A stretch of DNA of 43,404 bases, from positions 1 through 43,404 of the IMG/VR virus record IMGVR_UViG_3300030376_000853. One strand, written 5' to 3'. Position 1 is the stretch's first letter, and the number at the start of each line of letters is the position of its first letter. The position numbers were made by a program, and so were the translations under genes. The DNA is from a virus (lineage: Duplodnaviria > Caudoviricetes). Below, in pieces: positions 1 through 43,404 of this stretch. The notes under the pieces were generated by a model. The model worked only from the letters and a program-made list of their open reading frames with translations. It searched no databases and was not told the origin of the DNA.

Positions 1-2373
1 GGAACTAGTTCTCCAGATAACGAATTGCACATTACTGATGGTTCAGCTGGTAGTGTAACTGCTAATTCAAATTCACAAGTAACTATTGAATCTAATAGCC
101 ACGCATCCTTACAATTTCTTTCGCCAAATAATGCTAATAGTATTATTTATTTTGGTGATGTAGATGACAATGATGTAGCCTATATAAATTACGCTCATAG
201 TTCAAATACTATGAACTTTCAAACTAATGCAGTAGTTAGAATGAGTATAGATGGTACAGGCGATGTTACATTTACTAATACTGCAATTTTTCCAAATAAT
301 AAAAGTATTAATTTTTTAAATACAAGTGGGGCTGAAAAAGCAATAGTTTCATTCGACAACTCAAACATTACTAAAATTGGAGATGCAAGTAGTAGTGGTA
401 CATTACAATTAAATTCAGGTGAAGCTACATTTGCTGGCAAGGTAATAGTATCTAAAAATGAATCTGATGAATATGATTCTGAAAGTTACGCTAAATCTCT
501 TCTCAAACTAACAAATACGAACACAAGTGCAACTCAAACACATAGTTTAATTACGTTTAGACTAGAAAAGAATGGTGGTGATGGTTACATAGGGTTTAAA
601 TCTGGTTCAAGTGTGAATCAAGAACATTTTATTGTTGGTAATCAAGTTGAAGGTGAGCTTTTAGAAATTGCTAGTGGTGGTAACGCCACATTTGCTGGTA
701 ATGTAATGATAAATAGTTCCTCTGCAAACTACGCTGATTTGACAGTTGGAGGAACTGGTGATATAGTTGCTTTACGAGCCAGTAGTGGAACTGCTGGATT
801 TACAATGTACGAAGCTGGAACTGGTAGATTTAATATGACTACTTTAAATGGTTCAAATGGAATCGCTTTTAAAGTTCCATCAACTACTGCTATGATTCTT
901 GATGACAACTCACGAATCTCACTAAGTAATAATGATAGTGGTACATCTAATACAGTCTTTGGAAAACTAGCTGGTAATGCATTAGCGAGTGGTGCAGAGG
1001 AAAATGTACTCATCGGACACAATGCTGGAAATGACCTTAATACTGGAGATAAAAATGTAATTATAGGCTCTGAAGCTGGAGAAAAATTAACTTTAGGTAA
1101 CAGAAGTGTAGCAATTGGCTCACGAGCTTTAGGAACAGAAGATGTGGGAGCTAGGTCAATAGCTATCGGATTCAGTTCTTTATTCTCCCAAAACTCAGAT
1201 ACCGATAATGAATCAACTCGTAATATAGGAATTGGTACAGAAGCTGGATTTTACAATATAACTGGTCAAGATAATACATTAATAGGCAACCAAGCTGGAA
1301 TGGGTGCAACTGGTCAAAGCAATAGTGGTAATACGGCAATAGGAAGTTCAAGTCTATTTTCAATTACTGATGGAGCAAATAATGTAGCTGTAGGTTATCA
1401 AAGTGGGGATTCAATTACGACAGAAAGTAATTGTACTTTAATTGGAAAGAGTGCTGGGGGTGCTATAAATGATGCAGCTGCAAATGGAGCAACTGCTGTT
1501 GGAAGTAATGCTTTATTAAAACTTACAAATGGTAGATATAATACTGCTGTTGGTTATCAAGCCTCATCTGAAAATTTAATTGGGTGGAAAAACACTTCTC
1601 TTGGTTATCAGGCTTTGTATTCTGCTTTAAATGATGGAAATACTGGTATTGGATACAGAGCTGGCACATCCTTGACTTCAGGTACTAACAATGTAGCAAT
1701 TGGTTCAGATGCCTTAGACGGAATGTCAACTGGTGTTAAGAATACATCAATTGGTGCTGAGTCTATGGGTAGTGCGGATGGTGCTGAGGAACAGAATGTT
1801 GCTATTGGATATAAAGCAATGTTTAACAATAATAACGGGTCTAGTAATACATGTATAGGCTCAGGAACACTTTTATCAGCTGCCGCTGGTCAAGGTCAAA
1901 TTGCAATTGGTAGAGATGTTGCGTGTATAGCTAATGAAACAGTCACAATAGGATTTGGAGGTAATGTAGCATCATTAGGATTAGATGGTAGTGACACATC
2001 TTGGGCGGCTTCATCAGACGAAAGATTAAAAGAAAATATTGCAGATGCTACTGCTGGTTTAGATGTTATTAATGACTTAAGACCAGTTACATATAATTGG
2101 AAAAAAGCAAAAGATATAGATAAGTCTATGCCTCAATATAAAGATTCTGATGAGCCAGTATTAGGTAAAGAATATGGGGAATCATTACATGGATTTATTG
2201 CTCAAGAAGTAAAAGTAGTAATAGATAAGCACGATAGTCTTAAAAAAGGTTTTAAGATGTGGAAACAATCAGATGATGGAACTCAAACAATAGCTGATGG
2301 AAATCTTATTCCAATATTAGTAAAAGCAGTACAAGAACTATCTGCAAAAGTAAAAGAATTAGAAAGTAAATAA
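1..2373 (+). CDS. Tail fibre/spike, C-terminal part (5'-truncated), with Gly/Asn-rich beta-repeats and a C-terminal Peptidase_S74 intramolecular chaperone
   Basis: Frame is open from base 1 (GTSSPDNELH...); many N(T/V)A(I/V)G repeats; SSDERLKENI cleavage motif, HGFIAQEV, and a terminal coiled coil LVKAVQELSAKVKELE. Confidence 0.9.
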   Translation, partial: GTSSPDNELHITDGSAGSVTANSNSQVTIESNSHASLQFLSPNNANSIIYFGDVDDNDVAYINYAHSSNTMNFQTNAVVRMSIDGTGDVTFTNTAIFPNNKSINFLNTSGAEKAIVSFDNSNITKIGDASSSGTLQLNSGEATFAGKVIVSKNESDEYDSESYAKSLLKLTNTNTSATQTHSLITFRLEKNGGDGYIGFKSGSSVNQEHFIVGNQVEGELLEIASGGNATFAGNVMINSSSANYADLTVGGTGDIVALRASSGTAGFTMYEAGTGRFNMTTLNGSNGIAFKVPSTTAMILDDNSRISLSNNDSGTSNTVFGKLAGNALASGAEENVLIGHNAGNDLNTGDKNVIIGSEAGEKLTLGNRSVAIGSRALGTEDVGARSIAIGFSSLFSQNSDTDNESTRNIGIGTEAGFYNITGQDNTLIGNQAGMGATGQSNSGNTAIGSSSLFSITDGANNVAVGYQSGDSITTESNCTLIGKSAGGAINDAAANGATAVGSNALLKLTNGRYNTAVGYQASSENLIGWKNTSLGYQALYSALNDGNTGIGYRAGTSLTSGTNNVAIGSDALDGMSTGVKNTSIGAESMGSADGAEEQNVAIGYKAMFNNNNGSSNTCIGSGTLLSAAAGQGQIAIGRDVACIANETVTIGFGGNVASLGLDGSDTSWAASSDERLKENIADATAGLDVINDLRPVTYNWKKAKDIDKSMPQYKDSDEPVLGKEYGESLHGFIAQEVKVVIDKHDSLKKGFKMWKQSDDGTQTIADGNLIPILVKAVQELSAKVKELESK

Positions 2374-2390
2374 CAAACAAGGAGTCCAAC

Positions 2391-2609
2391 ATGGCAAAAA
2401 AAGAAAAGAAGCCAGTCTTGAACTTAGATGATAAAGAGTATATCATAGAGGATATGACTGACGAGCAAAAGATGATGGTAAATCATATAAACGACATTCA
2501 GAACAAACAGAACAGTAATCAATTTATTGCTGACCAATTGTCTGTTGGTAAAGAAGCGTTTATCAATATGCTCAGGGAATCATTAAACTCTGAGGAAGAA
2601 GCAGAGTAA
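2391..2609 (+). CDS. Small coiled-coil protein, possibly tail-fibre associated
   Basis: AAGGAG RBS; 72 aa; directly follows the fibre gene. Confidence 0.7.
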   Translation: MAKKEKKPVLNLDDKEYIIEDMTDEQKMMVNHINDIQNKQNSNQFIADQLSVGKEAFINMLRESLNSEEEAE

Positions 2610-2905
2610 TGTTGATTAGAAGGTGTGCTCAGGGTCACGATATTAAGGTATACAGGAATACTACTCCGGGTGCTACTCGTACAAAAAGCTATCCAGATGG
2701 TACAACGGAGACCCTGACATACCCTTCATCTTATAAGTACTTCTTAGTTATAGATGGTGAAATAGAAAGAAGAAGCAATAGCTGGGAAACAATAGAAGAA
2801 TTATATGTTAGTAAGTGCGAAGATAAACATACTACTAGTAATGGTAGAGTGATTATTGGAAAACATAAACTAGTTAATCATATAATAACTAAATTAGGAA
2901 GTTAA
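2609..2905 (+). CDS. Hypothetical protein
   Basis: TAATG stop/start coupling; 98 aa. Confidence 0.7.
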   Translation: MLIRRCAQGHDIKVYRNTTPGATRTKSYPDGTTETLTYPSSYKYFLVIDGEIERRSNSWETIEELYVSKCEDKHTTSNGRVIIGKHKLVNHIITKLGS

Positions 2906-2906
2906 A

Positions 2907-3215
2907 ATGTCTTTATATAAATACACAGAAAAAGAAGCGGCTAATTTATTAATAGGTCAGAATGGTTTTGATGTAATAGGTGAGCACAATACTACTGTTG
3001 TAAATCCAGATACAGGTTCTTGGGTTGCTATACAAGCTTTAGGAAAAGATTCTAGTGGTACTACTGAGTTTTTAAAAATAAAGGTTACTTCTAACATTGG
3101 AGATAACATAGATTCTTTTGTTAATTTAATTCCCGGTGAGATACTTTATGGTAACTTTAGTGGTATTATAAATCATACAGATTCTACAGCAGTATGCATA
3201 GCTTACAGAGGGTAA
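2907..3215 (+). CDS. Hypothetical protein, probably a beta-rich virion protein
   Basis: 102-aa ORF in a tightly packed late operon. Confidence 0.7.
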   Translation: MSLYKYTEKEAANLLIGQNGFDVIGEHNTTVVNPDTGSWVAIQALGKDSSGTTEFLKIKVTSNIGDNIDSFVNLIPGEILYGNFSGIINHTDSTAVCIAYRG

Positions 3216-3322
3216 GAAGAACTGAAAGGCTCAAAAGAAGGCTTATAAATTCTAGTAAAAAAATAGGAGTATGGGCGTGGATAAAGCAAAAATTAAAAAA
3301 GATTTTAAAATTAAAAAACTAA
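3194..3322 (+). CDS. Possible 42-aa cationic amphipathic peptide (not in the ORF track)
   Basis: ATG 3194 to TAA 3322: MHSLQRVRRTERLKRRLINSSKKIGVWAWIKQKLKKILKLKN; fills the gap before the lipoprotein; no clear RBS; a competing 39-aa ORF at 3271-3390 has an AGGAG RBS. Confidence 0.35.
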   Translation: MHSLQRVRRTERLKRRLINSSKKIGVWAWIKQKLKKILKLKN

Positions 3323-3340
3323 AAAACGGAGATTTTAAAG

Positions 3341-3568
3341 TTGTTAGTACGAGTTATAATGTTAGGGTGTTTTACAGCTATGTTAAGTAGTTGTTCAAAT
3401 GGTTGGTCTGTAGGGAATATAGATGTTAATGCGGAAGATTCAATGTATACTTTTATAGAGGTTTTAGACCAAGATTCTACTTCTCATTTTTATTCAGACC
3501 ATATAAGATTTAATAAAGATATGTGGTGCTTTGTGCATAATCGTTGGGAAATTGTAAGGAAGAAATGA
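3341..3568 (+). CDS. Putative lipoprotein (o-spanin-like candidate)
   Basis: TTG start with GGAG upstream; hydrophobic leader followed by a lipobox-like LSSC. Confidence 0.55.
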   Translation: MLVRVIMLGCFTAMLSSCSNGWSVGNIDVNAEDSMYTFIEVLDQDSTSHFYSDHIRFNKDMWCFVHNRWEIVRKK

Positions 3569-3885
3569 GTGAAGAAGTTAAAACAGCTAGAAGCTATAGA
3601 GGTACTATTGTCGATGACAACGCTGTTATTTCTATCAATATCAGATGGATATTTCAAGGCATTGCCCTTATTGGTGCTTTGGTCTATGGTTACTATAGGG
3701 TTGAGACTAGATTGGAAACATTGGAAGATAAGTTGGCTAATGCTGATAAGCAAATTGGGGATTTACTTAGTAAACATATCGTGGAAGAAAGGGCTGAAAG
3801 AGCAGAGTTGGCAGAGAAAGTCGCATTCTATGAAAAAGAATTTAACATAAATCCTTTAAGCTGGGGTAAAAGGAGAAAGAAGTAA
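3565..3885 (+). CDS. Single-TM plus coiled-coil membrane protein (i-spanin/holin-like candidate)
   Basis: Likely start MSEEVK (ATGA overlap); TM WIFQGIALIGALVYGYY, then heptad repeats. Confidence 0.6.
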   Translation: MSEEVKTARSYRGTIVDDNAVISINIRWIFQGIALIGALVYGYYRVETRLETLEDKLANADKQIGDLLSKHIVEERAERAELAEKVAFYEKEFNINPLSWGKRRKK

Positions 3886-4208
3886 TGGATATGATGGCAA
3901 TATATGGCGAAGCAGGAATGATAGGTATATGCGGAGCGTTGCTTGTTTATTTAGTTATGTCATTGTCAAAGAAATCAGAAGCACAACAAGAGTCTTTAAA
4001 AGAATTAGAGGTAGAAAACAAAGGTCAATCTGAAAGTATTAATAATATGGAAGGTATGATTATAAAACTTATTAGCAGATGGAATGAATCTGATGCGGTT
4101 AGGGATAGAAGGTATGAACAGATGATGGAGGCAGTATCTGACCTTGAAAAACAATTATCTAGAATGGATGGAATAATGTCTAGGATGAATGGAAATGGGA
4201 GACATTAA
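3885..4208 (+). CDS. N-terminal TM plus coiled-coil membrane protein (lysis region)
   Basis: TM AGMIGICGALLVYLVMSL; TAATG coupling. Confidence 0.6.
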   Translation: MDMMAIYGEAGMIGICGALLVYLVMSLSKKSEAQQESLKELEVENKGQSESINNMEGMIIKLISRWNESDAVRDRRYEQMMEAVSDLEKQLSRMDGIMSRMNGNGRH

Positions 4209-4420
4209 TGAATAATGAAGATTTAAAAACGCATTTAATAAGACACGACGAGAGATTGAGAAATATATATTCTACATTGAATAGGATAGAAAAACATTTA
4301 GAAAGACTTAATGGTAAAGTTGATAGGCACGAAACCGATATTGCTAAAGTTCAGGTATGGGGTGGAGTTGCCTTAGTAAGCTTTCCGATAATCGTAAACA
4401 TAATAATGAGGTTTATATAA
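4208..4420 (+). CDS. Coiled coil plus C-terminal TM protein (XhlA-like holin architecture)
   Basis: Heptads followed by WGGVALVSFPIIVNIIMRFI; TAATG coupling. Confidence 0.6.
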   Translation: MNNEDLKTHLIRHDERLRNIYSTLNRIEKHLERLNGKVDRHETDIAKVQVWGGVALVSFPIIVNIIMRFI

Positions 4421-4596
4421 TGTTAAAGAAAATGATAGCAGATGAGTTACTAGGAGATGCAACAAAAGATGAGTTAATTGATGAGATTAACAAAGCTGTT
4501 GACATACCTATTATATCTGAAAAAACAGAAAAGGCTATACTAGAAGCTCTTTGGAAAATTATTAAAAAAGTTCTACTGTCTAAGTTAGGTGTATAG
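4420..4596 (+). CDS. Small helical hypothetical protein
   Basis: Likely start ATG 4420 (MLKKMIADEL) with GAGG RBS and TAATG coupling. Confidence 0.65.
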   Translation: MLKKMIADELLGDATKDELIDEINKAVDIPIISEKTEKAILEALWKIIKKVLLSKLGV

Positions 4597-4886
4597 TGCC
4601 TTCTAAGAAAGACCCAAGATTAAAAAGAGCAGGGGTATCTGGTTTTAATAAACCTAAGCGTACTCCTAATCACCCTAAGAAAAGTCACATTGTTGTAGCT
4701 AAAGAAGGGTCTAAAATTAAGACAATTAGATTTGGTCAAAAGGGTGCTAGTACAGCGGGTAAACCAAAAGCTGGTGAATCTAGAAGAATGAAAATGAAAA
4801 GAAAATCGTTCAAAGCTAGACATAGAAAGAATATAGCAAAGGGAAAAATGTCTGCGGCTTATTGGGCGGATAAGGTTAAATGGTAA
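4596..4886 (+). CDS. Highly basic small phage protein (IRFGQ...SFKARH...SAAYWA motif family)
   Basis: GTG start overlapping the previous stop; K/R-rich; motif recurrent in environmental phages. Confidence 0.75.
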   Translation: MPSKKDPRLKRAGVSGFNKPKRTPNHPKKSHIVVAKEGSKIKTIRFGQKGASTAGKPKAGESRRMKMKRKSFKARHRKNIAKGKMSAAYWADKVKW

Positions 4887-4887
4887 T

Positions 4888-5049
4888 ATGAATAAAAAAG
4901 TTAAAGCTCCAAAAGGTTATCATTGGATGAAGTCTGGTTCTTCATATAAGTTAATGAAACATAGTGGTAAATTTAAGTCTCACAAAGGTGCTAGTCTTAT
5001 GGCTGATTTTAAAGTACAGATGAAACATTCAAAAGCTAAAAAGAAATAA
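4888..5049 (+). CDS. Highly basic 53-aa protein (not in the ORF track)
   Basis: MNKKVKAPKGYHWMKSGSSYKLMKHSGKFKSHKGASLMADFKVQMKHSKAKKK; exactly fills the gap, TAATG-coupled to the next gene. Confidence 0.7.
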   Translation: MNKKVKAPKGYHWMKSGSSYKLMKHSGKFKSHKGASLMADFKVQMKHSKAKKK

Positions 5050-5435
5050 TGGCGACAGCTAAAAAAAGAAACCCTGCTAAGTGGGCAAGAGCAAAAGCAA
5101 AAGCAAAAGCAAAGATGGGTGGAAAACACTCGGCTCGTGCAATGCAGTTAGCAGTAAAATATTATAAGGATATGGGCGGAACATATTCGGGTAAAAAGTC
5201 TTCAAAGAATAAGCTATCTAAATGGTCGAAAGAGAAGTGGGATTATGTTAGTAAAGGAGATAAGAAGAAGCCAAAGAAGAAGCGAGGAAGATACTTACCT
5301 GAATCCGTAAGAAAGAGTTTAAGTCCTTCTCAAAAATCAGCAACGAATCGCAGGAAAAAAGCTGCATCAGCGAAAGGAAAACCAAGAGCAAAATATAGTA
5401 AGTCAATCGCAAGAAAAGTAAGGAGAAAAAAGTAA
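5049..5435 (+). CDS. Highly basic 128-aa protein (DUF5872-like)
   Basis: SARAMQLA..YK..GG.Y, KWSKEKW and RYLP motifs; very K/R-rich. Confidence 0.7.
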   Translation: MATAKKRNPAKWARAKAKAKAKMGGKHSARAMQLAVKYYKDMGGTYSGKKSSKNKLSKWSKEKWDYVSKGDKKKPKKKRGRYLPESVRKSLSPSQKSATNRRKKAASAKGKPRAKYSKSIARKVRRKK

Positions 5436-5572
5436 TGCCACAAGGTAAAGGTACATACGGTTCAAAAAAAGGAAGACCTTCAAAAAAGAAAAAAGGTTTA
5501 AGTAAAAAACAAAAGTCACTTCCTAAAAAACTTCAAGCATTAATAATGAAGAAGAAAAAAAAGAAAAAATAA
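5435..5572 (+). CDS. Highly basic 45-aa protein (not in the ORF track)
   Basis: MPQGKGTYGSKKGRPSKKKKGLSKKQKSLPKKLQALIMKKKKKKK; TAATG coupling at both ends. Confidence 0.7.
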   Translation: MPQGKGTYGSKKGRPSKKKKGLSKKQKSLPKKLQALIMKKKKKKK

Positions 5573-5952
5573 TGTATAAGTTTGGTAGAAAAAGTAAAGA
5601 AAGATTAAAAGGTGTAGATGCTAAATTAGTTAATGTTCTTAATGAGCTTATTAAGATTATGGATGTTACTATAATAGAAGGTTTACGTACAGAAGAAAGA
5701 CAAAAAGAGTTACTTAAGAAAGGTGCTACTAAGGTTAAATACTCTAAGCATATGGAAGGTAAAGCTGTAGACTTAGCTCCTTACCCTATAGATTGGAAGA
5801 ATAGAGATGGATTTCATTATATGGGTGGTATGATTAGAGGAATAGCTAAACAACTTAATGTTAAAGTTCGTTGGGGTGGAGACTGGGATTCTGATGGAGA
5901 TGTAAAAGATAATGGCTTTGATGACCTAGTTCACGTGGAGATACTTGATTAA
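5572..5952 (+). CDS. Endolysin, peptidase M15 family (T5-type L-Ala-D-Glu peptidase)
   Basis: EGLRT..RQ, SKH..G.AVD, RWGGDW and D.VHVE zinc motifs. Confidence 0.92.
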   Translation: MYKFGRKSKERLKGVDAKLVNVLNELIKIMDVTIIEGLRTEERQKELLKKGATKVKYSKHMEGKAVDLAPYPIDWKNRDGFHYMGGMIRGIAKQLNVKVRWGGDWDSDGDVKDNGFDDLVHVEILD

Positions 5953-8828
5953 TGCCAAAGCAATATCTAAATATAAATAGCTTCGCAAGAGGAATTAATA
6001 ATGTAAAAAATCCTAGGGATTTATCAATAGGAGAAGCTGTTGATTTAGTTAATTTTGACATTAGCAATGTAGGTGAACTTAAACCTAGGGGTAAGTTTGT
6101 TGAAAACACAAATGATGGAGAAGCTTATAAACCGGGAACAAATAATACTCCAACTATAACTGCTTCAGTTAATCCGGGATACGGATTACATTATTTTGAA
6201 TACGATGAAGAATCTGGAGTAGCTGGATTTTCACTAACAGGAATAACACCTACTGGAGATGTTCAGTTAAATACAGGTGGAAATCCTTATGGAAATTTAG
6301 ATGGAACAAGTAGTAATTATTATGTTTCTTTTATTCCAAAAGGAGACACTCAACCAGATTTTAATATAACTGTACCCCCTGCAAATTTACTCATTATTGG
6401 AACTAGGCATTTATCAAATTCATCAATATTAACAAATTCAAACAACTCTTTATTAAATAGCCATAATGATATACCAATTAAAATAGAAATAAGTGGTACA
6501 AGTAACAATAATGGTATATTTACAATACAAAGAATATTAACAACTAATTCAACAGCTGCAAGTGCTTCAGATAGAGTTATTATACCTAATTATAATGGTC
6601 ACGAAATAACTACAAAAGGTAGTGCTGATGGAGCTACAGCTATTGAATTAGCTGAAGACGTAGTAGCTGAGGATATATTAGCTAGTGCAACTATTACTAT
6701 TAAAAGAGTTGGCGTTCAAGATGATATTGCTATTTTATATGGGAATACAGATGATAGTAAAATTGATGTATATAAAGACTCTACTGGTTCTGTAACAGCA
6801 GATGTAATAGATTTAGAAACAATATCTTCTACAAGCTCTTACCCTAATTGGGTTTTTTATTCAGTTAACTCTGCAGTTAGAGTAGCAGATGGGAATAGGC
6901 AAAACATATCAAAACCTAAATGGTATGGCTATATAAAAAGAGACCATTTTTATGCAGTTGCTGGAAATGAATCTACTACTGCAGAATTAACAAATTTTAT
7001 AGGAAGAGTTATACCATCTAACTTGTACGCTGAAAACAATGATTTAGCTAAACCAACTGGCGGAGACTTAATAACAACCGTTAACGGTTCTAATGAATTT
7101 ACAGCTAATGGAACTGGTTGGTCTTTAGCTATAGAGGAACATAGTTCAGATTCAGGAGGATGGGAAGCTACTACCTATGAATTTGCAAGTACTTTTATTT
7201 ATGACGGAAACCAAGAGTCTCTTTTAAATAGATTTGATACTATTTTCCCAACTGTTAATGGCTTTAGAAAACTTTTAATAAATGTTTTTGCTTCTCAAGA
7301 TGTATCAAGTAGCTCTACTACTTTTTCAAATAGAATATCTGGTGGAAGAATATATATTAGAAAAGGTCTTGGTTTAGGAGACATTAGTTCTGGAGAAGAT
7401 TGGACTCTACTTGCTGATATAAGTATTAAAGATGGTGTTAGAACTTCAATGTTATCAGACTATAAACAATGGGTTCAAGATAGTACAACTCAAGGAGTTA
7501 CAGGAGACCATCACTTTAGAATTACTGACCCTAACGACACTACGGTAGGCAATAGAGGTAGTGCTTATTGGATGCTGGAGTTGGAAAATCAAAGCATAGA
7601 AACATATACTTCGTTAAATGGATTTTCACAATCTACAAAACAAATATCTTTTGGTCAATTAGGTGCTAGTTATTTAACCGCAACCTTGTCAGGTAGAAGA
7701 GCTTTTGTTGCTAATGTAAAATACGATGAAGGGGAATCTGGTTCAGTAGATGGACTAACTGAATTTAGTAGCTATGGTGATAGAATAATGTATAGCGAGA
7801 TAGGCAAGTATGACACATTTCCAAATTTTAATTATATAGAGGCATCTAAAGGTGATGCAGAAAATTATGTTAAGTTAGAATCTTTTGCTGATAGAATACT
7901 AGCATTTAAACAAAGAACTATGCAGGTAATTAACGTAGCTTCTTCATCTCCAAGTAATTGGTTTGTTGAAGACACAATATATAATGCAGGAGTTCTTCAT
8001 CCTTACTCAGTAGCTAAGGGAAACGCTGGAGTTATTTGGGCTAATAGAAATGGAGTTTTTTATTTTAATGGCTCAACAACTGTCAATGTAACAGATGGTA
8101 AAATAAATGATGAGGATTGGATTTCTTTTTCAGAAGGTGCTTCTGGTGCTCAGCATAAAATGTCTGTTGGTTATATATCAGATAAAAATCAAGTGATGAT
8201 AATTCAAAAAGTTGATGCGGCTAGGCATGGATATATATACGATATTAAGAATCAAGCATTTTCATATGCAGATGACATAGCTCCAAATTCATTTAATGAC
8301 ACAGTTGATAACGGTTCAAGTTTTACTCCAGTATTAACTAATTTTATAAATGACAGTAGAGGTAGATTAGTAACTTCATACGATGTTCAATCAACAAATC
8401 TAGGAACTGAAGGTGCTAATAAAGTTTACACTACTGATTTTATATCTGAACCAAGTGTGCATAAAGACTACAGAATTCAAACACCTGATTTTTCATTAGG
8501 TCAACCTTCTTTAATTAAAAAGTTTTACAAGTTATATATTCATTATAGACATACGGCTAGTACACTCATCCCTGCGTCTAATATATATTATCAAATCAAT
8601 CAAAATGGTACATGGACAGCATTTAGTTCAGGTTCTTTTGTGCAATCTAGTGGTAATTATAAAGTAGCTGTTTTCTCTCCAAGTAGCATAGTATCTTTTC
8701 AAAGCATTTCTTTTAAAATAGACATAACAGAAGGCACTAATAGTTGGGATACTGATACAGGTTTATATATAAATGATATGCAAGTAGAGTATAGAGTACT
8801 AGGATTAAAACAAGTGAGTGCAGGTTAA
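5952..8828 (+). CDS. Large tail structural protein (tail tubular B/nozzle-like)
   Basis: 958 aa; N-terminal F..GIN....P.D...GE...L.N motif and beta-propeller-like C-terminal half; position before the internal virion genes. Confidence 0.65.
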   Translation: MPKQYLNINSFARGINNVKNPRDLSIGEAVDLVNFDISNVGELKPRGKFVENTNDGEAYKPGTNNTPTITASVNPGYGLHYFEYDEESGVAGFSLTGITPTGDVQLNTGGNPYGNLDGTSSNYYVSFIPKGDTQPDFNITVPPANLLIIGTRHLSNSSILTNSNNSLLNSHNDIPIKIEISGTSNNNGIFTIQRILTTNSTAASASDRVIIPNYNGHEITTKGSADGATAIELAEDVVAEDILASATITIKRVGVQDDIAILYGNTDDSKIDVYKDSTGSVTADVIDLETISSTSSYPNWVFYSVNSAVRVADGNRQNISKPKWYGYIKRDHFYAVAGNESTTAELTNFIGRVIPSNLYAENNDLAKPTGGDLITTVNGSNEFTANGTGWSLAIEEHSSDSGGWEATTYEFASTFIYDGNQESLLNRFDTIFPTVNGFRKLLINVFASQDVSSSSTTFSNRISGGRIYIRKGLGLGDISSGEDWTLLADISIKDGVRTSMLSDYKQWVQDSTTQGVTGDHHFRITDPNDTTVGNRGSAYWMLELENQSIETYTSLNGFSQSTKQISFGQLGASYLTATLSGRRAFVANVKYDEGESGSVDGLTEFSSYGDRIMYSEIGKYDTFPNFNYIEASKGDAENYVKLESFADRILAFKQRTMQVINVASSSPSNWFVEDTIYNAGVLHPYSVAKGNAGVIWANRNGVFYFNGSTTVNVTDGKINDEDWISFSEGASGAQHKMSVGYISDKNQVMIIQKVDAARHGYIYDIKNQAFSYADDIAPNSFNDTVDNGSSFTPVLTNFINDSRGRLVTSYDVQSTNLGTEGANKVYTTDFISEPSVHKDYRIQTPDFSLGQPSLIKKFYKLYIHYRHTASTLIPASNIYYQINQNGTWTAFSSGSFVQSSGNYKVAVFSPSSIVSFQSISFKIDITEGTNSWDTDTGLYINDMQVEYRVLGLKQVSAG

Positions 8829-9496
8829 TGATTAGAAACTTAAGAAGATTATCTAATTCTATAGAGCAGACTCAGTCATTTAATGAAGGCGGTCATTCAT
8901 CTTTACAGGAAGGTGGTTCTTATATTACTATAGAAAATGGTAGGCTTGCTATATATAGAAAGCATAAAGGTTTAAAATGGAAGTCATATATGGCTTCAGA
9001 TGGAAATCAATACGTAGATAAAAAACTTACTACTAATTCTTTAGAATACACAAATACATTTATAGACTACAGAATTTACAAACACAACTTTTCTGACAAC
9101 ATTGGAACTACAGAGCATTTTTTACCTTGGCAGGGAGCAAAGGAAGGAGCAGATATGGATGTAGCAGAAGATGCTTTTCTAGTTCCATTTAAAATGACTT
9201 GCCATAAAATATTATTTAGACCAGAGGCTTTTTCTACTCCTACTGCAGACTTTACATTTAAAATTAAAAGACAAGATAGTGGTGATGCAACCGTAGATGA
9301 AGTTGCTAGCTTTACATATACAGACACATTTGCAGACAATACTACAATAGAAGTAAGACAATCTGATTTTAACAATACACCAGTTGTAAACGCAGGAGCT
9401 AAGGCGTCAATAAGTATTCAAGCTAATGCAAACCCTCACGGTTCATCAAAAGATTATTATATAACCTCTGTATGGAGAACTGAAATAACAATATAG
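8828..9496 (+). CDS. Virion/tail-associated protein
   Basis: 222 aa; TAATG coupling; beta-rich C-terminus. Confidence 0.6.
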   Translation: MIRNLRRLSNSIEQTQSFNEGGHSSLQEGGSYITIENGRLAIYRKHKGLKWKSYMASDGNQYVDKKLTTNSLEYTNTFIDYRIYKHNFSDNIGTTEHFLPWQGAKEGADMDVAEDAFLVPFKMTCHKILFRPEAFSTPTADFTFKIKRQDSGDATVDEVASFTYTDTFADNTTIEVRQSDFNNTPVVNAGAKASISIQANANPHGSSKDYYITSVWRTEITI

Positions 9497-9504
9497 GAAT
9501 TACT

Positions 9505-10782
9505 ATGTACGATAAGAAGAAAACAATTAAAGGATATATGGGTGGAGGTTACATGAAGCCTATGAGTTATGCAAATGGTGGATACATACCCGGTTTATCT
9601 AGACAAATATTTGGAGTTGGATTAGATAGAGATGTAAGAACAGCTCAGAAAGAACTTGAAGAAAACGCAAAAAAAATAGAGAAAGAAAATAGGTTTAGAA
9701 ACTTATTAGGAAAAGTAGGTAGTATTGGAGGTAGTATGCTTGGAGCGGCACTAGCCGCACCTACTGGGGGATTATCTGTACTTGCTGGTAAAGCTATAGG
9801 AACAGGTGTAGGTAAAGCTTTAGGTGAGGTAGCAGGTGGTTCTTTTGTAGATACTGAAAACCTTAAAAAGTCTTCTACTGGTTTATATAAAGATGATTTT
9901 GACTACCTAAAAAAACAAGGGCAAAAAGCTCAAGACTTTGGAAGTTTAGTTGAGCGTGCTATTGGAAGTGGTGCGGCTACTTATGCTGGAGGTAAGTTTA
10001 CAGAAGGAGTTGGTCGTGCTAAAGATTATTTTACAGGAACAGAACTTGACTTAGGAGAAATTGCTAGTGAAGACTTACTTACAAAAGATGGAATAGCTAG
10101 AGCTACTGGAATAGGTGAAGATAGTTTTGCAGAAAGAGTTAGGAGTCAAGCGTTATTAGATAATCCTGAACTAGCAGAAGAATTTTCAGGGGCAGGTCTT
10201 GATTTAGTAGATATGCCAGAAAGTGATTTTGTAGATTTATCAGCTCCGTCAATTGCTGATAGTCAAATGGCAGAATTAAACAGGTTAAAAGAGCTTCAAT
10301 TATCGCCTGAAGGAAGAGCTAAGTATGAATCTTTAACTTCAAATCCTGTAATGTCCTACGAGGAAAGCCTTAGAGGTTCAGATAGATTAGGCAGGTTAAA
10401 CACTACAATAGCAGATATTAATGAAGCAAAAGTATTGAGAAATCAAACTAGTGCCAGAAGCCTTAATAACTTTATAAAAGAATTTGGAGACATTCCAAGT
10501 GCACAGAAATATAGAGATAGAGCTTCAAACTTTGCAGATATAATACAAAGACTTGAGTCCGAGCTTGAACCTAATACAGGAGAACAAAGACCTTTAGTTT
10601 CTTTGCAAGAGTTATTACAACAATACCCAGAACAATCTTCTCTATCTGGAGACTCTAGTAATTTAGATTTTATAGAAGCTAGTATGAGAAGACAAAGAGG
10701 TTATGCTGAGGGTGGATACGTAGAAGAATATAAAGGTGGTGGATTAATAAATATGAACTCATATGCAAGGAGGATTCTGTAA
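9505..10782 (+). CDS. Internal virion (ejection/pilot-like) protein
   Basis: Gly/Ala-rich glycine-zipper segment; repeated YxxGG motifs; position after the tail genes. Confidence 0.6.
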   Translation: MYDKKKTIKGYMGGGYMKPMSYANGGYIPGLSRQIFGVGLDRDVRTAQKELEENAKKIEKENRFRNLLGKVGSIGGSMLGAALAAPTGGLSVLAGKAIGTGVGKALGEVAGGSFVDTENLKKSSTGLYKDDFDYLKKQGQKAQDFGSLVERAIGSGAATYAGGKFTEGVGRAKDYFTGTELDLGEIASEDLLTKDGIARATGIGEDSFAERVRSQALLDNPELAEEFSGAGLDLVDMPESDFVDLSAPSIADSQMAELNRLKELQLSPEGRAKYESLTSNPVMSYEESLRGSDRLGRLNTTIADINEAKVLRNQTSARSLNNFIKEFGDIPSAQKYRDRASNFADIIQRLESELEPNTGEQRPLVSLQELLQQYPEQSSLSGDSSNLDFIEASMRRQRGYAEGGYVEEYKGGGLINMNSYARRIL

Positions 10783-11864
10783 TGCCAGATACAGTACCAG
10801 CAATGTTAGAACCCGGTGAATTCGTTATCCGTAAAGATGCCGCTGAAAAAATAGGAATGAAAAATTTAGAAATGTTAAACAACGCAGACAGGTTAGAGAG
10901 TGGTACTTCAGCTATAGATGAGTTAATAGCACTTAGTACGCTTAGTGGCTCACAACAAATGATGGGTGGTGGCAATGTAAAGAAGATGCCTCAGTCTGGA
11001 TATATGCAAGAGGGTGGTAGCGTAGATGACCCTTTAGAAATAGATATGAGACAAAGGTCAAATAATGTACAAGCTATAGGTGTAGCAAGACCAGACTCTG
11101 ATGAAAGAATATTAAAAGACTTAGCTAGGATGCAGGAAGATATAAGTTTACTTCAGTTTGTAAAACCTAGATACCCAAAAGCTAGTTCATTCAATGAATA
11201 TAGACGTATGAAGGAAGAGTCCGGTGATATGATGAGTATGGATGAAATGATGGAGGTTTTAAATAGAGCGGCAGGTGCTACTCAAAACAAGTTTAAAGTT
11301 AAAGGTTATGATAACGGTGGTCAAGTTTACTCTTATGGTAGTGGTGAAACAAGTGTCCCCACCTTAGCTGATTTATATGAGCAAATGGGAGTACAACCAA
11401 TAGATAAACAAAAAGAACGTTTTGAAAGTTTATTTACTTATGACCCTAGTAGAGAAGAAACAATAGTTGACGAGTTTCAATCTGGAGTTGAATCTTTACG
11501 TGAAGGAGCTGGAAGACAATTAGGACAAGCTCGAATGGCTTCAGAAGCTAGTGGTGCTGGGTTTGCTGGATTTGGGGAACGTGACAGAATGATGTCTAAT
11601 TTATCTATGGATATTGAAAATAAAGCAACTAGAGGATTAGAATCTGCTAGAAGAGGATTATTTGAAGATATAAGAACTCAAAGAGATAGGTATATGTCAG
11701 ATGCTATAGGAGGATTATCTGAACTAGAAAGAGCAGAAGGAACTACAATAAGCACACCGCAACAACCTCCTGAAAACCCCGGCATGATTTTTGAAATAAA
11801 AGAAGGTGCTGACGGAAGAATGTATCGTTTTACTTTTAATGGTTGGGAGTATTATAGTGGCTAA
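10782..11864 (+). CDS. Internal virion protein with the VPAML.PGEFVI motif
   Basis: N-terminal DTVPAMLEPGEFVIRKDAAEKIG, a motif typical of tape-measure/ejection proteins. Confidence 0.6.
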   Translation: MPDTVPAMLEPGEFVIRKDAAEKIGMKNLEMLNNADRLESGTSAIDELIALSTLSGSQQMMGGGNVKKMPQSGYMQEGGSVDDPLEIDMRQRSNNVQAIGVARPDSDERILKDLARMQEDISLLQFVKPRYPKASSFNEYRRMKEESGDMMSMDEMMEVLNRAAGATQNKFKVKGYDNGGQVYSYGSGETSVPTLADLYEQMGVQPIDKQKERFESLFTYDPSREETIVDEFQSGVESLREGAGRQLGQARMASEASGAGFAGFGERDRMMSNLSMDIENKATRGLESARRGLFEDIRTQRDRYMSDAIGGLSELERAEGTTISTPQQPPENPGMIFEIKEGADGRMYRFTFNGWEYYSG

Positions 11865-11935
11865 CGAATGTATACGTGAAGTCCTGAAAGTCAATCGTGA
11901 AAATTTCAACAATAACTAGTATTTAAGGAAAAAAT

Positions 11936-13753
11936 ATGGCAAGAGTATTAACAAGAAGCAATAGACCTATAGTAATTCAAGAACCTCAAAGTGGTCTTGA
12001 TACATTCCTTACAGAGATAGCTAAGTATGCTAGTCCTGAATACCAACAGCAACAAAAACTAAATGAACGTGCAGATGCTAGGTTTGAACTAGAAAAACAA
12101 CAAGTTAGTGACGCTAGGCAAAAATACATTAATCAACAGGCTGAAAAAAATCAAGAAAGAATCCTTGAGCAAACAAGGTATAATGAAGCAAAAAGAATAC
12201 AAGATTCAGAAAGAAAATATGTGTCAAGTGAAAGACTTAAAAAACAAATAGATGAAGAATTAAGTAGCCTTCCTATTTCTAGCTTTCAAGAAGATGGTAG
12301 CGTTAATACTTTTAACTCTATTATTAAAAGCATAATACCATCTGAAAGCAATGATGAGTTTGGAATAGGAGATATGGGTATTGAATATAGTCAAAATAAA
12401 TACAATAAAAAGAAAATATTATCTGATAATGCTTACGCTCAAGCAGATATGTATAAACCTAATTTCCCTGAACTGACTAGAGACCAGTTAGCTAAGTCTA
12501 TATCTAGTGGTGATGTTGTTGATTTAATATCTAATAAAATAGATAAACAAGGAAGTTTAACTGATATTGAAAAAGATGAATTAAAAGGTCTTCATAGTAA
12601 AGTAAAAAACACTCTTGAAATTATTGGAAAGTCTCAAGAACAATTAGATGGACTAGACCCAAGTGAAGACGGAGGTCTTTATAATTCTATCACATCAAAT
12701 ATAAATAGATATAGAGAAGACATTAACTCATTTCAAAGAAATATTAATTCTATATACTCTAGAGCAAATCAAAAAGAGTTTTCAATCGTTGATGATAATC
12801 AAGATTTTTCTGGAGCTAATTTAGATATAGGAGAACTAAATCCAAAAAATTTAACAGATAATAGAACTTCATTTGAAGACTTTGAGGATTCATTTGCTGA
12901 TGAACTTGCATTTTTAGAAGATGATAATATATTTATATCTGAAGAACAAGAAGGTAGGCAGTTATCTGATTCCATTGATGAAGTGCTTGCTAATTCAAAA
13001 TCAGTTAAAAATGAAGATGCTCCTTTTCTAGACTTTGATAATCCATTAAAAGAATATGAGGGTTTTGAGTTTCCAGAAGAAACAATACCAGCAATATCAG
13101 AACAAGATTTTTTATCTGCAGTAAATTCTGGAGAAATAAAAACAGAACAAGAAGCACGAGAAAAAATATTTGGTAAGGAAACAGAGCTACCTTCATTTGT
13201 ACCTGAAATATTAAAAGCTAATCAGAATAAACTACCTGCTTTTAATAACAATGGAAGTGAAAGTAAAACACCTATACCTGACAGGTTTTTATATCCACCA
13301 GAATTAGTAAACCCTCTACAGCAATCTCAAGTTGTTGAGCCACCTATGGATAAAGAAGAAGAAAAAAGAATTAAGTCTATAGAAAGAAATCAAAGGCTTG
13401 CAAAAGCTGATGAATTTAATTTTAAAAATAGGCAAATAATAAATGTTAAAAATGGAGACCCTATTAATATCAGCAAAGCTGTAAGCTTAGTTTCTAAAAA
13501 TTTAAATAAAATAAATAAATTAAAAAACAATTATAATAAAAGTGAGGGTAATAAAAAATTAATTCTAGCTAAAGGAATTGCAAAAGAACAAAGCAAGATG
13601 AAAGAATTAATAAACGATTACATAGCAAATGACGGTACTTTTAAAGATGAAAAATTTGATGAAGATTTTTATAATAAACTTAGCTCTAGATTAAATATGA
13701 GTAGTTCTGAATTAAAAAAATTAATAAGTTTTAATATGGGATTAAATATTTAA
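11936..13753 (+). CDS. Internal virion protein (helical/acidic)
   Basis: 605 aa; AAGGA RBS; coiled-coil N-terminus. Confidence 0.55.
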   Translation: MARVLTRSNRPIVIQEPQSGLDTFLTEIAKYASPEYQQQQKLNERADARFELEKQQVSDARQKYINQQAEKNQERILEQTRYNEAKRIQDSERKYVSSERLKKQIDEELSSLPISSFQEDGSVNTFNSIIKSIIPSESNDEFGIGDMGIEYSQNKYNKKKILSDNAYAQADMYKPNFPELTRDQLAKSISSGDVVDLISNKIDKQGSLTDIEKDELKGLHSKVKNTLEIIGKSQEQLDGLDPSEDGGLYNSITSNINRYREDINSFQRNINSIYSRANQKEFSIVDDNQDFSGANLDIGELNPKNLTDNRTSFEDFEDSFADELAFLEDDNIFISEEQEGRQLSDSIDEVLANSKSVKNEDAPFLDFDNPLKEYEGFEFPEETIPAISEQDFLSAVNSGEIKTEQEAREKIFGKETELPSFVPEILKANQNKLPAFNNNGSESKTPIPDRFLYPPELVNPLQQSQVVEPPMDKEEEKRIKSIERNQRLAKADEFNFKNRQIINVKNGDPINISKAVSLVSKNLNKINKLKNNYNKSEGNKKLILAKGIAKEQSKMKELINDYIANDGTFKDEKFDEDFYNKLSSRLNMSSSELKKLISFNMGLNI

Positions 13754-16700
13754 TGGCTGAATTTAATACTAGAGAAGAAGTTGTAAGTGCATTTAGGACA
13801 AAAAATCCACAGTTTGCAAATATAGATGACAATAAAGTTTATAATTATGTTGTAAGTAATAAGCCTGAGTACGCTATTGAAAGTCGTGAAGAACAATATC
13901 AACTTAAACCTATTCCTTCCTTAGACGAATTAAAAAGAAAGGAAGGGAATCCAACTGAAAATAGTATACTAGATTCTAATCCAATACTTAATACACTTAA
14001 AGATGGATACAACAGGTCTCTTACTGGGATGACTCAAGCTCTTACAAGTAACAAGCAACAAGTATTTGACTTAAAAAACTACGACCCCAACATAGTTCAA
14101 GATATAGGGGCAGGATTAGTGTCTTTTTTTATGCCTTTAGATTTTGCAACCACTATAGGTGGTGGTGTAGTAGGTGGTGTAGCAGCTAAGTCAGCGGCTA
14201 AAGCTACTGTAAGAAAATATGTATTTAAAAAACTTGTAAACAATGGAGTAAAAAAAGCAACCGCTATTAAAAGTGCAAACTTAGCAGTTGCAAGAGCTCA
14301 AGCTGTAGGTGCAGGGGCAAACACATTAGGTTTATATCAAGGTGCTAACTCTGCATTATCTCAACAGTTAAAAAATGGAGATATAGAATTTAACAAAGTA
14401 GTTAAAGATTACGCTACAGGTAGTGCATTAGGAGCTATAACAGGTGGTACTAACTTAGTATTAAGTGAAAAGGGAGTTGGTGCATTAACCAGAGTAGGTG
14501 CAGATATAGGTATATTTACAGCTTCAGCACCATTAGCTAGAGGAGAAATATCAGCACCGACACCGCAAGATTTTATTAATTCAGCAGGTATGGTATTAGG
14601 ATTAAAAGGTGTAAGTAAAACATTTTCAGCAGGAAAAGATAAAATTTCTCCATATCTAGAAGACTATGTCAAGAATAAAAGACTTGGTTCTATGACAGTA
14701 ACAGATTTTTTATCAGCTCCAAAAGAAAAAAGAGAAAGACTTATTGATGACCAGTTGACAAGTTTAAGCAATAGAAGAGATGTAGAGAATATATACTATA
14801 GAAAAAAAGGTGCTCCAGTTAAAATAACTGGGAGAGATGGTGATAAAATTTTTACTGAATCCTTAGATGGTGGCTCTAAATTTAAATCATATAATAAAAA
14901 ATATTTTGATGCTAATTTTAAAACAGAATCTTTTAGTAAAAACCCAGAGGTTGCTAGGTTAAAAACAGAAAGAGACATAAGAAAATTAGAAAAGCAACTT
15001 GGTATAAAAGAAAAAGATAAAGCTGTCAGTAGGTATGTAAACTCTGGTCTTGTTAAAAAAGAAACCTTAGATGAAGTTATGAAAAATACTAACTTAGGTA
15101 GAAAACCAGAGCTTAAAAAGTTTAATTCAAAAGCTATATTTACTTATAGAGATAGGTTGATGAAAGATTATGATTTAAAACTTACTCTTAAAAAATTAGA
15201 AAAGACAAAAATACTTACAAGCAAAGAGTCAAATAGTTTTTTCTTCGACACACTACTACCTAAAAAAGTAAGTAAACTTCTTGACCCATTTAGAGCTACA
15301 ATAAACCAAGGTTCAAATGCTTTAGCTAGGAGAATACATAATGCAGATATGTATAGGTGGGCAAAAGATAGTAGGGAAAGAAAAGCTAGTGGTTTATCGG
15401 CTATGAAAGAAATTGGCATACTAGATAAACCTACAAATAAAGATATACAATCTCTTGCCAGAGCACTTGGAAAACCTTTTAAGGAAGTATCTGCTAACTA
15501 TAATAAAAATCTTACTGAGGCTGTAAGAGCTGGAAAAACTGAAGTTCAACAAGTACTAAACATAAGAAGAATATACGATAAATTTCACAATGACGCTAGA
15601 ATAATAGGTGTTCCTGTTTCTGGTAAGCTACCTAATTATGTTCCTAATATAGCTAAAGAAGGTGTATCTGCAAAAATAATTAGAGATTTAGATAAAATTT
15701 CTAAAGAAGTGTATAAGACAGATAGAGATGCTAAAGAAAAATACGCAAACGCAACAGAGTTTTTTGATTACTTAGTAACCGCAATGATTGAACCAGATAA
15801 AATGGCTAGGCTTAATCCGGGAACAGCAAATATAATAGATACGGTTGTAAAAAATTCTCAAAATCTAATGAGTAAGGAAACTAGAAATGCTATAAACTAT
15901 GTTAGAAATGAAAACAAACAAAGCAAACTATCTTATTTTAAAGCATTAAGCGATGTAGGGAATGAGTTATATAGAGTTAAACACGGAAGAAGTGGTCACT
16001 TAGAGACAAGAAGAAAAAGAATACTTCCAGATACTTATTATGAAAATGATATAGTAAAACTTACAGCTAGATATGTTAGTGACGCTTCAAAAAGAACATC
16101 AGAAGTTAAGATATTTGGAAAAGGAACTGAGTATATAGACAAGCTATTAAAGAATAGAGATATAAGTCAAGTAGATAAGGATATAATAGCAGAGCTACAA
16201 GCTCACGTATCTGGTTCTATAAACTATCAAAGTCAATATTCTAAAGGTAGGATGGGAAATATTATAAGCCAACAAAACATTGATAGAATTTTATTTTGGA
16301 ATACAGCTACAAAAATTGGACTAGGTACAGCTACAGCTTTAAACTTAACTCAGCTCTTAACTTCAGCAGGTATGGAAGCAGGTTATGGTAGAATGCTTAA
16401 AGGTAGTTATAAGTACATAACTGATAAAAATTTTAGAAAGTTAGTTGATTCCTCTGGAGCAGACCTATATAAAATATCGCACGAACTAATGGGTTTTTCA
16501 AATTCTGAAACTTGGCTTAGGTCATTTGCTGATGTAACGACAAAGTTTTCTGGTTTTAATAGTATAAACTCTGTCAATAATGTTATAGCCGCATCTACAG
16601 CTAGTGTCTTTGTAGATGACTTAATAAATATAGTACAAAAAGGTGGCACCTTAAGGCTAGGAAACTTATCTAGAAAAAAACAAGTTGCTTGGGCAAAAAA

Positions 16701-17607
16701 TAAATTAAGTGTTTTAGGTATAGATATAAAAGATGTCCAGAAAAAAGGTAGGTTAAGTAACAAAAAAAGATTAGAAGTAATGGGTTCTTTTGCTGGTAGG
16801 ACACAGCTACAAAGAGATTTACTTCAAGACCCTTTGTTTTTAAATAGACCATCTCTAAGATTGTTTACTCAGTTTAAAACATTTGGAGTTAGAAACGCTA
16901 ACTATATGACTAAGTCAATAGAAAATGATTTATATAATTACAATTTTATGCCTTTACTAAGATTAGCGGCAACAGGAATAGCTGGTGCAGGTATAGCTTT
17001 AAAAGCAAAAGAAAAAATTAAAAACTTTTTTTCGGGAGAAGAGTCTTATGAACCTGAAAAATTTATTAATACAGATGGTAAAGAAATCATAGAAGCTATC
17101 TCTTCAGTTGGTGCATTTGGTTGGTTTTCCTCTGTACTATCTCCATTAATAGAAGATGGTAAAGGATTTGGTTTTGTAGATACGGCTAAGTTTTTAACTC
17201 TTCCAGCTTTCTGGTCTGATATTGAAAACGCATTTAAAATATTATCTTCTATGGAAAAAGATTTTTCTAACTATAAAGGAGAAGCTATAACTAGAGTACC
17301 AAATAAACTACTTAAGTTAACTAACTCACCTATAGGTAGAGATATAGCTAAAGCAGTAGAGACTAAAGGATTAAAAGAGGGAAGAATTAAATCTTTAAGG
17401 TCAAGAAGATTAGGTGATTTAAGAAGTGCTCTTATAGAAGATAGAGGTTCTGAAGCTAGGGCAAAAGCAAAGCAAGATATTAGAGATTGGAATAGATACA
17501 TATCAAGTTTACCTGCTTACTATAGAAAGTATAGACTAGCTCCAACAGATATTAGAATAGAAGAAATTATAAAAGCTATAAAAAGAAAAAGGGAAAAAGA
17601 AGTTTAA
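13753..17607 (+). CDS. Large internal virion (ejectosome-like) protein
   Basis: 1284 aa; Gly/Ala hydrophobic N-terminal region and basic helical body; largest gene of the late arm. Confidence 0.6.
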   Translation: MAEFNTREEVVSAFRTKNPQFANIDDNKVYNYVVSNKPEYAIESREEQYQLKPIPSLDELKRKEGNPTENSILDSNPILNTLKDGYNRSLTGMTQALTSNKQQVFDLKNYDPNIVQDIGAGLVSFFMPLDFATTIGGGVVGGVAAKSAAKATVRKYVFKKLVNNGVKKATAIKSANLAVARAQAVGAGANTLGLYQGANSALSQQLKNGDIEFNKVVKDYATGSALGAITGGTNLVLSEKGVGALTRVGADIGIFTASAPLARGEISAPTPQDFINSAGMVLGLKGVSKTFSAGKDKISPYLEDYVKNKRLGSMTVTDFLSAPKEKRERLIDDQLTSLSNRRDVENIYYRKKGAPVKITGRDGDKIFTESLDGGSKFKSYNKKYFDANFKTESFSKNPEVARLKTERDIRKLEKQLGIKEKDKAVSRYVNSGLVKKETLDEVMKNTNLGRKPELKKFNSKAIFTYRDRLMKDYDLKLTLKKLEKTKILTSKESNSFFFDTLLPKKVSKLLDPFRATINQGSNALARRIHNADMYRWAKDSRERKASGLSAMKEIGILDKPTNKDIQSLARALGKPFKEVSANYNKNLTEAVRAGKTEVQQVLNIRRIYDKFHNDARIIGVPVSGKLPNYVPNIAKEGVSAKIIRDLDKISKEVYKTDRDAKEKYANATEFFDYLVTAMIEPDKMARLNPGTANIIDTVVKNSQNLMSKETRNAINYVRNENKQSKLSYFKALSDVGNELYRVKHGRSGHLETRRKRILPDTYYENDIVKLTARYVSDASKRTSEVKIFGKGTEYIDKLLKNRDISQVDKDIIAELQAHVSGSINYQSQYSKGRMGNIISQQNIDRILFWNTATKIGLGTATALNLTQLLTSAGMEAGYGRMLKGSYKYITDKNFRKLVDSSGADLYKISHELMGFSNSETWLRSFADVTTKFSGFNSINSVNNVIAASTASVFVDDLINIVQKGGTLRLGNLSRKKQVAWAKNKLSVLGIDIKDVQKKGRLSNKKRLEVMGSFAGRTQLQRDLLQDPLFLNRPSLRLFTQFKTFGVRNANYMTKSIENDLYNYNFMPLLRLAATGIAGAGIALKAKEKIKNFFSGEESYEPEKFINTDGKEIIEAISSVGAFGWFSSVLSPLIEDGKGFGFVDTAKFLTLPAFWSDIENAFKILSSMEKDFSNYKGEAITRVPNKLLKLTNSPIGRDIAKAVETKGLKEGRIKSLRSRRLGDLRSALIEDRGSEARAKAKQDIRDWNRYISSLPAYYRKYRLAPTDIRIEEIIKAIKRKREKEV

Positions 17608-18551
17608 TGTCTAGTATAAAAGATTATTTAAATACATCAGCTCCTTCTTCTACAGGAGTACATAGCAATATAGATAACTTAATATTAGAAGCAGAGTTAA
17701 ATAAGTTTGATAAGACTGGTGTTATGTACGCAGATAAGAGAGGTCAGTATGTAGGTGGCGTAGACCCTGTTGTAGAGAACGTAGCTATGTCTCCTATACT
17801 TACACTGAAAAGCTTAGGTGATGTAGGTAGAAAAATATTAAGTAAGACTGGCTTACGTAACCCTGTATCCCATCATACATTTGGTTCAAATGCTTTAAAT
17901 ATATTAAAATCTAGAAATATTAAGGGAACAAGTTCACAGTTTCCGGGTAAGCCATTTAAAGAAAGCTTTGCTGATAAAAAAATAAGAGAACTTTATGGAA
18001 AAGGATTACCTTTAGAAAAATCTCCAGCAGTATCTGTTACTAGAGACCCTATGTTTACATCAAGACCCCATAGTAATATAGGCACAGATATTAAATTTGT
18101 ATTAGATAGAGATGCAATGGTTAAAAAGGGATTCAGCATAAAGCCATATGCTGAGACTAATTATAGAAAAACACTTACGGAAAGTCTCGATTTAGACCAT
18201 TATAAAGAAGTATTTGGTAAGTATGCAAAACAAATGAACCCTAGGTTCGAATTTGAAGAAAGAGTAAGAGGGAATATACCTATTGATAATGTTAAGTTAA
18301 TAGATATATTAAAATTTCCTAAATGGAAAATGGAAAAAGAATTACCAAGCGTACTTAGAAGAAAGTCTAATATTTTACACGAAATTTTATCGCAAGATAT
18401 ACCTATGGTTATGAGTAGTAAAGCTAAAGAACAAATATTAGATATGTTAAACAATAAAGAATTATTAACTAATAGGGAAATTAAAAAAATAATTAATACT
18501 CCTACGTATAATTTTGACCCTTTTAAAAGACGCACTCCACCTTTTTATTAA
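17607..18551 (+). CDS. Putative virion-delivered ADP-ribosyltransferase-like protein
   Basis: Ordered motifs SHHT / VSVTRD / FVLD / EFEER match the ART strand-1, S-x-S/T and E-x-E pattern; last late gene. Confidence 0.45.
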   Translation: MSSIKDYLNTSAPSSTGVHSNIDNLILEAELNKFDKTGVMYADKRGQYVGGVDPVVENVAMSPILTLKSLGDVGRKILSKTGLRNPVSHHTFGSNALNILKSRNIKGTSSQFPGKPFKESFADKKIRELYGKGLPLEKSPAVSVTRDPMFTSRPHSNIGTDIKFVLDRDAMVKKGFSIKPYAETNYRKTLTESLDLDHYKEVFGKYAKQMNPRFEFEERVRGNIPIDNVKLIDILKFPKWKMEKELPSVLRRKSNILHEILSQDIPMVMSSKAKEQILDMLNNKELLTNREIKKIINTPTYNFDPFKRRTPPFY

Positions 18552-19879
18552 AAAGGATTAGGCGTACCTCTTACTCCATCCCCTCTATTATTAGCCATAG
18601 CTACAGCTTCTTGCTCTGAGTCTGTTACTGTACAACTGTTACCGTGATAACCTACCTCACAAGAATTAGTTTGTCCATATCTATTCTTAGCTACTATAAG
18701 CTCTAAGTAGCAATCACTATTACCATCATCACCATATCTAGATACCCAAGGGTAATGAGAGAATACTACTATCTCTGCGTCTTGCTCTAAGTTACCAGAC
18801 TCTGCTAGGTCAGATAACCTAGGTACTCTGTCATTTCTATGTTCCATATTCCTATTCATCTGAGATACTAATATAACAGACATATCTTCTGACTTAGCTA
18901 ACCACTTGTAGTTTCTACTTACATCTCCTATCTTAAGTCTTAAGTCTCTTCTATCTTGAGGTGGATGCTCTATTAATCCTATGTGGTCATCAATAACTAC
19001 ATCTGGCTTTACTGCTTTTATCTCTCTAAATGTATTCTCCATATCCCTAACGTCATCAAACATAAATAACTTACCATTGTATAGTTCTGATATTTTTGCA
19101 GACACATCTTCTATTACTTTACTATCTATATCTATATTGTTACGAAGGTTTCTGTATTGTATAGCATCTGATTCCATAGCTAAAAACTTCTTCATCATCT
19201 CTGTGTTAGGCATCTCTCTATTAAACATAGCTACCTTCATACCTTGATGTACTAAATTCCTAGCTATATTAGCTGATACTGTAGTCTTTGCATTACCCGG
19301 TCTACCTGCTATAATAGTTATCTCACCTCTAGTCATACCAGTAATCACTCTGTCTAAGGTATGTATACCTGTCTGTATAAGAGTAGTAGAATTAAATATA
19401 GACTCTTTAGTTTTATCTAACAAACCATCTATATTAAAAGTCTTATTAGGTTGTAGCTTTATTATATTGCCTATTGTAGTATGAGCATCCTCTAGTAACC
19501 TATTAGTATCAAGTGAGCCATCGTTTATATCATTTGATATAGTATGCATTTGCTTATCTAGTATTCTCCTAAGATAGTAAGAGTGCAATCTCTTTGCATA
19601 TGTATTAGCTTTCGATGGAGAGATAACTTTTTCCAAGAACCCACTAATCTCATACATAGAATGATAACCATCCTTAGAAGAGCCAACCTCTTCACATACT
19701 GTATTTAAATCTATATCAATACCTCTGGAGTGTAGCTTGTCTAATGCTTTCCAAACCTTTTGATTGAACGATGAGTAGAAGAAGTCATCATCCGGTATCC
19801 ATTGTTTAACAGGGTCTATATACTCACTATCCTGTATTAAGCATCCTAACAATGCTTTCTCTAATTCAACACTATTCAT
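18548..19879 (-). CDS. dnaB: DnaB-like replicative helicase
   Basis: N-terminal ELEKALLG, AGRPGNAKT, VSQMNR, PRLSDLAESGNLEQDAE, AKNRYG. Confidence 0.95.
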   Translation of the reverse strand: MNSVELEKALLGCLIQDSEYIDPVKQWIPDDDFFYSSFNQKVWKALDKLHSRGIDIDLNTVCEEVGSSKDGYHSMYEISGFLEKVISPSKANTYAKRLHSYYLRRILDKQMHTISNDINDGSLDTNRLLEDAHTTIGNIIKLQPNKTFNIDGLLDKTKESIFNSTTLIQTGIHTLDRVITGMTRGEITIIAGRPGNAKTTVSANIARNLVHQGMKVAMFNREMPNTEMMKKFLAMESDAIQYRNLRNNIDIDSKVIEDVSAKISELYNGKLFMFDDVRDMENTFREIKAVKPDVVIDDHIGLIEHPPQDRRDLRLKIGDVSRNYKWLAKSEDMSVILVSQMNRNMEHRNDRVPRLSDLAESGNLEQDAEIVVFSHYPWVSRYGDDGNSDCYLELIVAKNRYGQTNSCEVGYHGNSCTVTDSEQEAVAMANNRGDGVRGTPNPF

Positions 19880-19880
19880 A

Positions 19881-20255
19881 TTAATCCTTTAATTTTGGTG
19901 GTATCCTATCTAGGTTCTTTCTCTCATACTCTTGCCGTAGTAAATAACTTTTATTCTCATTTTTTATTACAGCAGATAAATACTTTATACCATAACCTTT
20001 ATCTACACCACTTTTTTTTGCAAACTTATTTATAGATTCAATAACAATGTTATCATCTATACCTTGTATCTCTGTAAGTAAACCACACATATCTACATCT
20101 TGTATGTTCCAATGAGTAGAGAGACTAGAAAATATTTTATCTACAGCCTCTAAAACTCTAGGAGACCTAGCTAATCTTAATCTCTCTAAGCTCAATGAAA
20201 CATCTTTCTTATTTATTGTGCCTTTACATAATGGACACTTAGCCACAGGAATCAC
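19881..20255 (-). CDS. DnaD-like/replication-initiator C-terminal-like protein
   Basis: IKYLSAVIKN resembles the YxxxIxxxW-type DnaD motif; N-terminal CPLC; adjacent to the helicase. Confidence 0.45.
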   Translation of the reverse strand: MIPVAKCPLCKGTINKKDVSLSLERLRLARSPRVLEAVDKIFSSLSTHWNIQDVDMCGLLTEIQGIDDNIVIESINKFAKKSGVDKGYGIKYLSAVIKNENKSYLLRQEYERKNLDRIPPKLKD

Positions 20256-20526
20256 AATCCTTTTTATTTAATGGTACGTTATTAAATATATTAGGACTTA
20301 AATACCTATCTCCTACAACTCTACCTCCAGAATCCATACTTCTAGTCTCGTAAGGTCTCTTACATTTAAGACATTTAAAAACTTCTGAAGTACTAACTTC
20401 TTTAATCTTCCTACCTTTTAACTTTCTGTATATCTCTGTACTACCACTTGCAACATCTACACACTTCCAATCTATCCAATCTTTTCCTAGATAATAAACT
20501 AAATCAGCGACTTTAGCTTTTGAAAT
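20239..20526 (-). CDS. Zn-ribbon hypothetical protein (start uncertain: ATT 20526 or ATG 20670)
   Basis: CLKC and CDSC pairs; the track start overlaps the resolvase by 172 nt. Confidence 0.5.
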   Translation of the reverse strand: MSKAKVADLVYYLGKDWIDWKCVDVASGSTEIYRKLKGRKIKEVSTSEVFKCLKCKRPYETRSMDSGGRVVGDRYLSPNIFNNVPLNKKDCDSCG

Positions 20527-20858
20527 ATCTTCGTACTCCCCGTAACTTCTTTTACTAGAGATATTAATGTTAGAAATATTGTCATCTCTATTATAACGTA
20601 CGACTTGCCTCTTGACTCTTTTACTAATTGAAGGTGTAATCCCTCTATTTCCTCCGAAGGTTTCAACCATTCTGCTATCCTTTTTCTTACTTTACATTGT
20701 ACTGTAAATTCTTCTATTACCATATCTACTTCAGCGTGTAATCCTAAAGACCTACCATCAGAACCCCACGCTCTCTTTGAATCTAATCCAAACTCAAGAG
20801 CTTTATTAACACACTCTCTCTCGTAACGATTACCTTTTGCTTTGCTTTTTGATGGCAC
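20499..20858 (-). CDS. Holliday junction resolvase, Hjc-like PD-(D/E)XK
   Basis: SKAKGNRYERE, VD, VQCK motifs. Confidence 0.8.
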   Translation of the reverse strand: MPSKSKAKGNRYERECVNKALEFGLDSKRAWGSDGRSLGLHAEVDMVIEEFTVQCKVRKRIAEWLKPSEEIEGLHLQLVKESRGKSYVIIEMTIFLTLISLVKEVTGSTKIFQKLKSLI

Positions 20859-20860
20859 GT

Positions 20861-21121
20861 CTACTCCTTCTTTTCTTTCTCTTCTTTGGGAATGGACTCT
20901 CTAGAAACTTTATTAGTCCCTTGCTTGCCTTCTGTAAGAATGTCATCTATTCTCTCCTTCATAAACTTAGTATATTTTTCCGTATCTCCTTTCATCTCTA
21001 GGTAGTTATATAGAAAGTCACTAAGTATTGTTAACGATGATTTATTAGATAAAGCTATCTTAGTTAAAACATCTAGTTGTTTTATTACTTCTCTATTAGT
21101 TATTTTATTTTTTCTTTTCAT
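20861..21121 (-). CDS. Hypothetical protein
   Basis: Likely start MKRKNK with AAGGA RBS. Confidence 0.65.
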   Translation of the reverse strand: MKRKNKITNREVIKQLDVLTKIALSNKSSLTILSDFLYNYLEMKGDTEKYTKFMKERIDDILTEGKQGTNKVSRESIPKEEKEKKE

Positions 21122-21140
21122 ATATTCCTTTATAGAAACA

Positions 21141-21271
21141 GGGGAGCAGAGTGCCAACCCTTTCTTTTAAATACAACACTATACTCACATAATAACACGA
21201 GAAACACTCCCTGCTTACTTATTTTATTCTGCTTACAGGATAAGAGGTTATTGTTTTTAATCGAGCTCCCC
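21141..21271 (-). ncRNA. Candidate structured intergenic RNA
   Basis: Closed by GGGGAGC/GCTCCCC; inner GAGTGTT/GGCACTC helix needs G-U pairs available only on the - strand. Confidence 0.3.
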
Positions 21272-21287
21272 ATACGTTTCTAATTAT

Positions 21288-21416
21288 TTAGAGATTTCTT
21301 TCTATTCTATTTAACCTTACAGTAATGAATGCCCATAGAGCAACTCCATATAAAGTCTGTATAATCGTATCAAACTCTTGAGTTTGTAGTATTTCTATCA
21401 TAGTATATTCTATCAT
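21288..21416 (-). CDS. Small membrane peptide, 42 aa (not in the ORF track)
   Basis: GGAGAGG RBS; MIEYTMIEILQTQEFDTIIQTLYGVALWAFITVRLNRIERNL. Confidence 0.6.
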   Translation of the reverse strand: MIEYTMIEILQTQEFDTIIQTLYGVALWAFITVRLNRIERNL

Positions 21417-21429
21417 ATCCTCTCCTTAT

Positions 21430-21463
21430 TTAAAATTAAGAGGGTGTTTAATGGTACACCCTC
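21430..21463 (-). terminator. Rho-independent terminator-like hairpin
   Basis: GAGGGTGT-N8-ACACCCTC stem followed by TTAATTTT on the - strand. Confidence 0.55.
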
Positions 21464-21476
21464 AAAACCATTAGGC

Positions 21477-21683
21477 TTACTTAGTTGTTAGACTATATAC
21501 AGCAAACCCTTTCTTGTTCATTCTAGTGGTTATATCCATACTAAACGTAGTTCGTAGTATGTGTATGATAGAAGCTAATCTATATACACCGAATCTACTG
21601 ATAGCTGATTTCGCTGTTAAGTTCTTTCCTGTATTTAGAAAGTTCATTACTTTAACCACTTGGCTTTTTCTTTTTCTAGGCAT
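21477..21683 (-). CDS. Small winged-helix DNA-binding protein (HTH_39-like)
   Basis: SQ...V...L..GK.LT...A...FG.YRLASII..LR pattern. Confidence 0.75.
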   Translation of the reverse strand: MPRKRKSQVVKVMNFLNTGKNLTAKSAISRFGVYRLASIIHILRTTFSMDITTRMNKKGFAVYSLTTK

Positions 21684-21871
21684 TTTGCCTCCTCTTTGTA
21701 TTTATCTCTTAGCTTTTTAATTAATAGATAGTCTTCATTACTATTAAGTTCGTATACACTTCTATATTTTAAAACATCTCTTGCAGTTGAAGTCATATAT
21801 TCCAAACCTTCTAGCCATCCAAACTTGCTAGTAAATTTATCCTCTATCTCATTCCATTTTACTACTGTCAT
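21647..21871 (-). CDS. Hypothetical protein
   Basis: Likely start MTVVKW with GGAG RBS. Confidence 0.6.
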   Translation of the reverse strand: MTVVKWNEIEDKFTSKFGWLEGLEYMTSTARDVLKYRSVYELNSNEDYLLIKKLRDKYKEEAKCLEKEKAKWLK

Positions 21872-22097
21872 TAGGTACTCCACCATATTCATCATAGACC
21901 CTACTAGGATATAGCTCTTCCTCATCTGCTGTCATACCATCTGCTATATTTATCTCAGCTATCCTATTGTATTCTTTCTTTAGCTTATCCTTCAAAGCCT
22001 CAGCCTCTTTTATATATAAGTCTGATTCTTTGTGGTAGTGAATTAATACGTTTAGAGACCTAATGATTACTTCGTATTCGTTATTAGTTACTTTCAT
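21849..22097 (-). CDS. Hypothetical protein
   Basis: 82 aa; abuts the SSB-like gene. Confidence 0.65.
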   Translation of the reverse strand: MKVTNNEYEVIIRSLNVLIHYHKESDLYIKEAEALKDKLKKEYNRIAEINIADGMTADEEELYPSRVYDEYGGVPNDSSKME

Positions 22098-22670
22098 TTA
22101 GAATGGTAGGTCGTCTACATCTACTTTACCATTCTTCCAAGAGAAAACATTAAACGCTTTAGGACTTACCATATCTTCTCCATCTCTATTTGTCCAGCTC
22201 TCGTGCTTTACTCTTATGATTGCAGGTTTACCCTCTGAGTTTGTAGGAGTTAATGTAGGTAGTGCAAACACTTTCTTACCATCTACTTCTTTCTCTTCAG
22301 GAGATATACCTAATGATTCTAAAACCTCTTTAAACTCTCTATTACCTCCAGAGTTAGGCTCTAGGTTAGGACTATCAGGATTCTTAAACCTAAAGAAACC
22401 TTTAGACCTTACTGTTTTACCTACGAATAAGTTCCCACTATGTTCTCCGAATTGTTTATCAGAGTTCTCAGTAGCTAACTTAAATGTTAGATTATAAATG
22501 TCAGCCATATACTTACCTCGTATAACGACATCCTCTTTCATAGTAAATTCCTTTACGTGAGCATAGTACTCACCTTCTGGAATCATTACGTTAGGCTTAT
22601 CTAGTGAAGGGTCATAGTATGATTCACCACCCATAACACCACCTAATACTGCGTCTATTGAATTACTCAT
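22098..22670 (-). CDS. Single-stranded DNA-binding protein-like (DUF669-like OB fold)
   Basis: IPEGEY N-terminal motif; acidic C-terminus DDLPF; follows the annealing protein. Confidence 0.7.
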   Translation of the reverse strand: MSNSIDAVLGGVMGGESYYDPSLDKPNVMIPEGEYYAHVKEFTMKEDVVIRGKYMADIYNLTFKLATENSDKQFGEHSGNLFVGKTVRSKGFFRFKNPDSPNLEPNSGGNREFKEVLESLGISPEEKEVDGKKVFALPTLTPTNSEGKPAIIRVKHESWTNRDGEDMVSPKAFNVFSWKNGKVDVDDLPF

Positions 22671-23286
22671 TTATTGTTTCCTCTTTTAGTTGATTTATTC
22701 TACTTATTACTTTACTCATATCTCGCTTCTCTACGTCACCATTTTCTATTGAGCTAGATATTTTTGCTTTCCACTCTTCGTCTAAACCTTTCATCTCTGC
22801 TATCAAATACTCTTTATCTTCCTCACTTAACGAAGGGTCTTCTACTCTATTACGATACACATCATCTGCTATGTTTAAGTACATATTAAAAGCCTTCTTA
22901 ATACAATCTGTATTAGCTGATTTAATATCATTACCAACATCAACGAACCCACTACCATCTCTCTTCTGCATTATTCTATGAGCCGCTGTCATATCACCTT
23001 CTCTCCATATACCACCCTCAAACCATTTCAATCTACCGTGTACCATAAAGGCTTCACTACCTAAGTTGTCTGTATTAACTATAGTCCAAGACCAACCCGG
23101 ATAGTACTTATCTGCAACTGAACGCATATAAGAATACTCTACATAGTCTGTGCCCATCTTATTCTTTACAAAAGACTTTGGTGTATCTACATTAGATACA
23201 GTATTATGTAAGTCTCGTATAACATCAAATCCTAGGTCAGTAACTATTTCTGTAGGATTCTCTACTACTTGTACTTCATTACTCAT
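22663..23286 (-). CDS. Rad52/Sak-like single-strand annealing protein
   Basis: DYVE...WSW and KSANTDCIKKA...IADDVY signature. Confidence 0.8.
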   Translation of the reverse strand: MSNEVQVVENPTEIVTDLGFDVIRDLHNTVSNVDTPKSFVKNKMGTDYVEYSYMRSVADKYYPGWSWTIVNTDNLGSEAFMVHGRLKWFEGGIWREGDMTAAHRIMQKRDGSGFVDVGNDIKSANTDCIKKAFNMYLNIADDVYRNRVEDPSLSEEDKEYLIAEMKGLDEEWKAKISSSIENGDVEKRDMSKVISRINQLKEETINE

Positions 23287-23473
23287 TCACACTCCTTTCT
23301 TTTATTTTTATTATCTGTGCTGATAGATATACACAAGCATCAAGTAACTCTTCCAACGTCTCTTTCATCCAATCTCTACCATCGTGTACATCTAGTTCTT
23401 CATTGTATTCTCTCTTACCTTTCTCTAACCTTTCTTCTATGAGAGAAATTATATGTTTATTATCTTTAGACAT
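23279..23473 (-). CDS. Small all-alpha NTP-pyrophosphatase (MazG)-like protein
   Basis: G.REY...DW..E..EELLDA.VYL. Confidence 0.5.
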   Translation of the reverse strand: MSKDNKHIISLIEERLEKGKREYNEELDVHDGRDWMKETLEELLDACVYLSAQIIKIKERSVNE

Positions 23474-23683
23474 TTAAGCCTCTGCTTTACTAGAGGATAG
23501 CATACCACTTATTATAGAGTCATCATCTGTTAACTCCTTAGCTTTCTCTAGAGATTTCTTAAACTCTGGTAGCTCTTCTTCTTGATTAGCAACTACCACC
23601 ATCAAATGCATCAGAGCCATCTCCATCTCCATAACTCTATTCTCTATGTCGTCTATCCTATTTATTATCTTTGTCTTTTCCAA
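23474..23683 (-). CDS. Hypothetical coiled-coil protein
   Basis: TTG start; 69 aa in operon. Confidence 0.55.
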   Translation of the reverse strand: MEKTKIINRIDDIENRVMEMEMALMHLMVVVANQEEELPEFKKSLEKAKELTDDDSIISGMLSSSKAEA

Positions 23684-23900
23684 AACTCCAAACCTCTACT
23701 ATATCTGTTTTCCAATTACCTTCTCTATTTAAATTGTTAGAGAATAACTCTGCATCTCTTCTCTCTTTAAATAATCTCTTTGGGTATTTGTTGTTTACTT
23801 TATTAGAGAAAGCACCACCTCTTATCATCCACCAATCAGAGCCATCTCTATTTTCTTTTATTGCCCACGCTCTAGTTTTATCTATACTATCCTTAGTCAT
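23658..23900 (-). CDS. Hypothetical protein
   Basis: GGAGG RBS; 80 aa. Confidence 0.65.
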   Translation of the reverse strand: MTKDSIDKTRAWAIKENRDGSDWWMIRGGAFSNKVNNKYPKRLFKERRDAELFSNNLNREGNWKTDIVEVWSFGKDKDNK

Positions 23901-23909
23901 AACACCTCC

Positions 23910-24782
23910 TTAATTTACGTATGGACAAACATCTCTTACAGAACAGTAAGACTTACACTTAACACCATTCCAAGTCTCGCTATCTGTACACTTATTAGGG
24001 AGTTCCTTACTCTCCAATGCTTTGAGTAGTTCATCTTTCTTATTATTAAACTTGTACTCTAAGTGTTCATTATCTATAAAAGGAACTTCTATCATATATA
24101 TATTTCTATCAATACCTCTGCTAGTTGCTACTTGTAATCCACCATCCCTAACTGTAGCTTGTATATACATACTGTTTACTTCCAGACCTTTTTGCTTTTC
24201 TAGTAAGTATCTGTAGAAGTTTAACTGCCATCCCCAATCTTCTAGGTCTGCTTTATCTTTATCTATATAGAACTCTTTTACTCTTCTAGGTGTACCTTTC
24301 TTTCCGTGTCTACCACTAGTCTTATATACTTCAGTAGGGTGAAAGGAATGTCTTACCTGTATACCTAAAGCCTTAGCTATCTTATATGAACCAGACATTT
24401 TATAATCTACTAACATCTTTCTCTCTACGTCATACAAGTCTGCAGTTCCTGTTATACCATTGTATTCTAGGTCTACCTCTGTCATCTGACTAGAGTTATC
24501 TAGTGCTGATTTCTCTAGTAAGTCGTGATGTCTTGTACCTGCTATAGAAAATGCTTGTGAGTCTGGAGACTCAAAGTAATCTGCAGTTCTCTGTAGGTAG
24601 GATTGACAAGTACCACTTAATAACTCTGTAGTAGAAGGCATCCTATCAGAAGGTCTCTGTTTAGACATCTCTAGTAATGTAGGTAGAGTAACACCCATTC
24701 TACCTAAGTCTACTTTATTATTAGCTACATCTTCTAGTGATATTGTATCTCTATCAGGGTATCTAAATCCAATTAATGGCAT
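23910..24782 (-). CDS. Cas4/RecB-like PD-(D/E)XK exonuclease with probable Fe-S cysteines
   Basis: N-terminal Cys, GT.HH, ITGTAD, VDYK, QLNFY and C-terminal C..YC.....C. Confidence 0.85.
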   Translation of the reverse strand: MPLIGFRYPDRDTISLEDVANNKVDLGRMGVTLPTLLEMSKQRPSDRMPSTTELLSGTCQSYLQRTADYFESPDSQAFSIAGTRHHDLLEKSALDNSSQMTEVDLEYNGITGTADLYDVERKMLVDYKMSGSYKIAKALGIQVRHSFHPTEVYKTSGRHGKKGTPRRVKEFYIDKDKADLEDWGWQLNFYRYLLEKQKGLEVNSMYIQATVRDGGLQVATSRGIDRNIYMIEVPFIDNEHLEYKFNNKKDELLKALESKELPNKCTDSETWNGVKCKSYCSVRDVCPYVN

Positions 24783-24946
24783 CTCTTCTTCCTCTTCTTA
24801 GCTTCTTTATGCTTAGAAGTTACACAACATTTATTACTTGTGCAAGCACTTTTTGGTTTTGTAGAGAGAAATCTTTTAATCTCTCTAAACATAGTACGTT
24901 CATCTAAGTAATCGTAGTCTAATAGTAATGATTTTACTTTGCCCAT
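24773..24946 (-). CDS. Possible 57-aa basic protein (not in the ORF track)
   Basis: MGKVKSLLLDYDYLDER...; fills the gap, but overlaps a promoter. Confidence 0.35.
   Translation of the reverse strand: MGKVKSLLLDYDYLDERTMFREIKRFLSTKPKSACTSNKCCVTSKHKEAKKRKKRCH
24817..24845 (-). promoter_or_regulatory. Sigma70-type promoter for the recombination/replication operon
   Basis: TTGCAC-N17-TAACTT. Confidence 0.6.
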
Positions 24947-25203
24947 CTCTCTGTTGCCTCCTCTCTTTCCCCTCTAAACTCTGGAAAGTTTGACATTTCA
25001 GCTTGTGAATCTATATACACCAGCTCTTCTTCTAATGTTTCTACGTCTGATGCTATAGAAGATACTGCAATACCATATTCTTCTAGCTTATCTGATATAG
25101 TATACTCTATAAAACTTTCTAGAGTTACGCCTTCCTGTAGAATCCTATGGTCTCTCTCTGTGTTGTTATCTACTTTTAACTGTAGGTTTATTACTTTGGT
25201 CAT
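24934..25203 (-). CDS. Acidic hypothetical protein
   Basis: AAGGAG RBS; 89 aa. Confidence 0.65.
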   Translation of the reverse strand: MTKVINLQLKVDNNTERDHRILQEGVTLESFIEYTISDKLEEYGIAVSSIASDVETLEEELVYIDSQAEMSNFPEFRGEREEATERWAK

Positions 25204-25224
25204 TATACTTCTCCTTTGTTTGTA

Positions 25225-26340
25225 TTATAAAAACTTATACTGTCTCTTAAGAAAGTAAGAGTGAAGTTTATCACCTATAACTTTCTTAAATTCTTTACCT
25301 TTGTCTTCTCCTAAAAATCTATCTATATGTTTTTTACTCTTCTCTAACTCTATACCTTTTTCTATAATTGCATTTAGTATACGAACCCAGTTGCGTATCT
25401 TCGTAGGGTTAAGAGTTCCAGAGTGTAGTCTGAACTCTAAGCTACCGTGAAAATACCTAGAGTGTATATTAAGACCACAGTACCTAGCATCATTGTACTT
25501 GTCTACACTAGGTACAGAACCCATATACTCATAGTACTCTTCTACCAACATCTCTTCACTATTTATACTTAGCAGAGTATCTATACTCATTGGGAACTCT
25601 TTACACCACCTAGAGTCTTGCCTAGATGGAGGCATCATAGACTTTAGGTATGGCTCAAACTCTTTGTATACTATAGCTATATGAGCAACTTGTCTATAGT
25701 TTAAGTTAGTAGAGTCAAAGTGTACGTGTAGTCCACAACTAGAGTTTACTATTGCCTCGTGTTCTATTGCCCACTCTGAAAGGTCTCGTATCTGTTGATA
25801 TAGTATATCCCCACTTGAGGGAGAACTAACCATCTCTATACCTTCATAGTCGTCTATAGCATTTATAGAACCATCATAGGTATGAGCCCAGTTCTTAGGG
25901 TAGTACATACTATCTTGGATAGGGTACATACATTCAGCCTCTATACCTACTAACCTATTAACATTTAAATAGTCAAATGTTTCTGCTACTCTAGACCTAA
26001 TAGGAGGCTCTGCATTCTCTATTCTATCTATACACATAGATAGACGACAGGGTTCGCAACTATCACAGTATGGTTCTTCATTATGGTAGTATGTTTCATC
26101 TCTATGTATCTCAATCTCACAATCATAACAATAAGTATAATGTTCGCTGTAGCAATCATCACAGTAGTACATTCCACTTTCAGTAGTAGATACTTCTTCT
26201 AGTTGTATCTCATCTCCACAGCTCTCACAACTACAGTACTCTTCATAGTAACAATCATAACATAGATTATGATTTACAATAGAAGTTGTACTCTCTTCAC
26301 AGTTACTACAGACTAGTTCTTGCTCTCTATTTGTTTCCAT
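25225..26340 (-). CDS. Amidoligase (COOH-NH2 ligase, Amidoligase_2-like) with an N-terminal array of six CxxC
   Basis: VGIEAE, DGSI, EMVS, VNSSCGLHVH, RYCGLN, LEFR. Confidence 0.88.
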   Translation of the reverse strand: METNREQELVCSNCEESTTSIVNHNLCYDCYYEEYCSCESCGDEIQLEEVSTTESGMYYCDDCYSEHYTYCYDCEIEIHRDETYYHNEEPYCDSCEPCRLSMCIDRIENAEPPIRSRVAETFDYLNVNRLVGIEAECMYPIQDSMYYPKNWAHTYDGSINAIDDYEGIEMVSSPSSGDILYQQIRDLSEWAIEHEAIVNSSCGLHVHFDSTNLNYRQVAHIAIVYKEFEPYLKSMMPPSRQDSRWCKEFPMSIDTLLSINSEEMLVEEYYEYMGSVPSVDKYNDARYCGLNIHSRYFHGSLEFRLHSGTLNPTKIRNWVRILNAIIEKGIELEKSKKHIDRFLGEDKGKEFKKVIGDKLHSYFLKRQYKFL

Positions 26341-26341
26341 A

Positions 26342-26656
26342 CTACACTCCTATGTTAGTAGTAATAATCCCTAGTACGAAAGTGTTAATAACTTTAATCC
26401 AATCCATTTTCTTTAGAGCATCGAATATACGAGTCTCTATCTCTTCATCACTCTCTTCTATTTCTATATTACCTAGAGTAGAAATCTGCTCTTGCAAAAA
26501 TTCTAGATACTCTTCATAAGAGTGTTTATTTAGAAAAGGATTCTTTTTAGCTCTATCATATAAAGTCTCTATAATATATTTCTTAGACTTTAACTTGATA
26601 GGGTTGGGTAATCCTATAAGTATTACCTTCTTCTTAGAAGAGTACTTTGTCATCAT
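26342..26656 (-). CDS. Hypothetical protein inside the amidoligase operon
   Basis: AAGGAG RBS; 104 aa. Confidence 0.6.
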   Translation of the reverse strand: MMTKYSSKKKVILIGLPNPIKLKSKKYIIETLYDRAKKNPFLNKHSYEEYLEFLQEQISTLGNIEIEESDEEIETRIFDALKKMDWIKVINTFVLGIITTNIGV

Positions 26657-27638
26657 TGTTCTCCTTATCTGTTTTAGTATAGGTCGGGAATTCTATTGAA
26701 TACTCACAGTCTATACATATGTTCTCGTTAGCTATAGTTATAATCTCTTCATTGTCTACCCACTCATAACAGTAGTTACACATCAGTTCTTGACGACTTG
26801 GCATTAGAGACTTACTTGCTGGACTTGGGTTCATATCACAGGTAACGTAATTTGTAGAGCGACCACTCCATCCATAGCCACCATAGTAGTTAGTTATCTT
26901 GTTCCATTGACTTATAGTATGGAAAGATTCTTTCTCTACATTAGGTTTACTAGAGAAATTATCTGTGTCATACGTATGTATATAGTCTTCTACTACTTTA
27001 CTAGTAGGTAGCTTTAGACCTGCTTTAGTCATAGATACATCTAATATCTCTTTAGTAGATGCCCATAGAAGTATCCTAGCTTTCTTCCAATAGGCTATGT
27101 ACATAGGTCTACCAGACTCTCTAGCTAAGTGTATCTTCCTGTTACTGTCTTTTATCCAAGTTATAGCGAAGTCTCCGTCTATATCTTCGAATGCGTTCTT
27201 CATTTTGTTTCTATTAAGAGATGCGAAGATAACTTGAGAGTCTACCTCTACACTCTTTCCTAGAGACTTTGCAACCTTATTGTAGTTATGTATTATACCA
27301 TTGTGAGCACCTACTACATCACCTACAGTAAAAGGATGAGCGTTACGAGTCTTTACCACTCCGTGAGTAGCTAGTCTTACGTGACCTATAGCTATAGTAG
27401 TATCTACGTTGATACTATCTAGAAGTTCATCCCAATCTCCAGTAGTTACTAGAGTAGATGAATCAAGTAGAGTCTTGTATGTCTGTCTACTATTTGGTTG
27501 TATGATAGACATTCCTGTACTATCTGTACCTCTAATAGAGGACTCGTCTGCTAGTTCCGTTAGTACATCTTTCAACATCTCTAGTTGATTTTCTGTTTGA
27601 TGTCCGCTAGTCTTAGCGAACCCGAATATACCACACAT
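26634..27638 (-). CDS. Class II (Ntn) glutamine amidotransferase with a C-terminal Zn finger
   Basis: MCGIFG with catalytic Cys2, RG.DSTG, GHVRLAT, NAHPF, HNG, VDSQ; C-terminal CNYC...CIDC. Confidence 0.93.
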   Translation of the reverse strand: MCGIFGFAKTSGHQTENQLEMLKDVLTELADESSIRGTDSTGMSIIQPNSRQTYKTLLDSSTLVTTGDWDELLDSINVDTTIAIGHVRLATHGVVKTRNAHPFTVGDVVGAHNGIIHNYNKVAKSLGKSVEVDSQVIFASLNRNKMKNAFEDIDGDFAITWIKDSNRKIHLARESGRPMYIAYWKKARILLWASTKEILDVSMTKAGLKLPTSKVVEDYIHTYDTDNFSSKPNVEKESFHTISQWNKITNYYGGYGWSGRSTNYVTCDMNPSPASKSLMPSRQELMCNYCYEWVDNEEIITIANENICIDCEYSIEFPTYTKTDKENNDDKVLF

Positions 27639-27651
27639 ATATGTAGTCTCC

Positions 27652-29502
27652 TTATTTGTTTCTGTTTATTCTCTTCTCTATGTATGCTGTACTCTCTCTA
27701 CCACCAATACTATCTATAATATCCATAGCATTACTAGTCCTAGAAAGTACCTGTTGATACAATTTTTTATTTCTATGTAAATCTTTAGAGGTATCCATTA
27801 GTCTATTAAGGAACTTTATCCACTCTCTAATAGGTGGAGAGTAAATTTGTCCCTCGTGATACCTAAACTCTATAGTACCTAAGAAGAATCTAGCGTGTAG
27901 ATTTGTACCTATATATCTACCCTCGTTGTATCTTCCTACATTATATTTACTCAGTGTCATATTGTAGTACTTACTTACTAGAGTAGGTAAGTCTTCTATC
28001 TCTTCAATCATTGTAGGAGACATTGTTATTCTCCTAGCATAATTATTCTCTCTTCTGTCGCTAGGTAAGGATTCGTAGATAGTATCTTGTATAGAACTAG
28101 ACAACATTAGTAGGTTTTTAATCTCTCTAAATCCAAAGTCTATAGCATTCATATGTATATGTATACCACAACTTTTATCTACGTAATTGTCGTGTCTCCT
28201 GTGTGCTTTCTCTAAGTCTGATAAGGCAACAGATACTTCAGAGCCAACTAATGGTCTAGCTGTTCTGTACTCTACCCCACCTTCTGATAGAGAGCCATCA
28301 CCTACTACTTCAAATTGACTAGGTATACGTTCGCAATCTACATATTCTTCTTCGTCTGAGTACTGAGTAATAACCTCACTCTCTATACCAATATGTCTAG
28401 TATAAACCTTGTCCATATGTATTACATTAGGTAGAGACATACTTTTGTACGGACTATATAGTCTATGGTTTAAGTGTAGATTAGCACAATTACTACAGTA
28501 TCTATCTCCGTCTAAATCAAAATAGTCTCCAACAAACTTTTTTAGTGCACTAATCCTAGAAGAAAGTTTATCTATTGAATGTATATGGTCTAAGTCTACC
28601 TTGTCTATCTTTTTACACTTACTACATTCTTTATAGAGAAGAAGAGAGCAACTAGTATGTAAGAACTCTATACCCATATCTTTACAGATACCCTTAAATT
28701 TCTCTCTAAGTCTTTGTCTATGTGGAATATTAATAAAGGTATCAGTATCTAGGCAAACCCCACAGGGAACTTCTACTTCTCTAGTACAAGGCTCACATAT
28801 AAAGTTAATCCCAGCTACTCTACTCATACCTCTATGGTCTAATTTTCTACAGTAATGACATCTAGTATAAGGTATACTAACTTTTCTTACAGAGTTGTAG
28901 GACATAGATAGAACTTTCTGTACTCTTATATCTAGGTAGAATCTATTAGGATAAGATACTCTACTATCAAATCTATCTACAAACTTATTCTCTTTCCAAA
29001 GTTTATGTACATTAATCCAAGAGGTATAGTTAGAACTATACCTAGATTGTTCTCTACTATCTATGTACTCTTCTGTTATGTAGTACGAAGCATTATCTCT
29101 ATGTATTAAATCCGTCTCTACATTCCAAGGATGTGTTATCATTGTAGAATGATTACCATAGCCTATAATAGTAGGCAGCTCATCTCTGTAATGTTTACTA
29201 CAGAATAGTATATCTCTAACTCTAGCTACTACAGTTACATCATTATAGATACCTTCAAGTACTACATTAGGCTTTCTCTCTACGTCATTAGTAGTCTCTT
29301 CACTTACATCTACATCTAATACATCTACTAGTCTGAACAGCCTAGATTTTATAGTAGGTAGAAAATTAAAGTGGCGAACACTATCTATCATTGTTTCATC
29401 TATTAGAATATCATCTACAGAATCACTAGTAAATCTATAACCTTTCTCTACTACTCTAGTATGACTATAGTTAGTTAAGTAGACTTCATTTGAATAGAAC
29501 AT
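27652..29502 (-). CDS. Second amidoligase (Amidoligase_2-like) with a long N-terminal region and CxxC array
   Basis: IGIESE, DGSL, VEY, VDKSCGIHIH, RY..NL, IEFR; CHYC, CEPC, CGVC, HTSC, CSKC, CSNC. Confidence 0.85.
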   Translation of the reverse strand: MFYSNEVYLTNYSHTRVVEKGYRFTSDSVDDILIDETMIDSVRHFNFLPTIKSRLFRLVDVLDVDVSEETTNDVERKPNVVLEGIYNDVTVVARVRDILFCSKHYRDELPTIIGYGNHSTMITHPWNVETDLIHRDNASYYITEEYIDSREQSRYSSNYTSWINVHKLWKENKFVDRFDSRVSYPNRFYLDIRVQKVLSMSYNSVRKVSIPYTRCHYCRKLDHRGMSRVAGINFICEPCTREVEVPCGVCLDTDTFINIPHRQRLREKFKGICKDMGIEFLHTSCSLLLYKECSKCKKIDKVDLDHIHSIDKLSSRISALKKFVGDYFDLDGDRYCSNCANLHLNHRLYSPYKSMSLPNVIHMDKVYTRHIGIESEVITQYSDEEEYVDCERIPSQFEVVGDGSLSEGGVEYRTARPLVGSEVSVALSDLEKAHRRHDNYVDKSCGIHIHMNAIDFGFREIKNLLMLSSSIQDTIYESLPSDRRENNYARRITMSPTMIEEIEDLPTLVSKYYNMTLSKYNVGRYNEGRYIGTNLHARFFLGTIEFRYHEGQIYSPPIREWIKFLNRLMDTSKDLHRNKKLYQQVLSRTSNAMDIIDSIGGRESTAYIEKRINRNK

Positions 29503-29632
29503 CTCTAGCCTCCCTGATTATACATAGAATATAATCTTTGTAGAGTACAACAAATCCACTAGACAATATAGTCAGTAGACTGAAGTGATGCTCTCCACAA
29601 GAGCCTAGTAGATGATGTATTATCTCTCTCAT
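29486..29632 (-). CDS. 48-aa His/Cys plus hydrophobic peptide (not in the ORF track)
   Basis: GAGG RBS; MREIIHHLLGSCGEHHFSLLTILSSGFVVLYKDYILCIIREARDVLFK. Confidence 0.6.
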   Translation of the reverse strand: MREIIHHLLGSCGEHHFSLLTILSSGFVVLYKDYILCIIREARDVLFK

Positions 29633-29699
29633 AATAACCTCTCTATTAGTTTTTTTCTCTACGACAAAATACTAATATATCGTACTTTGGCGTACCATT

Positions 29700-29728
29700 A
29701 ACTTACTAAATAATAGGGACAATGTCAA
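29700..29728 (-). promoter_or_regulatory. Sigma70-type promoter for the amidoligase operon
   Basis: TTGACA-N17-TAAGTT. Confidence 0.7.
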
Positions 29729-29751
29729 GAACTTTTTTTGACAACATTCTA

Positions 29752-29895
29752 CTAGAAACAACCTCTAATAGCATACCCTACGAAATATATTGCTACGTAA
29801 ATACCACCTACTAGCAATACTATCTCTAAGAAACTCTCTACTCTTTCGAGTATATCTTCTAGTATCTCTACTATTTTACTCTCTATCTTTCCCAT
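29752..29895 (-). CDS. 47-aa membrane peptide (not in the ORF track)
   Basis: AAGGA RBS; C-terminal TM IVLLVGGIYVAIYFVGYAI. Confidence 0.55.
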   Translation of the reverse strand: MGKIESKIVEILEDILERVESFLEIVLLVGGIYVAIYFVGYAIRGCF

Positions 29896-29915
29896 TCTAT
29901 TATTCCTTTATAGTT

Positions 29916-30134
29916 TTATCCTGCTCTCCAATATACCTTACCTCTATACTCTTTGAACTCTAGCATCTTCTCTCTAGTATTATACATAGTTAGAGCAGAA
30001 CCTCGTACTAGAATTTCAGTAGAGTTTTTAAACTCTCTAGGTTTATAGGTGTAGTACTTTCCAAAGTTCTCTTTTAAGTAGTGTACTACAAACCACCTAC
30101 CTCTGTAATTTTCTTTCTCTTTAATTACTTCCAT
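29916..30134 (-). CDS. Early hypothetical protein
   Basis: Likely start MEVIKEK with AAGGA RBS. Confidence 0.6.
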   Translation of the reverse strand: MEVIKEKENYRGRWFVVHYLKENFGKYYTYKPREFKNSTEILVRGSALTMYNTREKMLEFKEYRGKVYWRAG

Positions 30135-30151
30135 TCTACTATTCCTTATTT

Positions 30152-30610
30152 CTACCAAGTCTTATCACTCTTTAGTATTGGTCGTAGAATCTTCGGGTCG
30201 TACTTCCTAGCCTTTCTCCGAGTGTATGGAGTCCCTACTACCATCTTTCTACTAAAACTTTTCTCTCTCTGAATCTGTTTCTCTATAGCTTCACCTCTCT
30301 CTTTACCATCTAATGTAGTTGCTAGAGTTATTCTCTTGTAGGAGTAACCTCTATCTACATTATGTACATCTACCTGCTTACTATCTCTGTATGCTTTCTC
30401 TCTGATTAACTCAATTAGAGTCCAATTCTGTAGAATTGTATTACTCTCTATGCGAGTCAAACTCTCTCCATTTTCTTTTATCTCTAAGATATATTTTCTA
30501 CTTTCCATATCTCTACTAATATATATCTCTAAGAGACTTTCTACTTTATACCTGTAGTTATCCAATGGAGTAGGAGATTGCATATCTACCAATATATTAT
30601 CTCTACTCAT
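30152..30610 (-). CDS. Early hypothetical protein
   Basis: GAGGT RBS; 152 aa. Confidence 0.65.
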   Translation of the reverse strand: MSRDNILVDMQSPTPLDNYRYKVESLLEIYISRDMESRKYILEIKENGESLTRIESNTILQNWTLIELIREKAYRDSKQVDVHNVDRGYSYKRITLATTLDGKERGEAIEKQIQREKSFSRKMVVGTPYTRRKARKYDPKILRPILKSDKTW

Positions 30611-30715
30611 TTTTACCTCTACTATTTATCATTCTACTATTTATCTATCTATTAAATTGGTGTCTACGAATTATCTTAATAGAAACCAAGTTGCTATATA
30701 GATTTTTTTATCTCC

Positions 30716-30759
30716 AGAGGGTTACCTCTCTACGGATAACCCTCTACAGTTTTTTTTTT
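30716..30759. terminator. Strong hairpin with a T-tract on the + strand
   Basis: AGAGGGTTA...TAACCCTCT followed by ACAG and a T run. Confidence 0.45.
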
Positions 30760-31023
30760 CTACTTCTTACAATTCAGAGATACTTCAGATATACTAGAAC
30801 CGGTATCTCTTAAATTGTCATTCCATTCACTTAAATTAGAAGTTGCAACTTCTACGAAAGTTGCCCACGCTTGTTGTACTTCGATCGGTGCAAAATCCAA
30901 TTTACCAGTTCTTGGCATAGAAACTCTGCCTAGTCTTACTGCTTCATCTAGTTGTGATTGCTCTATGATTCCAGCTTCTACTAAAGATTTCATAGAAGCG
31001 TAGCTTGTCTTGTTATTATTCAT
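30760..31023 (-). CDS. First early gene, hypothetical
   Basis: GAGGT RBS; directly downstream of a strong promoter. Confidence 0.7.
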   Translation of the reverse strand: MNNNKTSYASMKSLVEAGIIEQSQLDEAVRLGRVSMPRTGKLDFAPIEVQQAWATFVEVATSNLSEWNDNLRDTGSSISEVSLNCKK

Positions 31024-31062
31024 TCTCTAACCTCTTGTTATTTGTTAATAAATTCATATCGG

Positions 31063-31092
31063 ATTATATATATAAATATGCATATGAGTCAA
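31063..31092 (-). promoter_or_regulatory. Sigma70-type early promoter
   Basis: TTGACT-N18-TATAAT. Confidence 0.6.
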
Positions 31093-31336
31093 GAAAATAA
31101 TAATAAATTAACATATGTTAATTAATTCAAAATGTATAAAAAAACATTAGGATTATTAAGAAAAAATTTGTATGAGTTAAATTTGAAGTTGAAGAAAATT
31201 TCGCATAATATATATTATGTATAATTGAAATGATGCAATTTAAAACAACCTAGAAATTAATACCTTTTAAGTTAATATCCTAGAATTATTTTTTTGAGCG
31301 TTATGAGCGTTTGGTTTTTAAAATATTGAGTTTAGT

Positions 31337-31421
31337 TTTCGAATACTAGTTCGAACTTTCGAATCATAATTCGAATTTTCAACTAACGAGTCGAATTTCA
31401 AACAGGATTAGGGGGCGGGGG
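31337..31421. repeat. Degenerate 20-bp tandem repeats of TTCGAA palindromes followed by GGGGGCGGGGG
   Basis: TTCGAA at 31338, 31350, 31358, 31370; variants at 31378, 31390, 31397; inside an AT-rich non-coding region of about 450 bp. Confidence 0.75.
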
Positions 31422-31482
31422 TAATACGCAAAGAAGACTCACACACAATTTTTGTATATTTTTTTAGAACATAGGTGGGTAA

Positions 31483-31719
31483 TTATGCCTTGTACTGGCT
31501 AGTTTCGTCTATATTGTATCCTGCGTCCATTATTTCCAGAGTATCAGCATTTTGTAGTCTTCCTACAATTTCAGCTAAAGTGTGTAAAGTTCTACCTGTA
31601 GGGTCAATAATGTCATATACGTCTATTCCGTGGGCTAATTCAATAGATTTATTTATATTATCGTAGATAGTATCTTCACTATAATCGTTGTCTAATGCTT
31701 TTTGTAGTCTAGTTTTCAT
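31483..31719 (-). CDS. Hypothetical acidic protein
   Basis: Likely start MKTRLQ with AAGGT RBS and own promoter. Confidence 0.6.
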   Translation of the reverse strand: MKTRLQKALDNDYSEDTIYDNINKSIELAHGIDVYDIIDPTGRTLHTLAEIVGRLQNADTLEIMDAGYNIDETSQYKA

Positions 31720-31742
31720 TTTCTCAACCTTTTTGTTACTGT

Positions 31743-31772
31743 AAGTTACTAACATATCAGTAAACAATACAA
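31743..31772 (-). promoter_or_regulatory. Sigma70-type promoter
   Basis: TTGTAT-N18-TAACTT. Confidence 0.45.
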
Positions 31773-31888
31773 GTGTTTTTAAAAATATTTCGTAAAAATT
31801 TTCAGTATCTTTGATTAGTACTTATAAGTTATATACTAGAATAGTTCTATTTGGCTCTATATTACCTTTTAATCAAGAGATTATCTGT

Positions 31889-32182
31889 TTAGTGGGTATT
31901 CGTATCGCTTAGTAGTAATTCTAACAGTTTTGGAGGTATTTCATTAGTTTTACTATTTAGTCTATAATATAGGTAACTAAGGGTTTCGTGCTCTGCTTCG
32001 TTGCCTCTTACTCCTGCTGTTTGAGTAATCTTCTCTACTTCATACTCTTTTACGGTTACTTCCTTTGTTTCTTCCCATATTGCTTGTTCGAACAGCTTGT
32101 CTAGGTTTTCTATCTGACTTGTCTTTACTGGGGTTAGAATTAAAAATCCTATCGTAATTTTCTTTATAACGTTTAACATCAT
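31889..32182 (-). CDS. Hypothetical protein with a signal-peptide-like N-terminus
   Basis: KKITIGFLILTPV leader; 97 aa. Confidence 0.55.
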   Translation of the reverse strand: MMLNVIKKITIGFLILTPVKTSQIENLDKLFEQAIWEETKEVTVKEYEVEKITQTAGVRGNEAEHETLSYLYYRLNSKTNEIPPKLLELLLSDTNTH

Positions 32183-32308
32183 TTATTCTACTCTTGTCTC
32201 CTTTGCCATTCATCTGATTTCCTTTTTCTTTCTTTATATATACGTTAGTATATATATTTCTTTCTTTATTTAGTTAAGTAGTTAGTTTCTTGGCTTAGTT
32301 CGCCTAAT

Positions 32309-32337
32309 AATTTAATAAGAAAAAACAAATTTTACAA
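32309..32337 (-). promoter_or_regulatory. Leftward promoter of a divergent pair
   Basis: TTGTAA-N17-TAAATT. Confidence 0.55.
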
Positions 32338-32373
32338 GTACTTTATTAATATTAATATAAAATAAAATAATAC

Positions 32374-32403
32374 TTGCATATATATATAGTTTATTTATAT
32401 ATT
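32374..32403 (+). promoter_or_regulatory. Rightward promoter of the packaging operon
   Basis: TTGCAT-N18-TATATT; only 12 nt before ATG 32416 and no SD, so the mRNA may be near-leaderless. Confidence 0.5.
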
Positions 32404-32415
32404 AATACATAGATT

Positions 32416-32649
32416 ATGAATAGAATAAAAACAATAGCTCAACTAAACTGTGCAAACTGGAATACTGGTAAGTGTATCGGATGTGTATTTTCTAATAAGA
32501 AAGATAGATTAGGTTATTTTATAGACTCAAAGCTTAGTGGGAAAGACTGTAAAGTAGAAGAGGGTTGTGATTACTTTGAATCCATAGTCATACCGGGAAT
32601 AGCTGATGACCGTATACGTAAGTCAGCAAAGAAAATGAGAGGTTTGTAA
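32416..32649 (+). CDS. Small Cys-rich protein
   Basis: CANW, CIGC, DC, CDYFE. Confidence 0.7.
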   Translation: MNRIKTIAQLNCANWNTGKCIGCVFSNKKDRLGYFIDSKLSGKDCKVEEGCDYFESIVIPGIADDRIRKSAKKMRGL

Positions 32650-32756
32650 TGAGAGTATTTACTGCATTAGGAATAATGTTTTTAAATTTTTATTTTGTAA
32701 TAGAAGCACTTGTGCTAGCAATAATAATTAAAGCGATAATGGGGTTTTATAAATGA
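32649..32756 (+). CDS. 35-aa hydrophobic peptide (not in the ORF track)
   Basis: MRVFTALGIMFLNFYFVIEALVLAIIIKAIMGFYK; TAATG and ATGA couplings on both sides. Confidence 0.55.
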   Translation: MRVFTALGIMFLNFYFVIEALVLAIIIKAIMGFYK

Positions 32757-33514
32757 AAAGAGCTATAGTAACACCAGATAAGCATTTTCCCTTTGAGGAT
32801 AAACCAGCTATAAAGGTTTTATGTAAGGCTATCGAGTTAGTAAAGCCAGATATATATATTGACCTAGGAGATACAGGAGAGTGGGAATCTGTTTCTCATT
32901 GGCAATGGAAGAAAAAGAAAAGACCACCATTAGAATATCAACTACCTTTTGTTGTAAAGGAGATAGAAGCTGTAAATAAAGGTATGGATGTAATTGATAA
33001 GTCTTTGGATAAGGCAGGGACAAAGGAGAGGCACTTCATTGAAGGTAATCACGAAGACTGGCTTAATAGATTTTGCGAAGAAAACCCATACCTATCTAAG
33101 CAAATGCTTGTCCCAAATGCTCTTAAACTTAAAGAGAGAGGATATAAATATCATAGAATTGGAAAGATGCTTAAAATCGGAAAGCTCAACTTTTATCACG
33201 GACATCATTTCGCTGGTGTTCATCATACTCGTAATCATCTCATACGTCTCGGTGGCAATGTCATGTATGGACATCATCACGACATACAACAATCTAGTGT
33301 CACTCATATAGACGGTGTAAAGTCTGCTTGGTCTATAGGTTGTTTAAAAGATATGAGTGCAGAGGCAAACGAGTGGTTAGGAAACAGGCAACACAATTGG
33401 CAACACGCTTTTGCTATTGTTGATTTTCATCCTAATAAAAACTTCAACGTTACAGTTCATCAGATTGTAAATGGAGTAAGTACTGTAGATGGTAAGGTAC
33501 TTAAGGCAAAGTGA
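32753..33514 (+). CDS. Calcineurin-like metallophosphoesterase
   Basis: PDKH, LGD, GNHE, HGH, GHHH motifs. Confidence 0.9.
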   Translation: MKRAIVTPDKHFPFEDKPAIKVLCKAIELVKPDIYIDLGDTGEWESVSHWQWKKKKRPPLEYQLPFVVKEIEAVNKGMDVIDKSLDKAGTKERHFIEGNHEDWLNRFCEENPYLSKQMLVPNALKLKERGYKYHRIGKMLKIGKLNFYHGHHFAGVHHTRNHLIRLGGNVMYGHHHDIQQSSVTHIDGVKSAWSIGCLKDMSAEANEWLGNRQHNWQHAFAIVDFHPNKNFNVTVHQIVNGVSTVDGKVLKAK

Positions 33515-34272
33515 AAAAGAAAAAGATAAAGAGCATTGAACACCCTCTATTCCAAGATGAAAAGGAATTTAAGCACTATATGCCTAACAAGGCTTTAGTT
33601 ACTGACTGGAGAAATGGTTTAGAGGGTGATTGGGTTCTTGCTGACGATGGTCAAGTATGTATGATATTGAAAAGAGGGGGGTTGAAAGCGTCAGGTACAG
33701 ATAAAATTTATAATTACTACGTTAGGACTGTTATGGGTTCTTACATTTGTAAACCATCTAATGAAATGAAAGGTGATATAAAACGTAATATATATACATT
33801 TGGAAAAGATAAAACAAAGTATGATATAAATAAAGATAGGGTAAAGCCTACATCTAAAGAGTTTTTATTTGCTAAGTATGTTGCAAAAGGTGATAACATA
33901 ACAGACGCTTTTATATCTGCTTATCCTACGAATAATAGGATTTACGCAGAAAGAGAAGCTAAGATTTTAATGAATACAAAAAGGGTACAAGGTTTGATTA
34001 AAGAAGAGATAGCAAAAGTTATGAATGAGGCTGATATAACGCCTCTTTATATACTAGAAAAGATGAAAGACATCATTGAGTCTGATGCCTCTAGAGATAG
34101 TGATAAAGTTTCCTTACTTAAAGAGCTTGTTGCTATAGCAGGAATGAGAGATACAGAAAAGAAATCAGAGTCTGTAACTGTATTCCAAGGTTTTTCTCCA
34201 GAACAGTTAGATGCAATAGGTGGTAACAACGTAAAACAAATAGCGAAAGCTGAAAGGACAGAAGAAAAATGA
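33511..34272 (+). CDS. terS: Terminase small subunit-like protein with an extra N-terminal domain
   Basis: KE.LFA.YV..G.N.TDA...AY HTH-like segment and oligomerisation helices; upstream of TerL. Confidence 0.6.
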   Translation: MKKKKIKSIEHPLFQDEKEFKHYMPNKALVTDWRNGLEGDWVLADDGQVCMILKRGGLKASGTDKIYNYYVRTVMGSYICKPSNEMKGDIKRNIYTFGKDKTKYDINKDRVKPTSKEFLFAKYVAKGDNITDAFISAYPTNNRIYAEREAKILMNTKRVQGLIKEEIAKVMNEADITPLYILEKMKDIIESDASRDSDKVSLLKELVAIAGMRDTEKKSESVTVFQGFSPEQLDAIGGNNVKQIAKAERTEEK

Positions 34273-34481
34273 ACCTATATGAAGTATGCATACAGGTGTT
34301 AGAACAAGCCGGTGAAAATGACAATGACTTAAAAGACAGTATGTCAAGAGAATATATAGCTAATGAGATATATGAGCTGTTTTATGAGTATCAAGTGTAT
34401 AGTGAAAAGTTTGATACTGGATATATAGAAGACGTAAAAGACTTTTGGGACTACAAGAACAGGTTTAATGAAGACAGATAA
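34269..34481 (+). CDS. Acidic hypothetical protein
   Basis: ATGA coupling; 70 aa. Confidence 0.6.
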   Translation: MNLYEVCIQVLEQAGENDNDLKDSMSREYIANEIYELFYEYQVYSEKFDTGYIEDVKDFWDYKNRFNEDR

Positions 34482-34845
34482 GTTAGCAGTATACGGAACT
34501 CTTCGTAATGGAAAGAGGGAGACGTGGAAGGTAGATGGATTTAACTTGTACTTTCCCGGTCATAGAAATTATCCTGTTGCAATGCCAAATGAAGACGCTA
34601 GTAACTTAGTTGTAGAGGTTATAGACGTAGATGAGCAAGACATAGATAATTATGATGTATACGAAGGAGTTGACTCTGGATTATATGAAAGAAGACTTGT
34701 TAAGGCTTATAGAGGTGATAAGAAGGTAGAAGCTTGGATGTATACTATAGGAACATTACTACTTCAAAGTACTGGAGTGTTTCAAGAAGTTCCGGGCAAA
34801 GACTGGTACTCAGATAAATGTCAGAAGCTAATACATTTAACATAA
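34468..34845 (+). CDS. Gamma-glutamylcyclotransferase (GGCT/AIG2-like)
   Basis: AVYGTLR, D.YEG with catalytic Glu, LYER, AWMY. Confidence 0.88.
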   Translation: MKTDKLAVYGTLRNGKRETWKVDGFNLYFPGHRNYPVAMPNEDASNLVVEVIDVDEQDIDNYDVYEGVDSGLYERRLVKAYRGDKKVEAWMYTIGTLLLQSTGVFQEVPGKDWYSDKCQKLIHLT

Positions 34846-36401
34846 ACAAAAACAACGTTTCTGAAAAGGAACGAGTGTTAGAGTTGGCTAGAAAGGATGT
34901 AGTCTCCTTTGGTCAGCTATTCCTACCCGAAGACTATATGAAGTCTACCCCTGCCCCATACCACTATGAACTAAGTGATTTACTACTAGACCCAGATAAA
35001 AAAAGAAATTGTATTATATTACCTAGAGGTCATAGTAAATCTACGTTAGCTAAAACAGCTTTATTATATCATCTCTATTTTAATCCAGAGGGTAAAAAAG
35101 AATTTATAGCTTGGGTAGCAGAAGAACAATCACAGGCTATAGACCATATAAAATATATACAAAACCATATAGAAATGAATCCTGCCTTAAATTACTACTT
35201 TGGAGACCTTAGAGGTAGTAAATGGACAGAGAAAGAGTTTACCACTAGTAAAGGAGATAGAATTATAGCTAAGGGTACATCTCAAAGACTACGTGGTCGT
35301 TCCCAACTAGGTCTTAGGTACACTAAGATTATACTTGATGACTTTGAATCTGAGTTAAATACAAAGACTCCAGACAGAAGAAGGGAAATAAAAGAGTGGG
35401 TTATGTCTACAGTTGAACCAGCATTAGAAAACTCAGCAGGTAATGAAGGTTCTGTATGGTTAATTGGTACTATTGTTCATTACGATTCCTTTCTACAAAG
35501 TATTTATGATGGATACCAAGAAGCTAGTAGAGATAAAAGAAAGTATGCTTGGGATGTTATGTACCATAAGGCTATTGATAGTGATGGTAATGTTCTATGG
35601 AGTTCATATTTCTCTAAAGAAAAACTAGATGATATACGTAGAAGATTTGAAGATGTAGGATTATCTCATAAATTTGCACAAGAATATTTAAATGAAGCTA
35701 GAGATTTAGAAAATGCTAAGTTTAAAACAGATAGGTTAGAATATTATGACCACGAATTTGAAAGTAAAAACGGTTATGCTTATTTGGTTAATAATAAAGA
35801 AGCTATACCCATTAATGTTTATCTTGGTGTTGACTTAGCTTATGAGTCTACTGCCTCTAGTGACTATCAAATAATTATGGTAGTAGGTATAGATAGCGAT
35901 AGAAATGTTTACGTAATAGACTATATGAGGGAACATATACCTTTATATGATATGCCAGATGAAATATTTAGTTATGCAAAAGAATATTCTCCTGTTAAAA
36001 GAGTTAATGTTGAACACGTAGGAGCTCAGGGTATTATCAAAGATGCTGTTAATAAAATGACAGGAACAGATAGGAAGGTAGCTCCGGGTGTAGCACTAGG
36101 AGTTAGACCTCCAACTGGTATTAAAAAAGAAGATAGACTTGAATCTTTGTTAGCTCCTTTAGTTAATAGACGTAAGATGTTTATTAAAAGAAAACATACA
36201 ACATTAGTTGATGAAATGTTTCAGTTTCCAAAAGGAAAGAACGACGATATACTTGATGGTCTGTGGTATGCTGTAAATAAATCTAGACCACCTCTAAGTA
36301 AAAGGTTTGAAGCATCTGAGTTTAAAAATGATAAAACTAAATCTCGTAAGATTGAAACAGTTAAAAGAACTATATCTTGGATAACTGGTCAAAAAGTTTA
36401 A
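34818..36401 (+). CDS. terL: Terminase large subunit
   Basis: PRGHSKST Walker A, IILDDFE Walker B, IGT, GVDLA and DDILD nuclease motifs. Confidence 0.95.
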   Translation: MSEANTFNINKNNVSEKERVLELARKDVVSFGQLFLPEDYMKSTPAPYHYELSDLLLDPDKKRNCIILPRGHSKSTLAKTALLYHLYFNPEGKKEFIAWVAEEQSQAIDHIKYIQNHIEMNPALNYYFGDLRGSKWTEKEFTTSKGDRIIAKGTSQRLRGRSQLGLRYTKIILDDFESELNTKTPDRRREIKEWVMSTVEPALENSAGNEGSVWLIGTIVHYDSFLQSIYDGYQEASRDKRKYAWDVMYHKAIDSDGNVLWSSYFSKEKLDDIRRRFEDVGLSHKFAQEYLNEARDLENAKFKTDRLEYYDHEFESKNGYAYLVNNKEAIPINVYLGVDLAYESTASSDYQIIMVVGIDSDRNVYVIDYMREHIPLYDMPDEIFSYAKEYSPVKRVNVEHVGAQGIIKDAVNKMTGTDRKVAPGVALGVRPPTGIKKEDRLESLLAPLVNRRKMFIKRKHTTLVDEMFQFPKGKNDDILDGLWYAVNKSRPPLSKRFEASEFKNDKTKSRKIETVKRTISWITGQKV

Positions 36402-36408
36402 ATACTAC

Positions 36409-36437
36409 TTGCATTATTTACAATTTTTAGTTAAATT
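36409..36437 (+). promoter_or_regulatory. Sigma70-type promoter for the portal/head operon
   Basis: TTGCAT-N17-TAAATT. Confidence 0.6.
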
Positions 36438-36463
36438 TATAACATTAAAAAAAAGGTATAGCT

Positions 36464-38434
36464 ATTTCTAGTATAAGAGAGTTAGAGAGTAACGAAGTAA
36501 AGCACTCTGAAGTTAATAGACAACTTTGGAGACAATGGAAGGATGCAAGAGCTGATTGGGATGTAGAGGCTCGTGATGCAGTAGACTTCTTCCTAGGTAA
36601 TCATTACTCACAAGAAGAATCAGATGCTTTAAGAGCAGTAGGTCAAGGAGACTTTGTCATTGATAGGGTTTATGCCGCTATTGAAAAGCTTAAGTCTTTA
36701 CTTACTTCTCGTTCTCCTAAGTATAGTGCAGTTGGTAGAGAGGATTCAGATAGTAGAATGTCTAATGTCTGGAGAACTTTACTAGAGTATGTATGGGATA
36801 TATCTGATGGAGATACTCAGTTTAAACAAGCTGTGCACGATTATGCTACTGCAGGTATGGGTTACTTTTATTCTTATATAGACCCAGAAGCAGATTACGG
36901 AAGAGGAGAGGTTAAGATTACATATATAGACCCATTCCGTGTTTACATAGACCCTGCATCTAGGAATAGATATGCTGACGATGCTTCAGGTATTATCTTA
37001 TCTACTATTCTTACTGAAGACCAACTTATTAATATGTACCCTCAAGTTGAGCCTGTAATAGATGACCTAGAGTCTTATTATGATGAAGAAGATTATCCAT
37101 CTTCTGGTAAAAGAAATAGCTCTAAGTCCTTTACACCTGATAGTACATATGAATCTGAGTACAATAGAGTTAATAAGTATAGAATACTAGAAAGATTTAC
37201 AAAGGTTAAAGTACCTTTTTATCGTATATTTAACAAACAAGATGGCTCTGAATCTATATTAGATATAGATAAGTACGAAAGATTTTTACAAAATGAACAA
37301 GCACAGCTACTAATGAAAGCAGGTATGATAGAAATAGTAGAGGTAGTGCAAACAAGAATTAAAGTCACAGCAACTGCTGGTGACATTTTACTGTATGAAC
37401 AAATATTAAATACAGATATATATCCTATTATTCCAGTTCCTAATATATGGACTGGTACACCATATCCAAAGTCTGATATATCTAAAGTTAAAGATTCACA
37501 AAGACTTTTGAATAAGCTTTTCTCTCTCACCCTCTCGCACGCTCAGGCTTCTGCTGGACTTAAGTTACTAGTCCCAGAAGGGAGCGTAGATGATTTGGGG
37601 CAGCTAGAACAGGACTGGGCAAAACCCAACGCAGTAATACCTTATAATCCTGAATTCGGTGCACCGCACTTCCCTGCCCCACAATCACTCTCAAATGAGT
37701 TCTATAACCTAATAAGTAGAATAGAACATTATATAGATTTGAGTATGGGTATACCTGAATTAATGCAGGGATTTAGAGAAGGTGCTCCTGAGACAGTAAG
37801 AGGAACTGCGATGCTTGCCGAAATGGGTGAGACTCGTGGTAAATCTAAGCTTAGGGATATAGAAGGAAGTTTGACTAGGTTAGGTCGTAATGTTTACAAC
37901 TTAGCTAAGGGTCATTATACTTACGCAAAGACGTTTAGAATCATACAACCAAATAATGATATTACTGAATATACAGTTAATATGTATGATAATAAAAGTC
38001 AGGAACTTAATGCCATACAAAATGACATCACGATAGGGCATTATGATGTGAGAATCATATCCGGTTCAACTTTGCCATCAAACAGGGTAGCAGAATATAA
38101 TATGTACCTTGAGGCGTTTAAGATGAATCTGGTAGACGATGTCGAGGTTTTAAAGAAAACTGAAATCTTTGACAAACAAGGTGTCTTACAGCGAAAGGGA
38201 CAAATGTCTCAGTTGCAATCTTATGTACAACAATTAGAAGCTCAAGTTAAGAAACTTAGTGGAGACCTTCAAACCGCAGAGCGTGAAGCAGTAAGCTCAA
38301 GGAAGAGGACAGAAACTGAGAAGTTCAAAAGCAGGCTTAATGAGATTCAAAATGATACTAAGTTTAAAACTAAAGTACAGGTTGATAATCTAAAAAGAAT
38401 AGTTGACACAGAAGAAGGAGCTGTAAGAAATTGA
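36464..38434 (+). CDS. Portal protein, P22-like; probable ATT start
   Basis: Frame is open from 36449 and encodes the portal N-terminus (W...A.....F..G.HY...); KD.QR..NK motif and C-terminal barrel coiled coil; first ATG is only at 36758. Confidence 0.88.
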   Translation: MSSIRELESNEVKHSEVNRQLWRQWKDARADWDVEARDAVDFFLGNHYSQEESDALRAVGQGDFVIDRVYAAIEKLKSLLTSRSPKYSAVGREDSDSRMSNVWRTLLEYVWDISDGDTQFKQAVHDYATAGMGYFYSYIDPEADYGRGEVKITYIDPFRVYIDPASRNRYADDASGIILSTILTEDQLINMYPQVEPVIDDLESYYDEEDYPSSGKRNSSKSFTPDSTYESEYNRVNKYRILERFTKVKVPFYRIFNKQDGSESILDIDKYERFLQNEQAQLLMKAGMIEIVEVVQTRIKVTATAGDILLYEQILNTDIYPIIPVPNIWTGTPYPKSDISKVKDSQRLLNKLFSLTLSHAQASAGLKLLVPEGSVDDLGQLEQDWAKPNAVIPYNPEFGAPHFPAPQSLSNEFYNLISRIEHYIDLSMGIPELMQGFREGAPETVRGTAMLAEMGETRGKSKLRDIEGSLTRLGRNVYNLAKGHYTYAKTFRIIQPNNDITEYTVNMYDNKSQELNAIQNDITIGHYDVRIISGSTLPSNRVAEYNMYLEAFKMNLVDDVEVLKKTEIFDKQGVLQRKGQMSQLQSYVQQLEAQVKKLSGDLQTAEREAVSSRKRTETEKFKSRLNEIQNDTKFKTKVQVDNLKRIVDTEEGAVRN

Positions 38435-38524
38435 AAACAGAAGTAGTGGGGACATTTCCACGGTTCTGCTTTTATGGACATCTGCAAAAGGTGATGCTAA
38501 TAATAAAAGAAATCGAGGAATAAA

Positions 38525-39289
38525 ATGGAAGACGCTATGAACGGAGACGCTAACACAATAGAAGGTGTGGAAGGTCAAGTTTTAGAACAAGTTGTTGAGC
38601 CGGAACAAGTAGGAGGTCAACCTGCAGAGCAGGGATATGAACAGCCTATTGATGATGCTAAGAAGTTTCAGTCAATGTATGACAAGAAATCAGCAGACTA
38701 TGAAAAGCTTAATAATGAAGTCGAGGAACTTCGAAAGTATCAACAGTTAGGTAAAGTATTAGAACAAAGACCAGACGTTGTTGAGGCTATGAGAAACACT
38801 TTAAGTGGAAGCAAAACAGTAGAAGAGCAACCTAAACAAGAGCAACTCAGTGAAGATGCTTTTGACCCGTGGGAAGCTTACTACAAACCCGGTTCACCTT
38901 CATATGAAATGAGGGTAAGCCAAGAAAAGAATCTTGTGAATAATGCTGTTCAAGAACAGTTCTCAGGATTACAGAAACAGATGGCTCTTAATAACTTAAA
39001 ACAAGACCTTACCACTAAGTACGGGTTTGAAGACCCTGCGATGGCTGATGACTTTATACAATTCGCAACAAATCCTAGGGATGAACTTCCTATTGAAATG
39101 TTAGTTGATGTATATAGAAAGTATAAGGGAGGAGAACAAAAAGTTTCTCCTAACTTAGAAGCTGTTCAAAGAACTCAGAAGATTGCACCTACGGCTGGCG
39201 TCGTACAAGGTGCTAACCCTGAGCAACCCAATGAATTAGATAGTGTATGGTCTGGAGTTATGGGAGTATCTAATAGAAAACAATATTAA
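38525..39289 (+). CDS. Capsid scaffolding protein
   Basis: Acidic coiled coil between portal and capsid; GAGG RBS. Confidence 0.75.
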   Translation: MEDAMNGDANTIEGVEGQVLEQVVEPEQVGGQPAEQGYEQPIDDAKKFQSMYDKKSADYEKLNNEVEELRKYQQLGKVLEQRPDVVEAMRNTLSGSKTVEEQPKQEQLSEDAFDPWEAYYKPGSPSYEMRVSQEKNLVNNAVQEQFSGLQKQMALNNLKQDLTTKYGFEDPAMADDFIQFATNPRDELPIEMLVDVYRKYKGGEQKVSPNLEAVQRTQKIAPTAGVVQGANPEQPNELDSVWSGVMGVSNRKQY

Positions 39290-39303
39290 CTAAGGAGTAC
39301 TAA

Positions 39304-40620
39304 ATGAGTACATACAATTCAGGAATTGTAAATGTTGGAACTCCGGGTTCAGCCGCTAGCGGTTATCATACTCGGAGACTTTTCAACTTCTCAGACCGTG
39401 TTGCTGACTTAGCCCCAGATGAATCTCCATTCTTCGTATATCTTTCAAAGGTAGCTAAAGTCCCTACGGATGACCCACAATTCCGATTTTTAGAAGATAG
39501 AACTAAAATCTCTATGACAGACCGTTCTTTCTTAATTAAAGGTGAAGAAACAATTCCAGCGGCTGGTTCTTCTTTAACTTATAACGTAGATTCTGGAGGA
39601 GCTTCAGTTGATTGGCTTATCAAAGGAATGGTTTTTGTTATAGGTCAAGAAAATAGTAATGTGTCAGACCCTGTTATTGTTAGAATAGAATCAAACCCTA
39701 TAGATAATGGTACTGATACTAGCTTTACTGGTAAAACAATATCTGGTGCTGATGCAGGTGGAACTGTTGATGATGCAAAATGTACTGTTATAGGAACATC
39801 TTTTTCTGAAGGCTCAGGTTCACCTGACGTTTTTTCAGAAGAGCTTGATAATGATTTTGGTCTTACCCAAATCTTCAAAACAGCTTGTGAAATGTCTAAT
39901 ACAGCTAGAGCAACCAGATACCGTGGTTACGAAGATGAGTTTCAAAGAATTTGGAATCTTAAATTACGTGAGCATAAAGTAGACATCGAAAGAGCTATGC
40001 TTTTTGGTCAACGTGCAACTGTTGGTGGAATACAATACTCAGAAGGTATTGCAGGTCATATATTAGCAAATGGAACAGCAGTTACTGGAACAAACGATTT
40101 GGCTTATACTGCAGGAGCTCCATATTTCAGAAGTGCTACAGCATCTGAACTAACATACGATAGAATCTTATCTGATTTTGAAGTTGTTTACGACCCAGCT
40201 CGTGGTGGTTCAGATTCTAAATTAGCTCTTGCTAGTTTACCTGTAATTACTTTCTTTAATAAACTTGGCTCTACATCTTTTATAGACCAGTCTATTGGAA
40301 ATGAATTAAGATACAACATTGAAAAAACTGAAGGTTCTTTTGGACATACAGTTCTTCAAGTTGAAACTATTCACGGTACAATGAACCTAGTTAAAGAACC
40401 TTTATTTAGAGGTTTTTCTTCTGGTTTTTTATGTATGGTTGATATGGATAATGTAGCTTATAGACCATTAGTAGGTAACGGTGTTAATCGTGATACTCAA
40501 ATTATGACTAACGTTCAGTCTGCTGATGAAGACCTTCGTAAAGATATGATTATGACTGAGGCTGGATTAGAAGTTTCTCTTCCTGAAAGTCATATGTTAA
40601 TTCAATTACAAGGAGTTTAA
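39304..40620 (+). CDS. Major capsid protein (HK97 fold, SU10/DUF5309-like)
   Basis: L.P.E.PF, N...TQIFK, HK.DIERA.LFG, E.GLEV; AAGGAG RBS. Confidence 0.88.
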   Translation: MSTYNSGIVNVGTPGSAASGYHTRRLFNFSDRVADLAPDESPFFVYLSKVAKVPTDDPQFRFLEDRTKISMTDRSFLIKGEETIPAAGSSLTYNVDSGGASVDWLIKGMVFVIGQENSNVSDPVIVRIESNPIDNGTDTSFTGKTISGADAGGTVDDAKCTVIGTSFSEGSGSPDVFSEELDNDFGLTQIFKTACEMSNTARATRYRGYEDEFQRIWNLKLREHKVDIERAMLFGQRATVGGIQYSEGIAGHILANGTAVTGTNDLAYTAGAPYFRSATASELTYDRILSDFEVVYDPARGGSDSKLALASLPVITFFNKLGSTSFIDQSIGNELRYNIEKTEGSFGHTVLQVETIHGTMNLVKEPLFRGFSSGFLCMVDMDNVAYRPLVGNGVNRDTQIMTNVQSADEDLRKDMIMTEAGLEVSLPESHMLIQLQGV

Positions 40621-40622
40621 TA

Positions 40623-41042
40623 ATGGCTAGAGCAAGTTACTTAGAACAGAATAGTGGTTCTTTTTTAGAGGGAACTGCTGTAAAAGCAAACCACGTAGAA
40701 TACCATAGTGCGGCTGTTACATTAGATAATGCCGCAGATGTAGGTGGAGTACACATAATTGATAAAGCTGATGTTGTTGTGACCCTACCTGCTGTAGCTA
40801 CAGGTCTTGAGTATAAGTTAGTTCTTGGTGTAGATCTAGGTGCGGCAGAGTACTTAAGACTAGACCCTAATGCAAGTGATAAATTTTTAGGTGGTTGTGG
40901 TAAAGCTGCATCTACCGATGGAAAATATATCGGATGCACAGGAGCTAAAAAAGGTGCAGTTATTTCTGTTAAATATGGAACAGCCGATGGTTGGTACATA
41001 AAAGAAATGGATGATGCCTCAGTTTGGACTTATCAGTCTTAA
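40623..41042 (+). CDS. Probable capsid decoration/minor head protein
   Basis: VTLPA...GLEY beta motif; follows the capsid gene and precedes a hairpin. Confidence 0.55.
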   Translation: MARASYLEQNSGSFLEGTAVKANHVEYHSAAVTLDNAADVGGVHIIDKADVVVTLPAVATGLEYKLVLGVDLGAAEYLRLDPNASDKFLGGCGKAASTDGKYIGCTGAKKGAVISVKYGTADGWYIKEMDDASVWTYQS

Positions 41043-41054
41043 TAGTTAAATAGG

Positions 41055-41088
41055 AATGTGGGGGTGTCTACTAAGATACCCCCTCATT
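41055..41088 (+). terminator. Hairpin after the capsid/decoration genes
   Basis: GGGGGTGTC-N6-GATACCCCC; weak T-tract. Confidence 0.55.
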
Positions 41089-41096
41089 ATGTAAAT

Positions 41097-41342
41097 ATGA
41101 AGTGTATAAAATGTAATGCCCCAAATCCAAAGCAATGGTTTTACTGCAAAAAATGTGGAAGTAGAGCTTCTAAACCTATATATACAACTAATATGTTTAT
41201 GCAAAGTGAGATTGGCAAAAGAAGTGATATAGAATTTTCAGAAGTTAGTATGGATAGTCATATAAATAAACTAAATAAAGATAAGAGAAGTAAAAGTCAA
41301 AAATTTTGGAATGAAAAAGTTAGGCAAGCAGGTGCTGTTTAA
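41097..41342 (+). CDS. Zinc-ribbon protein
   Basis: MKCIKC...FYCKKCG; ATG 41097 preferred because the track start lies in the hairpin. Confidence 0.65.
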   Translation: MKCIKCNAPNPKQWFYCKKCGSRASKPIYTTNMFMQSEIGKRSDIEFSEVSMDSHINKLNKDKRSKSQKFWNEKVRQAGAV

Positions 41343-41935
41343 TGGCTAACTTTGACGTACAGATACAAGATATTATAGGTACATTTAGCGACCAAACAGC
41401 TATGGATGATTTTATGACTGCTGGATGTAAAGAAATTATAAACGCCTTACCTCCTCAGTTGTTATTAAAGTGTGCTGATATTTCTACATTAGATAACAGC
41501 ACTACTACTTTAACAAATTTAGATACCAAGGGACTAGTGTTGGATGTTCTTAGATACGATGGAACTATAGACCATCCTTGTAGGTTAGTACCTGTTTATA
41601 AAAGAGGCAGGATACAAGACGCTTCTGATATGGAAGTAGCAAGTACTACAGACCCAGCATATTTAATATTCGATAATACATTAGAGGTTTATCCGACCCC
41701 TACTGCTGGGAATACAGCAAAAGTTCATCACGTTATATACCCTACCGTAGATGCAAGTAATGTTTCTACGATAGCTAACTTCCCAGATGAAGCTGAGTAC
41801 TTAGTAGTATTATATGCTTGTATAAAAGCAGTTCAACAATTATTAGCTACAGAAGAAGATATAGAATTGTATAATCCTATGTTAGCTCAATTAAAAGATG
41901 ATTATAGTAAAGGACTAGCACAGCTAGTAAACTAA
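41342..41935 (+). CDS. Head-tail adaptor-like protein
   Basis: LEVYPTP and FP.E...LVVLYA motifs; position after the head genes. Confidence 0.6.
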   Translation: MANFDVQIQDIIGTFSDQTAMDDFMTAGCKEIINALPPQLLLKCADISTLDNSTTTLTNLDTKGLVLDVLRYDGTIDHPCRLVPVYKRGRIQDASDMEVASTTDPAYLIFDNTLEVYPTPTAGNTAKVHHVIYPTVDASNVSTIANFPDEAEYLVVLYACIKAVQQLLATEEDIELYNPMLAQLKDDYSKGLAQLVN

Positions 41936-41936
41936 T

Positions 41937-42305
41937 ATGGCAGTACATTCAATAAGTGTAAAAGAATTAATAAGTCGAGTAAGACTTGTATTCCCAGATG
42001 CTCCTGAAGCTTATATTATGAATTTAATTAATGATGCTTTAGTAGAAATAGGAATGTTTAAAACAAAAGTTGTTCACGCTAAAATAAATGCAGTTGCAAA
42101 TCAAATGTATTATGACCTATCAGATGGCTCTAGAGATGGGGCTCAGGGAATGACCTCTGATGATAAATCATTAGAGGTTAATCATATACTAAGAGTTTAC
42201 CTGATGGATAGTGAGGGAGACTATATACAAATACCTAGGCTACTTGATAAGAATTTATTATTAGCTGACGCAACAAGTGAAGGCAAAATAAACGCACCGG
42301 ATTAA
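41937..42305 (+). CDS. Head completion/adaptor-like protein
   Basis: ELISRVR...LINDAL helical N-terminus. Confidence 0.55.
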   Translation: MAVHSISVKELISRVRLVFPDAPEAYIMNLINDALVEIGMFKTKVVHAKINAVANQMYYDLSDGSRDGAQGMTSDDKSLEVNHILRVYLMDSEGDYIQIPRLLDKNLLLADATSEGKINAPD

Positions 42306-42307
42306 TT

Positions 42308-42739
42308 ATGGCAAGCAATATTAAATACCCAGAAAATGATGCAATGTATTTTATAGAAGGAGATGCATTAGCGTTAATAACTAAAGTAGATTCATCTGGT
42401 AATGGGAGAACTACAGCAAGAAAACAATTTAAAGCAATAGCAGAATCTGTAACTAATGGTATATTGATACATTACTATGCAGAACCAAATAGCGTAACAG
42501 CTATAACAGATAACTTAGATATAGATAATGCACTTGAGCTTTCTGTAGTAGACTACGTTAAGAAATGTTTATACATGGATAAGGCTGGTAAGACTGCAGA
42601 CCCTAATGTTATGCAAGCGTCAATGGCTATGGCGACTAAGCACGAAAGAAATTTTAAAGAAGCTATACAGAGGTATGGTGTCCGTAAAAAGGATAAGACT
42701 GGTGGTTCAAGAGCCGTCAAAGTACCTAATTTAGTTTAA
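42308..42739 (+). CDS. Head completion/adaptor-like protein
   Basis: 143 aa in the structural operon. Confidence 0.5.
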   Translation: MASNIKYPENDAMYFIEGDALALITKVDSSGNGRTTARKQFKAIAESVTNGILIHYYAEPNSVTAITDNLDIDNALELSVVDYVKKCLYMDKAGKTADPNVMQASMAMATKHERNFKEAIQRYGVRKKDKTGGSRAVKVPNLV

Positions 42740-42787
42740 CCAATATAGAGGCTTTTAAAGCGGTGGTGGAGGAATATAGGATAAACA

Positions 42788-43404
42788 ATGTCAGACATAA
42801 ATAAATTTACAACAAAAGAAGTTCTTAACAAAGTTCTTCTAAACTCTTCAGGTAATGCAGTTAATGCATTTTCTCACACAACACAGGAAGCCTTCAATGC
42901 GGCTTTGGATGATGCTAACAGTAGGTTAAACGTAAACCTTGTAGGTGGTACTATAGGGGGTGATGTAACTATTACTGGTGACTTAACTGTTAATGGTGAT
43001 GGCTCACTATCTTTTGATGAGATAATTCAAGGTACACAAGTAATTGATGTAACCAATACAGAGGCTTTATTAGTTCGCAAGAATGGTGATGGTGGAGATG
43101 TCTTTGTTGTGGATACTACTAATTCACGAGTAGGCATAGGAACTAGTTCTCCAGTAGCTACTCTCCATTGCTCAGATGATGGTTCTGCTAATGGAATTAT
43201 GTCAAATCAAATTGTCAGAATAACTCCATCTGATGGAAACAATGGAATAAATATAGGCTCAGACGGCACAGATGGGATGATTGGTGTAACTAATAATGAT
43301 ACTGATTTACATTTCTTGTCAAGAACTGGTGGAGTGTATTCTAAAGCTATGACTATTGATGGAGCAACAGGAAACATCGGTATAGGAACTGCTTCTCCAT
43401 CAGT
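42788..43404 (+). CDS. Tail fibre N-terminal part (3'-truncated; not in the ORF track)
   Basis: ATG 42788 MSDINKFTTKEVLNKV..., open to the window end; VGIGTSSP and GNIGIGTASP fibre repeats. Confidence 0.85.
   Translation, partial: MSDINKFTTKEVLNKVLLNSSGNAVNAFSHTTQEAFNAALDDANSRLNVNLVGGTIGGDVTITGDLTVNGDGSLSFDEIIQGTQVIDVTNTEALLVRKNGDGGDVFVVDTTNSRVGIGTSSPVATLHCSDDGSANGIMSNQIVRITPSDGNNGINIGSDGTDGMIGVTNNDTDLHFLSRTGGVYSKAMTIDGATGNIGIGTASPS

Follow-up and report, generated by a model that had tools for sequence, protein, structure and literature searches.

The locus described here raises the question of which chemistry two related amidoligases, encoded on either side of a class-II glutamine amidotransferase (GATase)-like hydrolase, would perform for a phage, and on which target. 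The window, that is, the whole IMG/VR record of 43,404 bases (96% complete according to CheckV; GC 33.9%), also encodes a P22-like portal, an SU10-type capsid, terminases and a DnaB helicase, as found by Pfam and PHROG scans. Its terminase shares at most 27% identity with GenBank phages among the 296 records matched, there is no close cultured relative, and the Tara labels among its homologues, the sole hint of a habitat, would suggest a marine one.

Layout and conservation of the cassette

A preliminary description of this DNA listed five genes behind one promoter, and all five were recovered on the minus strand at the positions and with the sizes and order that it gave; its coordinates left out the cyclotransferase gene at 34468-34845, and the significance of the 104-aa ORF was also missed. 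The features are as follows:

29700..29728, minus strand: candidate sigma70-like promoter TTGACA-N17-TAAGTT, predicted by sequence match
29486..29632, minus strand: 48-aa peptide with an HHxxGxCGExH motif and a hydrophobic stretch
27652..29502, minus strand: long Amidoligase_2 paralogue, 616 aa, with a variable N-terminal domain of ~205 aa, three inferred zinc fingers and an intact catalytic domain
26634..27638, minus strand: class-II (Ntn) GATase-like hydrolase, 334 aa, GlmS-like, starting M-C, with a C-terminal four-cysteine finger
26342..26656, minus strand: 104-aa ORF, belonging to a small, unannotated protein family whose genes adjoin those of Amidoligase_2 ligases
25225..26340, minus strand: short Amidoligase_2 paralogue, 371 aa, with six CxxC pairs followed by a predicted glutamine-synthetase-fold domain; core gene
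34468..34845, plus strand: gamma-glutamyl cyclotransferase (GGCT; GGACT/AIG2-like), PF06094 E 2.1e-12, between the small and large terminase genes

The cassette takes up 10.2% of the record, close to the tenth estimated before, and the 48-aa ORF overlaps the start of the long ligase by 17 nt. The genes are tightly coupled, as expected of the proposed operon, but no end is visible at 25225: the next ORF begins 22 nt further, no minus-strand terminator is listed between 21463 and 34066, and the transcription unit may run past this point. The early timing ascribed to the cassette would follow from its position only. The promoter claim held in part. The sequence is present at 29728-29700, and a similar site lies 95-107 nt 5' of the 48-aa ORF in 13 of 37 distinct upstream regions (window counted), none being found at that distance in the other 24; as a pattern, however, it is weak, with 2 matches in the window against 0.85 expected and at least 2 in 23 of 100 shuffles. 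A phage-specific promoter family was looked for and not established, and there was no Rfam match.

The 48-aa peptide has no match in Pfam, PHROG or NCBIfam. Its gene shows zero synonymous changes in three of four close pairs, in which the neighbouring genes have dS of 0.15-0.48, and distant copies do differ at third positions; either recent exchange or an overlapping nucleotide-level signal could account for this lack of synonymous change. Between the divergent arms of the genome lie long AT-rich non-coding stretches with short palindromes (31024-31482 and 32214-32415 of the window), a possible origin, packaging or control region. The small terminase gene is preceded by a metallophosphoesterase gene (32753-33514, plus strand) that is highly conserved in close relatives and absent from distant ones.

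Conservation was assessed in a backbone-anchored set, searched with the downstream exonuclease independently of the cassette (80 loci kept of 160 found), and in a ligase-anchored set (80 loci kept of 436). In the former, the GATase and a ligase occur together in 52/52 loci having at least 7 kb upstream (not dereplicated), in line with the anticipated co-occurrence of these genes. Thirty of these loci have the order ligase-GATase-104-ligase, two GATase-104-ligase and 20 GATase-ligase, the last group lacking the 104-aa gene and having a longer ligase. Since 22 of the 52 thus carry a single ligase, an obligate two-ligase pathway is rejected, and the obligatory two-step or heteromeric ligase pair once proposed is unlikely. 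In the ligase-anchored set, 15 loci that extend about 8 kb beyond the GATase on its upstream side lack the long ligase. The 104-aa gene separates GATase and ligase in 73 of 75 further loci, the remaining two being cut by a contig end. The GATase-ligase pair is the core of this phage family and the long ligase is optional. As the module is kept by every examined member of the family, it appears to matter for infection. A pyrimidine-dimer glycosylase-like gene (PF03013) often lies just 5' of the GATase or of the 48-aa gene in relatives (L043:7974-8390, others).

The GGCT gene, 6.8 kb from the GATase and on the opposite strand, is found in 35 of 40 chosen relatives, including 19/19 near-complete ones; the five without it are all <80% complete, and one of them is an unrelated phage. 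Within this one lineage both GGCT and the cassette belong to the core, so that finding them together is no independent sign of a joint function.

The ligases and their putative amide-cleaving companions

Both ligases pass the Pfam model Amidoligase_2 (PF12224) with E-values of 1.2e-19 and 1.3e-21 (71.6 and 78 bits against a cut-off of 22), and both carry the ExE, DGS, CGxHxH, RY..N and EFR motifs noted previously. These are invariant or nearly so among relatives, with catalytic residues retained in 40/40 representatives of the short ligase and 31-32 of 32 of the long one. An AlphaFold prediction for the short ligase (pLDDT 92.9) confirms the glutamine-synthetase fold at model level: among 48,161 chains, 19 reach Z of at least 8, every one from the glutamine-synthetase superfamily, and the Foldseek result is consistent with this. 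The best structural matches of the model, YbdK (Z 13.2) and plant glutamate-cysteine ligase (12.4), are gamma-glutamyl-activating enzymes, followed by glutamine synthetases (11.7), Dop (9.7) and PafA (9.4). The long ligase is tied to this fold through 27% identity with the short one over 216 aa.

In a FastTree phylogeny of 142 catalytic domains, long and short ligases fall into one clade (support 0.96), within which each paralogue alone is weakly supported (0.70 and 0.13). Pairwise identities of the two paralogues correlate over 40 genomes (Spearman 0.89), and the paralogues share 27-41% identity within a genome; taken together, this indicates that the duplication is old and that both copies were inherited together.

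The six CxxC pairs of the short ligase are weakly LIM-like (E 1.8e-5), and the long ligase has five CxxC pairs and one HxxC half-site following its variable domain, for which there was no PDB sequence match and only Atlas matches under 0.9. Our impression is that this domain may be SH3/KOW-like. Upstream ligases of several loci (L039, L042, L045, L063, L073) start with a GD(K/T)(V/I)-type motif, which we take to resemble SH3/KOW barrels, and those of two others (L041, L047) are devoid of the N-terminal domain altogether. Within the ligases, conservation is lowest in the finger arrays and the N-terminal domain. Across four pairs, dN/dS is 0.23-0.58 for the long and 0.28-0.46 for the short ligase, compared with 0.14-0.21 for the GATase and 0.10-0.32 for the 104-aa gene, and across three pairs 0.05-0.14 for the exonuclease and 0.13-0.21 for a recombinase-like gene. 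The faster change of the ligases, with the arms least conserved, would fit target recognition, and as their dN/dS stays below 1 it may reflect relaxed selection rather than an arms race.

The GATase passes GATase_6 (E 8.4e-18), and the intact Cys2 reported earlier is present. It possesses the N-terminal Cys nucleophile and the Arg, Thr, Asn-Gly and Asp glutamine-site residues of class-II enzymes, with C2, R36, R88, T91, N113, G114, D133, C287, C290, C308 and C311 invariant in 33/33 aligned sequences. Its closest likeness is to GlmS (E 1.2e-20); the gamma-glutamyl hydrolase EgtC matches less well (7.6e-6), so that the role of an ammonia donor is favoured. The reading as a glutamine-dependent amidotransferase draws on exactly this GlmS likeness: the GATase would free ammonia, each ligase would use it to amidate a carboxylate (a change of -0.984 Da) carried by a protein, a peptide or a metabolite, and the 104-aa protein would act as a GatC-like bridge. 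The invariance of all glutamine-binding residues and the adjacency of GATase and ligase in every one of the 52 loci suit it, as does the placement of the small gene between ligase and GATase in the window and in L406 and L407. Such amidation leaves the universal GGCT unexplained, however, and we regard it as the nearest competitor of the reading preferred below, though on the unlikely side.

The GGCT carries an AVYGTLR motif and E66, which we take to be the catalytic-position glutamate, both invariant in 22/22 aligned sequences. GGCT chemistry requires a gamma-linked glutamyl group with a free alpha-amine, which suits glutamylation, and both GATase and GGCT types are able to break gamma-glutamyl amides. 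Different loci combine these genes differently: ligase and GATase in Omnitrophota elements; ligase and GGCT, with no GATase detected, in L125, L136, L143, L151, L402 and Bacillus phages. Kovu, LUZ24 and the family of the window have all three genes. The same alternation of GATase and GGCT beside the ligase is reportedly mentioned in the Pfam description. With a constant ligase and alternating neighbours that both cleave gamma-glutamyl amides, glutamylation with erasers is favoured over ammonia-dependent amidation.

The reading we prefer, with a probability of roughly 40%, is that a ligase and its partner write gamma-glutamyl amides onto a variable target, from which the GATase and GGCT remove them. 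The short ligase would use ATP to activate the gamma-carboxyl of glutamate as an acyl-phosphate and couple it to an amine, which would most likely sit on a host protein chosen by the zinc-finger arm. The 104-aa protein would be a non-covalent subunit or adaptor of the short ligase, and the long ligase an old accessory duplicate serving a second target via its own N-terminal domain. The Ntn hydrolase and the GGCT would cleave the gamma-glutamyl amides, the GGCT of the packaging operon acting later in infection. Against this glutamylation, a remover co-transcribed with its writer would constitute a futile cycle unless regulated.

A small protein family encoded beside amidoligases

The 104-aa ORF proved to have relatives well beyond this phage family. 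Among GTDB loci (80 kept of 93), 66 hold distant ligases without a detected GATase, and in most of these the ligase is followed by an unannotated ORF of 75-80 aa. A profile of these ORFs matches the 104-aa family with an HHalign probability of 93.6%, against at most 1.6% for five control families, and of 95.6% once five rows were dropped. The 104-aa and ~77-aa sets align end to end, and in phage loci the small-ORF profile matches 104-aa genes only (best E 7.7e-8). The small gene immediately follows the ligase in 49 of the 66 bacterial loci. Twenty-two of these also built the profile, 5 loci lie at contig ends, 12 scored none and several are near-identical Bacteroides copies. Since the partner is also encoded beside ligases with no detected GATase, it is not a dedicated ligase-GATase bridge, which speaks against the amidation scheme.

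Searches that started from the small protein alone found an amidoligase directly upstream in 4/4 phage records and 1/1 plasmid. A second reverse test, on two samples totalling 401 genomes, gave five new matches. Three of these immediately follow a ligase, two lying between it and a GATase and one having a GGCT next in line; the fourth (L403) shows no ligase in the 1.5 kb preceding it, and the fifth, a weak match, falls within a membrane protein. Bacillus phage proteins 031MP004 gp41 (E 4e-5) and PBC5 gp38 (E 0.03) are distant members, behind amidoligases. The family comprises 1,247 clusters at 50% identity; the ten that were looked up bear the sole name 'hypothetical protein', and there is no Pfam entry. 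The partner was detected neither in any of the 14 loci L081-L094 nor in the one-ligase GATase-ligase phage loci, and LUZ24, Kovu, a Vibrio phage and a spring phage likewise showed none next to their ligases; it is therefore not universally required.

Side by side with these counts, several variants of the arrangement were seen. In two loci (L406:1453-1953, L407:745-1272) the gene between ligase and GATase encodes a fusion, in which the partner domain is followed by a C-terminal one presumably resembling DUF5049. In one-ligase loci (e.g. L078:9830-11587), ligases without the 104-aa gene bear a conserved C-terminal extension of ~200 aa with no Pfam match, which perhaps replaces the partner. A 104-aa domain fused to a ligase was sought and not found, this extension being non-homologous (HHalign 1.4%).

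Across 53 aligned rows of the partner family no column is invariant, and the C-terminal ends vary; this would fit a structural subunit more readily than a carrier that is itself modified. The model of the 104-aa protein (pLDDT 71.5) had no Foldseek or Atlas match, and neither branch of the family has a Pfam or PDB match above chance; the likeness to a winged helix (MecI, E 0.03) is no more than a lead. Complex prediction for residues 100-371 of the short ligase with the 104-aa protein scored 0.00 against a mark of 0.32, giving no answer either way. Judged from gene neighbourhoods, the 104-aa protein is likely a ligase partner, the linkage speaking for association and not for binding as such. 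This unannotated partner family, with its profile-based kinship to ligase neighbours across bacteria and phages, is the new element described here; if such a small partner is what has been missing, it would show the way to reconstituting the enzyme.

The pairing is also reminiscent of a toxin-antitoxin system, with the ligase as a growth-arresting modifier and the small protein as its inhibitor: on prophages and integrative elements the ligase is immediately followed by a small acidic ORF. In the window, however, a single small gene is shared by the two ligases and lies ahead of the short one, and many ligases lack the small gene; we consider such a system improbable. The charge of the partner bears on another idea, modification of phage DNA or of a nucleotide to resist host nucleases. 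LIM-like zinc fingers and a basic partner (median pI 9.4 in the family of the window) could bind DNA, Omnitrophota elements carry the ligase-GATase pair behind a RadC-like gene, and passages of PMC8989533 describe viral contigs in which thymidine-hypermodification genes have genes for amidoligases and amidotransferases as neighbours. Against it, bacterial partners are acidic (median pI 4.6), and among the 48 window ORFs covered by the general Pfam/PHROG scan, which some small ORFs fall outside, there is no DNA polymerase, hydroxymethylase, TET/JBP, 5-HMU kinase/transferase or other base-modifying gene. A role in DNA modification has, in our estimate, a slim chance.

It is tempting to extend the favoured glutamylation to phage and mobile-element Amidoligase_2 proteins at large, although in this broad form it is distinctly speculative and rather unlikely. 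They would be writers of an undescribed, reversible gamma-glutamylation of proteins; the ~77-104-aa family would be their dedicated activating or targeting subunit, zinc-finger arms would be swappable and pick host proteins, and GATase-like proteins and GGCTs would be erasers. In the present phage the writer would have been duplicated for two targets early in infection and the mark erased at packaging.

Comparison with known systems

Iyer et al. are said to have predicted the ligase-GATase gene pair in 2009. Phages and mobile elements commonly carry amidoligase, GATase and GGCT genes, and the superinfection-exclusion or metabolic label usually given to them rests on one prediction. Modification of the envelope or a receptor for superinfection exclusion, as suggested for phiEco32, appears as a suggestion in passages of PMC10580990 and PMC11706807, and the hydrophobic stretch of the 48-aa peptide ahead of the cassette would agree with it. 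The suggestion nevertheless goes back to that single 2009 prediction, no ATP-grasp gene was found in the window, and the zinc-finger arms would rather point to a cytoplasmic macromolecule, so that we give it little credence. Host takeover, superinfection exclusion and anti-defence, the purposes offered in the preliminary description, are guesses. Its interpretation is partly supported overall: family assignments, fold and co-occurrence hold at the level of sequences and models, which answers two of the three grounds for refutation that it named.

The open literature, covered by titles, abstract openings and passages with subscription papers outside the scope, yielded no assay of any PF12224 enzyme and, with PMC10945688, PMC6209634, PMC3517423 and bioRxiv 10.1101/2024.05.16.594516 and 10.1101/2025.10.03.680091 among the passages, no description of the partner. 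A search for 'amidoligase' with anti-defence found no paper, and a Klebsiella fimbria preprint concerns an ATP-grasp protein.

The phiEco32/LUZ24-type cluster comprises gp16-gp22 in LUZ24 and ORF21-29 in UFV-P2; that of LUZ24 contains two ligases, a GATase, an ATP-grasp gene and a GGCT (PMC3890496, passages). With this phiEco32-type arrangement the window shares two glutamine-synthetase-fold ligases, a class-II GATase, a GGCT and the devotion of about a tenth of the genome; two ligases and a 10% share are thus no distinguishing mark, LUZ24 having two ligases and 12.5%. In LUZ24, however, a PF14395 (type-2) ligase is combined with a PF12224 one, neither having CxxC pairs, the GGCT lies inside the cluster and no partner is detected, whereas the window has two PF12224 paralogues with zinc fingers, its GGCT in the packaging operon, and no ATP-grasp or PF14395 match. 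PF14395 was looked for by tblastn of LUZ24 gp16, with no match, and by a family search that was also blank, as were its controls. The noted lack of an ATP-grasp gene was borne out by RimK and YheCD models, negative where controls matched (RimK 0/5 in complete relatives), and by LUZ24 gp21, which gave no match and is itself without a Pfam match, in a record 96% complete. The cassette belongs to the Amidoligase_2/GATase-II modules, not to the full phiEco32/LUZ24 cluster.

A ligase adjoining a GATase is shared with OM43 phages and Poseidoniales viruses, where its function is left open in the passages of PMC10580990 and PMC11706807, and with Arthrobacter phage Kovu and Omnitrophota conjugative elements; a prophage table (PMC11318856, in part) lists two amidoligase ORFs and a GGCT. 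The OM43, Poseidoniales, Kovu and Omnitrophota loci examined differ in having a single ligase, and in Kovu and Omnitrophota the partner is not detected. Kovu also has a GGCT, in the order GGCT-amidoligase-GATase, and no ATP-grasp is annotated in the stretch shown, so the missing ATP-grasp gene does not set the window apart. On the Omnitrophota elements (MAG loci L082-L094), zinc-finger ligase and GATase follow coupling protein, PC4-like and RadC-like genes, beside DUF6573; in L094, patatin and cGAS-like genes lie 2 kb further on.

Mechanisms that pair a ligase with an amide-cleaving partner are known from EgtA/EgtC, PafA/Dop and GatCAB. The cassette resembles them in combining a glutamine-synthetase-fold ligase with a putative amide-cleaving companion, PafA and Dop being among its structural matches, and differs in that no other ergothioneine genes were found and the sequences lie far below the family cut-offs. 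A Pup-like terminal Glu/Gln is absent from both small ORFs, as the 104-aa family ends variably and the 48-aa peptide ends LFK.

The modules of Bacillus phages 031MP004 and PBC5 and of Firmicutes prophages share with the window a ligase, a 104-aa homologue directly behind it and a GGCT nearby, and differ from it in a shorter ligase, no duplication and no GATase in the stretches shown. The gp40/gp41/gp44 set of Bacillus subtilis phage 031MP004 thereby provides a cultured counterpart of the system.
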